Shown one piece after another: positions 1 to 64,000 of a stretch of DNA of 64,000 nucleotides. Source of the DNA: Hyphochytrium catenoides (Eukaryota; Protista; Hyphochytriomycota); the NCBI GenBank assembly GCA_900088475.1, contig FLMG01001570.1, positions 62,001 through 126,000 of the forward strand. Direction: 5' to 3'. The notes beneath the pieces are model-generated. The model was given only the letters and a program-made list of their open reading frames with translations, did not search any database and had not been told where the DNA came from. A program made the translations under genes and the position numbers. Within the stretch, counting starts at the first letter, position 1. Every line of letters begins with the position of its first letter.

Positions 1-3000
1 GTTGAAAGAAATCTTGCTAACTGCTAGTTCAAAACGTGAGGCGACGGAGGTTCCTGACGGCGTGAAGCTTGGATTTCCTTCCTCAACATCACCCTCTTCA
101 GTAATCTTTTCCATAGCAGGGACAGACTTGAACCTGGTGGCAGTCATGAGGGTTAAGTTGCCAATTTAACGTAGGGAAAGTCAGCAGATACAAGCGGCTG
201 CTGTAGTTATCCACAAGCTCATTGGTTGCACAGGGCGAAGCACATGCTCTTGCCTTTGTGTGTAAGCTACAATCTTATCTTTATTGCTTCCACTTACCTT
301 GCCACCCCACTGCTCTTATCTACAAATCTTAGGCTGTGAATAACTGGCTCCTTAACTTGCCGCGAGGGTCCAAAGAAACGATGAAGTGTAAACTGGTTGA
401 TGGCATTTTCACTAAGAGCTAAGTGCTTCAGAGCCGTAGGTTCAAGTCTTTCTCTGTGGGGTCGCAGATAAAGAGAGATGCGGATGTCCCACACATCGTC
501 ATTCTGACGCCGTTCCTCCACCTACGAAGTTGACGAGAAAGGCACGACGGCAGGGTCCATCGGGACACTCAGAGTCAGACGAGCACCACCCCGGCATTAG
601 GTTCTCCTTACCATGACATCTAAATCTGGCCGCCTTTGCAAGAGGGGAATAATCAGTCGCTTAAGCCCATCATGGACCTAAAGAAAGTCGTATCAAGGGA
701 AGGCATCGAAGCCGTAAGGATATACAGAAACAAATACATCAGCAACTGTTCACACACGACGGGCGATAGGCGCGGGAGTTTGCCTTACAGAAAAGGAGAT
801 CCTATTCAGCTGGATCTTTTGCAAGAAGTCATCCTCTCGGACGTCTCTGCCTTGGATAACAAACTTTATCCATTCCAGAAGAGCCTCCTGCAGAATTATG
901 GCCACATCGAGAGGCAGATGGAGGAGAGTTCGTGCGCAGGTTGCAGAANNNNNNNNNNNNNNNNNNNNNNNNNNNNNNNNNNNNNNNNNNNNNNNNNNNN
1001 NNNNNNNNNNNNNNNNNNNNNNNNNNNNNCCTAACCACTGGCGAGGTGAGCTCAATGGGAGCTGGAGGGTAGGCATCCAAGACCTTGGTCCAAACAGTTG
1101 CTGTGCAGGAATGCAACAAACGCTGAGTCCGGAGCTAGTGTAGCTTATTTCAACCTGAACCACTCTAGCGGGACACAATCTAGTGTTGGATAGAAAGAGT
1201 GGACCAGCACGCCACAGAGAGCCATGGCGAAACAGTAGCCACCGAGGCCCTATTGGCTGCCCCAGTCTGCTTCCCTAAATCCACGCCGTGAATACTGTGG
1301 AGTATCCACCTGACTCTTCAAACCCTCAAAGCTTCTAACACTGGGACTGCTCACTTCCCGGACTATTCTTACCAGTACCATGCGACCCCGAGAGCATCGC
1401 TTGCACGCTCTCTGATCTTTCTCTAGCAGCTTCAGAAATGCTAAGGCGGGATCCCAGATCAGGTTCCACAGACTCTCCACCTCCCATGCCCCACATGCTG
1501 CTGACTTGCTTCAAAAGATTGAACTTCTGCTGCTTACCCTCACCACCTCCCCGCACCGCTTTCAGGACGACACCTCCTAGCAGAAGATAGCAGTTGGGAC
1601 CTTAGAGTGCATCCCATACTAGCATTACGATGGACGAAACAAGAAGTTTGGAAAGAAACGATCCCGTAGGGAAAGCAAACGTCCCTATCTCCTCTACCAG
1701 AAGCTGACTTACCCTTCGGGGGCTGATCGGGTGCGGATCCATTAGAGAACGGAGGCTGGATGGACGAAAGCTGTCGCTGTTGCATAGAGAAAGTCCCGAG
1801 ATCGGAGCTCTCAGCGACTCTTCAAAGAGTAAACGATACCTAACCTGGGGAGGATAGGGAAGTTCATCGGTGCTGACCTTCAAACAATCCATTCTTTCCT
1901 GCAGGGCTGCAGTTTCCTCCTGATAACTTTTCCTGATCATCATATCTCTGGCGTGAGATCGTTCAATTTCCTGTATGATAATTTGGAGTCAAAATAACCC
2001 CTTTGTAAGGGTGGGAGCTGCAAACGAGTCCAAGGGCGAACCTTTTCTGCTCTTTCTATGTATGTTGTCTGCAGTAATAACTGCTCATTTAAGCGGTCCA
2101 TCTGACAGGGGCAAAGAGGAGTTCAGACGACCCCAGACAACATTTCAGGGAGTTTTAAGAGGCACAGAGAATTCCTGAGGTGAGCGTGAGGCGACAACTG
2201 AATGACGGCTTAGCAAGGATCTCTTTCTAAGGAAAAGAAGACAGAAGATGACGACATGATTGTTCAATGGGCTGACCTGTATGGACATAGCCCGCATCAC
2301 CTTCCTATACTTTGACAGCTGCTCGTCAAAGAAATGGAGCACGGTATCACATAGCTCCTGTTAAGAGGACAATCAAGCGTAAGTTGCTGCCATAGATGTA
2401 GTGATTAGAGTACGATTCAGCTCCACGCTCTTAGATAGTTATTCATCAAGGAGGAGACTATACGTAGCTCATCGACCAGCAAGGAAGAATCTTTGTCAGC
2501 AAGAAATAGTATATCCTCATCAATAAGGAGAGGTAGAAAGGAGAAGGAGATAGCCCTCCGCTAATTGTCCTTACCAGATCCACCTCCTTAAGCACAGAGA
2601 GGAGGTAAGCCTTTGCTTCAGTGTCATCGTCAATCGCTGGACGTTCATCTTCCGGCGATGTCAGGAGATGAACCATATCTAACTCCTCTTTGAGGTTCCT
2701 AAGTTCCTTTATATGAAGATGAAAATGGGATAAGTAGTGTTATAGAGATAGAGCTGGCTTGCTACCAGAAGACAGTGAGACAAATGGCGAGAGTTCCACG
2801 TACCTCAATGCCTCGTCGCTGCTCGTGCTCTAACTCCGACACTCTTAGTTTCAACTGCAATTACAAAATATATGAAGGAAGGCTGCTTAGTCAAGCAATC
2901 CATCATAGGCGGAGCATAAGAAAGAGATAAGGAAGGGATGAAAGATGACCAAGTTTGTAGCGACGAAGTCTAGGATAGCAAGCTTACACTATCAGCATCC

Positions 3001-5368
3001 TTCTGATAGCCAGTAGAGACATCCCATGAATCCACTAGCTCCTCATACTTCTGCGTCCAGGATGCAATGTTGGCACTCAATGTCGCCGTACCGCTCTCCA
3101 GCTCAGCTACTTGCACATCCTTTTCTACCACCTGGAACATCCAAAGTTTAGGGACTTCGAAACTATCAACGGAGAATCTAGAGCATTGCAAGCATGCACT
3201 GCCAAACCTGATCCCTCGCTGCGTCACGCTCATCTATTAGTGTTGCCACAAGCTCTCTGAGCTTCTTGTACTCCTGGTAAACATCCAACACCGAATGTAG
3301 ATCATCTTCTTCGCCATTCTCACGCTCCCGCTCGCTGGAAAGCTGTGCTATTAACCTATCCTGCTCTTGGATCTATCGGACAGATAAGAGGATAGAGGAG
3401 TTACCGGTCATGTCCTGTCCCGTTGAATTTCTTCTCCATGGGCAAAGTCACAGTTAGCCCTTTGTCTGTGTATTCTCCATTTGTACACCACTCCAGTTAA
3501 CCTCATCTTTGGCTGCGATCTCAGCCCGCCGCCTCGTAAACCATGATTCCTTTTTTTTTGCCCTTCGTTACTACCGACCTGCTGCTGAGCCTCCTCGTAT
3601 AACTGTTTGTACTTCGCCGGGGATAAATCTTTGTGCTTTCTTGGTCTATTCTCCACGTACTGTGCACCCATTCCAAAACGAATCGCAGAGAGGGTCTCGA
3701 CCAAATTCTCACTCCCTCCATGGCAAGCAATGATGAAGGTACTTTTCATCTGTCCTCCTACAGCGTCCTAAGAGGAGAGTAAGGAGTGGTAGCAGGTGCC
3801 GTAATACTGGGTGTCAGGAAAGGGTAGGGATAGAGATTGCCAAAAAGTAAAGCTGTAAACAGCTATTGATGAGAATATAATACCCCTAAAGTGACCCTGC
3901 CGTCTCATAATTTAGCATACCTGCAGCATCCGAGTCAGCTTCGAGTCCTTGTATGGGATGTTGTCTGGATGAGGTGAACTCAGTGCTTCCACTACATTCT
4001 CCAGCATCCTGAGCGACTTATGTACATAACTCACTTGGGCGTTGGACTGTGCTCCCCTAACAGGATTCTTTGGCAAGACATACAAAATAGTTGTCAGCTC
4101 ATGCTTTGCAGTCGTCCTGCGGTCTTTGCCACGTGCTGAGTACAAAACCGCAAACCGAAGTCCATGCAAGGTCCAGCTCACGGCCGAACATAGTCGCACC
4201 CACGTCGTCGAGCTTGATCCGCGCTTCTCTCTTCTCCCGGCTTGCACATTCATTGTGTGCTCTTACCTTTTCTGAGCCCGCAAGGTCAACAAAGAGAATT
4301 CGGCTTGTTTTTCGTTCCTCACTAACGATATCCCTTTGGGTCAGAGTGATGCGAAAGAGACAATGGCCCCGTGCCACATCTATGTTCTGTTTGGTGGCAT
4401 TGAGGGCTCGATTGGCCACTCCATAGCGTAAAACAGCCAGTAAGTCCTCGGCACTGGCTACCCCCACCTGCACTGCGTAATCAGTAAATGCATCCCATTT
4501 CAGGGTATATTGATCTGAACTCTATGCCTACCACTGCCGCGCCTTCCACCCAAACGCCGGTGGACGCTTCCTCTTTCAGTCGTAGGTTTGTCTGTTGAAA
4601 CAATGGACAGCGGCTAGCGGTTTAGAATGCCTTGATAAACAATGACGAGAACCTATTGCATATGAGGTTCTCACCTTGGCAGGTTGCAGTAGGTCAAATA
4701 TCTTCTCTGCATAGATCTGCACAAAGGAGGCTTGAACGATAAACTCCAGATTGCTCGATGACGTAGCAATCTCTGAAAAGATATCCAGGCAGGCTCGAGG
4801 GATTAGTCCCCGATATTCAGGATCGAATAACACCTTCACGCAAACAGAAGATGTTAGGTTAACATAATTCTTGATGATCGTTTTCGAGACTCAGCAACGT
4901 TTCTTCTAGATTTACCCCTTCTAATGTATATGTCTTGCCAGCGTTGGTCTGACCGTACAGCATGACAGCCGCCGAGTAACCATCAAAGAGACTCGTAATG
5001 TGAGGTTTCGTTGTCACTTCATAAACTTCAGCCTAGAATAACGAACGGTTAGCATCCCCTACCATTGGGCCTATATGCGTGGTGTTAATTGTTACCTGTC
5101 CAGCTTCAGGTCCAAAGGCGTGGTCAAACTCAAAGGAGGTGAAAGATGAAGCCCTCTGCTGATCGGATCCTGATAGAAACTTCACGCAAGTACCATTGCT
5201 AACCTCAATACAGTGAAATCCTGATGGCTGGTCGTCCTCATCGTCATGATGCACTGCTCGAACACGGCAACATACACGGATATTGGAGAGGGTACGATAG
5301 CTCTTGCCAAAGGAACTGGCTTTCTTTGATGCCGCAAAGGCTGCACGCTTATTCGGCTCTCGTGCCAT
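1..5368 (-). CDS. Divergent kinesin-1-like protein (multi-exon; N-terminal motor, coiled coil, tail; 3' end runs off window)
   Basis: Spliced exons give NIRVCCRVR, FEFDHAFGP, P-loop YGQTNAGKTYT (about 4932-4954), RGLIPRA, FVQIYAEKIFDLL, switch II DLAGSEK, IPYKDSKLTRMLQ and ETLSAIRFG. Coiled-coil exons follow (3373-1840), then a VVLKAVRGGG tail motif (about 1542-1571). Inclusion of exons below about 1300 in the same gene is less certain (N-gap 949-1029). Confidence 0.85.
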
Positions 5369-5944
5369 CTCTTTCTGCGCCGCTTTCTCCCAATCTAGGG
5401 AGAGGGACTACTCATTGCAATGAACTCTCCCTAAATGTATCCGGAAAACTTCAGAATAGCTGCAACAAAGCGATCCTCAGAACCCCAACAAGGCCCACAA
5501 TTCATGCTTTCTACAGCTGCTTGAGACTCGCGCCGCGGCCCATCACCGACATCTTCAAGAGACAGAATGGAGTCAATAGTACTAGAAAGCTATAGCGTCG
5601 GTAGTCCAAGAGATGCAATCATCAAAAAGCGCCAGAACACGATAAATCTTCGTTCGTCCCTCATACTCATGATGTTAGGACACGCCACCCAATAATAGAC
5701 CTCCCAGCAACCACCTCCAATGAAGGATGACTGAGAAAGACTCTCATCTATACCCGGAGATTGACCGGATGCGGTCCTGTTCTTAGTCCCCGCAACTAGG
5801 CTGGCTCTGATTGGCCACTGGTCCCGTAGTAGTAAGTTTAGAACAAGGAAAGGTATACCCCATTAGCTACAGGAAGCCGCACAAGTAGTAATACTATGAA
5901 GGACCGTTAAGTGATGGCAGCAAGAGACAGGAAGAACTACATTA

Positions 5945-6025
5945 GAGAACTCCCCCTTGACAATTGAGAGGAATCAGACTCTCCAGACCTCCCCCTTGAC
6001 CAAGTCTCCAGAGCTCCCCCTGACC
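5945..6025 (+). repeat. Three imperfect copies of about 19 bp CTCCAGA(C/G)CTCCCC(C)TTGAC in the kinesin/SPT6 divergent intergenic region
   Basis: gagaactcccccttgac / ctccagacctcccccttgac / ctccagagctccccctgac seen directly. Confidence 0.7.
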
Positions 6026-6546
6026 AGAAGGTTCAACGGATGGACGCTAACGGTAGAAATGCCCGTGAATGATGCAATTCATGTTCTACAGTCCGCTAAC
6101 TCGCAAGTGGACAAACACCGTAAGTCTTGCTGGAAGCTGCCCTCAAGGCCATAAGAGAGAGTACATGGAAGGGACAGCCTTGCGGAGTATGTTGTTGTTA
6201 ATGTTGGCAAAAAGAGGCTAATAAATGGAGACGCGAGAGCTAACAAAGTAATGCTAACGAAGATCATCGGATCTCATTGAAGATCACAGCAGCCCTCGGT
6301 CTTCCTCAACCAAGGGTTACAGAGTGTAGGAAACTTGCTTCGCACCAGCACACTGCCCAGCAGCCTCCTTTGGGCTTTACAGTCTCTTGTTATGCACTCC
6401 TAATCCTTAATCCAAACTCTTGGTAATCTTAACCAGTCGGCGACGTTGGTCAGGAGCGTCTTAGGTAGACTGCGCTTATTCCCAGTTCCAGCACTGCAAG
6501 CTACTATTGTCGAAGACCAATCGTGGCCCTTCAGGCTGCGGTGGAG

Positions 6547-9500
6547 ATGTCAGACGGTGAGAAGTGGAGCATTTAGATTTTGAACCTTCTAAACTACTTA
6601 CTTATGAGCACAATGTCGACACAGACGAGCAGCCAAAGTCACCCGATGTCAGCGATTCGGAGTCAGACGCTGGTAAATCGTATAAGGTCACCTTTAGGCC
6701 ATGTCGAGAGTTAACGCTTTGTTTCATCAACTAGATGCCGGCCGTAAGGCAGAGAAGAAAGGAAAGAAGTTGGTTGTCTCCGATGATGAAGAGAGCGACG
6801 TAGAGAAGGTAAGGGAAGTCAAGGGCGGTGATCGTTTCCATAGCATTTCATATGTGGCCTTGGTGGTTGCAGATCAAGACGAAGAAGAAAAAGAAGAAGA
6901 AGAAGAGCTCTCTTATTGAAGATGAGGCTTCTGAGAGCGAGGACGCCGAAGACCTGGGCTCTGATGAGGACGAAGACGAGGATGACGAGGATGAGAACGA
7001 CTACGTAAACGATGGTTTCGTGGTTGATGACGTAGATGAGGATCATAGTAATGACGGTATGGTGTCTGCTTTTTGCATACTGTGCGGTCGGGGCTCCCTC
7101 CTTTACTGCTGCTTTGATATCTTGGCTTCGTCTGTGACTGCCCCTGTGAGCGATATGGGCTATGGTTGACTCTATCATGGAAAATTTTGATGTCTTTAGA
7201 AAGTCGCAAGAAGCATAAGCGCCGACGGCACAGCTCTCCTGATCGGCGCTTGAAAAGGCTGAAAAGGAAGAAGGCCGAGGTAAGGAAATCGGAGGTCCAA
7301 GCCCAGTGATGCTATGGGTTTTTACTCCGACGTCTACTGCCGCATAGGAGGAGCTCGATGAGGAGGACTACGACCTTATCAAGGAAAACTTAGGAATAGA
7401 CGAAGATGAGGGCTACCGGGCTGCAGAAAGAGAAAGGCGCGAAAGAGAAAGGCGCGAAGCTGAACGGCGGGAGCGTCAGGAAGTCGTGGCATCATCAAAG
7501 AAAGACTTAGAAAAAGGGCTTTTTGGTGAAGATGACGAAGAATCAGAAGCTGAGCCTGATAAGGCTACTGCAGACCGGGATCGGGAAAGGGAACGAGAGA
7601 GAGAGAGGTCGAGAAGGAGGATGGACGAGAGAGAAGAGTTTGACAGCGATGAAATGGACGACTTCATAGTTGATGACGATGAAGAGGGAGATGGTGGTGA
7701 TGGCAGGGAGGAGCGAAGGCCCCGCCCGGCTCGGCCCAGCATGAGAAGACATGCGTATATGGGAGGACCTTCTATGGAGGAGCTAGATGAGGCAGAGGAG
7801 CTTTTTGGTGATATGGGCGACTTCTTCGCGTCAGTGCGACAAGAAAAAGAGCCAGAGCAGGATGAAGCAGAGGGAGGAGGCATGGGACAGAAAAAGAAGT
7901 CAAGTAAGGTCAATCTAGTTGTCCTGATGGTTCGCTTGTAGTTCTGAAACATGTTGCCCTGCTTTGCAACCCTTTCAGTGAGCATGAAGGCCATGTATGA
8001 GCCGAGCATTCTTAGGGAAAATCTTTGCACGGACCAAGACGAGCAGGTTAGAGTACATATTCCGGTAGACGAGTTGCCATTGTCGTCTTACACCGCGTTT
8101 CTTGGGCTAGATCCGACAAAGTGACATCCCAGAGAGGTTTCAGGTGAAAGGACAGCCACCAAAACCTATTGACCCGGAGGAGAGAAATGAAGAGGTAGAG
8201 CATAAACCGTTTCTTCCATACCCTTGTCTCTATGGGCTTACTTGCCTAGTATAAGCAGGACTCTTATTCGTATCGTTTCTTCCGTGTCCGTTCGACTTTG
8301 TCCTCCATCCACCTTTGCTTGTTGAACAAGGACGACTCTCCCTGTTTCTATATCTATCGTTCTATCCTCTTCCTGACGAAGTACGCTGGGGTGTATGTTA
8401 GGCGGAATGGATCTTTGATCAGCTTCAGTTTGAGCGAAGAAAGGACCGCGGCTCAACCGTTGCAGCAATCGAGAGCATTCTGAAGTTTTATCAGGTAGGG
8501 AGAGCCCTTGACAAAAGTGCTTGCTTAAATGTATTAGACAGTGTGCTTTGGCATCATTACTCTTGGTGGTTAAGTCGTTCTCCGACATTCTAACCTTTCA
8601 CGTTGCCTTCTGCACTAGGATGATCAATTGGAGCCAATCTTCGTTTTCACTTATCGCAAGGAATACTATCAGCCTGCAGGTGCTTAGTGAACGGCTGTTT
8701 GCGTCCTCTAATCATTGAGTAGTCTAACCTGTCCATGACCCATAACATATGGCGCAGGGCTTCGTTTGAATCACCTTTGGGATATATTAGATCTAGATGA
8801 GCGTTGGCTGGAGATGACAAAGAGGAAGAAGACGGTAGAAACAATGCTTCAGGTACGTGCAGTCTGAATATAGTAGTTGGGCCACACTTAAAGCTAGCTA
8901 TAATCTACCTCTATTAAAGGTTTCTGCTACTTCTTCTCGTGATCCCGATAGGCAAGGCTGGTTGTCTCCTGCTATTTCCCTTAAGAAATCTATCCACTCC
9001 TTCTTGCTTTCATAAGGGCGTGTCGCTTCCTCTATCCTCTCTTTCTTGCTTCCTCAAAAGCGTGTCGCTTCCTTTGTGCTAGGGTTTGAGTTTACGCGAA
9101 GAGATGGACGAGAGTCAGGAAGGAGATGCGGAACCTCCAGGTGGCAGCCAGATTGGTGAGGGACTCGTGGAAAGGCCTGAGGATACATACCGCATGATGC
9201 TAGAGTCAGCATTTACTGAGGACGAGCTTAGGGATTTAAGAGACTACTTGCAGATGGGTCAGGTATGGACCCATAGGAAGAAGGCAAGCGAGAGAGGAAG
9301 TATATTATAGGGTGACGAAGGTGAAGGCATAGAATATTAGCGCTGAACGAGAGACGAATTGAGTAGAAATAGGACTGCATCTGGTTGCCTCTCACGCGTT
9401 CGCGCTTCAAGGGAGAGACAGATACGTCCAGCACCAGGTCTCGACGACCCGTGAAGCGCGACTTCATAAAGCTGCTAAAGAAGGCGAACATCGACAAGCT

Positions 9501-12500
9501 CTGTCAGAGCTTTGCCTTAACTGCCACCCAGTTAGGCCGGTCGCTAATGACCAATACCAAGAAGTACATTCCAAAGAGTCCAGAAAGGTAATCGACAGTG
9601 TTAGTGTTGTGGCACCCTGGACACTCAAGTTCTAGGGTGTACGGCTCCATCCTGCAGTCACTCATGGCAAAATTGAATGGCAGTCTGAACATCTCTTGAC
9701 GGCCACTTGTCACCTATGCGTCCGCTTCGGTTAGATGGCTGTTGATTTCCTAAAGTTTGTCTTCTCCCCTGGGTTCGCAGTCTTCCAGAAGATTTCGCAT
9801 TGAACTTCGTGAATGCGGATTACTTCGCCACCGAGCACCAAGTGCTGAAAGCTGCACGACATCTCCTCGCTTGCGAGATCGGAGGGGAGCCACAGGTAAG
9901 CTGTTCTTGTACTGCAGTGTTTGGCATACTTCACCAGCAACGCTAGTTGACTTTGGGGAGACTTCAGCAGGGAAAGTTAAGTAAGGGACGAGAGAGATGA
10001 GCAGGTTAAAGTGACATTAGCCTCTAAATTAGATGATTACTCTACGAGTCTCCAAAGAGTTTCAAATGGGAGCTGAGGAGTTTAGAATGCTGACTTCTGC
10101 GAATGATGAGCTAATATACTTCCTTGGTCTTAGATTCGGTCGGTGATGCGGAGGTTGTACCGGCAGAATGTCACATTGAGTACACGACCCACCCCCAAGG
10201 GCAGGGGAGAAATTGACCCGTGCCACTACTGCCACGGGTTGCAATACCTGGAAAGGAAGCCGGCCTTACACTTCCTTCAGCCTCCCTCATCTCAGTATCT
10301 TACGCTCGTGAAAGCTGAAAAGGAAGGCTTCATAGTAATAGAGATGGATGTAAGGAACACTTGCATATTTGAATGGGACTTCTATTCTACAAAGGATGCG
10401 TTTCATTACCCTCTGCACGTGATCTGCCTCATCCCTCCTTGCGCTATATATATATGTATTTACATTGCTACTTCTCTGTTAGCTGGCTTGACCCCTTTTT
10501 AAAACCAACACCTCGTCTGCTCTATCTCTTCGCGCGGTCTGTTGATGCCCTCTAAACAGCCACCCCAAGAGCACGTGTTCCTTGATATTGTGGAGCCTCT
10601 CTTTCTCGACATTGGGGCAGCTACCGCTGAGTGGGACGAGCAGCGGCGGATGATTCTTGAGGTATGAGTAAGCCATGTCAAGTCCATACATTTCCGGTAC
10701 TTAGTATTTCTTTGCTACCTATCACTGCCAACCGCTCTAGGAAGCTCTGCGACGACACCTTCTCCCTTCTTTGGAAAGGGAGCTCCGTGAGGAGCTGTTA
10801 CGAACCAGCAGAGAGTCCGTGGCAAAGGAAGCCGCAGCGAATCTGATGAGGAAGCTTAAGATGGCACCTTTTAGGTGAGGAATAAGAGTATTCTGACTGT
10901 GGAGTGCCCCGTTTAGACCTTGAAGCATCATAAAGCTTGTCATCATATCCATGTTATTATATCCACTCATTCACATCAACGTTATCATATCTACTCATTC
11001 ACCTTATCCCGTACTGCTGAGAGCTCTGAGCTGACCAGCACTCGTTACCTTACCTTCCTGCTCTATGTCTCCCGCTCAGACCCGCCGACCACAAGGACAC
11101 GTTCAATCCTGGAGTTCAGAAGGATGTGCGCATCATGGCTTTCTCTGTAGCAGCCGATCACAAGGATAGGACTTTTGCGGCAGTTGTGAGCAGAGACGGC
11201 TCTCTCATAGACTTCAAAGCATTCCCCGGTAAGTACACCAGACTTGAGGCGAATGATCAACATTTCGGGTTGGTAGTCCTCCTGTCCAACAAGTAGGACT
11301 CTATATGCACTACTCGGATGGGAGTTGATACTGCTAGGGATTCGGAAGGGCGAGGAGACGGAGATTTCCTCCTACGCCAGCCACTGAGTCTTCCCTTATA
11401 GGTTTTCGGGACCGTGATCTGAACTTGAAGGTGAAAGAATTCCTCCAGGACCATCGACCACACCTGGTGGTAGTTAGTACTTCCAGTGGTATGGTCTGCA
11501 GAAAGATGCTGGCTATTGTACGGGACCAGGTAACGAAAAATGATTCCTGTCATCTACGTTTTCACTCCTTTCTCGGTTCCCCTTCTGACTGTTGTATGCC
11601 TTTGTCCGCATACGTCAATATCCTGTCTGTTTGGGTCCCAGATTCGTTTCCTCTTTCCTCCTGAGAGCGAAGAGTCTCGGTCGAAAAGACCTCTTGCCCC
11701 AGAGCTCTGCTTCCTTGACGATGAAGTAGCACGAATATTCTCCACATCTCCCAGAGGCCTCAAGGAATTTCCTGACTACCATCCGAACTTACGACTCGGT
11801 ACGCCCTGTCATCCTTCTCTCCCTCTCGAGTATTATTTTTGTTGAGACGCCTAGTCTCTCATCAACTTACAGGGTGGTTTCTACTGTCGCGTGTAGAAGC
11901 CTCCAATTCAATCATGTTATCTGTCTTATCGCTGGGCGTTATCGTCAGTTTGCTTCTTGTCTGATATGGATGTCTCCAGCTATCGCGCTGGCCAGATATG
12001 CTCACAATCCAGCATCGGAGCTAAGCGCCTTATGGGGTACATCTGGACTTGACGATGCCTCTAAAGAGATTCTCTTCCTTAATCTTCACGAACATCAGGA
12101 CGAGGTCAGTTTCTTTCTCCCGGCATTGAGAGTCGTGATGCCTTTCCTCGTACATAAAAGCCCTTGCATCACCTTGACCCACTACGATTTCGACTGATGA
12201 ACCTCTCGCGGTTTGCTATGTTCCTCTTCCCCCAATGTGACGTTTGACCTCTCCTTTTCTTGCTGCAGGTGAGTCCTCAGATGCAGCTGAAGGAATATGA
12301 GCGTTGCTTCGTTGAGGTCATCAACATGGCAGGAGTTGACCTCAATCACGCAGCAAACAATGAGGTAAGGAATAGTGAACAGAACAGCTCTTGCTACATG
12401 GTCTTGTTTCCCATACTTACTCTTTTCTGACTTGCTACACAATGACTTACGACCTTGCCATCTCAGCATGCAGCCAGTCAATTGCAGTTCATATGCGGCT

Positions 12501-15500
12501 TGGGATCACGTAAGGCAATGTCACTTAGACAAGCTGTCCAGCGGAGGGGTTTTTGTGAATCGCGGTAAGTCTTTGACGAGATGGATCTTCCCAGCTCTTT
12601 CTTTTGCTGGCTCTGTGCTGTTGTCTTGCTCCGCTACCGGACGACAGGCAGTCCTCGGAATTACCCTGTGGAGGTTGCTGTCCGTGCTCATCTTGCAGTC
12701 TCCTGTGTCTTTCTGGGTGCAGGCAAGATCTGGTAACTCATAATATGCTTGGCAAGACCTGCTATAAGAATGCGGCAGGCTTCCTTCGCATTCGCGAAAG
12801 CGCAGCTTTGCGTGAAGTTCTGATCGACCCGTTAGATGATACAAGGATTCATCCAGAGAGCTACTTTATGGCAGTAAAGGTTGGCAGAGCCGTTCTTCTT
12901 GTGGTCCGCCTACCTTAATTCCTCATGAGAGTGTCACCGTGATCGCTTGGCTGCCGTCAATACATTCTCCTCTAATGCGAGGCACCTTTGCCATGCTGCT
13001 GGTTTAGTCTGGCTACTTTCTCTTTATAGTCTGCCCTACCACGAACTGCTATAGCCAAATCGAAGTCCCCTACCAACGCGATTTCATCGCTCTTCCATGG
13101 TGTTAACGCAGTAAATGTTCCCTTCCTTTCGCTCTTTCTGCGGTCATCGTTCTTGCTATCAACTCTTTGACAGATCTGTGGCGATGCTAGTGGGAACTCT
13201 GATGTGGACCTCTATGATCCAGTCAAATATCAACAGGTAAGGGAGCGTTTCCAAAGTATTCCCCAACCTTCAAGTTGCGTCTGCCCGGTCCAATCGCCCA
13301 CCTTATCCTCCTTACAAGCTTGTTACAGATCCACCTACACTCGCGTTACTGCTTTTGAAGCTAGGTTTTATTTAGGTTTTCTAATCCGTGCTGCTTCCCT
13401 TACTGCTCTGGCATCGTGTTTCCCTTTCGCGCAGGTCGTGGAGGATGTCATGTTCGACTCCAGTAAGACGATCTCAGCCTTAATCAAGCGCGGAGAGCCA
13501 GGCTGGGATCAAAGGGAGCCTGACGACAAGCTCTCAGAACTTGATCTCAATGCGTACGCTGACGTGATAGAAAGGGAGGTAAGAAGAGGAATATGCAGTG
13601 CCGAATAATTCAATAGCTAAAGAGGAGAGACTGACGCAATGCCGGGGAAATGCTGCCTCTCGCCTATCTTCTCTCGCCGTCCTTCGGCTTCTCCATGACA
13701 GTATAAAGCCCCCAAGAACCTTACCATTTCGGATATAAAGACAGAGTTGCGATTTCCATTCCGAGATCTTCGGCGGCCTTTCTCTCCACCGAGTGAGAGT
13801 GAGCTCTTCTTCCTTCTCACGTCGGAGACCCCCCAAAGTCTTCAGGAGGGGATGATTGTGACTGTTAAAGTTAGAGCGTTGGACGAGGACGTGGTCAGAG
13901 TAGATCTGGATTCCGGCTTGCGTGGTGTCATTAGAAAGGTGAGTCGTATGCTTCATCGGAGTGAAGCATGAAGGCTCGGCGAGGGATGAAGCAGCTCCTT
14001 CACTGTCCAGTTTCTTTGCTAGAGTTTGTTTCTTGCCTCGCCTTCCATGAAACACATCACATACTAAGCTCCCCTATCGCCTCCTGATAGAATATGTTGA
14101 CGGATCGTCAAACGGACTTTCATCTAGAGGACATTGTAGGCTTGGGACAGACAATGGACGCCAAGGTTATTCGAATCAATATGAGACATTTCGAGGTAAG
14201 GTGGACCTCAGCTTTCTACGCTCACTCTCCTCCCTTAGCTCCAAATCTCAACAGTCCTGAATCCACTATTTGTCCCTCTTTCTGCCATCTTCTTAGAAAA
14301 GGTTGATTGTCGGAAGTAGACCCGTCTGTCCACTCAACATTTCCCAACCTTAAGCTTGGGTGCTCCCTTCTGGTGATGCTGGTCCACCCTAACATTCTAT
14401 ACTGCATCTTGGTCTGTCTGCCTGTCTGTACCATCTGTCCGCAGGTCCATCTTTCGACGAGAAGTCAGGACCTTAGAGACCCTCCCAAGTCTTGGGGTGT
14501 GGAGGACCCATGCTTCCGCGCCGATTTGGCTCAGGCAGATTATGAAGAAAAGCGAGCACAGCTCTACAACGATCAGCAGGAGAAAGAGAGGGAAGGCAGA
14601 GGGCCGAAAGGAAAGAGGAAGAAGAGATTAATTTACCATCCAGGTAATGCGAAAAGCCATGGTCCGGGTGCTAGGTCTCCCTGGTCTGGAAGCCTCTAGG
14701 ACAACTAGTGGTGAAGCCATGTTTAGTTCTTTCCTACCCTCTCTCTCTACACTCGGAGCCAATGCGGACACTTTTAGGCCCTTATGATCCTCTCTCTTCT
14801 TTAGTCCTTCCCTTCTTTAAGCTCTGCTTTCCTGCACTCCTGCTACAGCCTTCCAGAACTTCGTCAGCTTCAAGGCTGCAGTGCAATATCTGAAGGAAAA
14901 ACCAGTTGGGGAAGCTGTCTTCCGACCCTCTTCAGTCGGGGAGGATCACCTCACCCTCTCTTGGAAGGTTTTGCCAAACACTTACGTGCATGTTGATGTC
15001 ACAGAGGAGGACAAGGAAAATGAGGACAGTCTAGGGAAGAAGGTAAGAACTCACAGTGACGACATAACGGTATCTCATTGTCCTCGTTGTGGTGTAAGCC
15101 TAAGATACCTTCCGCTTCCATGTGATGTATCCCTATCTGCGCCGTCCTTATCGTCGTACCCTAATGCCTCTCTGTCCACCTGAATCTTCATACCTGTCAT
15201 GCTTTTAGCTGCGAATCAAGGACGAGATCTATGAGGACCTAGATGAGATTTTGGCGCGGTACATCACACCGATGAACGACTTGGTGACAGAGATAACAAG
15301 GCATAACAAATTCGTGGAGGTAGGTCTCCTTTCATGTCCTAGGCACTCTCTGGCTCCTTGGCCATCTTCTGCTTCATTCTACATCTCCTCCACCGCACTG
15401 TCGAGTGCGCAATTAGCCGTTCTGTTCTCTAGTATCGAAACCTCTGTTGCTTCTGGTTCCCCTTGTTGCCCTTGTCTCCTCTCCCCCATATTACCAGGCC

Positions 15501-16738
15501 GTTTATTGGGCCGTAAAAAGCTTGATTCGATAGCTCACAAGAAGACTTTCTCATACGCTACTCTCCGTCTCTCTCGTTGTGACTTGAACTCGAGTAGAAA
15601 TCTCGAGAGGACGTACAAGAGATCCTAGAGGAAGAGAAGAAGCGGGAACCTGCCCGGATCCCATACAGGATTTGCTACAGTGACATCCCAGGCTACTTTT
15701 CATTGTCTTTCCTTCCGGGCACGAAGACTGTTAGACACGATAAGGTAGGAAAAGGATATGCTTTAATGCTTCCATGTCAGAGTCTATTGCGTGGGAATTT
15801 CTTTCTGCTCGATGTCCATCTCTGCCTTACTCATCTCCCTTTCTTATCTGAACTCCGTTACCAACCCGGACTATCGTCAGATTAAGGTAGTCCCCGACGG
15901 GCTTATCTACTATAAGCATGGCGTAGTTCAGAACCAGAAGCCCTTCCGATCTCTCAACCATCTCCTAGCCTACTTCAAGAAACACTTCAACGATCCCGTC
16001 AAGAAGCCGGAAAGGGATCCTCCACTTCCACAGGCGGGAGAAAGGGCTGCGACGAGAGGGAGAGACCGCCCTGCTCCTTACTCAGCGTACGACAGGGAGA
16101 GAGGATCTGAAGGCGGGGGATATAGCCAATCAAGCGACAATCGCCAGCAGCAGAGCAGCTATCGGGACGAATATCGTAGCGGCGGCGGCGCTTATTCTAA
16201 CCAAAGGGAGGGAGAAAGGTGGAGAGAGCAGGTGCGATAGCCAACCTTTTTTCCAAGTACATAGGGGGGTGCTGCTTGTCGTTACGACTGAGTGAAGCTA
16301 ACCTTTGCATTGATTGCTTTTGTTCATCGCTTCTCTTCTTTCACTGGGCACCTCCCCTGCTAAACTAACGTCCTTCAACAGAGCTATAGTGCTGGAGGAG
16401 ACAGAAGCTATGACTCGCGCTATGGCCCCAGCAGAGGGCAAGAAGGAGGTCGGGGATATGACAGCCAACGTGGATATGATGAGGGAAGAGGCTACGACTC
16501 ACGGGGTTACGACGGTGGAAGAGGCTACGACAGAAACTATCAGGGTGGTGGGAGAGATGAAAGAAGATATGAGGGAAGTAGAGGGGGCCATTACGGCGCA
16601 CCGCCGCCGCCGCCACCGCCACCACCAGCTCATTCCTATGAGAGAGGGGACAGACGTGATGGATCTAGAGACAGGCCGCCTTATTCCTCTAGGGACGGCA
16701 ATGATTATGAGCGTAGGGAAAGAGATTACAGGCGATAG
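6547..16738 (+). CDS. SPT6: Transcription elongation factor / histone chaperone SPT6 (roughly 30+ introns)
   Basis: Acidic N-terminus (EELDEEDYDLIKENLG, DEMDDFIVDDD), YEPS..D..IR.SDIPERFQ, YqgF/RuvC-like region (DHRPHLVVV, EFPDYHPNLR), HhH CYKNAAGFLRI / LDDTRIHPESY, S1 (FFLLTSETPQSLQEGMIV), tandem SH2 (GEAVFRPSSVGEDHLTLSWKV; YEDLDEILARYI). ATG at 6547, TAG at 16736-16738. Confidence 0.95.
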
Positions 16739-17262
16739 GTTAGGGACTATCTTTGACAGTGTAACTTGGTGGTCCGTCTACCTTACATCACATACGCCCT
16801 CTTGTCCTTCATCACATTCTTGGCGTTTTATGCCTCTGTATCTCTCATTCTTGTAGCGCGCCCTCTACTCCGCTTACCTCGCTGGATACTGACGTGCAAT
16901 CTTTCTGAGAGCCTTCTACAATCCCCCTCCTTTCACTTCCCAAGAAGCAAGTACAGGGTTAATCGAACATATGGTGCCTAGAACAGGTCATGACCTCTTT
17001 TCTTGTCCGCAAGAGCACCATCACACAATTGACGTCATGACCTTGAGACCTAGAAGCTGCCACAGCTCCCCCTCCTTCCAGCTCGCCTATAACCGTAGGA
17101 GCGCTCTTTATTCTATATTTACACGGCCTTGCGGTAGATCTTTGCGCCTCCAGAACAAAATTATACCGCCGCCTCGCTATACTTTTCTGTCGCTTGTCTT
17201 GGTCTCGAAGTTGGTTCTCTACACTGCGGAGTGTTTTCCAATCGGGCAAAGCCTTGCTCTCA

Positions 17263-17939
17263 CTACAACGTGTCCTGCTTATTTAGTTGGGGTGGTCCCG
17301 AAAGACTTGGCGCGTCTTGAGGTAGGGGCGGCAGGCTGCTAACTCGAGGGTCTGCGTCCAGTTCCCTTCCTTCTGCCGCCGCCATCCTTGGTATCGTGGT
17401 TAGCAAGAGGAGTACGAAAAAAAGGTGGTGACTTGAGTTAGCAGGAGGAAGTACGAGAGGGGCGCCAGGTTTAATAGGACAACGCTAACGCAAAGCAACT
17501 GCGTTGCAACAGGAGATGAAACAGCGACTGCATGCTTTGTGATACAAGCTTGACAAATTGAAAGAAATCATAATAAGGCCTCATGAGGAGATATTTAGCA
17601 GCGGCAACTTTAGTCAATGGCAAAATAAAAAAAAATTCTGAAGGCATAAAGGAAGAGAAATGAATGGTAAACAAAGAAGCCGAATATTGACCACACACAC
17701 GATCATGCACCTCTTGCAGCTAGATACCCTCACCTGTCCAACTGCTCCAACTGGTGGCGAAGATCCGTGGTCTTGTTGAGGATGATTCTCCTGTGGCCCT
17801 TCTTGACGTTCATGTCAACGAGGTCCTGCTCATTAAGCGTTACCACCCCTCTCAATGTATCAAAGCCATCTTGCTCGAAGATCCCTGCATATTCTTCCAT
17901 TTTGATGTTCTTCAGCCAAGACGCAACCTCCGACCCCAT
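17263..17939 (-). CDS. Small SAM (sterile alpha motif) domain protein
   Basis: VASWLKNIKMEEYAGIFEQDGFDTLRGVVTLNEQDLVDMNVKKGHRRIIL is a canonical SAM_1 pattern. The second exon and the stop at 17263 are tentative. Confidence 0.8.
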
Positions 17940-18349
17940 AGAGCCTGTCCTGGTAGAAATTGATGCTACACTTTCGCCGCCACCTCTAAGCGTTCCGTCA
18001 AGTGTATCTAGAAGAGGCGAGCAGAGTCAGATAGAGTGCATGAGGCTAGGGTTATTGACTTCCAGAAGAATCAAGAAGCAAAAGGCTGGGAATGGGTGAG
18101 TCATGGAGACAAAACTAGGACTTTATCTTATTACCAATAAGACCGTCAACACAAAGAGGCTAAGAAAGAAAAGAAATCAGAAGACCGGCAGTCACCTGAT
18201 GCATGGCTGGTGTCCGAGGGTCTTCTGTCTGTCAAGGATTCCGGAGGTTTCACAGAGGGGGCTTCGTTGATAGGGTACGGGACATGAAGCACCGAACAGA
18301 AGAGCATGAGCTAACAGATCACCTGATGCCATCCCAAGACCTTATCTCA

Positions 18350-20428
18350 CTAACCTTGAGAGCGGCTGTCGCCAAATCCTGTCAATGGGATATCATCTTT
18401 CCCATTTTCCGTCAACTCTTCGTGTCCCTCCTCTATCGACTGCATGGCCAGACAGAGGTTAATCAGTTCAGCATTTGGACTAGCTTCGACTCTTCTGGAG
18501 GGTGTTCTTACCTGCAGACGTGCAGCTAATTCATGATGTCCCATCTCAAAGGCACAACGCGAAGGACTCTTCTCCGTCTAGGGATAAAACCGTCAGACAG
18601 TGAAGAAAACAATAGATGGCATAACTTATGGAAGTCCAGACAAGACATTCGGTTTAAAGTAACTACATGCCGTGGAGTCTGGAACTGTGCAATCGCATTA
18701 TGTAAACGTACCAGAGTCAAGGAATGAATAAGCTGAGTTCCCTTTCCCCGTTTGACGAGCCACATCGCGCACTCCTTATGACCCCGAAGAGCAGCGTGAT
18801 GCAACGGATTCCTCCCGAACTGAGGAACACGAGCAGGAGGATGGGGAAGTTGGGAAAGAAAGATACGCACATTGTGTGAACAGGGGCTTGGGCTTCGGAG
18901 ACAGCTACTTACTTTATCTGTGTCACAGAGCTCTTCGTTGGTAACATGCTTCCCAACAGCTTTCAAGACGCTAACATGACCTGCCTTCGCAGCTATATGG
19001 AGAACATTGCAGCCATCCTGTGCCCGAAGGAAATGGTAAGGTACACGTATACAGGATAAAACCCATAAGGAGAAGACACGGGAAAGAAGTCTGATTAGAA
19101 TCACTCCATCGTGTACCTTGTTCCGCATATAAACTATGCGAAATGCGTCATTTACTTCGGCTATAATCTCTTCTAGTCGTGTAACGTCACCCTCTTCCGC
19201 GGCTGTGAGAAAAGCCTAACGGGTAGAAAACAATATAGAAACCTTCAGATTCAGAGCCTGTGCAGATTAGGTATAACAGTGGGATGGCCATACCTGCGTC
19301 CGCTCATGCCACTGCTTAAGAATTGCTGCGCAGCGGATCCGCTGTCTGTCATTAGCCAACTGTAAGGCTGTTTTGTTATCCTATATAGCCCCATGATTAG
19401 CCAGCGTCGACAGAATAATGGGCAAGGGTGCCACTGTTCAGTTCCAGACCCCCAGAGAGAATACACTTACATAGCTCGTGCAGTATACGTCAATGCCTTT
19501 GTGAACCAAGTACTGCACTACCTCCTTTCTGCCTTTTAAGGCCGCCCAGTGCAAGGCGGTACCTCCAAACTGCGAATGAGACGGAAACAACGTGCGGTAA
19601 GCCGTCTCAATAGTTTGAAAGAGGAGGCTACTCCATCATTCATGGATTAGAGTTCAGAGAAATCATCAAGAGGATAGGGCTAGCTCGATTAACGCTGGAC
19701 CAAGCAATTTTCAAGACATGTAGATAGGAACCAGGGGCACAGATAGGAAATAGCCATATTACCTCGTCTATCGCATTGATATTAAGCGCATTTTTGTCTT
19801 CGCCTGCTTCCTCAAGCAGGTACTGGACAACATCCAAATGACCATTGATTGCTGCCGCCGTGTGGGGCAATCTCCCAAGCTGCGATTTAAGAGGCATATT
19901 TGGAAAAAAGCATGAGAAGCAGATCCATTGGCTCTGTCTTGCCAAGGTAAGTTACCCTGTCAGGGACATCCAGCGGTACACCGTTCTGCACAAGATATTG
20001 TACTACTTCCAAATGACCATGGAAGGCCGCATACTGCAACACCGTTTGATGGTCCTGGAGTATGGCCAAAGAAGGAAAGCCCAACATCATTAGAAGCCTT
20101 GTAGAGCAAAGTGGTCATTAACGTACCGAGTCTAGCGCTTCCAGGTCAATGTTTGGCAGCGACATAAGATATTTCACTACTTCCAGCTGTCCAGCAGCAG
20201 CAGCCGCATGCAAGGCGGTGCATCCATTCTACATCAGACCAACCTGTGAGCTTCTAAAGGTCTAGGATAAAAAAGATAGAATCAAATTTCGACGCCTACC
20301 TCATTCGTGAAGTTAGGTTCAACCTTTCCCTCTTCAACAAGCTGCTTCAATGGAGCTATCCTACCACGAAAAGAGTAGCGGAGCAACTCTTCACCTGGGT
20401 CATGCGGCCACTCTTGTTGAGCCATCAT
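18350..20428 (-). CDS. Ankyrin-repeat protein (multi-exon)
   Basis: GCTALHAAAAAGQLEVVKYL, TVLQYAAFHGHLEVVQYLV, LPHTAAAINGHLDVVQYLL, NVLHIAAKAGHVSVL, RNPLHHAALRGHKECAMWLV. Confidence 0.9.
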
Positions 20429-21521
20429 GACCGTCTCCTTCCTGGTCCCTATCGTTCCTTTGTAGCCTGCCAGGGTTGAGTCCTAGATTTAGGCTTCCTA
20501 CTGCGCTTTAGATGCCAGTCAGCACCCTCGGCCTGACTCTCAGACTTCTGGCATATTGTTTCTGCGATAGAGCTCACGCTCTTCCCGTGTAGTACTTAAT
20601 CTAACAAGAAGCTCATTGTTCACGTTCAGGTAAAAAGGCAGATCCCGTGTACTGGCGTAGACGACTAAGCCACGCCAGGTTCACTTTCCTGCTCCTGCTA
20701 TGGTTATTTGATTATCCTTCTTCTTAGCGCCCCGTGCTGCTGATAGATAAACCGTGAATCTCTGTGAGGCACGGCGATCGTCCTGTCTTCATGATGTTTC
20801 CCAAGGCCTGTCTTCCTGTGTTTGTCTCTGTTATTGTTAGAGAGATCTGATGAGAGAGAAAGCGCTGGAGCTTTCAGAAACCAAAAGCTTGTACAAGTAT
20901 AATAAGTAACAAGTAGTTCCTAGTTCCTAGGTACGAGTACTTACGTTCTTTCCGTTCCCGTTTTTCTATAGTAAAAGCTACAGTACAGTAGAGTGTTGAA
21001 AACGCCACTTTGTCCGAACTCAGAATCGGACGGTTGTTTTCCACAGCTTGAACGATTGGAAATAACACGGTTATTAGATGATTGGAATAGCGATTGGCAC
21101 TGCCTCTATTCAGGACAGTAAAAGAACCACTCTTGAGACCGTCTGATGTCTACAGTGTATGAGTAACACATCTTAACACCATTACACCATCCGCTATGTC
21201 GAATAAACTGCGTGTGGATTGGGAACAATACGCGTTACGCTCCTGGGGTAGCTGTGGATAGTATTCCCTGTTCGATTGGGTTGGGTGGTGGTGTGCAGGG
21301 AGCTGTGAATGGAGAAGAGGGAACAGAAAGACGCAGCGGTTCGCATCGCGACAAGGCGCGGTAGCAGCAGTGCAGCGCTCAATAGTTGGGAACGCAGCCG
21401 CAGGAGCTTGAAGATTGGTGGCAGCTTTTCAAACTCTTGGGGCTGCACCGGACAACTATCGGCCTGCCATTGCGTGCTTTAGTGTGGACTGGTAAAGGAT
21501 ATAGCAGACAGCGTATAAGAG

Positions 21522-24500
21522 ATGGACGACTTAGATCTTTTTGGTGCCTTTGATGGGACGCAAACTATCTCTAGCCAAGATTTACCAACACAGCCTTCCA
21601 AAAAGAGGCGTCTAGAAGATAGCGAGCCCGTGGAAGAAGAGAGGACGCTTACGGCCTCAAAGAGGAATGGCGATGAGAAGCAGGGAGCCGATGGTACATC
21701 ATCAATGCAAACAGGCACCTCCGTGAGAGTAACGGAACCGAAAGGCGCTGGAACTGAGAACTCGGGACAGCAGCCAGTGGTTGCCACCGGGACCACTGAG
21801 AAAAATGTCATTGATTTTGTTGCAGTCCCCACAGACTACAAGGGGGAAGAGACAGAAAAAGAAAAGGAGTTCGTTCCTGCCAAGACCTACAAATTCAAGC
21901 TTGATCCTTTTCAACAGAACGCTGTGAACTGCATAGAGCGGAACGAGTCGGTATTAGTTGCAGCACATACTTCCGCAGGCAAAACAGCGGTTGCTGAATA
22001 TGCCATAGCAAAATCTCTTAGAGACAAGCAGAGGGTTGTCTATACATCTCCCATCAAGGCTTTGAGTAACCAGAAGTACCGTGACCTAGCGGAAGAGTTT
22101 GAGGTTAGTTCTTTGTGAACTTGCTCCCCTCTCGACCATATAGAATGCTGACCCCGTTTCTTCATCTAGGACGTAGGTCTCATGACGGGCGATATCACTA
22201 TCAATCCGAACGCCACCTGTCTCATTATGACGACAGAGATTCTGCGTAGTATGCTCTACCGGGGGTCAGAACTCATGAGGGAGGTGGCATGGGTTATCTA
22301 CGATGAGATTCACTACATGCGAGACAAGGAGAGAGGCGTAGTGTGGGAGGAGAGCATCATCCTTCTCCCCAATAAGGTTAGATTTGTCTTCCTCTCAGCA
22401 ACCATCCCAAACTCCGGAGAATTCGCTCGCTGGATCGCACATATCAAGCATCAGCCATGCCACGTGGTATACACAGACTACCGTCCGACGCCATTGCAGC
22501 ATTACATCTTCGCCGCCGGAGGTGATGGGCTGCATTTGGTGGTGGATGAGAAGGGAAAGTTCCGCGAGGAGAACTTTCAAAAGGCAATGGCGGCGTTAGC
22601 TAGCAGTGCAGAGGACGAGATAATGCAGGATGGAGGGAAGAAGGGTCGGAAGGGGAGAAACAAAAAGAGTGGTGGCTCTGACCTTGCTCGCATCGTGAAA
22701 ATGATTATGGAGAGGAACTACGATCCGGTCATTGTCTTCAGTTTCTCTAAGCGAGACTGCGAGGCGTATGCCCTGCAGATGTCAAAGCTGGATTTCAACG
22801 ATGATGCAGCAAAGGAGATGGTTGAGCAAGTCTTCAACAACGCAATGGACTCTCTCTCTGAGGATGACAAGAAGCTCCCACAGGTTGATTCTATTCTTCC
22901 TTTGCTGAAGAGAGGTATCGGCATCCACCATGGCGGTTTGCTTCCTATCCTCAAGGAAGTCATTGAGATCCTCTTCGCGGAGGGCCTTCTAAAGTGCCTT
23001 TTTGCCACGGAAACGTTTGCTATGGGTATCAATATGCCTGCCAAAACAGTGGTGTTCACCCAATGCAGGAAGTTTGACGGCAAGGACTTCCGCTGGATCA
23101 ACGCAGGAGAATATATTCAGATGAGCGGTCGAGCAGGCCGAAGAGGGTTGGACGCGCGAGGTATTGTCATTCAGATGTTGGATGAGAAAATGGAACCTGC
23201 AGTTGCGAAGAGTATTCTCTACGGGCAAGCGGACCCGCTATTCTCGAGTTTTCATCTTGGCTATAACATGTTGCTCAACCTACTGAGAGTGGAGGATGCA
23301 GACCCAGAGTTTATGATCAGGCAGTCTTTCCATCAGTTTCAAAATGAGCAGACAGCTCCAGGGTTAGAAGAAGAGCTGCAAAATTTGGAGGAGCAACTGA
23401 AGGCCATTCAGATAGAGGCGGAGGACAAGGTGGCTGAGTACTACCACGTGTCCAAGCAAATGACCAAGACCGCTGCCGAGATGCAAGCTTTCATTGCCAA
23501 GCCAGAACATTGTGTACCCTTCCTTAATCCGGGCCGACTGGTGCGTATTGAGGACGAAGAGCTCGCGTGGGGATGGGGCGTCATCGTAAACTTCCAAAAG
23601 AAAAATGCTCCGGACAACAAGGGCCTCAGCAGCGATGGGGTGGGCTCTCTTTACGTCGTTCATGTTCTGCTAAACACCGACGACTCTACACCACCCAAGC
23701 CATGCCCTCCTGGGGAAAAAGGGGAGATGAAGGTCGTACCACTGGTTTTGAAGATGCTGAAGAGCATCAGCTCCCTTCGCGTGTATATTCCAAAGGATCT
23801 AAGGTCAGCAGAGAACCGACAAGCGGTTTGGAAGAGCCTGAAAGAGATACAGAAAAGGTTTCCGGACGGCTTTCCTCTTCTGGATCCTTTAGAAGACATG
23901 CAAATTGAAGATGACAACTTCAAAAAGCTTATTCTTCGAGCTGAAGCCCTGCAGAGACGCATGGTAGAAAGCGAGATAGGCAAGGCTCAAGATATCGACG
24001 TCAGAATAAAGCGCTACGACGAGAAGGTGGAGCTGGAGGCCAAGATCAAGCATCTTAGAAAGGAGATCAAGCAGACTAAAAGTATGGTCCTTCGCGACAA
24101 TCTGAAGCACATGAAGCGTGTTCTCAGGCGACTTGGCCATACCGACAGTGAGAACGTCGTGCAACTAAAGGGACGAGTGGCTTGCGAGATCAGCACTGCG
24201 GACGAACTTCTCATCACGGAGCTGATTTTCAACAATGTATTTAACGAGCTTTCGGTGGATCATAGCGTTGCCCTCCTGAGCTGTTTAGTTCATTTGGGCA
24301 AAGGAGATGAGTCAGTGAGAGTTAGAGACGAGCTATCAGGACCCTTCCGGCAACTGCAGGAAGCTGCCAGACATGTGGCCAAGGTCTCCTTAGACTGCAA
24401 AATTGCTATCGACGTCGACGAATACGTCAACCAGTTTACTCCTGACATGATGGAAGTCACACTGGCATGGTGTCGAGGTGCCAAGTTCAGCGAAATCTGT

Positions 24501-24680
24501 AAAATGACAGATATTTTTGAAGGCACCATTATCCGTTGCATTCGGCGGTTGGATGAGCTGCTGAAGCAGCTGTCATCAGCAGCGCATGCCATCGGGAATG
24601 TGGAGCTGGAGAAGAAGTTCTTAGAGGGCTCGAGCAAGATCAAGCGTGACATCATCTTCGCAGCTTCACTCTATCTATAA
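21522..24680 (+). CDS. MTR4: Nuclear exosome RNA helicase MTR4 (SKIV2L2), single intron about 22104-22169
   Basis: [40 protein letters not shown]/arch (WGWGVIVNF), DSHCT ending [13 protein letters not shown]. Confidence 0.97.
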
Positions 24681-25376
24681 AGTGCCTCTAACCCCTTATG
24701 CTAAATATATTATGATGCCCTTGGTTTTATTCTCCACTTTACCGCTATCTATTCCCAATCCGCTATATGGACACGTTTTGTAGGTAGTAGGAAACTGTTC
24801 CCTTATATAAGGTAGCAAGGAAGGCCATCCGCCAAAAGGTGTGATTGGGGAGTTACAAATTTTTGTTGGAAGAAAAACGGTTATGGGGCAATCGCTCATT
24901 GAGAGCTAGGCCAGCACAGAGCAGGACAAAGGCGTCAGAAGCACTGTTCTCTCTCTCTCGTCAGGGCTATCGATAGCGTCCACATCTCTGTTGCACATCC
25001 CAGCGCTCAGCTTTTCTTCTAAAGCGCTGCATTGTATGGAGTACAGAACTTCATCTGGAATCTCCTATTGCCCTTGTCCGAAGTGCCACCGTCATACCGC
25101 AACAGATGCGCTGCTGTCCTTAGCCCACAAGTCTCCTTGCTGCTGGTGAACTTCAGGAATGCTGCCTCATTAGCTCAGTCAAGAGGGTGTTCCAAGCGCA
25201 TTAGCCTCAGCCATCCGCGGTTGGCTTTCCAGACAGAAACATGTGGCTTAAGAGCTAAGGGTCCCGTTGGAACAATTCTATTCAGGAGCTTGAGACACTG
25301 AACCTGTTGGAGGCCTTGTGGTCCAGGTGAGGTAGACGGAGCTACCCGCACAGTCACCGGTGGAGTTGAGGTCAAG

Positions 25377-26661
25377 ATGGGCAATCTCTGCGCCGGAATC
25401 CGGATATCTGGACATGGATCAACCGTCTCAGACCTAGATAGGGAGATTACGCAGATACTGCGTAAGAAGAAGGCTATTCTGGACAGTTCTGATGAGAAAC
25501 ATCGGATAATGAGCTTCAACAAGGTCATTCTTCAATTTAGCACTATCCAGCGAGCGATGCGAAAGATCAAGGATGCCTTCAATTGCTTAGACGTGGTAAG
25601 CCCCAGGGCGACATCTCTCAGACTCAAACTTTTTGCCAAGTGACTCCTAATTTCTGATCCATGCAGGACCAAAAGGGCTCGATTGACTACGTTGGATTGA
25701 GATCATGCCTTAAGCTTTTGGGAACCGACATTTCTGACGATGTTATGAAGCAAATATTTGCTGAGTCAGGTGAGCTCCTCATTCAAGTCCTTAGGGACCC
25801 TTTCCTCATGTCTTCAGTTCGCGCCAACGGCTACTGTTGTCTTCTTCTTTGCGCTCTTGCCATAGCAGTCTATTGGGATCCCTTCCAAAGCTAACTTCTG
25901 CGCTGTTCTTTGCAGACTTCACTTCAAAGGGAGCTCTATCCTACAAGGAGTTTGTGGTCTCCCTCGCTATTGTCTATTTAATGGGCGCGGTACCCTCGCT
26001 GTCAGGGCCAGATTCTGTGAAAGCGACATCTGAACACAACAAAGCGACCGCTTCAGACAGAAACAGGCACCATACTAAGGACCCAACCGGACAAACAGCC
26101 GCAAGCACAACCTTACCAAACAATGAGCCAAGGGCATCGACCGCATGGACGCAGGAACGCCAGCCATCAAGTAATGGCCCCAGCACCCTCCCAACTATTA
26201 ACACCAACTCCGGTACAAAGGAGCCAGACATTCAGCCGCTTCCATCCCCTGTACGAGAGGCTCATAGAAGAGGCTCGAACATTATCAGTGACAACAAAGT
26301 CATCCTCCAGAAGGCTTTCCATCTCTTGGTTGACGCGTATCTCTTTTTTGATAAGGACGCTAGCGGGACTATCTCTAAAGATGAGATGCGAGCTGTTCTC
26401 ATTGAAGATAAAAGCAAACCAAGATCGGCGGAGTTAGAGGCAACAGCGCAGTTTTTGACCCAACATAGATGGGAAGAGATGGACTGGAACAAGGATGGTA
26501 CCATTACCTTTAAAGAGTTTCTCTTTGCCTTCGAGTCCTGGGTTTATGACGAAGAAGATCAGGAGGAGGAGATTTCCACGCAACCATCGGCCGGTGAAGG
26601 CTACAAGCACTCAGAGGAAACTCAAGCAAACAGCATTTTACGAAAACCGAAAAAGACATAA
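25377..26661 (+). CDS. Calmodulin-like EF-hand protein, CML21/22-like, with N-terminal MGNLC acylation motif
   Basis: 3 exons; SFNKVILQF, DVDQKGSIDY, YKEFVVSLAIVYL, FFDKDASGTISKDEM, RWEEMDWNKDGTITFKEFLFAFESWV match the plant CML21 pattern as recalled. Confidence 0.85.
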
Positions 26662-28002
26662 GGATCGTCGACGGCGCCTTAGGTTTGACGACCTCTTCAC
26701 GAACTTAGCGAGCACTGGGATGGAACCTGAAGCGTGGTGATATTGACGTTGTGTCTCAGCCTGCCGAGGAGCGAAAGCTCACTGACTAGGTTCCTAGATA
26801 AAACTTTCTCAAGACATAGAGAGTAACGAGCTTGCAGACCCGCTGGCAAAAGGAAAGTGTGATTCAGAAAAGTTGGTGCAAGACATCTATGGGCGAACCT
26901 AAGCTATTGGACATGGGACATGGGACATCATACGGAGGATCTCTAAACAACCTTCCTCCCGACGTATCTTGTTCGGGTTCCGTTGCTTTTATGTCTTTGA
27001 GATGTCGCTCGTCCTGCAGCTCAGTGTACAGAATAAAATATTAACGGCTTAAGTTAATCTTTACGACGCCAGACAAGAACTGACTTTTCACCCCCTTAAC
27101 CCTTTTTGGGGCCTTACGTCACTCTCTCCTCGAATCCACACTGGTAGCATGGCGCTAAGCATACATCACCTTTCGTGCGAGGTTTATTGGCACGTTCTGA
27201 TCTCATTTTATACTGAGTATCTTGCCGTGGCCTCAAAGCCATAGCAGGAGATTTTCCCGCGAAGGAACACTCTAGCTACCCTAAAAAGATTTGACTCTGA
27301 CTGCGATTAGATAACACCTCACCTGGGCGGGTAACTCTGCCCCACCTAAGACTTTGCCTTGGTTCTCCCACTGTGTGTCGTCCGTTCGACGGGTTGAAGC
27401 TCCTCATACCGTCATCTGCTCTCTATTCGCCACTAGCAGCTACGAGCCTTCAGAGGATAGATAAATTACCTGGGGTCATTGGGATAAGGTGTTGGGCCAG
27501 CGGTGGCATGGGTTGGAGACTCAAAGCATGCGAATCATGCTCCCCATCACATCTGGCGGTACAAGTCTACTTATTCCGAATATCCTACAACCCGCTCCGA
27601 GACAGAGAATGGTTAATGTTCTCACATTTAGAATCTATGAAGCATGAAACGGATTTATTTGATAGAGGGCAGTGTAGCAGCTTTGTGGCACCCATTCATA
27701 GGAGAGCAGAGCATGACCAGGCCTCATAAAGCTTGACTAGGCTCAGTTTGAAGCCCACCTGACCTCCTGAGACTTCTTTCAAGAGAACTAGCTGCTAGCA
27801 ACTAGCTGTAGGGCTATCGAGCGCAAATGAAGAGAGGCTGCAGCGCAATTATTCAGAACGGAGTCTCTGATCTGATGCTCATGATGGCTTTGCAAGGCTA
27901 GGGGTGGGACTCGTTACAGTGTCAGACAATCGAAAGAGGTGGTGCTGCACTACTTAGGGACGTGCTCTCTTACGGATCCTTGTAGGTGATAAGGATATTA
28001 GG

Positions 28003-28839
28003 ATGGAGGATCCATCGCCAAGGTCTTTTGGCAGCTCAGATGAGCGGTTTGAGACCTCCAGAGCAGTGGCAAAGCAAGGAGGCTATGCTAGTTCTGGAGA
28101 TGAGAGATTCGAGACTCCAAGGAATGCTACCTCTCGATCCTACCACTCTGAGAAGGACTATAAGACTCCAAGAGATGGTGGACAAGTATCAGGAGAAGAT
28201 GAAAGTGACTCTTACCACACTGGGAGAGAAGACAAGCACGCCTATGATGTGCCCATCATGCAAGTGGGCTATGTGCCCACAGCCTCTTATCCTCATGTGT
28301 CTAGTTACGGCTACCCTACTGTCCCAGTCATGGGCTACTCAGCTGATGCTACATATTTGGGGACCCCTTACGTTGTTCACGGCCCCTCGACGGTTGCGGG
28401 AGCTCCTGCCTACGGCGCTGGCTGGGGGCAGGGCGCGGTGTACTATCCAGTCGCTCAAAGCAAACAAGCACCAATTAGTAGGAAGGAAGAGAAGCGGACA
28501 GTAGAAGACATCTTCTCCCTGACGCGACACAACCGACACGAGGAGGTAGAAGCGCTGCTTTCTTCAGGCATTCCAGTAAGCGTTAGAGACCAGTATGGGA
28601 ACACGGTCCTTTCAATTGCCTGTCAGAACGGATTGAAGCGTCTCGCGAAGCTTGCACTCCGACGAGGGGCAGATATCAATTCGCAGAACTATAAGGGCAA
28701 CACACCGCTGCACTTCTGCTTTATGTATGGTTATGGCGATACTTTAGGGGAATATTTAATATCGAAAGGCGCCGATACACAGGTTCGGAACCTTGATGGG
28801 CTAACGTGCTTCGAAGTCGCGTCAGGTGCCCAAGAATAA
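28003..28839 (+). CDS. C-terminal ankyrin-repeat protein with Tyr/Gly/Pro-rich linker (possible upstream exon near 27460-27610)
   Basis: DIFSLTRHNR, DQYGNTVLSIACQNGLKRLAKLALRRGADINSQNYKGNTPLHFCFMYGY. A splice acceptor at about 27985 suggests a 5' exon. Confidence 0.85.
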   Translation: MEDPSPRSFGSSDERFETSRAVAKQGGYASSGDERFETPRNATSRSYHSEKDYKTPRDGGQVSGEDESDSYHTGREDKHAYDVPIMQVGYVPTASYPHVSSYGYPTVPVMGYSADATYLGTPYVVHGPSTVAGAPAYGAGWGQGAVYYPVAQSKQAPISRKEEKRTVEDIFSLTRHNRHEEVEALLSSGIPVSVRDQYGNTVLSIACQNGLKRLAKLALRRGADINSQNYKGNTPLHFCFMYGYGDTLGEYLISKGADTQVRNLDGLTCFEVASGAQE

Positions 28840-29743
28840 CGATTAAGAAAACCAGCAGGATATACCAGAGTATAGCAGAGTCTAGCTTCACTTGTCTTAC
28901 TTCCGACTCCCTTCAAGCACTTGCTCTTCCTCCAATCACCTTTAGTTGATAGGTCTGAGCTTCACGATGATGAACTCTACTGCGCACAGATCATGACTAC
29001 TCAGTGTCCTGATCATTATCGGGTAAACAACGATCGATATCACGCAGGCTGACTTATTGCCTTCTTGCAGCCACTGGGAACGCCATGGTGACTGATGATG
29101 GATCGTGAACAACTATCTGAGAGCTAGGCGCTAGATAATCTCCACATCTCTTTCAATGCTGATGCGTCTTCATCATTATTTTATTCTTATTGTACTTCCC
29201 TATAAATTACAAGGGAATTTGTGCGTTGTCGTTGTGCTGGTACTGTTCCTTCAAAATTATCAGAACTACGAAGCATAAAAGAGCGAGTCAGAGATCGAAA
29301 TAGACACGTCTAAGTACTCTTACCTTCCCAAGATAGCAGTGAGACAGAGGTCATACTAGATAGGCCCATATGCATGTCCTGTACCTTGGGACTGAGACCT
29401 TCGCGCTTCACTCTATCAGAGAGTTTGAATACAGGCACAAGGAAGTTCTGTCACCTGCTTCCTCAATCTCAGCACAGGGCACAGGCGCATGTCTCTCAGC
29501 GCCAACGCCCTTCCTCGCATCGGCAGAGACATCGACCAGAGAGCTTGCAGAGAACTGCAGAGAGAGAGAGATCGCCAACAGCAACCTCTCAGCTGGAGCT
29601 GAGGGCATGGCATTCGGCGAGCGGTGCTTGAGAGAGACTCCAGTTCCTCACTGAGTGCATCATCATCTGGACATTCGTTTTGGGACCTTGAGAGGCCGGG
29701 CCTTCTGCTGTGATCTGAAGTTGCCCGGCCTGCCTTTCGAGCG

Positions 29744-32700
29744 ATGTCGCTGCGCATGAAGTGTCCATCTTGTGGCTGCCCGGACATTGAGAACAATGAG
29801 GCACACGGTGCAGCCATTTGTACAGGATGTGGTGAGACAGAGCGCTTCTGTCAGACTTCAATATGACGACAGTCCACTACTCACCCTTACTACTCGCTCT
29901 GGGCAGCCCCATTCAGGTTCTTCCTTAAAAATTCAGCTCTCTTCTAAACTTCTTGTCCTTCCTTGCAGGAGCCGTCATTGAGGAAAACTCTATTGTCTCA
30001 GACCAGGTCGAATTTACTGAAGGCGCAGGTGGCAGCAGGTACACGTTCCGAGGATAGTGCTATGGTCTCCGCGTACTCATCGTTATCTCTCTTTCTCGCT
30101 CTCTCTTTCCTCGCTATCCTCAACTCTCTCACTCTGAAGCAATGATATCTACCCTCTATGCCCCTCTCTTACATCTGCATCCATTGCAATCGTTATCTTA
30201 TGAGGAGACTTATCTCACTCTCGCAGTCAATCTCCCCTGTCAATAGTTATCTGACTTTCATTTCTTCAGCTCTGTCATCGGCACTTTCGTGTCTGGCACT
30301 CGTACTAAGCCTTTCAGCTCCAACGTGGGCCCGGGCCACGTATTCGCCAAAGAGAGCCGAGAGGTAACCATTGAAAACGGGCGGAGAAGAATAGCGCAGC
30401 TGGCAGGGTCCTTACGCCTTGGGCAGCACTACATCGACTCAGCTTTGAGATACTTCCTCGTAGCAGTACAAAGGAATTTTGTGCAGGTAAGATATGCCTG
30501 GGGCATGCTAGACCTTTTTAGGCTGAAGGGAAGCGATGGAAACGTCAAAGGCGACGATAAACAGCTGTTGTGGGCAGACTCCTTACCTGCTAACCCCTTA
30601 CTTCATATGAACAGGGAAGAAAAACAAGCAACGTAGTTGCAGCTTGTCTCTACATTGTTTGCAGAAGAGAAAGATCAGCCCATCTTCTGATTGATTTCTC
30701 CGACGTTCTCCAGGTATGGTGAAGACAACTTTATGGTGAAGACACCTCTATCTCGCTGCTAATCTTTTCTGGCTCTGTAAGACAATGCCTATATACTCTT
30801 GCCCCACTGAAGTAGCTGCTGCCTCTCTCCTTCAAGGCTCCCTGTTATCATTACTTTCGGTGACCTTTCATGCCGATCCTTCACTCAATTACTATTCAAT
30901 GCGAGCCTGTAGCTCATCCTAAGTATAGTAGGCCCTAGTGATCTTCGACGAGGTCGTCTCTCCGCCATGCCTTGACAGTCTTCCTATGCCTTTTCGGGTG
31001 CTCTCTTTATCTTGGTGGTGGGCATGATCTGATACAAAGTCTATTCCGCAGACGAACGTATACGTCCTTGGTAGCTGCTTCCTTAAGTTCTGCAGGCTAC
31101 TGAACCTTAAGCTTCCTACGGTGGATCCAGCCCTCTTTATCCATCGCTACGCCTCAAAACTGGAGTTTGGAGATAAAACTCACGCGGTGGCAATGACAGC
31201 GCTACGCATAGTCAGCAGGATGAGCAGGGATTGGATTCAGACAGGCAGGAGGCCTGCGGGTATCTGTGGCGCCGCACTGTTGATCGCCGCGAGAACTCAC
31301 AACTTCAGGCGGACACAGAAAGAAGTGACTAATGTGAGAGCTTAGGGAAAGAAGGGTCGTTGTATGCTACAATCTACTCACTCATGCCTACCGTCTCCTC
31401 TCGTCATTGGGCGCTAAATTCCTTGCTCTTCCTTTCGTGATGCTATTACCATCCGCATTCCTCTGTCGTCGGTACCTTTCATGAGATCGAAGCACGTGTC
31501 CTCCTCCTCTATTATCCTTCTTCTTTGTCTGGCCTCTGAGCAGTTTATATACAGGTGGTCCACATAGGGGATGAGACTCTCCGTCTGCGCCTTCAAGAGT
31601 TTGAGATGACCCCATCAGGACAGCTAACGATTGAGCAATTTGACCGGCTAGAACTTGTACGCTTCTCCTATGCTCTTTATTTCCTCTCCTATGCTCTGAC
31701 CCGCCCTCGCTGCCGCCGTCCGAACACGGATCCTATTCACCAGGAAGCAGAATGCGACCCTCCAGCCTTCGTGCGGGCAAGGGAGAAGGAGATTACGGAG
31801 AACAAGCTCTTGCGACTGACGCAATTAGAAGAGGGCAAACCAGGTAAACAAGGGACACGTAGTAATGTCAGGGAGAGCTGCAACAACTGAGCCTGCTCTC
31901 ATTTAGGCTTGCTATGGAAAATCAAGGGCCCACAACAAGAAACAAGTAAGTCTGTCAGGTGCAGCCAGATGCTGGCACAATGTACTACGTGGCACTGGAT
32001 TGCGTGCTCTGTCGTTTAGCTTCTTTATACATCTAAATGCCATCTCTTTGGTCCCGAAATAGATGACAATGATCTCTCTGGTGACGAAGATGAGGAGACG
32101 AACGAGCTCGCGGATGCAGAGGCAGCGGCGAGAGACGTAGCCTCTCGGGCCCTCACGCATAAGAGGAAGAGGGTGGAGGTCAGTGCTATACAACTCATTG
32201 CCTCGGTTTACATACGGCAACTTTTTCTGAAGTTATTCCTTCACAGCGCCTCAAGCAAAAGCAGGAGACAGTCGCGCGACTATACAAGGTGATAGCGCAA
32301 GAGATAGAGGACAGTGGTGCCAATCATGAAGAGAGAGGGACGGCTCTTTCTGTGGTAAAAAAGGATAGCGAGGCCATTGTTCCGTCCTTCCGAGACCTTG
32401 AAGAAGATGAGGAGGCCACTCAGGCCATGCTGGCCCAGGACACGGAAGTAAGTCAAGGATAAGTCTTCGTACCATACCTTCTGTTTCTGTATGCTAGCCC
32501 TTCCGCCATAGGAAGCGCATGCTATCAGGTTTGGAGGAGAGTCGTTGTCTTCTTAAGCTCAGGACACTTTTTAAAGTGCCATTTCCTCTATATCAACGAA
32601 GGTGTAAAAGTCCTCCTCGCTCCTCGTAGGTAAATAGCGTGATCTTGTCGCCTGATGAGGTCAAAAAGAAGACTGCTATCTGGACCGCCCTTAATCAAGA

Positions 32701-34001
32701 CTACCTTGACCAGCAAGTAAGAGCCGTGACAGGCAGCTTATAGGATTCTGCGGTGTTTTCGACTTCCTTGGTTCCGGTGGCCTCGGGTCTCCATGTCTTA
32801 TGACCCCATAGACGTTAGTGACCTTGCCATGGGCTAATAATCGCAATGCTTTAGGCAGCAAAGGCAGAGCATGAGGCGGTTGTCGGCAAGCCTCAACCAC
32901 GGAAGAAGAGGAAGAAAGATGGGATCGGAAATGGACCAGCGGAAAGTGCGGCGGAGGCCACAAAGAATGTGAGAAGGCTTCAGTTAACTCTCTCTGTAGG
33001 CGTCTGCGAATTGTCTCTTCGTTGCAACATTGTAGCCCTATCTATTGTTCTCTCGCGATGGCCGCTTACCGCCTATATTTTTAGATGCTGCAGCAGAAGA
33101 GGATATCCAAAAAAATCAACTATGAGGCCTTGCAGGACCTTTTTGGAAAGAGGAAAGGTATGGAAAATTCAAATTCTTGCCAGGAGTCGCAGAATAACTT
33201 CAGCTCTTTGTTGTCTGCCTCACGCATCCCCGAATGCCACAGTTCCCAGCTGAGTCTTCACTCCTAGCTCTAACTCACGTCCTCTCTTCCCTCGTTTTGC
33301 CTTCGGTGGCGTCTATCATCTTCAAATCTTGGTCGTCAAGGGAGTATTTCCGTCATGGCACCTCCTGAGAAGGAGACTGAAATTGTCGAAGAGACTCATG
33401 AGCCCACTATTTCACTCGCCAAAGCTGGTGGACCCGCCAAGATCACTGGTAAGAAACCGTGGTGTCTAGGAGCTGTGAACCTCGGCTGCTATCCCGCTTC
33501 CTTTGTTCTAGATAATTCCTACTTTCTGTGCTACTTCACTCTGCGAAGTCCTCTTTCCTGATTTGTTCGTGTTGTTGCAGTGGGTGCCTCCATCGCCAAG
33601 GATCTGCCCCCTCCTGCCAGACAACAACCGATCCGAAAGGACAACGAGGAGAAAGAGGAGGAAGAAGACGAAGAGGAAGAAGAAGATGAGGAAGAAGACG
33701 AAGCCGGGGCAAAGGGAGACGAGGACAAAGAAGAGGAGCTGGAAGTGGTTGTGGAGGTAAAGATCGAAAGCCTGATGCATCACATTCTTGAGGACACAGG
33801 ACTCTGTGTACACTTCTTTGACAATATTTTACTCACTGTTTCCCTGTCACAACGCATCTTCCTCTCGGTCTCTCGGTCCCTTTTCCCCCGCCTTTGTAGG
33901 ACCATCACACTGGTGTGGCGCCTTCTGGAGGCATGGACGACTACGATGATGAGCAACAGGGCTACGCAGATGACTATGACGATTACGAGGAGGAACTGTG
34001 A
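29744..34001 (+). CDS. BRF1: TFIIIB subunit Brf1 (TFIIB-related factor)
   Basis: Zn ribbon MKCPSCG...ICTGCG, cyclin repeats ([72 protein letters not shown]), [17 protein letters not shown]. Confidence 0.93.
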
Positions 34002-34308
34002 CCGGTGCTAGGCTTACTTTATTTATTTGCGTACAGTATGGAAGGGGCGACACAGAGAGCGCAAGGAGGAGCATGACGGCGGGTAATGGTGGAGGGAAGG
34101 TTATTTATACATTTTTTGCCTAAGGCGGGGAGCGCGTAAGAGGGCAAGTAATTATATTATTTACATCGCTTTGCATCTTTGCTAAACATCGTCGAGACTA
34201 CGTATCATACAGAGTGAACACCGCCCAATAATGTACGGGACGAAGAGAGGAAGATGCGGGCAGAGAGGTATCGAGGACCATGGCTTGCTGTCAGCTAGAC
34301 CTCCAGCC

Positions 34309-36777
34309 TTAAGTGACCTTCTTGGCAAGGTTCTTATAGCCGACACCCAGGCAGGAGAGGAGAACCCCACCTCCTTCTGCGCGTACCTTGAAGGTGATGC
34401 CGAAAAAGTCCTTCAGCTGCCTTAAACACTCAATACTGCGGGGAATGGTCTGATTAGAGAGCTGCTAATAGATACTACTGAAGCGCGGGGGGCGAATTGC
34501 CTTAACGTCTCTTACCTTTGTGGAGTGAGTTTGCCAAACTTTACTCTCGACACATCTTCAGGGCACAGCGTCATCAGCAGAAGAACCAAAGTCTGATGGG
34601 AGTTGTCCACGAATCCACCCTGCAGTAGCACATTTGATTATGAAAATGGGGCAGAAGCTGCTCAGCCTGCATAGCCTAGTCCCTATATCATACATACAAC
34701 GCACCATTGCCTCTATCTCTTCCCCATAATGTCCTTTGTAATCCTAGCAAACACGGTATAGCCAAAGTGCAGTGTGGATTGTGCCGTATAACCTTCCCTT
34801 CCTCATATTTGGCCAACTTACGTGTGCAATTTGTTGACATAATAGCTGCGCTGTCAGTTTTCCTAAGTCTTCCGGAAGTGTGCCACCCGCTGCTGCTTTC
34901 TCCACTCCTAACAGAGCACCCGTAGTGGACTCTGCTACGAGGGTCAAACCAAACCCAGGAGAGCTGTGCAAGGATAGGGGTGGAGAAAGAAACAAGAAAA
35001 AGTCGTAAGAGGCATCCTTCCAGGTCAGCAAGAGAGATGAGGCCGTCACAGTCATAGTGTTTAAAAATAGTGCCATCGTGCCTCCTTGCAATGCAGGTTA
35101 ACTCATCGTAACAGGGGGAAAGGAGTACAGGTGCAAGGTGCCAACCACAACAGTTAGAACTTAGAAGGCCATAGAAATGACAGTACTTTGGATCCGTCAC
35201 TTACAGCCCTGACTCCGCTCCCTTATAGTGGTCAGTGTAGATGTACACATCCGGAATGAAGCGATTGAGGATCCCCCTAGGGTCAAGCCTTTGTTAAAAC
35301 ATGCCCACAGGCTCAAAAGAATAACAGAGGCAAAGAAAGGAACCTGCGCTAGCAAGTGAGCGTATGATAGAGGAACCGTGCTCTACTGTCGATGTGGATC
35401 AAAGAGTCCATACTCCTCTTACCTGCCTGCTTCCACTATCCTATTTGAGGTCTGTGGAGACACTCGAGTAGAGTAGGCAAGGCCTCTACCAATAACAGGC
35501 AGAAGGTAAGAATAGTCAGTTTGAGGGCTAACAAAGAAAGGGTACCATTGATGCCATGCGCTTTACCTTATTCTCTTTACGAACCCTTCGTCTACGAGGT
35601 TTATAGGCTTGAGCTCGCGAACCACTGGACAGGAAAAGAGGACCTAGTAGGAGAGAGTCAGACAGATAAGAGAATAATTCAGAAGATAGTACGCTAGACA
35701 CACAGGGGCTAAAAGTGAGAGAGAGAATAGAGACCACAGATTATGCAAGAGCGTCTCTACCTGGCCTCCACCTTGGGGAGGGGCTCCCCTCTTCTTAATC
35801 TTTAGCTGAATGTCTCCACCTTGATCAACGCCAAAGTGCTGATACAAGAAAGAAGAGCAAGTCATTGAGTGCAGCCTAACTTATCATTTTATTGGCATAC
35901 TGGAAGTATTAAGACAAATCAGAAGAGTAACAAAGGAGAGGAATGATAAGGCAAGAAAGTCCAGGCAAAGATGAGGGAAATCTATTCTAAAGGAATGTGA
36001 AGAAGCGGAAAGAGCGCTGCTCGTTGCTTTTACCTACCTTCAATAGTGGCAGCGTTACCGTTCTGAGGGTGTCCACACCTAAGTCTATGTCGTCATTTGT
36101 TATCCCGCTCAGCACCATGGAGACCGGCTGCTTTGCGAAGGGACAGAGAGGCAGCAGGCCCTCAAGGAACCATCCTATGGCTCTAGATAGCAGTAAGTGG
36201 TATAAAGTTAGGCACTATCGTAATGTATCCCTGTGATTGACATTGGTCTCTAGCTCTGTCTTCTCTCTCCATACATTTCTTCGGCGATTGCCCTGTTTAC
36301 GTTAATAACGCACCTTGATGTTCCGCAATCATGCTCTATGGCGCCTCCAACGATAACTCCCGGCTTGTATCTTAGCACTGTTCCTGTCTCATTGATCTCA
36401 ATCTCACTCCCGTTCGTCAGCTTGTCCATAATGCGGAGAAATGAGGCTTCAAAGTCTAGTGAAAGGACGGATCTGCTTTAGAAGCGTGCCATTGCCAGAA
36501 AATAGTATAGAGCCAAGCTGCATTGCTATCAAGAAGGAACTGCTAAAAAATAAGCTGAGCAAGCTCGATAGCCAAACAGATGAGCAAGGGAACGGACTGA
36601 GGGCAGAGCACATAATTTGATTAAAGTGCAAAGGCCCGTAGCAAAATACTTACCGGTGAGGCCTGGCTCCTCATCGTCTGCCCGAATGTCGTCGATTTTG
36701 ATCCTCCGCCCGCTGAGTGTTGCACATACAATTCTCTGCCTGAAGTTTGCGCAGCCTTTGAACTTGAGAGAGGACAT
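34309..36777 (-). CDS. RCL1: RNA 3'-terminal phosphate cyclase-like protein Rcl1
   Basis: LKFKGCANFRQRIVCATLSGRRIKIDDIRADDEEPGLTDFEASFLR, GILNRFIPDVYIYTDHYKG, SPGFGLTLVAESTTG, LLSCLGVGYKNLAK. Confidence 0.93.
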
Positions 36778-37884
36778 GACTCTGGATGAGGCTCTCCCGA
36801 GCCTTAGAAGTCCTGCTTTCCCTCCCTGCTCTGGCGACGGCTTCGTCAAGGGGTACGCTCCAAATAGTCAAGTCTTGCAATCGGATTAGAGGATGAGATC
36901 TGCTATGGCCCTGGACGTGATGGACTTAATGCTGCCTCCAATGTGCTTCTCCTTCTTCGCTATACTTCTTGTAAGCTTCTCCTGATGTGATCCTCTCACT
37001 TCAGAGTTACTTCTCTTACTTGCGCTATAGTCCCGGCCCGGTAAGCTCCTCTAGACAACCTTCTCTGGCCACCAACTCCCCGGTTCTTTAGCTGAAACCA
37101 CGTGGTGAGGTCTCTTCCTGGCGCTTTGTTACGGGCTCGTGTGTCTCTTCCTAAGTTCTCTCATCACGATGCGGAGCTTCTGATCACCAGGTCGATGATG
37201 GGCAGGATGACCTTTCTGCTGCTGCAGCTTCGCATCTACAGTTCGGATGGCGACCAACCAACAAAGGAACCATCGAACCATCAACCTTATGAGGAATATC
37301 AAGCCTTTGATCAGGTATATGTAAGATAGAATCGTACGGCTACAGTATATGGACGGTACAGGGGTAGTACTGTAGGACTTGTAAGGTTGAGGAATGATGC
37401 TGTCCGGCAGCAGGTCCAACTAATAAATCTGCAGCGCTGATAGATCCTGCAATGGCCTGGTCCTGTCCTCCTCCGCTCAGTTCCATCACATCGCCGTGCA
37501 TCATCAATGAAGCCTTTGTCGAGCCTTATTATTGGGATTGAGAGACTAAGTACGAGCTGATAGGAGTTCAATGCCACTGCGTTACATGATACGGAGTACA
37601 AGCTTAGCTGAAAGGTGTCTCTGACCGGAACTGATGGGGTGCGGATGGGAAGATGGACGTTAGATGACAATAATACTGCATGATGGGAAAGTTATTATAT
37701 GACATTCAATGTTTAGTAGGGTCTTTGTCTATTGGGACCAGACGCATTATGTCATAGCGGTGCAGCGGCGTAGGAGAAGAGACAGACAAGGTGAAGCCAG
37801 GGGTATTGAAGCACTATGCTTGCAACTAAAGGTGTGGGTGTCGTCATCAATGAGAGTATGACTGCTGTCTTTCGGTGTCGTGTA

Positions 37885-38649
37885 TCACGTGGACTTCTTT
37901 GGTGCGATTAGAAACGTAACGGTGACTGTTTGGCTGATAACCTGGTCAGAGGAGAGAATAGGGGTTGACTTTGCGCTGGCGGCAAACCTCCCATACGACT
38001 CAGCCGCATGGAAGTGCGACCCATCCTGTGAAGCTATCACAGTCTGAATTCCGGTCACTGTGTAGCCCAAAGGTGAAAGCATTTTCAGCGCGGTCGACTG
38101 AGCGTTGAGCATCGCTTCGCCCATGAGGTCATCCCGGAGGGTCATGTACATTTGAGGAGACGCCGTATATGTGACGGAGTCCACTGAGTTAACCCCCAAC
38201 TTGACAGCCGTGTCAATGACCTTTGAGGCAAGTTCAAGCTTTGATGTCTCGACCCTTAGATTGTTCGACACCTGAAATTCAGGTTCCGGCCTAGCTTCGT
38301 CTTTGCCTGGATAAACATATGCATTTCGGTCACGAATGCTAAGGGCCGACGTCACAATTTCGGATTCTTCCTTGAGGCCGAGGTCTTTAATTCCTTGAAT
38401 GACCGCGTTCATAAGCTCGGAGTTCTTTTCCAGAGCGGCATACGCACTTCTGTCTGCGACCACAACCCCGAACTCCATCCTTAAAAGGTTGGGTTTGACG
38501 GTGGATGAAGCTGTACCGACAACGGTTATGGTGCTCTCCTTGACTCCGCATTGTTGGCCCTCTTGACCCACAGCGGAGCTTGTAGAGACAAGCAGACATC
38601 CCAGAAGGAAGCCGACCAAAGACATCCTTGTCCATGTGCGCAGTGACAT
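37885..38649 (-). CDS. SIMPL / DUF541 (YggE/BP26-like) secreted protein, intronless
   Basis: Signal peptide; TITVVGTAS..VKPN, ALEKNSELMNAVIQGIK, FQVSNNLRV, VIDTAVKLGVNSVDSVTY, C-terminal ISQTVTVTF. Confidence 0.88.
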   Translation of the reverse strand: MSLRTWTRMSLVGFLLGCLLVSTSSAVGQEGQQCGVKESTITVVGTASSTVKPNLLRMEFGVVVADRSAYAALEKNSELMNAVIQGIKDLGLKEESEIVTSALSIRDRNAYVYPGKDEARPEPEFQVSNNLRVETSKLELASKVIDTAVKLGVNSVDSVTYTASPQMYMTLRDDLMGEAMLNAQSTALKMLSPLGYTVTGIQTVIASQDGSHFHAAESYGRFAASAKSTPILSSDQVISQTVTVTFLIAPKKST

Positions 38650-39189
38650 GGTGACGTTTAGTAACTTGAAGGGGGCAACTTATAGTAGAATGAGCGGGTG
38701 CGGAGGTCCAAAGTTTGCTTGCTATGACTTCTTCTGTGACTTCCGTCAACGTTGGATATAGATGCCGGACGCGAAGGTGCAGAAGGCTACTACATTTCGT
38801 TCCTCATCAGTGCATAGCGTGATGATCCTTCGATGGAAGCTCTTCCTCTGGAAGAAAAGCTTCTTCAGATGATGACAAAGATTCCTGAAAGCCTCTGTGG
38901 AAGCTTGACCTTTGGGGCACTTCAGGTTACCTTTGGTCAGACGCCTTCAGTTATCGAAAGGAGTGTACTTCCATGATCTCTGATGAGGGACAGTGGTTCA
39001 GCGGTTTAGCGTTCTTATGCTGTATCTCGGTCGGTTTCTGTCTCTGACATCCTTAGTCTTAGTGCTGTTTATGCATCCTACTCTTTCTCGCTCTGTCTTT
39101 GGGGTCACGAGGATTAGAAAGCATCAGGTGTCGGCCCCCCTCATACACGTGCCACCGCCCTTTTTCCTCATTCCTCATTCTTTCTGGTT

Positions 39190-39275
39190 TCTCTCTCTCT
39201 CTCTCTCTCTCTCTNNNNNNNNNNNNNNNNNNNNNNNNNNNNNNNNNNNNNNNNTCTCTCTCTCTCCCTCTCTCT
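39190..39275 (+). repeat. (CT)n microsatellite interrupted by N-gap
   Basis: ctctctct... flanking N run 39215-39254. Confidence 0.9.
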
Positions 39276-39686
39276 CCCTTCGCTCTCTTTCTCTCCTCCG
39301 TGCTTCCGACTTCCTTGCCCCTTTGGTCTTCTGCTGCTGTTTCGGCTTGGCATGAAGTGAAGAAGCATGCGACCATGACGGCGACCTTAGAACTTCTGTC
39401 ATCTTCCTTCATGCACTGGCGCCCATGTCAGCTCTTGCCGGTTGAACTGCTTACGGAGAGCCCATAACGCTACTTGCAAGTGCCATTGAACACCTTCATG
39501 GTCCCCGAGAGTCAGGAAGCTATTCAAACAAATCAGACAAAAGTTCGTAAGCTCCCCAAGCTCTGAGAGACTGCCGGACTAGGACGTGGACCAAGGCCGC
39601 TTATAACTAGTACATAGCCTTCGCGGGCACTCGTGGAGGTTGCTAGTGGGACCTCACAGTCCACTGTTGCAGTGCATAGGGGAAAT

Positions 39687-40853
39687 ATGAGCTGGGAAAA
39701 GCTGAACGCTAATCCGAAGGTGTACGCAGTCATCAAGCCTCAGAAGGAGGAGGCGGTGACAGAGTTTCTTGATGAAGATGCCATCGATGACTTCGATAGC
39801 AAAGAGGTTTTTGGTGAGAATGACAAGCAAAATTGTGATGGCGCATCCACGTCGCTCTCCTTTCTTAAGTTCCGTCTTTTAGAGTAAGCCTCCTTCTCTC
39901 CCTGTTGTTCAAGGCTGGTAGACGTTGGCGTCAACACTCTTAGCTAAGACGGAAGTTGTACCTCATGCTCTCCTTACCTTCGTTGCTTGGCTCGCAACTT
40001 CTGTATTGTGCCATGTCTTCTACATGTGGCTCAGTCCGCTCAATTTCACAACTGCTTCGCCTGTGTCCTGCCATTGGTTATGGGGCTGTGGCTGACTATC
40101 GGCTTTCTATAGAGATGATACGGCATGTGAACGACCCAGAGCACCCTTTGACTTTAGAGCAGCTGAACGTGACGTCAGCCCAGAATATAGCTGTAGACAA
40201 CGATAAGAATCAGGTCGAGGTGCTCTTCACACCAACTATCCCACATTGCAGGTAGGTTATTGTTGAAGTGTCTCTAATGGTTCTTGAGTTATCTACCTTT
40301 GAGCTTGTTGGTTGCCATTTAACGGCCAGGATAGGTTTATGATGTGATCAGCCCGTGCGATTGTTGAGCTTCTCCTTGGTGAAGTGCTTCTCGTCGGTCT
40401 ATTCCCCCCTCCTGCGCCAGATGTCGCTGTCAGCAGCTAGCGGTTCTAACTATAGATATCTATGCAGTATGGCAACCTTAATAGGGCTTTGCATTCGGGT
40501 GAAGCTTATACGTTCCTTGCCTACGCGATTCAAGGTGGCGGTCAAAATATATCCGGGCTCACATCAATCGGAGGGTGCAGGTTGGCAGCAATATTCTCGT
40601 CAAAACCTTCTCCGCTTTGGCCTATCTCTTAGAGAGCGCGAGGCGTTTTGACTTGATACGCTTTTCTCCCAGTTTTATGTTGGTTATTCAGGCACTACCA
40701 CACTGCTTTTGTCTAGAACGTTTCTCACTCGACCTTTCCTTGTTGTCTGCAGTGAACAAACAGCTCAATGATAAAGAGCGCGTAGCGGCTGCACTAGAGA
40801 ATAGACATCTGCTGGAGGTTGTGAACAAATGCATAGCGAACACCGATTACTAG
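39687..40853 (+). CDS. CIAO2B: Cytosolic Fe-S assembly component CIA2B / MIP18 (FAM96B)
   Basis: [72 protein letters not shown]. Confidence 0.95.
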
Positions 40854-41146
40854 ACAAGCTCAGTTTTCAAGACCACACGTATCTCTCAGCTGAAACTTTA
40901 GCACCTTGCTAATGGCTCTGCTTCCGCCATTCTTTCTAATCAATAAATTATTCCCTGTAGCCTACCATGGCTCTCTACGCACTGTCAAGGTCGTTGTTGG
41001 CAGCTTGATTGTCTATGTGGGGACCCTCTTCCTGTATGCTCTTCAGACTGTGATCGTCATTTGTGCTGAGCATCCCCCCAGGTCTGTCAGCCTCTACTGT
41101 CTTGATTTGACCATCTTCCTTGCTATCTCCGCCAGCCTCAGTTTCC

Positions 41147-42200
41147 TCATGCCCTGCCATGGGTTGGTTGATTGGCTTGCAGTCTACTACTCAGCGCCTC
41201 GATCTTTGCTTCTTTGATACGAAGCAATTGCTCCAACTTGGAGACCTTGAGCTCAAGGATCTGTATTGGCGGGGCAATGGTTATTTGCCTTGGCACCACG
41301 TCGTCGTCCCCTTGTGAGCACTTGGGGCACTTACCCGCACAGTATCCTGTAGATCTTTGATCTCCTGATCTTTCTCCACTATTACGGAAAAGTCTCCTCG
41401 GCTTGCACTAGAAAACCAACATGAGTAAAATAGGACATCAAGGAGGCGACAACTGCACAAGATAGATGGGCGAGGATTGCACTTTCCATGCAGGACCTGA
41501 GATAGGGTTGCACCGTCAGAAGTTTATTGCCATACCTTCTGTCATCTTGTATGGAGCTGTACTCATAACGGCTGCTGAGGGTGGACAAGTCAGGGTTGTT
41601 CTGCTCTTGGGGCTCCTCTCTTGCTGAGAAGGATCCATCAGCATCCGCGATCGCAGGTCTTTCTCCCGAAGTTTTCCTAGGTTTATATTGAGCCAGCTGG
41701 GAGCAGAAGTTAGGTCCGTCTATCTGCCAAACACAAGAAACAGCGGTACCTTAAGCTGCAAACGGGAAAGAAAAGCTTCTATCTCTCCGGCTTTACAGTT
41801 GACAAGGTCTTCAACCTGTGGCTTAGATAGCTGGCAGTTGAGTCTTCGGAGCACCTTCTCTATCATAGAGGATGAGTCAAGGAGGAGTATCCAGAGTTTG
41901 ATGCTGCTTCTTACGGTTTAAGGTATTCCAGTTGAGGACTTTCTGCTGCACGGAGCTGCAACCAGGATAGTTATGAAGCTCCACCAAGCGGGGATGGTAG
42001 TGCGCAACAATTTCTGCCACGAGGACTATTTGAAGGTCAGTCGGAGGGCATAACTTTGATAGAAGCACGAGCGAAGTAAGTGCTAATGCAGGCTAACCTC
42101 CGTCACTGAAGTCTCTAGCAATATTCCTCTTGGGTCTTGAGAGTGGCACCTCATCAACCCAGGCATAGACCTTTTGCAGCTCCTCATCGGAGAGCGTCAT
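41147..42200 (-). CDS. SPEF1: Sperm flagellar protein 1 / CLAMP (CH domain plus C-terminal coiled coil)
   Basis: LQKVYAWVDEVPLSRPKRNIARDFSDGVLVAEIVAHYHPRLVELHNY...NWNTLNRKV; C-terminal ILELKVSKLEQLLRIKEAKIEAL. Confidence 0.93.
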
Positions 42201-43033
42201 GTTTATCTTTTCTGTCTTCCGACGACTGCTTCCGAGACGAAATGCGTCCACTTAGCTCTGTACTCCGGCAAGGCGCTAGTCAATACGAGAGCGCATGAGT
42301 ACCACTGACAAAGCTAGACTCAACGTGCCGCACAGAGCCTCTACGGGCCTGGACAAGCGATAGCGCCAGCTTCGGCCGTCGCCACGATGATGATGATGAG
42401 TCTGATGATGGCCCGATGAGCCGATGAGAGAGCCTGACTTGGGCCCACACCTGTCAACAGAGAAAGGATGCGACCGTTATTATGTCATCAGCACTGTACG
42501 ACCGTATAACCGTGTTCGGCGTCGATGTTATTGAACAGTCATTGGTGCTGTACAGGTTACTGGTAACGGCTATAACTACAACCTCCTTTTATCAGTTCCT
42601 GTGTCCTTTCGATAAGAAAAGCTCCTGCTTCTTTTCTCCCTCTCACTTCTCTAGCTCGCTCATGACCTTCATCATCCGCTCAAGGTCTCTGGGGCACTCT
42701 CTGGCTGTCGATAGGAAGATGCACCTTGCCCGTCCGCCCGCCCAGCGTTCAAAAGTTGTCGTGCTCCCCATCATCCGCTGCGAAGATCTCTGACCTGAAG
42801 AGTGCCATCGGCTGCTGAAGACGACCATTCTATACGTGGTTGTCACCCTTCTACCACTCCACCCCGTGACATATGAGAGTCTACTGCGTTCTCTGTCGGT
42901 AGCTGGGTTGCAAGTCCAGACTGGTAGCGTTAATTGTGCCCTGCAATTGCAGCACGGAGCTACGCCTAAGATCCTGAGCATCATTTTGACCACGAGTACT
43001 TGGTTGCCAGTTCACCAGTCCCATCGAGACGGG

Positions 43034-43562
43034 ATGACAAACCTCTGGAACTCGGCTGGTGGTTTGGCTCTGATTGGGCTTATACTAAATTGTCCAACTG
43101 TGCACTGCCGCTGTTATCGCTACCCGAAGGGCATTTATTGTGACTCAGACGACGAAGCAGTTGCTGAAGTGGCCTGGGTGACCCTCTGGGGGTTCTGGAC
43201 AATGATCTTCCTTCTCCTTTGCGCTTGTTCTGGAGGGGGATACTACTATCAGAGAAGGTACTTACACACTCGCTCTCGCTCTCTCAGCGACTAATCTTGC
43301 AGTTACGGTTTGCGCTTGTGATGCCTATCTGTCTCAATCCTTAAGCAACTGCCTTGCCTACAGGTACCTGGGGAGTGAAGTCTACCAGCAAGGAGAGGTG
43401 TACGAGCCTTTTATTGTCACAAAGCAGCCATATTCAGCATATGTCCCACCCAAACCATCGAAGAGGCCATCAGGCGCAGAAAAGTTCAAAACGGAAGAGT
43501 CCATTATGGAGGATGGGAGGAATGTGCCAGAAAATCAGCAGCGAAGAGCATGCAGTGCTTGA
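43034..43562 (+). CDS. Small type I membrane protein (signal peptide, Cys-rich mini-ectodomain, TM, Tyr/Pro-rich tail); 2 exons
   Basis: MTNLWNSAGGLALIGLILNCPTVHCRCYRYPKGIYCD...VAWVTLWGFWTMIFLLLCACSGGGYYYQRR|YLGSEVYQQGEVYEPF...; phase-compatible GT-AG intron about 43258-43362. Confidence 0.65.
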
Positions 43563-43744
43563 AAGCATCTGCAAAATAAATAAGTACTGTAGGCATTCGC
43601 GTCGCTAGTGTCTGAGGAGGGACTGGGAAGAGAAAGAACTGGGAATGCAAAAGAAACCCGAAAACGATGGGCCGTAGAGAGAACGACAAACGGGTGATTG
43701 GTCAAGGAAGCAGAGTATTTGGAGGGCCTCGCCAGTAGAGGCAG

Positions 43745-45583
43745 TCAGCTTGCCCGACTCCGATCCGACAGCCAGACGCTAACCACATAGTACCATCGTG
43801 AGCCGTCGGAGGCCTAAGAATGAAGATTAGGTTAGACCCAGGGCCCTAACCCTCGCAAACGCAGATGGTTACCGTAGCTTTGAGAATAAAAGTTCGTTCA
43901 ACGGAGAAGCAAAGACAAATAGACAATGACTCTAGATTTGCTAACCTGGTCATCCACCCAGACCATTCCTTGAGACACCAGGTGCTGCAAAGCCTGGTCT
44001 GCTCTTCTTTTATCCCAGCCCAGCCGTGTCCTGATGAGAGAGACAGAAACGGCACCTTGGTTATTCTCCGCCAGCTCGAGCACCGTCGTCTGATCGGAGT
44101 TGAGCTCCATCGGAACCGATACCACCTGCAAGCAGGATTAGGATTAGAAATCTATCATACTCTTACACGACGTGGGCTCCTTTCGCTGGAACACTGTGAG
44201 TTAGCATCTTAGCTTGCTCAGCAACCCTCTAGCTAGAGCTGCGGTGACCTCCTTAACAAAACTGCGTCTTCCCATCTCAACCTTGTGCTCATTTGACAGA
44301 AGTGCTCGTGGACCGTCCCGTCCTTACCAAAGTCTTTCCTCCCACCGAGTAGAGCTTGAAGCCATTTCCTAGAACTTTTAGCTTCTCGATGGATCGCCTC
44401 ACGTCGTCCTCCGAGACAAGCTAGTGCCACAAGGTGGGTCAGTCGTCTGAAAGGAGGTGACATGGCAAAGGACTCGAGAAAGAGGAGTATAAAACCTAGA
44501 CGGAACGCACTGGAGGCAATTGTACCTGAACCGTTCCTCCTCTGCGTCTATTGACCAGCCTCGTAAGGTCCTGAAGATCTATCAGCCCACCATTTTGATT
44601 TCTAAGGATCGAGTGTAAGGAAGAGGGTCATGCAACTGCTTGGGGTCTTTCTTCCCTCCTCCCACTTGTCAAGCCAGCTCCCACTCATAGAATTAGGTAC
44701 ATATCTTTCCCCTGCCTCACACCCTATTGGTCGCCTCCTTGACCTTCGCTCATACCACCGCTAACGCCTTCAGCGCACTGATTGTGTAGTCACTGCTCTC
44801 CACAAATCCATAAGCCTCCAGTCACAACTAAGAGTCCTCTTTCCTCTCAGCTCTGAGTCGAGCTTCGTGCACATCCCATTGCCTAGCTCCCTCAACCATT
44901 AGTCGCTTCCTTTCCTTGCGTGGTATGTGTATGGCCCTCTAAGTATCAAGAGTGGTACCTGGTAGCGATACAGATGTCCGCAACCTGTACTCCCAGCTCG
45001 AAGTAGAAGTCACCTACTCCCAGGAGTTCGGACCAGTAGCCTTTGTTAGAGGCAAGAGGATCGACACCGATGGTGGAGCACATCTGCTGGAACCTAGCCA
45101 ACATTAGACAGCAGAGGAGAGGAGAGAGACGAAGAGGTAGAGGAAGCTTTAACGTACATCACGGGAGGAGACAGCAGAGGGGAGCACGAGAGAATTCACG
45201 CTACGATGGGAAGCGAAGGCAGCATGAAGGTCAGGCGGGATGGTAGGAACGGGAGGTTCTGTAAGCATGCCGAAGGCAAGAGCAAGCGTGACAAAGAAGG
45301 GGAAGTAGGGGCTCCATAGAGACCAGGAAAGATAGAGCGCTATACGATTGTAGATATACGATGTGAAAGCAGCTTACTGGGCTCTGAAAGATGGATCCTT
45401 CCTGATGTCATTCTTATGCATCACAGCGAACTTCTCCAATTTGTTCTTAAACTCCGTCATCTGCACCTGCACATGCTGCAATGTCTCTTCGGCCAGCTTC
45501 TGGCCAGCCTGCTCTATCTGCTGCCTCTGCTGTTGAGCCCGTAGGATCCCAGCCATACCCGGCCGGCTCCTGCGAGAAGCCAT
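43745..45583 (-). CDS. SNF8: ESCRT-II subunit VPS22 / SNF8
   Basis: [72 protein letters not shown]...GMVWVDDQ. Confidence 0.95.
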
Positions 45584-46202
45584 GTTCCTATGACAGTGAA
45601 GACGGTGTCACCAGGAGTCCTGGGTGGCCAAGGGTCAGATACGCAGCGCAGCTGGTGACGAAGTGAAGGTGAATGACTTCTAAGAAGCTGCGCTGCTGCT
45701 GCCTTGGCATGTTCGGCAACCATCTCACTGTGCGAGGAAAAAATGCCCCTCTAAGATAAAGCAAGGTCTTCTTACCATCTAAGGGTAATAAGGCCTTACT
45801 TCCTCTTTACTCTTTACCAAGGTTCAAGACTCTTTCTGACTAATCTGCTCGCCTGAAGTAAGGGCTTTACAGTCGGTAACGGCTAGGATTCTGTTGCATC
45901 AGTTTGTTAGAAAGGCTACAGAAGTGAAGAACTTTCATGTTCAATGATAGGAAAATCAGTCATCGGCTTTGGATGAACCTTTATCGGGTCAGCAACGAAG
46001 AAGTTGCCTTTTCGGGGTGAAAGGCAGGAGGGCAGAAGCGCATTGCAGCGAGACTGCAACAGCAACGGCGTGAAAGAAGAGGTGAGGGTAGTTATTCTTT
46101 GGTGCCACCGCAGGGTTAGAGCACACTCAAAGCTCAAAAAAAGAAGACGAGGGCCTAACGTCGGATACTTGTGCGAAGGTGCGCAGAGGTCCAGCGGGAG
46201 CA

Positions 46203-47779
46203 ATGACGGCGAGTTGGGCTGCAGCTTTAACAAAGGCACGGCCGCGGGTGCCTTTGGACTCTTTCAGAAAGTTTAGTCGGACCTACGCGTCCACAAGCCA
46301 GCGTACGTGGATAGCTGGGCCGGGTGGCAGCAGCTTTACTACGCCTCCTGCTGCCCAGCTCATCCCTATGGTGCTGGAACAGAGGTACATGCCTTCTCTC
46401 AATGTTAAGAGGCTCCGATTGACGAAGTCTTCCGTTTGACTCATTCTGCAGTGCACGGGGAGAGAGAGTGTATGATATTTATTCGCGACTTCTCAAGGAG
46501 AGGATCATATGCTTGCACGGACCGGTAGGTGGACAAGCTGATAGATCCTGCAAGTGCCTCATGCTTCGTAAACCTTCCTTACTGCTCTTATTGCGCGCGC
46601 CCCGTCTCTTCTCTGATGCCTCTCTTCCTTTCTTCCGCGTCTCGTTTACCTGCATCCTCTGTTTAGGTTCACGACCAGGTGGCGTCAGTGGTCTCCGCCC
46701 AGCTACTTTATTTGGAGGTAAACCATCGTAACAATGCTTTGGAAGTGAATTTCCATTGTCCTCTGCCTCTAAGTTCCAGCCTACTGTCTCTTTTTCCTTA
46801 ACTCTTGGTGTTTGACAATGCGAAGGCAGAAAATCCTGAGAAGGACATATACATGTACATCAACAGCCCAGGAGGGATAGTGACCTCAGGGCTTGCCATC
46901 TACGACACAATGCAGGTACCCGATCTCAACTCGATGCAAAGTCTCTCTCTCTCTCTCTCTTCCTATGACGGCTCCGCCATCGTCCTCCAATATCCCATGT
47001 TATCTCATACCTGATTACAATCTCTTGTCAGCAAAGCCACTATTGAACGTATCCTCTTGACGTCTTGCGAACTTCTCCATTGTTGGCCAGCTATAAGTCC
47101 TTTAACGGCCTTGATTCTCTTTTCTCCTTGGGCACTGTGGGAGCAGTACATCCAACCTGATGTAAGCACCATCTGCATGGGTCAAGCTGCTTCGATGGGC
47201 GCTGTGCTACTTGCAGGGGGAACTAAGGGAAAGCGGATATCACTGCCCAACTCTAGGGTAAGAATTAGATCTCACCTGCATAGAAGAGAGAGGCTATCGA
47301 CAGCGGTAATCTGACCAGGGTTACCTCTATAGATAATGCTCCATCAACCGTCTGGCGGAGCTCAAGGCATGGCAGCGGATATTGAGATTCAAGCGAAAGA
47401 AATTCTGTCCCTTCGCCATAGGTGTGGAGCCCTACCTCTCTAGGCAATTACTTCTTCCTTTGTTCGTGCTGGAACATCAGTTGCAGCGTATCTGCGCTCC
47501 CCCTAGTTGTCAGGAGGGAGATGTTATAGTCTTAGTTATTCCATTTCACATCAACCTCACATATTGCTTCTGCTGCACTCTCAAAGGTTGAACAAGATCC
47601 TTTGCCAACATACTGGTCAGCCGATGGATGTGATTGAGAAAACGGTGGACAGAGATTATTTCATGGACGCACAGGCCGCCAAAGAGTTCGGTGTCATCGA
47701 CGAAGTGATTACCCTCCGAACCCAGTCCCACGCAGAGACCACCAGGACCGTCGGGACTGACAAGACCGACAAGTTATAA
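46203..47779 (+). CDS. CLPP: ATP-dependent Clp protease proteolytic subunit, mitochondrial-type transit peptide
   Basis: [41 protein letters not shown] (catalytic Ser), IMLHQPSGG (His), DRDYFM (Asp); Arg-rich N-terminus. Confidence 0.96.
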
Positions 47780-48088
47780 AAGAGAAAAAGGACCCTTTAC
47801 GTCGCATTTCAATAAAGCTTTTTAGTGCTCAGAACATGGACGACGAGGCAAGTAAGACTATCGAACTAGATATACCTTTTTAGGGAGCATACGCCGCCTA
47901 GAATCAATTTGCCCATCCAAGTCGAGTTCTTTGTGCCGCAATCGTGTTGGCAAAGTACTTCGCTTATCTCGGCCCTCGGGCCAGCAATCGATAGCTCTTA
48001 ACTCTAGGTCTATCCTCATAAATACCTCTAATGATGACCGGTGAAAGAGCAGGTTACCACCCCAAGCACTTAACACATAACTAACTTC

Positions 48089-50318
48089 TCAGGTCTCGTC
48101 AGATATATTGAATCTCCTTTGTTCGCGCTGTAGTCTCTCTCTTTCTGTCTGGATCTCTTTCAAAAGCTCTTGTTGAAGCTCGGCTCGATCATGAAGCATC
48201 CTTTCCCTGACCTTCACCAGTTGCTGCTTCTCACGCACCGCATCTTTTCGCTTTTCCTTGTAGCTTTTCCATCTCTCCTCATGCTTCTTTACCTTCACTT
48301 GTGCTTCGACGAGAGACGTAAGAACTTTCGATGTCTCTTGCTGAGCGTTCGCCGTTGCAAGCTGCTGCTCTCTGAGATCTGCTTCCAGTTTATTAACCTG
48401 TTGTTCTTTCTCTGCAAGTAAAATATTGGCTGTCGAGAGCTCGGTAGAAAGCCTAAAGACCCGTCCATGCAGCACAGCTAACATTTGGTCTGCAGGTAGT
48501 TCAGCCTCGTTCTCGGCTAGGTTTGCGTCTTCGGCTCTCGGTGGCTATCCAAAGACGGCGAGGACTTAGATTGCAGTATGGGTACCTGGCCGACCTCTGG
48601 CACGCTCTTACCGACTTTGTAGCCCTAGATACTGGTACGGTCGCGGGCCTCACAGAAGTTCTTGTACTTGACTCTCTATAGAGATTCTTTGAAAGCTCCC
48701 TATATTTCCCTAGCGCTCCCGGGTAGCCGGAAAGCAGGGCTTCCATTATTTGAGCCCTGGCATTAACTGTTGCGAGGTCGTTCTGTAGCTTTCTGGCCTC
48801 TGATGTCAATGCCCTGATCTGCTCCAAGGCCCCGTTCTTGTCCGTATCAAAATGTTCCAGTTCCTGAAGGGACAAGGCGAGAAAGACTTCAGAAAGTGCT
48901 GTGCAGCGTGAAAGAAAGCTTGTAGGCTAGCTCACGCAAAATAGGAGATTATAAGCCTTACAAGTGTCAATTCTCGCCTGATCTGCACTTGTCGGTTATA
49001 TGCTTTCATCGAGCAAAGAGGCCCATACCTTCTCCACAAGCTTGATAAAGGCAGACCGTTCGGCCAAGGCTCTCTCCCTTTCTGCGATCAATGCATCCTT
49101 GTCACGCAAATTGGCCTCCAGTCCACTGATCTTGCATAAGAGGTCATCCATTATTCCTTCCTCGGCAGTCTTCTGCGACTGAACATGGTGAAGCTGGGTC
49201 TGAGCTGTGGTAAGCCGACTCCTGAGTTCCAATAAATCACCCTGAAGCTGCAAGTTTTCATGGACCAGTCGAATTTCGTTCTCACTGCGTCGCTGCTGGA
49301 TCTTAAGATCTTCACTAGGTTGTGCGAGGTTGTGAAGCCGAACAACAGAGCTCGGGGACAAGGAAGTTTGTGTTGAGGAGGTTACTAGTGTAAGACGTGT
49401 TTGCGTCGAAGAGGTTACCATGCTTTTGTCTTCTGATACTGTCGGCTTTTGGGTTGTAGCAGCTCGTACGTCAAGAAAGAGCTTCTGGAGCTCTTCCTGA
49501 ACTCCACGGATAGAGCTCACCTGTTCATATAGAGCTGCCAAAGAGTCTGAGAAGCTCCCATTTTGATTCTCTGACAGTGTTTGAGAAGGAAGAAATCGGT
49601 CATGGTCATGCTCCTTGGAAACTGCACCTGAGTAGTCCTGTTCTGTCACACCTGTCGTAGACGAGCAACGATCGACGAGTTTTTTCTCGCTCCTACCATC
49701 TTCCCTTTGAATCGATTTGTCACTGTCTCTGATGGATAGGCTTGAAGAGACTGTTGGTTCCTCATTGGAAGGCTCAAAAGTATAAGAAGTACGAGAAGTC
49801 CTTTCATTGGATGAAGGGATTCTTGCGTGGGTGGTAGGAACAAACCCTCCCAATCCACCCTCTCTTGTCCGAGAGGCCCCGCTTCCTAAATTGTCCTTGC
49901 GGTGTTGAGGGCAAGACACACAATCCGTTGCTACCCTTTCCTTGGTAGGTCCTGAACCGGCTGGAACTGATCCCATCTCCGGACTAAGCTGTCCATTGGT
50001 CGATGTCGACTTGGCACTTGAAGTAGTCTGGGGTTCTTCCCTGGCATTCCCATGCCAGCTTCTCGCTGAATGGAGTAGTTGTCGGTTTTCTAACTCTATG
50101 CCGCTCAGCCGCTCGGTAAGCATATCAATGAGCTGATCTCTCTCGTGTATGTTTTGATCTACGAGGGTGTCAACTTGTGCCAGTTTCTCAGAGACGTAGT
50201 GAAATCTACGCTCATATTGCTCGAGCTCTGCAACTCGAGCTGACAAGTCTCTAAGTTTGGCCCGTCGTGCTCGTGGTGAGCCCGTGATCTTGCGGTCAAG
50301 ATCCAATCTCGTATGCAT
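48089..50318 (-). CDS. Orphan coiled-coil protein (about 3 exons)
   Basis: 440-aa ORF plus two downstream ORFs with heptad-like E/K/Q/L-rich segments and a Ser/Thr-rich disordered middle; no family recognised. Confidence 0.65.
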
Positions 50319-50982
50319 AGTTGGGTCTAAATCTGGCCGACTCGCTTACATTGTGTCATTGTCCTTAAGCTAGAATTCCCCGAACAGCTAAAAGCACATC
50401 TGAGCTTCATAATACCCCAACGCCAGGATGGACGTACTCCCAATGGAAGTACAGAAGACTTTGCAGATCCATGGGTATTAAGAGGGACCACCTCAATCTC
50501 TATAAATACTCGGCGCGCGCTCCCGAGAAGGTTTAAGTCTAGGAAGAGACCGATTCCCTCTTTGACTGAATATATTTCAGACTTTCTGGAGTTTGGCTGG
50601 AGATCTGCCAAGAGCTGCGGCATGCGAATATCGTCGGATTGAGCGTCAAAACGTAACTCCAAATTTGCGCGTTGGTATCGCTCCCGCCATCTTTCAAATA
50701 CGAAACGAAAGAAACACGCAACACCTGCTTCTTTATGGATAAAGTGTTTGATTGCTTGGAAAGAATACCCGTGAAACACTGGAATTATTTCCATTGGTTC
50801 GAAAATGGTTTGGGGGGATTTTGGGAGTCTTTTTGAGAAAGCTCAAGAAGCTCCAGATTTCCGGAGAGCTCAAGCAAGACCCACGTCTCGGTCCTGGACC
50901 TAAGGCTGCCTTGAAGCTCAGTAAACCCTCAAGCTCATAAAAGAAGACTAAATCAAACGCTATCGAAGAAGGTGGAGACTGT

Positions 50983-51879
50983 ATGATGGCTCAAAAGCGC
51001 GGAGCGTTCATACTTCTGGAAGGAGTCGACCGCTGTGGAAAGACTACGCAGTGCAAGAAGCTGTTAGGCTACCTCCAGACCCTTGGCGATGCAGAGTTTT
51101 TGCGCTTCCCAGGTTGTAGATACGATACGCTTCTCTGCAATAATGTGCTCTAATGGATAGCCTTGCGCAGACAGGGAGACCACTATTGGGCGGATGATCA
51201 ACTCCTACTTGCAGAACTCTTGTGACATTGACGACAGGACAGTGCATTTACTGTTCTCTGCAAATCGATGGGAAGCGGCGTAAGCATTTTGGAGTCTCTC
51301 TCTATCTCATTTATGCGTTAATATTTTCTACGAACATGGCAAAGGTCAAAGCTAGAGAAGATGCTCAAGGAAGGAAAGAATGTGGTCGTAGACCGCTATT
51401 CCTATAGCGGTGTCGCATTTTCGGCGGCCAAGAATGGACTAGATATATCTTGGTGCTACGCTCCAGAGCGAGGGTTACCGAAGCCTGATGCAGTCATTTT
51501 CCTAGACCTGCCGATTGAAAAGGTATGTCAGTGCCTGGTATCTGTGCCTGTTATCAGTAGCCTGTGCCATTATCAGTTGGGCCTGTCAACATTGCTTCTT
51601 CATGATCAGCACAGAACTCGTGTTAACGTTGCGTTTCTTCGCTGCGGAAACTCTCAATAGGCAATGCAGAGGGGAGATTTTGGTAATGAGAGATACGAGA
51701 AAAAGGCTTTCCAGGAGTCGGTACGCAGGAATTTCTTCTCTCTGATTGAGCACGAAAAATCGCTGTGGCATGTGTTGGATGCAAGCGATTCCATAGACAG
51801 AATAGCGGAGAAGATTCGGATCATTGCCCAGCAGACTATCGACATGGCACAGACAAGTCCCTTAAAGTATTTAGACTAG
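50983..51879 (+). CDS. DTYMK: Thymidylate (dTMP) kinase
   Basis: [66 protein letters not shown]. Confidence 0.96.
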
Positions 51880-52011
51880 TCGTAAACCGACTGCAATGCC
51901 GTTGGTTGGGCGGGAGGAGTCATGCTGCTATAAATAAGGTAGACACTAAAGGCGAAGGTTACGGTACAACAAGGAAGCAGCAGATAGCATCAAGAGCATC
52001 TAGGCATCCCT

Positions 52012-55000
52012 CTATCGATTCTGCAAGATTTCAAGGATCAACGTCCGGCTGAGGATGTGAAAGCCTTCGGTCTTAGTAACCGTGTCAAAATGTCTGCAGA
52101 TGTAAGATGTCCAAGGGGTTGGCGAAGCGTGTCAGACACAGTTGATAGAGCTCTCAGTCGATGTCAAGTCCACACAAGAACCATGTAATAAAGAAGAGGT
52201 GGAAGCAAAGGGACACACCTTATAATAAAGCTCAAGCACTGCTCTTTAATGCGCAAGGCATGCAAATCATCTGCTGTCTGTAGCATGTAGGAGACGTTTT
52301 CAATCGTCATGAGACCAGGAAGCTGAGACTCACACAAGGTCTGCCGGAAGGTTAGCAGGTAAAACCTCTTAATTCTCGGTATTATCATACGTAAAAGGAA
52401 TGGATTGGTACTACCTTGAGTCTGTCAATAGTGTAGAGGTCGGCGGCGATGTACAGCTCTATCACATTCTCTGGCTGGATATCCACCTGGTCCGTGTAGA
52501 GATACTGTAGGATTGCAAGGAAGATTGGCGCTCGCATATTTGGGATGACAATTTCTCCTTCTCTACTTTCTCGCATTCCTAAACGGAGTAGCCATTAGTC
52601 AGCAACATAGCTCACCGCTCAGGGACCCGGTGATAAATTGGGTACAAGGTTAAGGCTGTGCTCATTTCTCGTCCGTCTGTCCCTCGCTCATGGTGTCCTG
52701 CTGATTAACCACTCCCCTACCTCTTTTTGACTAGCCCTGAAGTCGGTTGAGTCGCTCAGATTCCTCTTCATTCTCTTTCGCACCGCCCTTCAGTGCTGAA
52801 GCCACACTCAGTCTGTCATTATCACCTTCTCCGACCCTTTGAAAGACTCGAAGTGCGACTCATGTCTCTCTATTTATCACGTGCTACAATCTATGCAATA
52901 ATTACGCTTTTTCTCTTACCTGATGAGAACATCGCCCGGAAGTGTTCGCAGCGTACAGCTAAGAATGCCTTGTGAGCATAGATGTTCCTTCCCTCAACTA
53001 TAAAGGTAACGTCACTGAAGTCGCTATTATCGACGAGGCGGCCAATATCTTCCAGGTATGACGACTCGACGACGGTCCTATTACGTGGAAACCCGATGTC
53101 TAGCCACACCGAGAGTGGCGCGAGTCAGCCACGGCAAAGATGTAACTAAAGTGTAGTTGCACACTTGCAAATAGACGATGAAATCTGGGAGGACACAGAG
53201 CTAAAGGTAGTCATAAAGGAAAGGGAAAGTTGCCACAGGGCGAGTTGAAGGAGATAACAGGGCCATGTAAGCTTACCGACTAGTGCAGTGGTGTGCTCAT
53301 TGTAAGATGCGACCTTGACGACGTGTTTTCCTCTTAGAGCCTCAACCACCTTGGGCTGTGTAACCTTTGCAGTGTCATTGTGACCAAGCTTGCCGTGATC
53401 ACCGTTGCCCCATGTGAAGACAACTCCTTCATCTAGATGCGCACGATAGCGTCAGTGGTCTGAGATGATGCGATGAACGTCCATCTTTTTGTCGCTCTTG
53501 GTAGAAAGGTCCTTGTTGCCGCACTCAAGCTTTGACCCCGGAAGCAAAAGTCCCTCTGCCTCTCCACTTCACAAGTAGCTTACCTGTGAGTGCCACAGTG
53601 TGACTCCATCCGCATGTAATCTGAACGACCCTTTGATCCCTCAGTCTCTCAACTAGGGTAGGGACCATCTGGTTGACCTTGTCGCCATGACCCAGCTGGC
53701 CATGTTCTCCACCGCCCCAAGTGAAGATGTGGCCTTCCTCTTGGAAATTAGACAACGTTAGTCCGCGAAGCCATATGCGTCACAAAAATCAAGACCAGTG
53801 CTGCTGTGTCTACCGGTACGATATGATAACTTGTCATTCAACTTCGATTGAGCCAGGTTTTAACTTATCACATACCAGTGATAGCAGCTGTGTGAAAGCC
53901 TCCACAGGAGACCTGCTTCACCTTACGCCCTACGAGCTCCTCCACCCTTAATGGCAGGTGCTGGTTTCTCTCAGAGCTATGACCCAGCCGGCCGAACTTC
54001 CCCTCTCCCCACGTAAACAGCTCTCCGGCATCTACGGCGAGTGTTTCATAGCAATATAAATGCAGGAAGTGGGTTGAATGAGACCAAAAGAAGGGGCTTT
54101 GCCATGGAATTAGCATTACCGGATACCACAGCTGTATGGAATCCACATGCCGAGATTTGTCGACAAGTAACCCCTGCTAGGCCGTCTACACGAGCTGGCA
54201 GAGAGAAATGTCCTGGAGTGGCAAAGTTAGTGGTTCACAAATCTATGCTGCTGACCGTACAGCACACAGTAAAATGATGACCATGGGATATCTCGCCAGC
54301 ATGACCTGGGCAGCAAAAAGACACAGGGTTGGAGAGATAGACAGAATAGGAGCGCTGGGTGTGCAAAGTAAGGGGAAGAAAGGAAGGACCCGTCTAGCAC
54401 TTTACCATCGACATCTCCATGACCCGAAACGCCATTTTCCCTATCTCCCCAAGTGTAGACAGTGGCATCGTCTGAGAGCTGGTGTCAGTAGCATTTGCAA
54501 CAGATGTATGGATAAGAAAAGGCTGCTGTGGCCTGAAAGGTGCAGACAAGAACAGGACCAGGAGAAGGCCCAAGCGGGACAGCAATGTCATACCGAGCAG
54601 TACTACGGTGTGGCGGCTCCCGCATGCTACTTGCTCCACTTTCTTGCCCTTCAGCGCTTCAACCAGGCAGGGTGTAGAGTGTCCACTTTCATTTCCATGT
54701 CCTAGCTTTCCATACATTCCTCCACCCCAAGTATAGAGCTCACCAGTGTCTTTTACATTAGAAGAGGTCCCGTGGTAGGAGCGGAAGAGATAATTTGATG
54801 AGAGTCGGAGTCTATCTAGGCGAAAGGTTAGGGAGAAGCCTCAGAGTAGGAGTGTCCGATTAGGGAGACCGAAATGCGGAAGCCCTGCTTGAGACATTAG
54901 CCGGAGGAGGAAGAGATAGCGAGTGTCGGACCTGTTACTGCCGCGGTGTGATAGCTCCCACACGTCACCTGCTTGACCCTTTTGCCTCTGAGCGATTCAA

Positions 55001-55384
55001 TGAGTCTTGGCACATACTTCCACCCGTTATCTCCATGCCCTAGACGACCATCATCGCCTCTGCCCCAGGTATACACTTCTCCTTTCTCTGGACACCATGG
55101 GGACGACAAAGGGTCAGATGCAACCATAGAGATATTCGGGCCATTGGTGTCGACCTTTACCTGTGAGAACTACTGTGTGACCACTGCCGCAAGCGATGAG
55201 GCTGACACCCTTGTCCATCAAAGCCTCCACAATGGCAGGCTTATGCTGATCGCTTGTGTCCCCCAGCCCCAGCTGTCCATCCTCGCCCCGACCCCAGCTA
55301 TAAACGACTGAAATACGACCAACAAAGGCTCTACTTAGCAGAGAGAAAGCAAGAATGCTGTTAGGAGGAGTGCTTACTGGCCAT
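52012..55384 (-). CDS. RCC1-repeat plus BTB/POZ domain protein (RCBTB-like)
   Basis: Repeats VYSWGRGEDGQLGLGD, YTWGRGDDGRLGHG, WGEGKFGRLGH, WGGGEHGQLGHG; BTB FSDVTFIVEGRNIYAHKAFLAVRCEHFRAMFSSGMRES...FLAILQYLYTD. Confidence 0.92.
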
Positions 55385-56399
55385 TCCCTGTAGTAGACGC
55401 CAGACTAGCTCTCAAGCTTTTCTTCGAAAGAGCTCCTTTCGTTGCAAGGCGTGCGAGCTCACAGCTGCCCTCTTATCAGCACACAAGTAACTTGAGGCAG
55501 ACGAAGATCTGTGAGCTGCAGGCACTGTACCTTTCAGCCCTTACTTCCCAGCTTAGAGTGTCTTGAAGAGGCGATTGTTGCTGTTTGTAATCCCTGCACG
55601 GGCGATTTTCTGCTTTCTACTAAACCTTTACTAAACAACCAAAAGTATAGCTCAGCTACCACTGTCAGAGGCAGGACAATTACAATGTTAAGAACTTCAT
55701 AAGACTTGTTTTGTTGTACAAGCGGTAGAGTTGGTACGCCAAGCGTCAGAAGTGCGAACGTCTCAAGCTTCGTTTGTAGGCAGCGGCACAAGAACGGCCG
55801 CGGCAGAGCAGTCAGCCATGGCTCTCGCCATAGGAGCTAAGGCTTAGAGAGCCAGCCAAGTGCGGACCCATCAAGAGAGGATAAGTGGCGCCAACAGGCA
55901 ACAGGTTCCTTCACATCGGCAGGAGATCTCTTGTGGACTGTTGAGGAAGCAGCATGAATGGAGATTGAAAAGTCACTCTAGGGGGACTAGGCTTCAAAGA
56001 AGTACAAGTCCTCTCATTGGGCGACACATCGTGAGCTGATTGCTTCCTGAAATGGATCTGTACGGGGTGACGTTTGTAGATTAGCTTGGATCATGGTTCT
56101 TCCACACTGGCCTGCCAAACCCTGGCACCAGTGGGCACCAAGCATTCATTTTGCACTAGAAAGAGAAAGCCCGCATAAACGTCCAGATGCCATTGCTTTA
56201 TAAGTAACCAAGAAGACCTCTACATGGAGAAGGGAACAAGGGCAGAAACGTATTATACGGTCCTCCTGACAGAAGGAAGTATCATATAAGGCTTCAGGTA
56301 GGAGAGAAATGGTGAAGGAAAGCAAAGAAGAAGACTGACGGGGATAGCGCAGAGGAAAATAGTGAAGATAGATGACACGCTTGACTAGGACCAAGGCGC

Positions 56400-57358
56400 C
56401 TACTCGGTCACCAATGGCAAAATATCATTATCATCGCCCTCGTGCTCGTCCAAAGTTAACAAGGAAGAAGAGCTTATAAAACTCTCAACCGCTTCCTTGT
56501 CCTCTGGACGGAAGATAACCATAAGCCGGGTATTGGCGAACCGCCCGTTGCTGCCATCTGATATAGCTTCGGAGGTTTGCAGAGCCTCTTCATGCTTGAT
56601 GAAACGAATTTGCAAAGAATGTCGTTGACTAGCCTCTTCTATTTCCTGGCCCCACATGCTCCAACGAGGTGTGAAGGAGATGATGGCCAAAGAAGGGTGC
56701 AATGACTCTCCTCTTCCCATCTCCTGGCAGGCAGGACTGGATCTCAGGAGGTCTGCCAATGTATGAAAGAGAGAGGCAACGGCACTTGCATAATAAATAA
56801 GGTCAGAACCCAGTACCAATATCGGGCGACCCGCCGTCCCATGCGCATTCCTAGCTTCAGTCACAGGGCCAACCCCTTTACCCCACTCAAGAAAGAGCGG
56901 TTTGACTCTTGCCTTGAGCCCATTCCGCGCGATATTGTGAGCAACGAGCTCCAAGACGTCAGCCTCGCCATCCGTTAGCAGAACTAAGGGTTTGAATGCG
57001 AGCCGACCTGCTATAGATGCTGCAGCCAGCCCGGTGAGGCCGTGTCCGCAGCCTAACTCTACAACGTCCCTCTCCTTGAGGATAACATGGTGGGAGAGGA
57101 TAAACCAGCAAAGAAGTCGTCCAGCTGGGCTCGTCCGAAAGCCTTACACATCGAGTTTCGTGATGGTCAGTTAGCGAGATGTAGGGCCGTCAGAATGAGC
57201 ATATACGGGCACTTACCGGTTCCGTCCAGCTGACGTGAGGTACTCCTTACGGCCTCATAATGTGCAGCCTGAGAACGGCAATAAATGTCCAGGGACAATT
57301 CCGAGCCAAAGGTGCACTTCTCGAGGTTATATAGTTCCGAAAGCTCTGAACTGTCCAT
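56400..57358 (-). CDS. Methyltransf_16 (METTL21-like) protein methyltransferase; 2 exons
   Basis: Motif I VVELGCGHGLTG, post-I LLTDG, LEWG, DXXY motif VLGSDLIYY. Confidence 0.88.
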
Positions 57359-58239
57359 GACTAGAGTCCAGCTCCGATTCCTTCCCGCTTGACCTTCCTT
57401 CCGCTACCTTTAAAGGGCAACCCCGCCTTCTCCCTGCGGTATGTGAAGAGCTCGCTGCCGCTCTTCACGACCTACGAATTGTCAAGAGCTGCACACCAAG
57501 GAAATGCCGCTTCAGCCTTCTGAGTGATGTGGAAGACGAGGACAAGGTATGAAGGCCTCGACACAGCACAACCCAGTCATTGCTACTTGTTTATAATACC
57601 GCTAACGGCCAACAAGAGCAGCGATGCACGCGCTAAATGTTGGAAGGGCCTGAACTAGACTCAAAGGAAAGAAGGAACCGCTGCTGATGAGGCCAACACA
57701 TCGTCAGAAAGAGTCAGGGCATTTGAGGCCAACACATCGGCCAAAGAAGGATGGACGAGGATGCAGTCGTACTGTGCAGAAGAGATATCAGTCAACGAGC
57801 TTTCTGTCCACCACATTCCAAGTGCCAGAGAGCAGATCAGGATGAGGAATTAGGTTATTGATCCAATAAGCCTGTGAAGACGACAGTTTTTGTTTAGGTT
57901 CATCACCATAATAAGGAGCTTGTGTTCTTCAAATATTGTCCTTATCATTTGGACTTTCTGTCCCGCTGTTGTGCTACTCTGGTAATACGAAGGTTGGCTC
58001 CCTTATCAAGATGCAGACAAAGGCTCGTTCTTCACATCAGCCTCACAGCTACTTCCTCTTTCGGCGTCTAAACTTAGAGCTAAGTCCTCTTATCGCGCTG
58101 CTGCACCCCAGTCAGTAAATTGTATTGTGTTTCTAAACCTTACTGCTCTCTATAAAGCTGGAATTCAGTCTTGGCGCCGCTTGGCGCCTAGTCGCCCTAA
58201 GGCCCTTCCAGCCTCGCCACCAAAGATACCTACCACTAC

Positions 58240-58614
58240 CTAGAATAATGCATCCAGCGCCGCTCTGTCCTTGCATTCGTCCTCGCCAAGCTTCATCACA
58301 GGCTTGCCGTTATCCCACTTAATTAGAGTGGGTACTCCCGCGATTCTGAGGTCAGGGTTAACGCGATACGGGTGGGTATGTACTCCCTTCCATTCTTCCC
58401 TTTGTCCTACTAAGCATTCCACAAAGTACGCGTCTGGATGCGAGCTGAAAGCATCTTTGATGGGCTTGCTCGCTTCCCTGCAGTCCGGGCACCAGGATTC
58501 GTTCGTTCCAGGATGATTGTTGGCCACAAAGTAGAGATAAAGAGGTTGATGGCTCTCAAGCTCCTTAAGCTTTGTCTCGAATTCTGAGGGCTTGGATATG
58601 GTGACAGACGGCAT
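58240..58614 (-). CDS. TXNDC17: Thioredoxin domain-containing protein 17 (TRP14, DUF953)
   Basis: SWCPDC active site, VGQREEWK...HPYR...LRIAGVPTLIKW. Confidence 0.93.
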   Translation of the reverse strand: MPSVTISKPSEFETKLKELESHQPLYLYFVANNHPGTNESWCPDCREASKPIKDAFSSHPDAYFVECLVGQREEWKGVHTHPYRVNPDLRIAGVPTLIKWDNGKPVMKLGEDECKDRAALDALF

Positions 58615-59628
58615 CGTGCGAGATAGAAAGCCACGAATAGCAGTCGCCACGCCTGGCAGGCTTCGGACACTTCTTCTTGTGGGCGGCAAAATTGTTCCTT
58701 TAGAAAATGCAAGAGAATGAAGCAAATCAGAGATGTGACGAAGGAAGATGTTAAGCGTTGTATCCTCCTGCCGTCGTCTACAAGATCTTATTCTCTTGTC
58801 TCTGTGCAGTTGAGGCCTCTTCTTCAGTTCGATGGGCAGCTCCAGACGTCTTCTCAGTCTTGGCGATACGTAAGGCGCTGGTCTCCGCCCGTTGGGTCTC
58901 GACTGGATAGCAGGAAAGTTGAAAAATGGAGAAAGGTGCGAATGATCTTTTCTTCTTCCAAGAAGAGGAGGACAAACGCGAAACAGAGGGAGTTAGAGAT
59001 GGGTGACGTTGAGAAAGAATGATCTATCAGATAGACTAAATAGGGAGAGGGTCTGAATAGATACATGCGCGATGCGTCAGAGAGCTCGAGATAACATGAA
59101 CACGAGGCCTGGTTACTTGTACAAGTAGAGAGAGGGATATTGGTCAAGCGTGAGATTGTACAATGACGCTTTGGACTCGTCTAATTCCTGACTTTACGAT
59201 CTCACCGGGTGCGCTGTACAGTACAGTAACACCCTTGAAGCTGCCAATGCCAAAGCTCCAGCAGCCCACATCAGCACCGCATCAGACAGCTTCACGACCA
59301 TCATCCCCGTCTCTATTGATCTCTCTCCTCCTTCTTCAACCTCCTCTTGGTGCTCATCGGGCACGCTATCCTCTCACCACGTGCTATCCCCCAGCTTGTA
59401 GCTTGTACGTGGCCTAGCTTGTCCCTCGGTCAGGCCTAGCGCTGCAAGCTTCGGAGCTTATCATAGTTCCATGGCGGCGATCGTGGCAGAGCTCCAAATA
59501 CGATGAAGCTTAAACGACAGGAAGTAGAAGGTTTTTCTGAGCGAGAGTCACAGTAGCCTTTCCCCACGGCATATTGGTCAATAGAGCTTGCTGAAGCCTT
59601 GGGGTCAGGATCACGTCAAGGTTTAGCC

Positions 59629-62600
59629 ATGGAGGAATTCTATGCCGGGAAGGTGATCCTCCTTACTGGAGGCACCGGATTTATAGGGAAGGCAAGTGGT
59701 TTTTCCTCCTCCCTTTCATCTCTGCGAGGCCTTTCCATCAATCAAGCATTATCAGCGTCCTACCTCTCTCCTTACACTGACCGTCTCTGCTTCCCCTCCA
59801 TGGCTTTTTTTGCCACGGTTCTCCTCACTGAACTTTCTCCGGATTCCCCTGGGCTTAACTCACTTTGGCGACTGACACGTAACCCCATTACGTAGGTCAT
59901 CATACAAAAGCTATTCAGCTCTTTGATGATGATCGAGCGCTGCTACTGTCTAGTGAGGNNNNNNNNNNNNNNNNNNNNNNNNNNNNNNNNCTCGCTCACT
60001 TTTTGGCCTTTATATTGACGTCTCTACCTCTATATTGCGATTGCACTTCACAGTCCGATCTTCGCTAAGGAGAGAGAAGTTTACGGCCAAGAAGAGTTCT
60101 TGCGCCACTTCACATATAAGTTCAAGGCTTTGGAGGGAGACGTAAGCACCGATAACTTAGGGCTGTCTCCTTCAGCCCTCTCCCTCTTATCGGCGGAACT
60201 GAACATTATAATCCACTGCGCCGCAACTGTGGACTTTAACGAGAGACTGGACATTGCAGTGGATATGAATTGTTTAGGGACTCTACGGATGCTAGAACTG
60301 GCTCATAGTGTGAAACATTTGCACGCCTTTGTCCATGTGTCTACGGCCTATAGCAACAGTAACAAGAGAAACAGCAGAATAGAGGAAAAGGTAAGCATCG
60401 GTGGCAGGAGAAGCTTTCCAACGTCTGGATCCTCTCTCTCTGACTGTTAGTCAAGATGCGGTCCCCCAAGCACTTTAAGTTCCATTCGTTTGCTTCTTAG
60501 ATCAGCTAGAGTTTCAAAAGATATAGGACAGAAAATGAGGGGCTTATCTCTCTATATGTAGTATGAGCTCGGGTTGTGGATGAAGCAACAAGGAGCGATG
60601 GNNNNNNNNNNNNNNNNNNNNNNNNNNNNNNNNNNNNNNNNNNNNNNNNNNNNNNNNNNNNNNNNGAGGCGACTCCGGCGGAGTTGGAGAAGCTAACTAT
60701 CAACCTCATCAGCACCTACCCGAATACTTACACGCTAAGCAAGGCCATGGCGGAGGTGGGTATTGGACATCCCGGTGCCTATGTGTCAAAGGTCCAGGGT
60801 GTAATCCTGTCCTGACGGAGGTGCTCAGGCTACCTTTCGTTGCCTTTTTGCCAGCTACCCCCAATATATTGCTAACCAAAAAGCCTACTCTGCGCCTATC
60901 TGTCTTTCTCGGTCTGGCGCCTATGCAAGTAGTCTGAATCTACCGTCCCTCTCTTACAGAATCTGGTGATGAGGCGCAGGGGGACGCTTCCCGTCATTGT
61001 CGTCCGGCCATCTATTGTGGGCGCGTCATGGAGGGAACCATTCCCTGGATGGGTTGATAATGTCTCTGCAGCTGGAGTCATTTTCCTGGCGGCAGGGCTT
61101 GGGATGATGACCGTCATTCCAGGCAACCCAAGAGGAATCGCAGATCTTGTACCGGTAGATATTGTTACGGCAGTGGTTCTCGTATCAATAATGCAGGTAA
61201 AATATTGGGCTGCTTTGGCTTGGAGGTTTATTTCCTGTCTTCTGTCGATCATAAACCCCAGCTTGAAGTCAATGACTGGTAATGGGAGTCGCTTTCTCTT
61301 CTCATTTCGGTCCGCTTCACCCTAACTTTATGTACCAAGCCCTTGTACTGATCCGATCTCCTTGGACACAACGGTTTACTCAACATCAGTACGGGGGTCG
61401 CAATGACCTGACCGTGATCCATGCGTGCACAAGTGATGAGCGTGTTAACCCGATGAAGTGGAGAATCGCTGGGAAGGTTATGGATCGGGATTACTTTAGG
61501 AAGAACCCTTGCGAGCAGCGAATAGGTAAGGAGAGGCTCAGCACTGAATAACCATCGCTCATGGATTGTCATACTGTTCAACCAACATGTAGGGCCTAAT
61601 CATATCTCGATGATACAAAACGAGCAGTACTATGAGCTGCAATGGTTTCTTCGCTATTCGCTTCCGTCCAGCCTATACTCGTTCATGGCCTCCATTTTGG
61701 GAGATGCACGGACTACGGAGCAGGCAGCCAGGTGAGATTCTACCCTTATAGTCCTTGGTAGCCGTCGTGAAGTATGCATCTCCTACGCAGGTACCCTTTG
61801 TTAATGTGATGCACTAACAACGTTCATTACCTTATACAGACTTAGGAAATTAACCTGGAGAGTGCGGAACATTACAGAGGCATATCGGCCTTTCACCCAG
61901 AATGAGTGGATTTTCGATTGCGAGAAACTCCTCATCCTTAAGGGATCTTTGGCTGGAAGGGATGCAGATACCTTCAACCTAGACGCCCGGGAGATCGTTT
62001 GGGAGAGGTAAGGGTCTATTAGCCTCCATATATTCTTCTCACCATGTTCCTGTGTCCTTGGCTATTGAGATCTTTTCTTCACGTGTACCGTCATACCTTA
62101 GGATTTCGCGGATCTTCCTCTCGGATCCTTACTTTCTTCGATCTCAACAGGTATCTCCAGAACTTCTGCTATGGTTTGAAGAAGTGGGTGCTTCACGAGG
62201 ATATGGTTGATGTGTCTGAGGAGGCTGTGAAACATACTGAACTGGCCCTAACCACCGGAAGGATTCTAGAGTGGTAAGCGAAGCATGAACACAGCAAAAC
62301 GATGCCCTTGGGTGAAGAAGGGATGCTTGCGGGCTGAGTAACAGCTCCATGAAAGAGAAAAAGCGGTCTGGCCCCAACTTTTAGGCGTCAGCATGCACCA
62401 ACCCCATAGAAGTAGCAAAATAGAGTATGCGGAGGGGGACCCGTAACCACGAAGGCTAAAGTGCTCTTTGCCTTAGGGATCCTGACCATCATCGAATCTC
62501 CTTCCCTGGGTTGTTTGCCGACTTATCGTGGGCATACACCAGCAGCCGCAAACCCGGCTATACTAAATCAGGGCTACTTGGAAGGTAGGTTGAAACGGAG

Positions 62601-64000
62601 GGGAAGACAGAATGGCTCAGGAGTCTGGTTGAGAGCAGGATTTGGAGTCACCACGAGTCAAGGACAGCTTAAACAAAGAGAAAAGGAAGTATATGGTAGT
62701 TGCGAAGATGAGCTGCTGGTACAGTTCTAGACAGAGAGATATCAATACTTGGATCTTAAAAGAAGGAGGTAGTCAAACTTATCTTGTTCCCATCCTAGGT
62801 TCATGGGCCTGACAGGCTGGAAAGAAGGAATGAATCATGAGGCTAGTCATGTGCCTCGCAAAAGGCAAAGAAAGTGGGCCGAGGTATGCTTAATGCATCT
62901 AGGGCTTACCTTCCACGGCAGCAGTGGTTACGATCACAATGTGCCTATCTTCCATTTAGATTCCTTCTCCTGACGTCTCTTCTTCTATCTGCAAGCCGGT
63001 GAGGCCGCAGGAGTATCTGTTATGGCTTATAAGTGAGTGACATCTTCCCCATTGTGACAGATGAAGAATCTAGTTCTAGATTCCGATCGAGTGCAAGCCG
63101 CCATCGGGGAGGAGGCGAAAAGATTGGGTGGCGATGGTGGTTTGGCCGCTGCAAGGGCACTCAAAATCTATAAAGCCATGGCGGCTGACATTCAATACCC
63201 GACAGCTAGAGCGCTAGCCTGGTCGCTGAGAAAGGTCTTGTAACCATTTTGCTCTACGCTCTTAGCGCTTTGGACGCGATCTCTTGCCTTCTTTTCATTG
63301 TCGTGCTATTATCTTCTGCTGCCTTGCGGTCTCCTTTTCATCACTGGATGACGTCGTTGACAGAACTTCTGGGCTCGTCCACCTCATGCAGATATGGCGA
63401 AAAATCTACGACGGTATAATTGTGGATGAGCCGGGAATCAATCGGGTCAGACATCTGGCCAAGGACAAGAACCCCATTGTAAGTCAATACTCTCCCTTTA
63501 TCGATAATCTCTCTAATAAGCCATCCTTGCTTAAAGTCTAACACTCCGTTTAGCCCTCTTCTTGCCCGACTCCTTGCCTTGGATCAGTGCTATTGTCATT
63601 ATGTGGTACTGATATCTGTTGTCGGGCAACTTGTGCTTCCTTCTCTGTCAGCACCCATCGCGGTCTCCACCACCTGCCTCCTTTGTCGAACTGTATTACT
63701 TAGAGTCTCAGTCACGAGATTGGTTTGGCTAAGCTTAAACTTCTTTACTCTTTACCTCCCTTGCGGCAGGTCCTCATTCCAACCCACCGCTCCTACATCG
63801 ACTTCCTCCTTCTCTCCTACATCTTCTTTGCCTACAATCTACCCATCCCGTACATAGCAGCTGCGGAAGACTTTCAGAACCTGGGGAAGATGTCTCAACT
63901 TTTGCAAAGGGCAGGTGCTTTTTTCTTGAAGAGAAGAAAGGAAGGAGAGGCTGAGAAAAGGCGAGATGAAGACTTGCTGTACTACGCTATATTTACAGAG
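59629..64000 (+). CDS. Bifunctional fatty acyl-CoA reductase / glycerolipid (DHAP) acyltransferase, FARAT-type; 3' truncated by window
   Basis: FAR: [80 protein letters not shown]. In-frame linker exons lead to the acyltransferase: LIPTHRSYIDFLLLSY, IAAAEDF, GAFFLKR. Confidence 0.9.

What the first reader, a model, noticed from the sequence alone, without database searches (positions are those of the whole stretch)
3660..5290. Kinesin motor with coordinated degeneration of catalytic motifs: candidate pseudo-kinesin
Seen in sequence: switch I reads N-I-D-V-A-R-G-H (about 4362-4387) instead of NxxSSRSH. The adenine-pocket RxRP is RVRA. The alpha4 relay ExxxINxSL is QVSYVHKSL, CSPS is CHGG and ETLSTLRF is ETLSAIRF. 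The P-loop (GQTNAGKT), switch II (DLAGSE) and microtubule-binding L12/alpha5 (IPYKDSKLT) are kept, and the motor exons splice without stops. Established: the second switch I serine coordinates Mg2+/gamma-phosphate and SSR is near-invariant in active kinesins; non-motile kinesin derivatives exist (yeast Smy1, Vik1/Cik1). Inference: a maintained, nucleotide-binding but hydrolysis-impaired kinesin acting as a microtubule tether or as a heterodimeric regulator of a canonical kinesin-1.
Basis: partly seen in the sequence, partly recalled or inferred. Interest (0 to 1): 0.75.

Follow-up and report, generated by a model that had tools for sequence, protein, structure and literature searches.

The report
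Kinesin gene with disabled ATP switch
A water-mould-like microbe keeps an intact gene of at least 21 exons for a kinesin-1-type motor whose ATP-splitting 'switch I' serines are gone, so it probably holds on to microtubules rather than walks; crippled kinesins of this general kind are already known elsewhere.

Summary
On the minus strand (ATG at 5368) lies a multi-exon kinesin gene whose switch I reads NIDVARGH (4386-4363) instead of NxxSSRSH. RxRP reads RVRA, and alpha4 and alpha6 are altered as described. The P-loop, switch II, the switch I arginine and L12/alpha5 are intact.

The gene is much larger than the flagged span. It has at least 21 in-frame GT-AG exons from 5368 to 298 and runs towards the window's start.

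Its tail is collinear with a kinesin family found only in peronosporalean and pythialean oomycetes: kinesin-1-like motor, stalk, 'LRSVRGGG' box, three tail boxes, then a ZZ finger. All sampled members of that family have canonical catalytic motifs.

The window's motor is a fast-evolving outlier:
- It is 41% identical to the family, against 85% within it.
- Its tree branch is about 6 times the median.
- It keeps 62 of 89 near-invariant columns, against a median of 88.

Single changes at five of its altered positions cut KIF5A ATPase or cause disease. An impaired, microtubule-binding adaptor or very slow motor is therefore the best reading, but this is inferred.

No orthologue shares the changes. 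RNA support is two short metatranscriptome contigs. The heterodimer idea is untested. Other windows of this genome already carry notes on other 'pseudo-kinesins'. Verdict: new member of a known kind, modest interest.

The parts
298..5368 (-). Visible extent of the gene: at least 21 exons, ATG at 5368-5366; the 3' end is unresolved and probably lies beyond the window start
   Evidence: Exon chain built from GT-AG sites, all in frame. It is collinear with the family HMM from the motor to the tail. Exons show codon-position composition, introns do not.
3579..5368 (-). Motor domain plus neck linker and neck. Exons 1-7: 5368-5096, 5032-4916, 4833-4675, 4591-4532, 4467-4267, 4067-3921, 3767-3579
   Evidence: Exons 2, 3, 5 and 6 each exceed the gathering score of Pfam PF00225. 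Best PDB matches are kinesin-1: 1goj for exons 3, 5 and 7, and 2y5w then 1goj for exon 6.
5255..5266 (-). N4 adenine-pocket motif RVRA (residues 35-38) in place of RxRP
   Evidence: Translation. The position is Pro in 60 of 66 related motors.
4931..4954 (-). P-loop GQTNAGKT (118-125). The Walker A pattern GxxxxGKT is intact; Asn at the fourth position is unusual
4363..4386 (-). Switch I NIDVARGH (231-238). The three serines of SSRSH are replaced by V, A and G; N, R and H are kept
   Evidence: Alignment to 1goj, 2kin and 3wrd. Each serine is conserved in 65 of 66 motors.
4270..4287 (-). Switch II DLAGSE (264-269), fully canonical
4011..4037 (-). L11/alpha4 segment QVSYVHKSL (281-289). E to Q, N to H and further changes relative to (L)xEAxxINKSL
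   Evidence: The same sequence is read in an independent metatranscriptome contig covering 3920-4064.
3933..3959 (-). L12/alpha5 microtubule-binding motif IPYKDSKLT (307-315), kept apart from a conservative R to K
3675..3728 (-). beta8 to alpha6: ACHGG...ETLSAIRF (CSxSS and ETxSTLRF altered)
   Evidence: Covered by metatranscriptome contig 3603-3753, which differs at one synonymous site (3720).
3591..3656 (-). Neck linker and start of the neck coiled coil (VENRPRKHKDLSPAKYKQLYEE)
   Evidence: Exon 7 matches NcKin residues 294-354 at E = 6.6e-10, including 'LSPAELKQ'.
1713..3372 (-). Coiled-coil stalk exons: 3372-3208, 3131-2988, 2854-2804, 2706-2575, 2515-2459, 2357-2301, 2101-2042, 1970-1845, 1776-1713
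   Evidence: In-frame chain. Weak collinear HMM hits. Several junctions are provisional: two unusual donors (GTCTCC, GTTCGC) and alternative splice sites around 1970-1776.
1542..1565 (-). LKAVRGGG box in exon 1576-1373, the counterpart of the family's LRSVRGGG. It recalls the 'IRPIRGGG' tail motif of Phytophthora kinesin-1
1033..1092 (-). Tail box A, WTKVLDAYPPAPIELTSPVV (exon 1100-1030), which abuts the assembly gap
   Evidence: tblastn with the P0010 and P0013 tails; alignments.
949..1029 (.). Run of 81 N inside the gene. About 19 family-conserved residues ('RLIxSMPExGR') would fall here
298..887 (-). Tail boxes B and C, in exons 887-789 (LLEWIKFVIQGRDVR), 677-612 (LKRLIIPLLQRRPDLDV) and 521-298 (WDIRISLYLRPH ... 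HRFFGPS ... EPV)
   Evidence: tblastn E = 5e-4 against the whole window. HMM hits at E = 0.0027 and 0.00025 in collinear order. Alignment.

Best explanation
This is a real, maintained gene. It encodes a fast-evolving member of an oomycete-type family of kinesin-1-like proteins: N-terminal motor, kinesin-1-like neck, coiled-coil stalk, an 'LRSVRGGG' box, three family-specific tail boxes and, in the oomycete members, a ZZ zinc finger.

This organism is a stramenopile related to the water moulds. Its motor keeps what is needed to fold, to bind nucleotide (P-loop, switch II, the switch I Arg that pairs with the switch II Glu) and to bind microtubules (L12/alpha5). It has lost the three switch I serines, which position Mg2+ and the attacking waters. 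It has also lost the adenine-pocket proline, and L11/alpha4 is altered.

Inferred mechanism: a dimer that still binds ATP or ADP and microtubules but hydrolyses very slowly. It would act as a nucleotide-state-dependent microtubule anchor or adaptor, or at best a very slow motor, for whatever the conserved tail binds.

Shown: the sequence changes, the gene's integrity, the family relationship and the accelerated divergence. Inferred: impaired hydrolysis, dimerisation and the anchoring role.
For: - Motifs and their alignment to solved kinesin-1 structures.
- A chain of 21 in-frame GT-AG exons, with 0 in-frame stops against 35 and 53 off-frame, about 35 stops per frame in the introns, and coding periodicity in exons only.
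- The tail is collinear with Pythium and Phytophthora proteins. The family of 38 proteins has the architecture PF00225 plus PF00569 and canonical motifs throughout.
- The motor is 41% identical to the family, against 85% within it. Tail box B is 36% against 77%.
- The terminal branch is 2.7-3.1 against a median of about 0.5.
- It keeps 62 of 89 near-invariant columns, against a median of 88.
- In KIF5A, the single changes M198T, S202N, S203C and E251K reduce microtubule-stimulated ATPase to 5-30% of wild type, and N256S is disease-causing. The window protein is changed at all five homologous positions (PMC5498027).
- S202 bonds with T92 at the Mg2+ site (PMC4383081).
- Two metatranscriptome contigs at 99% identity or more cover exons 6 and 7. 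One stops matching at the predicted exon 6 donor, and the only difference is synonymous.
Against: - No biochemical data exist. P-loop, switch II and the Arg-Glu pair are intact, so some hydrolysis may remain. KIF5A S203C keeps about 30% activity.
- The whole protein is diverged, not only the catalytic site. Part of the divergence may simply reflect a distant or fast-evolving lineage.
- No orthologue with the same changes was found, so constraint (dN/dS) could not be measured.
- RNA evidence is two 151-nt contigs from one environmental sample and does not cover switch I.
- Placement beside the family in the motor tree has no statistical support.
- The ZZ finger and the 3' end lie outside the window.
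Confidence: 0.5

Rival explanations
1. It is still a working, perhaps slow, plus-end motor. The unusual switch I is compensated by backbone or water-mediated contacts, and the changes reflect lineage-specific tuning rather than loss of function.
For: - P-loop, switch II, the switch I Arg, L12/alpha5, the neck linker Asn and the kinesin-1-like neck are all kept.
- Single Ser mutants of KIF5A retain measurable microtubule-stimulated ATPase.
- KIF7 shows that low ATPase can still be functionally used (PMC12919046).
Against: - Three serines, each conserved in 65 of 66 related motors and in 143 of 150 best hits, are all replaced.
- Changes are also present at M198, E251 and N256 equivalents, each of which is individually deleterious in KIF5A.
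Confidence: 0.25
2. It is the non-catalytic partner head of a heterodimer with a canonical paralogue, in the manner of Vik1/Cik1 with Kar3 or KIN-B with KIN-A. It would supply microtubule binding or regulation to an active motor.
For: - A kinesin-1-like neck coiled coil is retained.
- Precedents exist (PMC4338441; PMC10987093).
- Other notes report many kinesin genes in this genome.
Against: - No candidate partner was identified. Look-ups with the family motor and with Phytophthora kinesin-1 found nothing, although a blank there is uninformative.
- The oomycete family members appear as single canonical genes, not as pairs.
- The gene keeps its own full tail, unlike a mere accessory head.
Confidence: 0.12
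3. It is a gene in decay or a flawed model: a recently inactivated pseudogene, or an assembly or annotation artefact whose intact frame is partly a product of my choice of splice sites.
For: - There is an N gap inside the gene (949-1029).
- Several stalk junctions use unusual donors (GTCTCC, GTTCGC, GTCGGT) and were chosen to keep the frame.
- Expression evidence is minimal.
Against: - The seven motor exons are independently fixed by homology and have no stop or frameshift despite about 60% divergence.
- The tail boxes remain recognisable and in order.
- Codon periodicity holds in motor, stalk and tail exons.
- An environmental transcript matches at 99% or more, with one synonymous change, and ends at a predicted splice site.
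Confidence: 0.08

Closest known systems
Oomycete kinesin-1-like proteins with tail boxes and a ZZ finger (e.g. Pythium insidiosum GLD99392.1, Pythium oligandrum Poli38472_006609, Phytophthora infestans 'kinesin heavy chain, putative', Plasmopara halstedii 'kinesin family member 3')
   Same: N-terminal motor, neck, stalk, a 'L(R/K)(S/A)VRGGG' box and tail boxes A, B and C in the same order. They give the highest motor identity (41-43%).
   Different: All sampled members have RFRP, GQTG(T/S)GKT, SSRSH and the canonical alpha4, and are 79-90% identical to each other in the motor. The window protein is a long-branch outlier. Its ZZ finger cannot be seen because it would lie outside the window.
Conventional kinesin-1 (Neurospora NcKin, PDB 1goj; KIF5; Phytophthora cactorum 'kinesin heavy chain')
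   Same: 1goj is the best solved-structure match for exons 3, 5 and 7 and the second best for exon 6. The match includes the neck linker and the start of the neck coil. There is an RGGG-type tail motif.
   Different: The switch I serines, the N4 proline and alpha4 are altered. The tail continues into family-specific boxes instead of ending after the IAK-type motif. Membership of the kinesin-1 clade was not tested against outgroups.
Non-motile or highly divergent kinesins: KIF7/Costal2, KIF26A/B, VAB-8, yeast Smy1
   Same: The kinesin fold is retained, with reduced or absent motor chemistry, and is used as a scaffold or tether (PMC12919046; PMC2867816).
   Different: They have independent origins in other kinesin families and other eukaryotic groups. 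No orthology exists. Here P-loop and switch II are fully canonical, and the defect is centred on switch I.
Non-catalytic partner heads: Trypanosoma KIN-B (with KIN-A) and yeast Vik1/Cik1 (with Kar3)
   Same: A degenerate motor-like head, joined by a coiled coil, that could pair with an active head (PMC10987093; PMC4338441).
   Different: [quoted passage not shown] The window protein keeps most of these. No partner is known.
Odontella aurita (diatom) A0A7S4J4X1, a 1,677-residue protein with two tandem degenerate kinesin motors
   Same: It is stramenopile and kinesin-1-like, with degenerate switch I (NIDLSRSH and NMDKNRLH). It shares 'NID' and 'LENVV.ALS..H' with the window protein and groups with it in one tree.
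   Different: It has two motors in one chain, a degenerate switch II (DLAGHQ, ELAGFD) and no tail boxes. The grouping is a join of two long branches and may be an artefact.

Membership tests
Kinesin superfamily (motor domain, Pfam PF00225) | Sequence match to the motor-domain profile | tested here: met
   Exons 2, 3, 5 and 6 score 43, 41, 50 and 37 bits against a cutoff of 29.3. Exon 7 is weak.
Kinesin superfamily (motor domain, Pfam PF00225) | P-loop GxxxxGK(T/S) | tested here: met
   GQTNAGKT at 4954-4931.
Kinesin superfamily (motor domain, Pfam PF00225) | Switch I NxxSSRSH | tested here: not met
   NIDVARGH. N, R and H are kept and the three serines are lost.
Kinesin superfamily (motor domain, Pfam PF00225) | Switch II DxxGxE | tested here: met
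   DLAGSE at 4287-4270.
Kinesin-1 | N-terminal motor followed by a kinesin-1-type neck linker and neck coiled coil | tested here: met
   Exon 7 aligns to NcKin 294-354 at E = 6.6e-10; rat and human kinesin-1 come next.
Kinesin-1 | Placement inside the kinesin-1 clade in a superfamily phylogeny | tested here: inconclusive
   The trees contain only kinesin-1-like best hits with no named outgroups. The query is a long branch with unsupported placement.
Kinesin-1 | Autoinhibitory IAK-type tail motif | tested here: inconclusive
   LKAVRGGG resembles Phytophthora kinesin-1 'IRPIRGGG' and the family's 'LRSVRGGG'. Its function is untested.
Oomycete kinesin-1-like / tail-box / ZZ family | Collinear tail boxes A, B and C after the RGGG box | tested here: met
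   tblastn E = 5e-4. HMM hits at E = 0.19, 0.0027 and 0.00025 in the expected order and on the same strand.
Oomycete kinesin-1-like / tail-box / ZZ family | ZZ zinc finger (PF00569) and the conserved domain after it | not testable with these tools
   It would lie beyond coordinate 1 of the window. Nothing ZZ-like is seen in the last 300 bases.
Oomycete kinesin-1-like / tail-box / ZZ family | Motor groups with the family in a tree | tested here: inconclusive
   It is sister to the family once other long branches are removed, but with support 0. It gives the highest pairwise identity (41%).
Catalytically inactive ('pseudo') kinesins as a functional class | Loss of residues required for hydrolysis | tested here: met
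   The switch I serines are lost, together with M198, E251 and N256 equivalents. For the effect of single changes in KIF5A.
Catalytically inactive ('pseudo') kinesins as a functional class | Measured absence of microtubule-stimulated ATPase and motility | not testable with these tools
   This needs recombinant protein.

The most novel reading that the evidence does not exclude
The gene would represent an independent, selectively maintained origin of a 'nucleotide-binding but non-hydrolysing' kinesin inside the kinesin-1 lineage of stramenopiles. In this reading ATP binding alone gates microtubule attachment of a conserved, structurally unassigned tail module. Together with the diatom tandem dead-motor protein, it would point to a wider, undescribed radiation of kinesin-1-derived pseudo-motors in stramenopiles.
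Probability: 0.15. Interest if true: 0.5.

Novelty: new member of a known kind. Interest (0 to 1): 0.3.

Why it matters
If the motor is indeed hydrolysis-impaired, this is a natural experiment. An otherwise complete kinesin-1-type machine (P-loop, switch II, salt-bridge arginine, microtubule interface, neck, tail) lacks only the switch I serines and a few relay residues. It also has canonical relatives in oomycetes for direct comparison. That would help to separate nucleotide binding from hydrolysis in microtubule attachment.

The work also draws attention to an unstudied oomycete kinesin family whose tail has no structural match. Some members of that family belong to plant pathogens. The practical consequence is small, because dead or non-motile kinesins are already well documented.

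Tried and rejected
- **Word search with exon 5 alone:** nothing found, because the length filter excludes full-length proteins.
- **Exhaustive HMMER search with exon 5:** 576 kinesins, none above 49% identity, no hit to the window's own protein and no relative with VARGH.
- **Metagenome locus scan with exon 5:** only generic kinesins at 47% identity or less. None carries the family tail.
- **P0096 (Radiomyces, 'SDRGH'):** considered as a relative and rejected, because it is not among the best full-length matches.
- **Profile word search with family tails plus the window's tail exons:** only Peronosporales and Pythiales again.
- **Fold of the tail boxes:** pLDDT 69, with no significant match in the PDB or the ESM Atlas. 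A PB1 or p62-like reading of the tail is therefore unsupported.
- **Look-ups of earlier notes by sequence for a canonical paralogue:** blank, which is uninformative.
- **Alternative canonical switch I exon in the introns:** none found.
- the spliced protein has no reference, so I did not submit it whole to structure prediction, the Atlas or the database searches. These steps were left out rather than typing the sequence.
- **dN/dS:** not possible without an orthologue.
Full report
**What is there.** The flagged span lies on the minus strand. Reading the reverse complement and joining GT-AG sites gives seven exons that start at an ATG at 5368 and encode a complete kinesin motor with neck. Exons 2, 3, 5 and 6 each pass Pfam's gathering score for the kinesin motor domain on their own.

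Phmmer against all PDB chains aligns the exons to kinesin-1 structures. Neurospora kinesin-1 (1goj) is the best hit for exons 3, 5 and 7 and the second best for exon 6. The match of exon 7 runs through the neck linker into the neck coil ('DLSPAKYKQLYEE' against 'ELSPAELKQML', E = 6.6e-10).

**The observation.**
- RVRA at 5266-5255
- GQTNAGKT at 4954-4931
- NIDVARGH at 4386-4363
- DLAGSE at 4287-4270
- QVSYVHKSL at 4037-4011
- IPYKDSKLT at 3959-3933
- ACHGG at 3728-3714
- ETLSAIRF at 3698-3675

The PDB alignments place NIDVARGH opposite N-x-x-S-S-R-S-H. This is not ordinary variation. 143 of the 150 best hits of an exhaustive HMMER search carry an exact SSRSH. In a 66-motor alignment each of the three serines, the Met before the motif and the alpha4 Asn is conserved in 65 of 66. 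The codons GTG GCA need several base changes from any serine pair, so a single sequencing error cannot explain them. No alternative exon with a canonical switch I lies nearby.

One qualification applies. Of the near-invariant positions in the four nucleotide motifs, 16 of 20 are kept, by my own hand count from the column list. Overall, 62 of 89 near-invariant motor positions are kept. The P-loop, switch II and the switch I arginine are intact. The damage is therefore specific to the switch I serines and the N4 proline, within a motor that is diverged generally, most of all in L11/alpha4 and beta8-alpha6.

**The gene is much larger than flagged.** tblastn with the best full-length matches showed that their tails also hit the window, downstream on the same strand. 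A profile of the family hits the minus strand collinearly from the motor to about position 320.

I could chain 21 exons from 5368 to 298, all with GT-AG introns of 59-272 nt and all in frame. An 81-N assembly gap (949-1029) lies inside the gene. The model has no in-frame stop, against 35 and 53 in the other two frames, while the introns have about 35 stops in every frame. Exons show the usual codon-position bias (G-rich first base, A-rich second base) and introns are flat.

Some stalk junctions are provisional because they use unusual donors. The 3' end is unresolved and probably lies beyond the window's start.

**Expression.** Only one public RNA run held any of the sequence, a plant-associated metatranscriptome. 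Two 151-nt contigs at 99% identity or more lie on 3603-3753 (exon 7) and 3920-4064 (exon 6). The second has six further letters that do not continue into the intron. That is what a read crossing the predicted exon 6/7 junction would show.

These contigs independently confirm the altered alpha4, L12 and ACHGG/ETLSAIRF segments. The single difference (3720 A>G) is a synonymous His codon change. Switch I itself is not covered. This support is thin.

**What family.** My spliced model is most similar to Pythium insidiosum GLD99392.1, at 38% over 459 residues by BLAST and 41% over the aligned motor columns. Related sequences follow, together with the canonical Phytophthora 'kinesin heavy chain'.

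A word search with the Pythium tail recovered 38 proteins, all from Peronosporales, Pythiales or Lagenidium. Nearly all have the architecture kinesin motor plus ZZ finger and are about 1,100-1,200 residues long. A second search with a profile that included the window's own tail exons found the same set only.

The window protein is collinear with this family through several features:
- a stalk segment
- an 'LKAVRGGG' box (family 'LRSVRGGG'; compare 'IRPIRGGG' at the end of Phytophthora kinesin-1)
- box A, 'W..YPPAPIELTSPVV'
- box B, 'LLEWIKFVIQGRDVR ... LKRLIIPLLQRRPDLDV ... WDIRISLYLRPH'
- box C, 'HRFFGPS ... EPV'

All sampled family members have RFRP, GQTG(T/S)GKT, SSRSH, DLAGSE and the canonical alpha4.

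**Rate.** The window motor is 41% identical to the family, whereas family members are 85% identical to each other. For tail box B the figures are 36% and 77%.

In maximum-likelihood trees the window's terminal branch is 2.7-3.1 substitutions per site, against a median of about 0.5. Its placement is unsupported. It joins another long branch in one tree (SH-aLRT 84, flagged as long-branch attraction). Once other long branches are removed it sits beside the family with support 0. Orthology therefore rests mainly on the tail.

**Functional inference.** In human KIF5A, single substitutions at the homologous positions reduce microtubule-stimulated ATPase from 6.8 per second as follows:
- M198T to 1.8
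- S202N to 0.35
- S203C to 2.0
- E251K to 0.9

N256S is also disease-causing (PMC5498027). The window protein carries changes at all five positions (M to Q, S to V, S to A, E to Q, N to H). In kinesin-1, S202 bonds with T92 at the Mg2+ site, and SSRSH and DLAGSE are described as universally conserved (PMC4383081).

From my own knowledge, not tested here: the equivalent serine in myosin (S237) is essential. Severe impairment of hydrolysis is therefore likely, but it is not shown.

The retained P-loop, the Arg-Glu pair, L12/alpha5, the neck and the tail argue that the protein still binds nucleotide and microtubules, dimerises and engages its tail partner.

I tried to learn what the tail does. 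An AlphaFold model of boxes A-C (pLDDT 69) has no significant match in the PDB or the ESM Atlas.

**Comparison with known cases.** Non-motile or degenerate kinesins are well known:
- KIF7/Cos2 and KIF26 (PMC12919046)
- Smy1, Cos2 and VAB-8 as divergent outliers (PMC2867816)
- Trypanosome KIN-B, an inactive motor paired with KIN-A (PMC10987093)
- Vik1/Cik1 with Kar3 (PMC4338441)

A diatom protein (Odontella aurita A0A7S4J4X1) with two tandem degenerate kinesin-1-like motors turned up in my own search. It shares 'NID' in switch I and 'LENVV.ALS..H' in alpha4 with the window protein, but it has no tail boxes. I found no paper on the oomycete kinesin-ZZ family.

Earlier notes of this scan list several other candidate pseudo-kinesins in other windows of the same genome. 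They also describe the organism as an unannotated stramenopile related to water moulds. My homologue taxonomy agrees with that description.

**Limits.**
- The spliced protein has no reference, so I did not fold it or search with it whole.
- I could not search the rest of the genome for a canonical paralogue.
- No orthologue exists for dN/dS.

**Verdict.** It is a new member of a known kind, of modest interest.

Noticed in passing
window 949-1029: An 81-N assembly gap lies inside the kinesin gene, exactly where about 19 family-conserved tail residues ('RLIxSMPExGR') are expected. The true sequence there is unknown.
   Followed up: partly
P0111 (Odontella aurita A0A7S4J4X1): This diatom protein of 1,677 residues has two tandem kinesin motors, both with degenerate switch I and II (NIDLSRSH/DLAGHQ and NMDKNRLH/ELAGFD). 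It shares 'LENVV.ALS..H' with the window protein. This could be a second stramenopile lineage of dead kinesin-1-like motors, or convergence.
   Followed up: partly
oomycete family proteins P0013, P0166-P0206: The family has a strongly conserved, undescribed C-terminal module after the ZZ finger ('CRRxEQxA...PELFEL.R.HIC.D...IVK.GLHP.IRARLV.QLGA.AS.R....LKTEWF'). Gene models lacking the motor are annotated 'Sequestosome-1'. The tail-box fold has no structural match.
   Followed up: partly
window 3720: The environmental transcript differs from the window by one base. It is a synonymous His codon change (CAT to CAC) inside the ACHGG segment.
   Followed up: yes
window 21522-24680 (+): An MTR4/SKI2-type exosome RNA helicase (DEAD, Helicase_C, MTR4 stalk, beta-barrel, DSHCT) is split over two ORFs, presumably by an intron.
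   Followed up: partly
window 25837-26661 (+), 28003-28839 (+), 18526-19128 (-), 37885-38649 (-): Ordinary neighbours: an EF-hand protein, two ankyrin-repeat ORFs and a SIMPL/DUF541 protein.
   Followed up: partly
window 53200-53430 (-): The translation reads 'WGNGDHGKLGH', which I recognise from memory as an RCC1-like repeat (no search was run). The nearby exact 'SSRSH' match is in another frame and is a chance hit, not a second kinesin.
   Followed up: partly
window 6500-8000 (+): Upstream of the kinesin gene, on the other strand, are ORFs rich in acidic and lysine runs (e.g. 'DEDEDEDDEDEND', 'KKKKKKKK'). They were not identified.
   Followed up: no
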